From NCBI GenBank assembly GCA_048882505.1, contig JBHLRO010000045.1, positions 1 through 5,160 of the forward strand: a stretch of 5,160 bases of DNA, written 5' to 3'. The notes below the pieces were generated by a model. That model saw only the letters and a program-made list of their open reading frames with translations, did not search any database and was not told the DNA's origin. Below are positions 1 to 5,160 of the stretch, piece after piece (the first letter of the stretch is position 1; the number at the start of each line of letters is the position of its first letter). This stretch comes from Candidatus Thorarchaeota archaeon (GTDB taxonomy: Archaea > Asgardarchaeota > Heimdallarchaeia > Hodarchaeales > Hodarchaeaceae). Both the position numbers and the translations under genes were made by a program.

Positions 1-99
1 ACAAAGGCCTTGGCTATTCAGGTATGGAAACTAAATCTAGGTGCACAGACATCAGACCGTTCCTTTTTCCCACACTTCCCTTCCTATCGTTCTGATCCA

Positions 100-160
100 T
101 CCTAATCCTATCTGACGATTAGACTGCTCATTTTAACGCGGTAAGCTCTTGCGCGATTAG
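100..160. repeat. Copy A core: 61-bp imperfect direct repeat of the 23S 3' end plus trailer (1768-1828)
   Basis: tcctaatcctatctgacgattagactgctcattttaacgcggtaagctcttgcgcgattag vs tcctaatcctatttgacgattggactactcgtttcaacgcggtcagcccttgcgcgattag: 54/61 identical, ungapped, counted by hand. Weaker similarity extends left to ~47. Confidence 0.95.
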
Positions 161-340
161 TAACATCTATTGTGAAAGTCATAGCTGAGGATTTTGCCCT
201 CCTATAAAACCTCTACACCTGATTCACTTCCCCGAATGTTTCATTCCCGTTCCTTCAGTTTTATTTGGTTCCGAAACGAGGAGTTCGAAAACGACTGTTG
301 ACTCTTTCTTTACCTATTCATTAGCTTTTCATCTTCTTAG

Positions 341-841
341 TTACGGCACAAGAACCGTAGTATTCGTTTCCCATCGATGGAAGCCACTGGGACCTATTGC
401 AATAACCCCAACATAACAAACGGAAGTGGGTGGGAGAGAGAAGAGGGTATGAAATTCAAAGCGTGCTTCCTCATCCACTGCCAAGCTAAGATTTCCTTTA
501 ATAATTGTAACTTTAGTCGCATCCTGGATATCCCCAAGGCTTTTGTTAAATTCTAACCCCCCATCGGGAGTGGAATTGAATTCCATCACTGGTTTCCAGA
601 AATTAATCGGTTCCTTCCAGAGATATACATATTTGATGTGATATTGGTCTCCTTCTGGTCTTGAATCACCCTTGTAATAACAACCTGTGGTAAATCGAAT
701 GGTGCCATTGCTATAAACCCTCTCGTTGTCTACACGGAGTTCCATATACGAGAACGGTGTCAAGGTGAATGGTCTATCCCGAACCAACTCATTATATAGA
801 AGTATGTACCCCCCGAGTAAAACACAGAGCGTGATTGCCAA
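341..841 (-). CDS. Hypothetical membrane-anchored protein (~166 aa or slightly longer) with an N-terminal TM helix and a soluble beta-rich domain
   Basis: Long ORF. The frame is open upstream to 919 (..RISFRIRVVLPLAITLCVLLGGYILLYNE), giving a basic + hydrophobic anchor. The start codon is unclear and no family is recognised. Confidence 0.65.
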   Translation of the reverse strand: MAITLCVLLGGYILLYNELVRDRPFTLTPFSYMELRVDNERVYSNGTIRFTTGCYYKGDSRPEGDQYHIKYVYLWKEPINFWKPVMEFNSTPDGGLEFNKSLGDIQDATKVTIIKGNLSLAVDEEARFEFHTLFSLPPTSVCYVGVIAIGPSGFHRWETNTTVLVP

Positions 842-891
842 GGGGAGAACGACTCTAATTCGAAATGATATCCTCTCCAGTGGGCAAATAC

Positions 892-1226
892 CTATGTTTG
901 CAAAACCTTTCCATAGTTGCTACGTCGTATATTAGCCTACTAATTTCCAAACCCACATTTAAGGCAGATTTGCGGCCCCTCCATTATCTGGATCCTGAGC
1001 TCCAACCGCAGTATTGACGCATGTGTGATGAGTAAATAACTCCCTGCCATCATTGAAATAAAGCCCAACATAGCACATATGAGAAATCCTAGTGGATATA
1101 ACTTGCCCACTTCATGCCTTAGGACTAGAATTATCACCAATGCTCCCATAATCAGGACTACCCCTAATAGGGCCTTGAGATCCCACCTCCTCAAATTTCC
1201 TTCTTGAACATCCAATTTAATCCCAC
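892..1226 (-). pseudogene. Decayed paralog of the 1353-1673 zinc-ribbon membrane protein (ORF 940-1215 plus read-through remnant)
   Basis: AGSYLLITH...PQICLKCGFGN aligns with VGGYLLVIH...PRICPACHFAN. After TAG TAG the same frame reads ANIRRSNYGKVLQT* (stop 892-894), matching ISEGCGHCGTVFTKSD* with both second-knuckle Cys codons altered (CGT, TAT). Confidence 0.7.
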
Positions 1227-1338
1227 CTTACTTCACTCTTACCCTCAATCCTATCAGCGGTTCCAGACATCAGATCGACCCTTTTCACCCACATTCCTTT
1301 GATTGTCCTTCTTCTTACTCCTAGTACTATCTGACGAT
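1219..1338. repeat. Copy B: diverged copy of the 23S-trailer/leader element
   Basis: 1265-1338 vs 1714-1787 is 52/74 identical without gaps. The anchors aatcccacctt (1219/1666), agaYatcagatc (1265/1714) and tcctaRtMctatYtgacgat (1319/1768) recur at offsets of 447-449 bp. Confidence 0.85.
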
Positions 1339-1352
1339 CGCCTGTTTTTTTC

Positions 1353-1673
1353 CTAATCGCTCTTCGTAAACACCGTTCCACAATGGCCACACCCTTCACT
1401 TATGGTTGGATTGGCGAAATGGCAGGCTGGACAGATGCGCGGGGTCGTTATCGATTCCTCCACCATGAGTCCAGAAAGTAGCAGAGGTACATGTATTACG
1501 AGGAGGTATCCCCCGACAATCATTAGAACCAAGGCCAGCGCCCAGGTTTTTGCCTGCTCCTCCGGAATATACGTAAAAAACAACCATCCGATTAAGAATA
1601 GCACCAGGTCAAAAAGCACCTTCATCCCTGCCCCGCTCCAATTGACTTCCTGTTGTTCCAGCTCGAATCCCAC
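1353..1673 (-). CDS. Small membrane protein with 2 TM helices and a C-terminal zinc ribbon (CxxC-x10-CxxC)
   Basis: Hydrophobic segments VLFDLVLFLIGWLFFTYI and WALALVLMIVGGYLLVIHVPLLL, followed by CPACHFANPTISEGCGHCG. Start is uncertain (GTG 1673 or ATG 1625). Confidence 0.8.
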   Translation of the reverse strand: MGFELEQQEVNWSGAGMKVLFDLVLFLIGWLFFTYIPEEQAKTWALALVLMIVGGYLLVIHVPLLLSGLMVEESITTPRICPACHFANPTISEGCGHCGTVFTKSD

Positions 1674-1828
1674 CTTTGGTTTTATTCTACCGCAACTGTT
1701 AATAAACGTGTCTAGATATCAGATCAATCCAATTCCCCTTTACCTCTTCCATTGCGCTCCTTTTTTCTCCTAATCCTATTTGACGATTGGACTACTCGTT
1801 TCAACGCGGTCAGCCCTTGCGCGATTAG
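1666..1828. repeat. Copy C: rRNA-attached copy of the repeat (last ~20 nt of 23S plus ~140 nt downstream)
   Basis: Contains all anchors shared with copies A and B and overlaps the 23S 3' end at 1808-1828. Confidence 0.85.
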
Positions 1829-2145
1829 GGATGGCCAGTTAAACATGTCGGCCGAAGCCTCCACGCGTACGCTGCCATTCTATCAACGGGGTCTTCTACC
1901 CCAGCGCTCGTCTACTTGCCCACAGTTGCCGTCGCCAGCCCCTGTGTCTTTCCAGATACAAGCAGAGTGGATCTTTCTTTTCAAGGTGGGGTTCGTGCTT
2001 AGATGCTTTCAGCGCTTATCCCGTGGCGCGTGCCTGCCCGGCAATGCCCACCCGGACAACCGGTAGAGTAGAGGCGCCGACACCCCGTTCCTCTCGTACT
2101 GAGGGCACCTTCCTTTCAAAGATCCAACACGCTTATAGATAAGGA
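1808..2145 (-). rRNA. rrl: 23S (LSU) rRNA 3'-terminal fragment: H73 3' strand plus domain VI (about E. coli 2609 to the 3' end); partial gene
   Basis: The minus strand reads UCCUUAUCUAUAAGCGUGUUGGAUCUUUGAAAGG..., then the sarcin-ricin loop AGUACGAGAGGAAC (plus 2087-2100), CUACCGGUUGUCC, GGGAUAAGCGCUGAAAGCAUCUAAGCACGAA, GUUGAUAG and the terminal CUAAUCGCGCAAGGGCUGACC. These are conserved LSU domain VI motifs in the correct order. The H94 strands GGAUCUUU/AAAGAUCC pair. Similarity stops abruptly at ~2145, where the expected upstream GUGAGACAG.. (H93) is replaced by AT-rich sequence. Ends are approximate. Confidence 0.95.
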
Positions 2146-2223
2146 TATTTTATTGAAATAGGCCTTCTTATTGGATTTGGATACCAATTCATTTACAGAT
2201 TAGTTTTATTATCTGCTGATCTC

Positions 2224-2595
2224 CTAAGAATCCGTATTGTGGTCAATTTCAGTAAGCATAGAATTGATCTTTTTCCCTGTTTCTGTAAGTCCATATAGTC
2301 TTCCTTTTGTAGATGAAGGTGAAAGACATAAGACAATTCTCCTTTCCTTAAGTTTTGCAAGGCATTCGCTTACCGTTGAGAAGTTAATCTTAAGTTCCTT
2401 AGCCAATTCAGACGGAAAATATGGCCTTTTTCCCAATTGTGTGATAATTCTGTAACGATTTCTACTAATTCTCCCGTAAGAGGCCAGTTCCCATAATTCA
2501 TCCTCGTTACACAACGTTGTTGAACCTCCACACTCAAGTCTGTTGAGCTTCGCCACCCTTAAGTAAAGAATCTTCTTGACATATTTTTGAGTCAA
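2224..2595 (-). CDS. Winged helix-turn-helix transcriptional regulator (ArsR/MarR-like, small archaeal type); true start probably TTG at 2514 (~96 aa)
   Basis: SRNRYRIITQL..PYFPSELAKELKINFSTVSECLAKLKERRIV..KGRLYGLTETGK fits the wHTH pattern (helix, PSELA-x-EL HTH, wing GRxYxLTxxG). GGAGGT (SD-like) lies 9 nt before the in-frame TTG at 2514. Confidence 0.85.
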   Translation of the reverse strand: MTQKYVKKILYLRVAKLNRLECGGSTTLCNEDELWELASYGRISRNRYRIITQLGKRPYFPSELAKELKINFSTVSECLAKLKERRIVLCLSPSSTKGRLYGLTETGKKINSMLTEIDHNTDS

Positions 2596-2601
2596 TCTGC
2601 C

Positions 2602-2620
2602 TTTATAAATCCTTTCATGA
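2602..2620. promoter_or_regulatory. TATA-like box plus TCATGA palindrome, copy 1 (TTTATAAAT-cct-TTCATGA)
   Basis: Archaeal TATA consensus readable on both strands, upstream of the wHTH gene; 16/19 identical to 3001-3019. Confidence 0.45.
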
Positions 2621-2624
2621 ACTA

Positions 2625-2890
2625 TTGCGACTGTACTCGGTGGGCAGGAGCATTTCCTTCTCTTCCGCTATAAAAAATTTTAGGGGACACCTGCCCTGCA
2701 AAGCTTTCTGACCTTTCTCCTGCTAGTTGCTCAGAATTTCCGCAGGCCAGCTGGATACAATCATAAACTCGTGGATCCAACACCCTCCTATCTCCAGGAG
2801 GTCCACCCTCTCTTCGATTCAAACAGGAGCCCGTCACCTATCAACATTGTACTGGTAAGTGACACATTCGTCAGCTAACGGTGTATTTTT
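2625..2890. ncRNA. Second candidate structured RNA block of unknown family
   Basis: Stems gggcagg/cctgccc (2642-2648/2690-2696), cctgc/gcagg (2719-2723/2742-2746) and nested gtgga..cctcct/aggagg..tccac (2771-2806). No convincing ORF. Confidence 0.35.
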
Positions 2891-3000
2891 CTCAAATCAG
2901 GTTGATCCTTTCCTTGGGGAACCTTTTTGTGTTAAAGACTGTTAATAACTTCCGTTGCCCTTGATGCCACAGAGGGCCTGCTGAAGAACTTCATTTAGTT

Positions 3001-3019
3001 TTTATAAATGGATTCATGA
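3001..3019. promoter_or_regulatory. TATA-like box plus TCATGA palindrome, copy 2 (TTTATAAAT-gga-TTCATGA)
   Basis: Same motif and spacing as 2602-2620; directly precedes the hairpin cluster at 3030-3246. Confidence 0.45.
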
Positions 3020-3029
3020 CCGTGAATAT

Positions 3030-3246
3030 ATCCCAATGGGCGGCCCTATGGGCCCGCGGGTACCCTCTCCTTGGCACGCCAGATTTTCTGGTCAGTTTCT
3101 CTCAGATACCCAGCCCATCGGTCGGATCCTGGAGTGATAAATCCAGATTGGGTTGCTGTCACATACCTCCACAACGAGGTTGTGACCTTAGCTATACCTT
3201 CAGACAGACTGAAAGGATCATTAATAGCTCTAGTTCACTTTTTTTT
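3030..3246 (+). ncRNA. Candidate structured non-coding RNA of unknown family (strand tentative)
   Basis: Consecutive hairpins at 3042-3054, 3079-3091, 3129-3146, 3158-3186 and 3190-3229. It is preceded by TTTATAAA (3001-3008) and followed by T8 (3239-3246). The overlapping ORFs of 71-79 aa look non-coding. Confidence 0.45.
3239..3246 (+). terminator. Oligo-T tract, possible archaeal terminator of the plus-strand candidate RNA
   Basis: T8 immediately after the last stem (agctat/atagct, 3190-3229). Confidence 0.35.
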
Positions 3247-3524
3247 ATTGTTTAACTACGGTTATCCTTCATATCGGGGTGTTTGAGGCAGCAATTAATG
3301 CATTGTAAACATAAATTGCAAACGATTCGTTTTCATCGTGCACAACGGGTGTCATCGACGAGAAACTGATGTTTTAACTATTCTAGATCTGAATACTTTG
3401 TATTCCCAAGACCCAGTTTTCTAGGAACTTGGTACAGGCTGGAAATGTTTGAAAGAACAGAATCGAAACAAGATCCAGGCGATTAAAGCCTTAGGGGCCT
3501 TTACGAACCTCTCAAAATATCTCC

Positions 3525-4058
3525 TTAGTACTCAACCGATACCCGTATGTGATCCATCCAAACATCATTAATCGTTTTGGCAACGTATACATAAATGACG
3601 AAATTATCGGGATTGGCATACGTATCCGTGATATCTACAACAACAGAACGGTATTCGAAATCTCCAACATTGATCATCATCCACCCTGATGTACCTTTCA
3701 GTCTCCCATTATAATATACCTGTGCATAAAACTCAGCCCAACTCCAGCTTGCTAATGCCCTGAGCGAAACATCCACTTGTTTTATAGTTTTTGTTCCTAT
3801 ATCAAAGGAATAACCATCAGTCTTGACTTTTCCCCAACTAGAATACCAAGAAATTAGGGCAGCGTCCCCGCCAACATCTACGATATTCCCTGGATACCAT
3901 ACGTTGCCTGCATCATAAGCAAAAGATGAATTTTTATAATTTGTCCAAACAGCTAGGATTGCAGATGTCGTACTGAGCGCAAGGACTATCAAAAAGCTAG
4001 ATAGAATCTTTTTCTTAAACTTCGGTTTGCTCAAACGTTCACACCTCTTTTGAGACAT
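3525..4058 (-). CDS. Hypothetical secreted or N-terminally anchored protein, 177 aa, predicted beta-rich extracellular domain
   Basis: ATG start; basic N-terminus (KPKFKKK) followed by a hydrophobic helix (ILSSFLIVLALSTTSAILAVW); alternating aromatic/hydrophobic strand pattern ending in WMDHIRVSVEY. No family recognised. Confidence 0.8.
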   Translation of the reverse strand: MSQKRCERLSKPKFKKKILSSFLIVLALSTTSAILAVWTNYKNSSFAYDAGNVWYPGNIVDVGGDAALISWYSSWGKVKTDGYSFDIGTKTIKQVDVSLRALASWSWAEFYAQVYYNGRLKGTSGWMMINVGDFEYRSVVVDITDTYANPDNFVIYVYVAKTINDVWMDHIRVSVEY

Positions 4059-4900
4059 TTGTGATAGAATTGGTGATAGAGGATGCTTTATTAGGGTTAT
4101 TAATGAATTCTTGAGAGATTATTACTCAATACTTGACACATTATTCATCCTCATGAAAAGCAATAGAGTGTTTACATTGTTTTCAATTTCTCCAGCTTTG
4201 TTAATAGATGGTTATCAACCTAACTTGAAAATGCCTCTTCCAATGAGCAAGGGTTATCTAGGTACCAGGATGTAACAAACGTTTTTCCTCTAAACTCCTC
4301 TATCGTAGATAAGCCTCGTCAGATTCCAACAGTATTCCCGCAGGCTGGCATTTCAATTTGAAAATACGCACAACTATATAATATTGATTTAAACGACCAT
4401 CGAAAATAAGATGCTTAACTAGTGGTTTCTTATTATTAACTGAATGCCTCTCGATTTTATAGAACTTGACCTAAAATCCACTAATGAAAAAATATTGATT
4501 AATAAACCTCGACAGGGCTTTGGGCTAGTTTTATGGGATGGTGGGCTAAGATATTTTTGGCGGTGTCTTTCAGACTATTATCAAACTGCTGGCAGGTTTG
4601 GGACAAGGGGGGGCTAATGTTCGGACAATGTGGGTTTCTGTAGTATAATAGGCTGCTAAGATATCTAGGCTGGTACATTACTAGAGTTCATGATTGCTCC
4701 TATTAACAAATACAGGTCTCTATCAGCTTGGTTTCTGGTTTTTTGAACGCTCGTATGATAAATGGATATTCCCCTTTAGAATAGGTTGTTAAGTTTACTG
4801 ATGGGAGTTTAGGTTTGCCAATCTTTTCATGATGTCGGATGTCAATCCAATGTTCGGTTGGGCCGACGCTAATCGCTTAATTCACTCGTAACTATTTTTT

Positions 4901-5160
4901 TTACCTATTCCATGTTTCTATCAATTGGAGAAAGGAATTTTTTGAAATATCGAGAAGATCCTTTTTAATTCTTCCATCTTCGAGGAGGATGACTCTGTCA
5001 CCATTTTGAGGGATGTTAAAGTCATGCGTCGAAATAATCAATAAGCAATTTCTTTGTTGAGTGGCTCCACGTAATAAATTAATGATTTCAGTTGCTGTTT
5101 CCATATCTAAGGCTCCAGTTGGTTCATCTGCCAAAATAAGTTTGGGATCATTTACAAGTG
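4901..5160 (-). CDS. ABC transporter ATP-binding protein, LolD/MacB(SalX)-type, C-terminal part (5' end outside the window)
   Basis: The frame is open from the window edge: LVNDPKLILADEPTGALD (Walker B + D-loop) ... LLIISTHD (H-switch) ... DRVILLEDGRI. The TTG at 5134 in the ORF track is internal, not the start. Confidence 0.93.
   Translation of the reverse strand, partial: LVNDPKLILADEPTGALDMETATEIINLLRGATQQRNCLLIISTHDFNIPQNGDRVILLEDGRIKKDLLDISKNSFLQLIETWNR

Follow-up and report, generated by a model that had tools for sequence, protein, structure and literature searches.

How small, unrelated genes come to stand one behind the other, each following a copy of what looks like the end of a ribosomal RNA, is the question raised by contig C45 of genome G000 (5,160 nt, here called the window; Table 1). 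The original prediction, made from this DNA alone, described a cassette-like array in which units consisting of an rRNA tail, its trailer and a gene accumulate at the 3′ end of an rRNA module and age with distance, as in integrons. The window was compared with the rest of its source genome (G000), with congeners (G007, G001, G016), and with genomes of a second (G022, G030) and a third family (G021, G025). All are fragmented MAGs, and the real 3′ end of the 23S rRNA gene of G000 is unassembled.

Table 1 Features of the window (contig C45 of genome G000, 5,160 nt).
Feature	Position	Strand	Evidence
Element copy A: ~24 nt of 23S rRNA end (137–160) + trailer copy (31–136)	31..160	−	nhmmer E 8e-23
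166-aa gene, N-terminal hydrophobic segment	341..841	−	ORF list; no Pfam match
Cassette gene B, 91-aa truncated paralog of gene C	940..1215	−	BLASTP + alignment
Element copy B	1249..1340	−	nhmmer E 3e-20, profile positions 17–108
Cassette gene C, 106 aa, two TM helices + C-terminal CxxC...CxxC zinc ribbon	1353..1673	−	ORF list, paralog alignment
Element copy C, full-length 23S trailer copy	1700..1805	−	nhmmer E 4e-25, profile positions 1–106
Orphan 23S rRNA fragment, domain VI, LSU model 2721–2973	1819..2129	−	Rfam RF02540, 222.7 bits, E 1.5e-67
ArsR/MarR-type winged-helix gene, upstream of orphan rRNA fragment	2224..2595	−	Pfam HTH_5, E 2e-8

Trailer copies and an orphan rRNA fragment

The three repeats are real, each being matched on the minus strand by an nhmmer profile of the family (Table 1), which finds no fourth copy in the window even at E 50. 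The predicted distance from agaYatcaga to tcctaRt (54, 54 and 53 nt) was recomputed and holds, as does the ungapped identity of copies C and B (52/74, where random offsets give 19 ± 4). Copies A (100–160) and C (1768–1828) are 89% identical over 61 nt, including the last ~24 nt of 23S rRNA, and the whole A unit is 87% identical to C52:7382–7496, after which the downstream sequences are unrelated. Copy B has a degenerate 5′ part that extends to ~1356, abutting the stop codon of gene C, and B-type units (~79% identity) are also found at C47:5292–5634, C52:5010–5340 and C52:7423–7675. As originally described, copy C heads an intact zinc-ribbon gene and copy B its decayed paralog, with a C-to-B period of 449 nt. 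The two proteins are 27% identical (E 4e-6); that of gene B is 58% identical to its 112-aa relative on C47 and ends after the first CxxC, with loss of the second, both pairs being kept in the 112-aa relatives on C47 and C52. The only database relative of the gene C protein is its own paralog, the C47 copy. No element copy lies between gene B and the 166-aa gene (842–939; nhmmer --max). The contig ends 30 nt downstream of copy A and no other contig overlaps at position 1, which in this assembly rules out following the array any further to the left.

Copy C had been described as attached to the rRNA. There is indeed rRNA sequence beside it, but this is an orphan domain-VI fragment and not an rRNA gene, since it covers only a short section of the LSU model (Table 1) and sits behind protein genes, with the ArsR-type gene directly upstream. 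The last ~14 nt of the LSU model continue to ~1806, and an Rfam search found no further rRNA in the window (2130–5160). A twin of the fragment is present at C52:7081–7391, with 317 of 320 rRNA positions identical. Such fragments decay: in G007, where the LSU is continuous from model position 2545 to 2987, two orphan fragments score lower against the model, and one carries a mutated sarcin-ricin loop and a 7-nt deletion. A split or fragmented LSU gene with domain VI apart was rejected on comparison with the continuous LSU and decayed orphan fragments of G007, the V/VI region of G000 being unassembled. A complete LSU on C57 is doubtful as the organism’s own gene, being 65–75% identical to the rRNA pieces on C38 and C45 and lacking an element copy. 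Orphan fragments of this kind are a hazard for annotation, as they could pass for rRNA genes or split rRNA genes.

The repeat itself is an element of ~110 nt that represents the 3′ strand of the stem formed in the processing of 23S pre-rRNA. The prediction of a 23S tail and trailer conserved as nucleic acid, not protein, is borne out. Copy C and the copy at C52:7406 directly follow the end of the LSU model, and another G000 copy (C38:2099–2190), located 8 nt from the LSU 5′ end, is the 23S leader in reverse complement; leader and trailer cofold at −97 and −121 kcal/mol. The part of the 23S 3′ end that accompanies the trailer in a copy ranges from 0 to ~311 nt. Their left ends lie at about −24 or −8 to 0 relative to the 23S 3′ end in G000 and mostly at −20 to −28 in the second family, and both 5′- and 3′-truncated copies occur. 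In the predicted leader–trailer duplex a 3-nt AGA bulge, a 5-bp helix and a 4 × 2 internal loop form a motif that would be a relaxed bulge-helix-bulge (BHB), apparently differing from the canonical 3-4-3 form. Two blocks, including the unpaired AGA, are far better conserved than the centre of the element, which could reflect functional selection beyond recombination or gene conversion alone.

Other identities for the element were examined and rejected. Single-stranded DNA folds of four copies, on both strands, include no attC-like structure (z-scores −0.75 to +1.55), RNAalifold gives no consensus fold on either strand, and the one 8-bp inverted match varies without compensatory changes; a self-folding RNA or an attC hairpin was rejected on the RNAalifold and single-strand folds. 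Selection for leader pairing in the purine-rich centre was likewise set aside, an R/Y asymmetry test giving no bias. No leader-derived sequence is common upstream of the copies, and cDNA of a ligated leader–trailer RNA is therefore rejected as their source.

Arrays behind the 23S rRNA gene

The further copies expected from the original prediction exist: profile searches identified a family of about 30 in G000, 27 in congener G007 and six on one contig of G001, and arrays of this build are present in three congeneric genomes. On G007:C8 the real LSU 3′ part (53937–54756) is continuous through model position 2721 and is followed by the 27 copies, which reach down to 5227, span 49 kb and, in all but one case (26/27), lie on the same strand. 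The six copies on G001:C65 derive from G001’s own, different trailer. In the second family at least 49 copies of an unrelated ~200-nt tail and trailer were found; here too the real 23S gene heads an array (G022:C95), and all copies are co-oriented on each of G030:C28, C31 and C33, as are the three in the window. Genomes of the third family have only the normal single trailer plus the leader complement and no arrays, and the closed congeners G009, G015 and G006 could not place the array because they contain no LSU match at all. A scan with ATCGTCAGATAGNNTWAGGA matched, in the genome collection, G007 and a partial copy in Ca. Hodarchaeum mangrovi; the other matches there, and all metagenome and viral matches, share the pattern only and are attributed to chance. 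No paper reporting this element family, and no precedent for such an organisation of genes behind orphan tails, was found in the literature searched.

Genes preceded by the copies in G000 are unrelated to one another (FG-GAP, WD40, CBM96, PsbP-like, HEPN, toxin–antitoxin pairs, histone-like). Modules are small and compact (0.4–12 kb), many being toxin–antitoxin-like or without known function, and their content differs completely between relatives (G000 versus G016). Many G000 copies stand 24–37 nt before a co-oriented start codon. Only four of the 30 are on contigs >10 kb (one of these four being the leader complement). Copies facing genes on the opposite strand make up a third of those in G007 and about half of those in the second family, in whose unit an oligo-T run and a TATA-like box are present. 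The predicted ageing with distance is not supported in G007: identity to the real trailer is 94% for a copy 28.7 kb away from the gene and 71% for the nearest orphan, with no fall in similarity along the array.

A look for a nearby tyrosine recombinase or reverse transcriptase had also been suggested. No tyrosine recombinase (PF00589, the one family searched genome-wide) is encoded on array contigs of G000, G007, G001, G016, G022 or G030, the matches in these genomes lying on other contigs only. The single PF00589 gene of G000 is on C5 and has similar-scoring counterparts in G016, G007 and G001. Among ~40 array ORFs scanned in Pfam, many of which have no match, there is no recombinase, transposase or reverse transcriptase.

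Mosaic copies and the proposed growth of the island

The copies are mosaic. Copy C itself is a recombinant joint, of rRNA type on the left and cassette type on the right: its matching partner changes exactly at GYG|TTGAAA, from C52 (rRNA type) on the left side to C47:393–823 (94%) on the right. The rRNA parts of C45 and C52 are nearly identical (see above), whereas their trailer centres share only 46%. The joint in the window is a fusion, at the 23S 3′ end, of an orphan rRNA-domain-VI module to a ‘trailer + Zn-ribbon gene’ module, the latter being present on C47 as well. In other copy pairs the switch comes behind block 1, where the centre meets block 2, or behind block 2, and breakpoints at the left edge are also seen. 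Modules common to several units of the second family are attached on one side of the unit or the other, and their left breakpoints fall at profile positions 3, 5, 39 and 81. Breakpoints thus occur at several places in the element, and no single fixed crossover point of the integron G|TT type was found.

On balance it seems likely, though far from certain, that these arrays are parts of a variable island expanding from the 23S 3′ flank, its modules being reshuffled by homologous recombination between orphan tails. Both in the Hodarchaeum-type genus and in the second family, tail copies lie in one direction at the joints of a large accessory-gene island. This island differs from species to species and starts beside the real 23S gene, at its 3′ flank. 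Growth and reshuffling would proceed by ordinary homologous recombination between copies, aided by illegitimate joins: looping-out between two copies followed by re-insertion at another would move modules, and unequal exchange and gene conversion could also move, delete or duplicate them, each module thereby staying bounded by a tail copy and a dedicated recombinase being unnecessary. The element’s identity, copy number, distribution and mosaic structure are observed, as is the lack of attC folds and of local integrases; the recombination mechanism and the origin of the first copies are inferred. Homologous recombination would account for the shuffling and not for the first gain of a tail by an unrelated gene.

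The copies may instead, or in addition, act as RNA, either as cleavage or termination signals punctuating long island transcripts, like those of the pre-rRNA, or as leader-pairing substrates for the splicing endonuclease and ligase; this is rather unlikely. The element spans from about the 23S 3′ end to about the end of leader pairing, that is, the whole leader-pairing strand, and block 1 has a bulge-helix-type motif (AA-UCGUC-AGA-UAG) in which the unpaired AGA is kept in 17–18 of 19 copies; the motif seems to depart from a canonical 3-4-3 BHB. In register, 70% of orphan positions pair with the leader, compared with 35–46% when the two are slid, yet such pairing is expected by descent anyway and changes are not biased towards preserving pairs (A-to-G opposite leader U, 21%; G-to-A opposite leader C, 24%). 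The position of many G000 copies just ahead of start codons and the oligo-T run and TATA-like box of the second-family unit would suit a signal in a transcript, as would the known ligation of leader to trailer after rRNA excision in archaea. Many copies are truncated, however, the attached rRNA fragments decay, and the copies that face opposite-strand genes in G007 and the second family would be misplaced for this role. A broader proposal, to be regarded as speculative, joins both ideas: in Heimdall-group Asgard archaea of at least two families, the flank of the single 23S gene might serve as a recombinase-free, homology-based platform on which accessory genes are stacked and exchanged, every module having its own tail copy and these tails also acting as RNA-level signals for termination, processing or leader pairing, island genes being cut from, or coupled to, rRNA-driven transcripts.

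Site-specific capture, as in integrons or in SCC and tRNA-gene islands, is less probable again. Circular cassettes would recombine into the 23S tail and trailer, each event duplicating the 3′ end of the target, and the recombinase would have its gene elsewhere or belong to a family not yet recognised. The copies are, as this would require, direct repeats of the 3′ end of a conserved gene in an array that abuts the intact gene, and the modules are compact, in many cases toxin–antitoxin-like or of unknown function, and variable between species; canonical integrons are moreover present in Asgard MAGs (PMC9668308). Left ends cluster near the 23S 3′ end, which could point to one specific site or RNA end, and the junction in copy C is at G|TTGAAA. 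Against this reading are breakpoints at several positions inside the unit, truncation of copies at the 5′ as well as the 3′ end, the lack of an attC-like fold, the lack of a tyrosine recombinase on any array contig and the absence of a similarity gradient away from the 23S gene. A recombinase acting in trans, or one of an unknown family, would nevertheless be compatible with the arrays.

That the element is itself mobile, a SINE- or MITE-like sequence derived from the rRNA 3′ end and inserted between resident genes that are not cassettes, is very improbable: it is short, non-coding, variably truncated and without a protein of its own, but copies are clustered and co-oriented beside the source gene instead of dispersed, they have neither terminal inverted repeats nor a hairpin, modules move together with them, and truncation affects both ends to varying degrees, unlike the 5′ truncation of LINEs. 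The idea that one ‘trailer + Zn-ribbon gene’ unit was simply duplicated in tandem and then decayed, suggested by the paralogous genes that C and B head 449 nt apart, can practically be dismissed, as there are about 30 mosaic copies with unrelated genes behind them and arrays in five other genomes, with content not common to relatives. Where an absence of further copies, invariant content and one old duplication had been named as grounds for abandoning the array, many copies were found, with content that differs between relatives and, in G007 and G022, arrays that start directly behind the real 23S gene, which one old tandem duplication cannot explain.

Under the favoured reading, an island reshuffled between tails, dozens of accessory modules stand behind the only 23S gene and are linked through copied rRNA processing signals, an organisation of variable genes in members of the archaeal lineage nearest to eukaryotes. 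Gene exchange, if driven by recombination between copies, would be an integron-like solution without an integrase and would explain why MAG assemblies break at the arrays and at the 23S gene. If the copies also act as RNA signals, expression of accessory genes would be tied to ribosome synthesis and the copies would be a new class of substrate for the splicing endonuclease.

Comparison with known systems

HeimM2 of Ca. Heimdallarchaeum is one 8-kb element with a homing-endonuclease homologue beside the 16S gene (Wu et al. 2022, PMC8813620). Like the present arrays it is accessory DNA of a Heimdall-group archaeon that sits exactly where a single-copy rRNA gene is flanked but, unlike them, it has no repeated rRNA tails and no array.

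The likeness to integrons drawn in the original prediction is sound as regards a co-oriented, cassette-like array and fails as regards mechanism, there being no attC hairpin, no recombinase on the arrays and no single crossover. Asgard MAGs are known to contain canonical integrons (Ghaly et al. 2022, PMC9668308). With these, with the Vibrio super-integron and with CALINs the arrays share great length, small modules that are mostly of unknown or toxin–antitoxin type, and a ~100–200-nt repeat in one direction. In contrast to integrons, the repeat here is a 23S rRNA tail and trailer without an R″-L″/L′-R′ hairpin, no IntI or attI was found, crossovers are not at a single G|TT, and the array is anchored on an rRNA gene, the 23S gene being its head (G007, G022).

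Integrative elements at tRNA and tmRNA genes and SCCmec islands at rlmH accrete in tandem at the 3′ end of a conserved gene, with direct repeats of the target 3′ end bounding the modules and the intact gene at one end. The arrays likewise have direct repeats of the 23S 3′ end, a duplicated length that varies and an intact gene at the end (G007, G022), but differ in that the target is the flank of a 23S rRNA gene, no integrase or Ccr recombinase was found on them, repeats number dozens, breakpoints fall inside the repeat, and no order from proximal and young to distal and old is apparent.

In the archaeal pre-rRNA processing stem, leader and trailer form a helix with a BHB that is cut by EndA and joined by RtcB, ligation of leader to trailer following excision of the rRNA, and ordinarily each 23S gene comes with a single trailer. 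Compared with this, about 30–50 extra trailer copies are present here, without partner leader and without rRNA, and their motif would be relaxed relative to the canonical BHB. A remote analogy is offered by the intergenic spacers of eukaryotic rDNA, where repeated, tandem, non-coding copies of promoters and terminators lie between rDNA units: there, as here, flanking signals of the rRNA genes are multiplied downstream of the large-subunit gene, but in these archaea there is a single 23S gene, and protein-coding genes stand between the copies that follow it.

Copies in the window and the identity of the element

The window comprises the first 5160 nt of C45, a 9.5-kb contig of the MAG under study (G000; 4.3 Mb in 83 contigs). 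A profile seeded with the three proposed copies and iterated over the whole genome recovered copies C, B and A; even at E 50 the window yielded no fourth copy. The motif spacing originally described (54, 54 and 53 nt) and the 52/74 identity of C and B are exact (random offsets, 19 ± 4), and A resembles C (89% identity over 61 nt, including the last ~24 nt of the rRNA). As originally described, copy C heads an intact zinc-ribbon gene, encoding a 106-aa protein with two TM helices that begins 27 nt after it, and copy B a decayed 91-aa paralog that ends beyond the first CxxC and has lost the second; an unrelated 166-aa gene without known family then precedes copy A.

Ribosomal piece and element copies in the window
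Feature	Position	Strand	Evidence
23S rRNA last domain	1819-2129	minus	Rfam: archaeal model positions 2721-2973 of 2987, 222.7 bits
Element copy C	1805-1700	minus	iterated genome-wide profile
Element copy B	1340-1249	minus	iterated genome-wide profile
Element copy A	136-31	minus	iterated genome-wide profile; then contig end

The genome-wide search for further repeats gave 30 family members in G000, with 26 on six small contigs (C45, C47, C48, C52, C59 and C81), three weak members on C20 and a single one on C38. Situated on the opposite strand and 8 nt away from the 5′ end of the 23S gene of this organism, the C38 member is thus the 23S leader in reverse complement. Pairing of leader and trailer is predicted over ~100 nt (-97 kcal/mol with the C45 trailer, -121 kcal/mol with that of C52), so that the repeated element is the 3′ strand of the stem at which pre-23S rRNA is processed. 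It consists of two well-kept blocks separated by a variable, purine-rich centre: block 1 (CCAATCGTCAGATAGGATTAGGA) holds a 3-nt AGA bulge beside a 5-bp helix and block 2 (GGAGCGGTCTGATGTCTG) makes the outer helix of the predicted duplex.

Elsewhere in the window, 2596-3524 (~900 nt, between an ArsR-type gene and a 177-aa gene) lacks a convincing ORF, matches no Rfam family and is not repeated anywhere else in G000. The same 77 nt stand on both sides of the 100-N scaffold gap (5084-5160 before it, C45:5261-5337 after it), so the gap represents an overlap that was left unmerged, and the ABC-transporter ATPase gene (from 4901, minus strand) runs on without interruption. On C48 (3900-4002, plus, and 4313-4363, minus), one copy is inverted relative to all others on that contig and, with a truncated forward copy, flanks an 85-aa ORF. 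On C81, a 66-aa ORF after the copy at 1581-1484 is followed by a 67-aa ORF (1053-1256, minus), archaeal histone fold-like by eye and broken by a 10-N stretch.

The orphan rRNA piece and the junction at copy C

Copy C does adjoin a 23S piece, as originally stated, but this 311-nt piece is an orphan: it comes after the ArsR-type gene, Rfam found no further rRNA in the 3 kb upstream, and a twin lies on C52 behind a different protein-coding ORF. The rRNA parts of the twins are 317/320 identical; between their trailers, identity is 83% for block 1 and 46% for the centre. In a three-way alignment the window matches C52 up to ...GACCGCG and, from TTGAAAC on, C47:393-823 (94%), the upstream flank of which is unrelated to the window. 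This switch of partner marks copy C, on the alignment, as a recombinant junction joining an ‘orphan domain VI’ module to a ‘trailer + Zn-ribbon gene’ module, at the position of the 23S 3′ end. The real 23S of the congeneric genome G007 is continuous across model position 2721, and the orphan fragments of that genome show a 7-nt deletion and a sarcin-ricin loop altered by mutation; we therefore read the rRNA pieces as decaying duplicates rather than as a split rRNA gene.

In the real 23S of G007 (C8:52431-54756, local 1507-2326), 337 nt are inserted near model position 2651 (domain V), upstream of position 2721; this insert is too short for a homing-endonuclease ORF and may be an intron. G007 links 16S and 23S, with the block 2 complement upstream of the 16S (C9:1-6000), which spans 2225 nt, implying ~750 nt of inserts. 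The 23S is a solitary gene in G000 (C38) and the congeneric G016, with complements of both blocks ~45 nt apart in its leader; it looks as if the 16S had been taken out from between them. LSU genes are cut off by contig ends at model position 2078 in G000 (C38) and G016 (C9) and 2717 in G030 (C1), and the G000 assembly lacks 2079-2720; such breaks are probably due to the repetition of 23S 3′ ends. A complete LSU rRNA on G000:C57 (307-3242) is only 65-75% identical to the C38, C45 and C52 pieces and is not flanked by the element; probably, either the contig is a contaminant or this is a second gene that has diverged very far.

Arrays in related genomes

A 54.7-kb contig of G007 carries the real 23S 3′ end at one extremity, followed by 27 copies of the tail/trailer of that species, which are spread across 49 kb and of which 26 are co-directional; an inverted copy occurs at C8:7600-7669. 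The trailer of a further congener, G001, is again a different, species-specific one and is present six times on a single 15-kb contig; this genome also has several domain-VI fragments. G016 carries copies too. The comparison of relatives suggested with the original prediction revealed differing cassettes, none common to G016 and G000.

Other families of the class were searched with each genome's own trailer. G022 and G030 (second family) have arrays of the same build: the contigs fetched hold at least 49 copies, all in one orientation on any given contig, of a ~200-nt unit that is unrelated to the G000 element and consists of the last ~24 nt of the 23S plus trailer; the G022 array begins behind the real 23S. 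G021 and G025 (third family) have only the trailer and leader complement, a normal control. The ~200-nt unit (G030:C28, C31, C33; G022:C95, C102) contains an oligo-T run, a small conserved hairpin (CCCTAcaaTCTCAGGTGAGActAGGG) and a TATA-like TTTATTTATTAAAG, and looks like a terminator-plus-promoter module.

Pfam searches of ~40 array ORFs identified surface and secreted repeat proteins, zinc-ribbon proteins, toxin-antitoxin and HEPN-type genes, a methyltransferase and an aldolase.

Breakpoints, mechanism and known systems

Copy pairs with a common upstream or downstream module lose similarity at differing places (the left edge, after block 1, the centre/block 2 boundary or after block 2). Modules in the second family are linked to either side of the unit, with left breakpoints at profile positions 3, 5, 39 and 81, and copies truncated at one or the other end were both found. 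Such scattered breakpoints and truncations form the pattern expected of homologous recombination and gene conversion, for which reason we favour an island anchored at the 23S 3′ flank that would have been built and shuffled by these processes inside the common 100-200-nt homology, with occasional illegitimate joins.

Sequence features also hint at an RNA-level function of the element in processing, termination or pairing with the leader: it extends over roughly the entire strand that pairs with the leader, the AGA bulge is conserved although unpaired, the left ends of copies concentrate close to the 3′ end of the 23S and the second-family unit has its oligo-T run and TATA-like box. However, substitutions are not biased towards pair-preserving changes and many copies face opposite-strand genes.

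Breakpoints at several places inside the element are not the pattern of cassettes moved by a site-specific enzyme, and the integron-like mechanism first proposed is further weakened by the lack of any self-fold of the element, as RNA or single-stranded DNA, and of any recombinase, transposase or reverse transcriptase among the ~40 array ORFs, tyrosine recombinase genes occurring only on non-array contigs in 6/6 genomes tested. Nor do units age with distance: in G007, a copy 28.7 kb away is 94% identical to the real trailer, and the nearest orphan 71%.

Full-text literature searches found repeated rRNA trailers mentioned in none of three related reports, which describe canonical integrons in Asgard MAGs (PMC9668308), a single element beside the 16S gene of Heimdallarchaeum (PMC8813620) and, recently, archaeal rRNA circularisation (PMC12918454).

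Follow-up and report, generated by a model that had tools for sequence, protein, structure and literature searches.

The window, a stretch of 5,160 nt, is the first part of the 9.5-kb scaffold C45, which carries a 100-N gap, in the 4.3-Mb, 83-contig assembly of a Candidatus Thorarchaeota archaeon (G000). Its single piece of ribosomal RNA lies on the minus strand, and upstream of the piece therefore means window positions above 2143. The features, in the order in which the minus strand is read, are as follows.

2224–2595, minus strand: gene for an ArsR-type winged-helix protein; 82 nt separate its end from the rRNA piece downstream (PF01022 HTH_5, E 2.2e-08).
1819–2143, minus strand: orphan 23S rRNA domain VI, comprising the linker after H93, the 3' strand of H73, H94–H101 and the 3' end (RF02540, BLAST to the 23S of the congener G004, 92/93 pairs canonical).
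2087–2100, minus strand, read 2100 to 2087: sarcin-ricin loop AGUACGAGAGGAAC, exact (sequence reading and alignment columns).
1674–1818, minus strand: 23S 3' trailer copy C, with box A at ~1792–1767 and box B at ~1726–1712 (nhmmer match 1848–1623).
1353–1673, minus strand: 106-aa small membrane protein with a C-terminal CxxC...CxxC motif, the first cassette gene past the trailer (open reading frame).
1216–1340, minus strand: orphan trailer copy B, starting inside box A and lacking any rRNA part (nhmmer match 1340–1177; duplex of -93.6 kcal/mol with the 23S leader).
940–1215, minus strand: 91-aa small membrane, zinc-ribbon-like paralog (open reading frame; copies of 78–79% DNA identity on contigs C47 and C52).
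341–841, minus strand: 166-aa open reading frame, no family in the Pfam scan.
21–161, minus strand: short orphan tail copy A, made of the last ~10 nt of 23S (CTAATCGCGC) and the trailer (nhmmer match 161–21; 88.5% identity to 1828–1768).

When the whole window was scanned with cmscan, one Rfam match was found at E<=1, RF02540 (LSU_rRNA_archaea), running from 2129 to 1819 on the minus strand. It covers model positions 2721–2973 of 2987 with 222.7 bits (E 1.5e-67), well above the gathering cut-off of 50 bits for the LSU covariance model, and the rest of the window gave no further rRNA match at E<=1. Model positions 2882 and 2883 are separated by a lineage-specific insertion of 56 nt. A BLAST comparison with the contiguous 23S of G004 stretched the homology to 2142–1804. 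At the eroded 5' edge (2143–2131), TTATCTATAAGCG is a worn version of TTATCTATTGGACG in the 23S, a stretch that aligns to E. coli ~2612–2625 (E. coli positions are our own count on the E. coli sequence). Recognisable sequence sets in at E. coli ~2608–2613, directly after H93; the best-preserved copy, G007_a, begins ~4 nt earlier, at E. coli ~2608. Pairing was scored on an RNAalifold consensus of 15 copies with 93 pairs, of which 92 are canonical in the window copy; the sole non-canonical one, a C-A pair, is shared with a second copy on contig C52. These results confirmed that the window piece is a clean archaeal LSU rRNA domain VI starting right after domain V. They also bear out what an earlier note had read from the letters of this DNA, namely a stand-alone, intact 3' module of 23S rRNA that starts at about E. 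coli 2609, at the boundary of domains V and VI, with a winged-helix gene and no domain V upstream.

The rRNA piece is only one of several 23S-derived elements in the window. Three trailer units were found (1848–1623, 1340–1177 and 161–21), the first of which is joined to domain VI. The sequence of trailer copy C also lies directly 3' of the contiguous 23S in G004 and G007, and it forms a duplex of -86 kcal/mol with the 23S 5' leader on contig C38. The 106-aa protein that follows this trailer has no significant match among Pfam families. Trailer and open reading frame recur together on C47 at 94–96% identity with another left neighbour, and this occurrence of one unit in two contexts indicated that the region is a recombining mosaic. 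At the far end of the window, the same 77 nt occur on both sides of the 100-N gap (window 5084–5160 and C45:5261–5337), within an ABC-ATPase gene. This gene is probably continuous, and the gap itself an artefact of scaffolding with a k-mer overlap.

The remainder of the 23S gene of G000 is found elsewhere in the assembly. The resident gene occupies C38:1–2091 on the minus strand and matches model positions 1–2078, after which the contig ends; model positions 2079–2720 are absent from the assembly. This LSU is of the type common to the congeners, its last 102 nt being identical to G004 and the genome G028 giving the same scores. Its upstream neighbours are ABC transporter and HxlR genes, and those in G007 are different; neither neighbourhood holds a conserved recombinase 5' of the 23S gene. 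Domain VI occurs a second time at C52:7077–7435, with the same 5' edge and 97% identity to the window piece, and there C52:7081–7391 matches model positions 2721–2973, just as the window does. Only one loop base and one compensatory pair (U-A versus C-G) distinguish the two copies within domain VI. A complete archaeal LSU is present at C57:307–3242 (2781 bits). However, it is only 65–71% identical to the C38 LSU and ~75% identical to the window piece, and the contig probably comes from another archaeon binned into G000. Given this divergence, the C57 LSU was dropped as an intact copy of the lineage. The whole-genome LSU scan that the earlier note had proposed thus returned a complete copy, but one that is probably foreign, and a resident 23S whose end at model 2078 is the end of a contig.

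The 23S sequence is broken at an identical base in G000 (C38:1) and G028 (C9:72465), after ..GCATGAACGGAT|, at ~E. coli 1951, which we take to be a classic rRNA intron site. G004 has normal 23S past this base. The shared break suggests an insertion or intron, or a repeat, at that site.

The same edge was sought in the genus (22 genomes). Orphan domain VI with this edge is present in at least 12 congeneric genomes, in one to several copies each. In G001, G002, G003, G007, G010, G012, G013, G026, G027 and G029, the 5' edge agrees within ~15 nt and the upstream flanks are unrelated; the downstream flank is conserved across the congeners. The G010 copy sits in the middle of a 525-kb contig, three copies lie on one strand of G001:C65 and two on G013:C70, and G012 gave up to 11 BLAST matches to the probe, mostly cut at contig ends. 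The true 23S gene, on the other hand, runs through the edge in two congeners. It is unbroken over model positions 1019–2987 in G004 (C44), and in G007 (C8) its 3' part lies at the end of a contig (54756 to 53898), with orphan domain VI copies at 46678 and 28081, downstream of it and on the same strand. In the comparison with relatives called for in the earlier note, the edge thus recurs in at least 12 congeners, and the 23S gene itself is continuous in G004 and G007.

The true 23S of G007 carries an insertion of ~320 nt after ~E. coli A2577 (G007:C8:54629–54308; L017 ~14310–14630). Its two ends, CTTAGCCTACATCG ... GCGTAGATGCTAAG, are able to pair with each other in the manner of splicing-type introns of archaea. 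G004 has a 46-nt insert instead, located further upstream.

Outside the genus, 13 orphan 23S tails were found in G019, a member of another family of the class (contigs C102, C71, C112 and C95), some of which hold the last 145, 62 or 56 nt of 23S. Since these edges differ from the one described here, the edge appears to be a historical accident of each lineage, and orphan tails extend more widely than the genus. In G022 and G018, which belong to another family and have no orphan tails, the second match of the 23S tail is the 5' leader only, and we regard this condition as the ordinary one.

Repeats of the ~150 nt that follow the rRNA are much more numerous than those of domain VI itself. A trailer profile search found 22 co-oriented copies on six small contigs of G000 (C45, C47, C48, C52, C59 and C81) and 24 co-oriented copies on the 55-kb contig G007:C8; arrays of this kind also occur in G001, G002, G004, G009, G010 and G013. 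The unit consists of two conserved boxes, box A (..CC(T/A)ATCGTCAGATAG..TAGGAG) and box B (CGGTCTGATGTCTG), and a genome-specific spacer. The profile also matches the 5' flank of 23S in inverted orientation (C38:2100–2189), and pairing of leader with trailer along ~110 nt yields duplexes of -86 to -110 kcal/mol. From the inverted match and these duplexes, the repeat unit was identified as the 3' strand of the helix through which pre-23S is processed. In archaea, the tRNA-splicing endonuclease EndA cuts the leader–trailer helix of pre-rRNA, and it does so at a bulge-helix-bulge motif. The orphan repeat corresponds to a genuine 3' strand of such a helix: in G004 and G007 it is found directly behind the real 23S, and its pairing with the leader extends for ~110 nt. 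However, ~20–25 orphan trailer copies per genome lack a 5' partner. Within this family of 23S trailer repeats, the window piece represents the long form.

The arrays are co-oriented and start at the true 23S gene. A tail is followed on the same strand, within ~20–140 nt, by an open reading frame, and the next tail lies within ~25 nt of the stop codon. The resulting cassettes measure 0.6–2 kb and contain no mobility gene, and the short trailer copies begin at scattered points of the profile (12–60). In the G007:C8 array, six small Ras/Rag-like GTPase genes are each headed by an orphan 23S trailer (L017:840–2625, 5736–6230 and 12198–12800; L016:1259–1735). The other cargo includes a Kelch protein, zinc-ribbon membrane proteins, PsbP-like, CBM96, FG-GAP and WD40 proteins and a PIN protein. 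Directly upstream of the long copies lie diverse genes: the ArsR-type winged-helix gene in the window, beta-helix genes (G007_a and G012), an AbiEi-like gene (G007_b) and a gene for a DsbD-like membrane protein (G001_a).

The copies of domain VI are unequally preserved. The numbers of broken pairs among the 93 consensus pairs were as follows.

G007 contiguous gene: 0/93.
G004 contiguous gene: 2/93.
G007_a: 3/93.
G007_b: 4/93.
G010 copy: 4/93.
G001_b: 6/93.
G001_a: 7/93.
G013_a: 7/93.

Several domain VI copies are clearly not functional rRNA. G007_b has AUUACAAGAGGAAC where the sarcin-ricin loop should be, together with a 7-nt deletion; G001_a has two 9-nt insertions; and in G009 domain VI has shrunk to remnants of 45–56 nt adjoining trailers. 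G007_a and G007_b are 93.6% and 93.9% identical to the gene of their own genome and 89.4% identical to each other, values that fit an independent drift of both copies from the resident gene. We also searched the 120 nt upstream of six copies for a local leader that pairs with the trailer, and none paired better than shuffled sequence (z -1.7 to +0.5). As no upstream sequence pairs with the trailer, the orphan copies lack the helix used in archaeal rRNA maturation.

On this evidence, we consider it probable that the window piece arose by partial duplication of the lineage's 23S gene and is an orphan copy of its 3' end, consisting of domain VI and the 3' trailer. It is a surplus copy, and we infer that it is not a component of the ribosome. 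One old illegitimate duplication with its breakpoint after H93, at the end of domain V, may have made the long form. The 13-mer at the edge, eroded yet recognisable in many copies, favours such a single origin over many breakpoints. Recombination between tail copies would then have spread and shuffled the long form. In this Hodarchaeales-type genus, the orphan tails share one orientation and form an array that begins immediately behind the true 23S gene, with short cassettes of unrelated accessory genes between them. Some copies, including that of the window, could owe their intact appearance to recent copying or to occasional conversion by the real gene, while others decay. At most, the window trailer may provide recombination homology, expression signals for the next gene, or both. 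The case of an orphan duplicate had been named in the earlier note only as a way in which its own proposal could fail, and it comes closest to the data.

Several points count against a plain orphan duplicate. In G000 itself, the part of the resident 23S that would span the edge (within model 2079–2720) is missing from the assembly. The searches brought to light no recombination machinery by which the copies could have spread. A breakpoint exactly at a domain boundary is unlikely to arise by chance. The sarcin-ricin hairpin is intact in 5/6 decayed copies, and their broken pairs in H95 number 0/27 versus ~3 expected, a sparing that also speaks against this reading. Finally, the absence of decay in the window copy and its compensatory change relative to C52 point to selection on structure, conversion or repeat collapse. 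We read the freshness of the window and C52 copies as the outcome of recent copying, of conversion from functional alleles, or of a collapse of repeats in the assembly.

The earlier note had offered three explanations of its own, the first of which was a discontinuous LSU rRNA in G000, with domain VI encoded apart and joining the ribosome in trans. It would account for the absence of a contiguous domain V–VI junction from the G000 assembly, for the edge at a natural module boundary, and for the C45 and C52 copies being both structurally intact and distinguished by a compensatory pair. Separate 3'-terminal LSU modules do exist: chloroplast 4.5S rRNA and the small LSU RNAs of trypanosomatids are single-copy, essential parts of one precursor. 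The orphan tails resemble them in forming a separate stretch but, unlike them, are surplus, multi-copy and often decayed, and lie beside a continuous gene. The 23S is continuous in G004 (C44) and G007 (C8), there are at least two copies per genome, copies elsewhere have decayed, and the local processing stem is absent from the six copies tested. Nor was a 5' partner gene ending at ~2608 found, as C38 stops at model 2078 merely at the end of the contig and G028 at the same base. The continuous genes of the congeners, the extra copies, their decay and the missing processing-stem partner leave the split-gene reading unsupported, and we regard trans-joining as highly improbable. An assembly or binning chimera, also raised in the earlier note, would suit a piece on a short 9.5-kb scaffold with a 100-N gap, in a repeat-rich and poorly assembled region. 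However, at least 12 congeneric genomes, assembled independently, show the same junction, and in G010 it lies inside a 525-kb contig, so that a chimera has a next to negligible probability. The remaining suggestion, a 3' part displaced by an inserted element, survives only in modified form: the copies are extra duplicates downstream of an intact gene, and neither integrase nor intron machinery was found. In its developed version, integrative elements or circular cassettes would enter the 23S tail by site-specific or Campbell-type recombination, and every insertion would import its own tail and leave an extra direct repeat, the window piece being a displaced or imported 3' part. As at the att sites of tRNA and tmRNA genes, the direct repeats contain the 3' end of a stable RNA gene and lie downstream of the intact gene with accessory cargo in between (VapBC, AbiEi, surface proteins and small GTPases). 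The co-oriented array starts at the real 23S gene, one cassette of trailer and open reading frame occurs in two contexts at 94–96% identity, and the edge of the long copies is common to several species. In contrast to att duplicates, the repeat here comprises ~330 nt of rRNA and ~150 nt of trailer, the units are very small (0.6–2 kb, without a mobility gene), the short copies start raggedly (profile 12–60), and the edges differ in G019. The tyrosine integrase family PF00589, searched in five genomes, had no match on or near an array contig. LAGLIDADG matches (PF14528) were likewise absent from array contigs and fell mostly in open frames of at least 900 aa, which we read as inteins. Among ~40 array open reading frames scanned with Pfam, as in the PF00589 and PF14528 searches, no recombinase was found between the repeats. 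A free-standing LAGLIDADG_3 gene of 229 aa lies ~1 kb upstream of the 23S 5' end in G007 (G007:C9:2452–3141; L022) and occurs in that genome only. A homing endonuclease was rejected as the agent, given that PF14528 lies off the array contigs and the lone gene near 23S is unique to G007. Integron cassette arrays invite the same comparison. Chromosomal ones are reported in Archaea by Ghaly et al. 2022, as cited in PMC11529989. The present arrays share with integrons the co-oriented, short and unrelated cassettes, the toxin-antitoxin pairs and a conserved repeat of ~100 nt between cassettes. Unlike integrons, they show no IntI-type recombinase in our searches, their repeat derives from an rRNA flank, and they start at an rRNA gene rather than at attI. 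The repeat also has no attC-like hairpin, the fold z-scores of 29 full units lying around 0 (-1.6 to +1.3). With no integrase, no array-linked LAGLIDADG and no repeat hairpin, the integron and classical att models fail on the defining features tested, and we consider an att-type or Campbell-type origin of the window piece, through an enzyme of unrecognised kind, unlikely.

A different role is conceivable for the RNA itself. Orphan domain VI might be co-transcribed with the upstream gene, its hairpin serving as a decoy or buffer for VapC or other factors that dock on the sarcin-ricin loop. In this respect, three long copies, on G000:C52, G001:C65 and G013:C70, are preceded on their own strand by a vapBC pair that ends 23–44 nt before the copy. 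PIN genes are rare (6, 5 and 8 per genome), and the hairpin is spared in 5/6 decayed copies, as described above. The VapC20-like gene of G013 (C70:10291–10692) and G001 (C65:143–544) lies 23 nt upstream of an orphan piece bearing the sarcin-ricin loop, and the best solved-structure match of its product is the 23S-specific endonuclease VapC20 of M. tuberculosis (5wzf, E 8e-16). VapC20 and VapC26 cleave the sarcin-ricin loop (PMC5175351). However, the window copy lies behind an ArsR-type gene and not a toxin gene, and one copy, G007_b, lacks the loop. Orthologs of the VapC20-like gene (73–78% identity) lie in six other genomes on contigs without an rRNA piece, including that of G000 (C37:17597–17995), around which neither an rRNA nor a trailer match was found. 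Across the genus, the linkage of toxin and RNA is not conserved, adjacency being found only in G001/G013 and at G000:C52. Orthology between the PIN genes that precede the C52 and G013 copies was rejected (E 0.003); they belong to two unrelated vapBC types, and the toxin of C52 is similar to VapCs whose target is initiator tRNA. Toxin-antitoxin genes are also a frequent cargo of variable arrays. We hold a sarcin-ricin-loop mimic to be quite improbable. If it were real, the archaea closest to eukaryotes would possess an RNA 'immunity' module derived from rRNA.

The interpretation of the window piece as a probable orphan duplicate removes a tempting but wrong annotation, that of a split LSU rRNA in an Asgard archaeon. 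Scans of these genomes for rRNA will return surplus domain VI matches, and the real 23S locus is usually broken in their short-read assemblies. In the literature on Asgard mobile elements, aloposons, Hodarchaeales 23S and partial 23S genes, we found no report of such an array. The locus is unusual in that a variable accessory array begins at the 23S gene and that copies of a strand from the rRNA's own processing stem form its joints. Among the genes of the arrays are many Ras/Rag-like small GTPases, Kelch, WD40 and surface proteins and toxin-antitoxin pairs, and the presence of GTPase genes behind trailers would tie the growth of a eukaryote-like gene family to this repeat.
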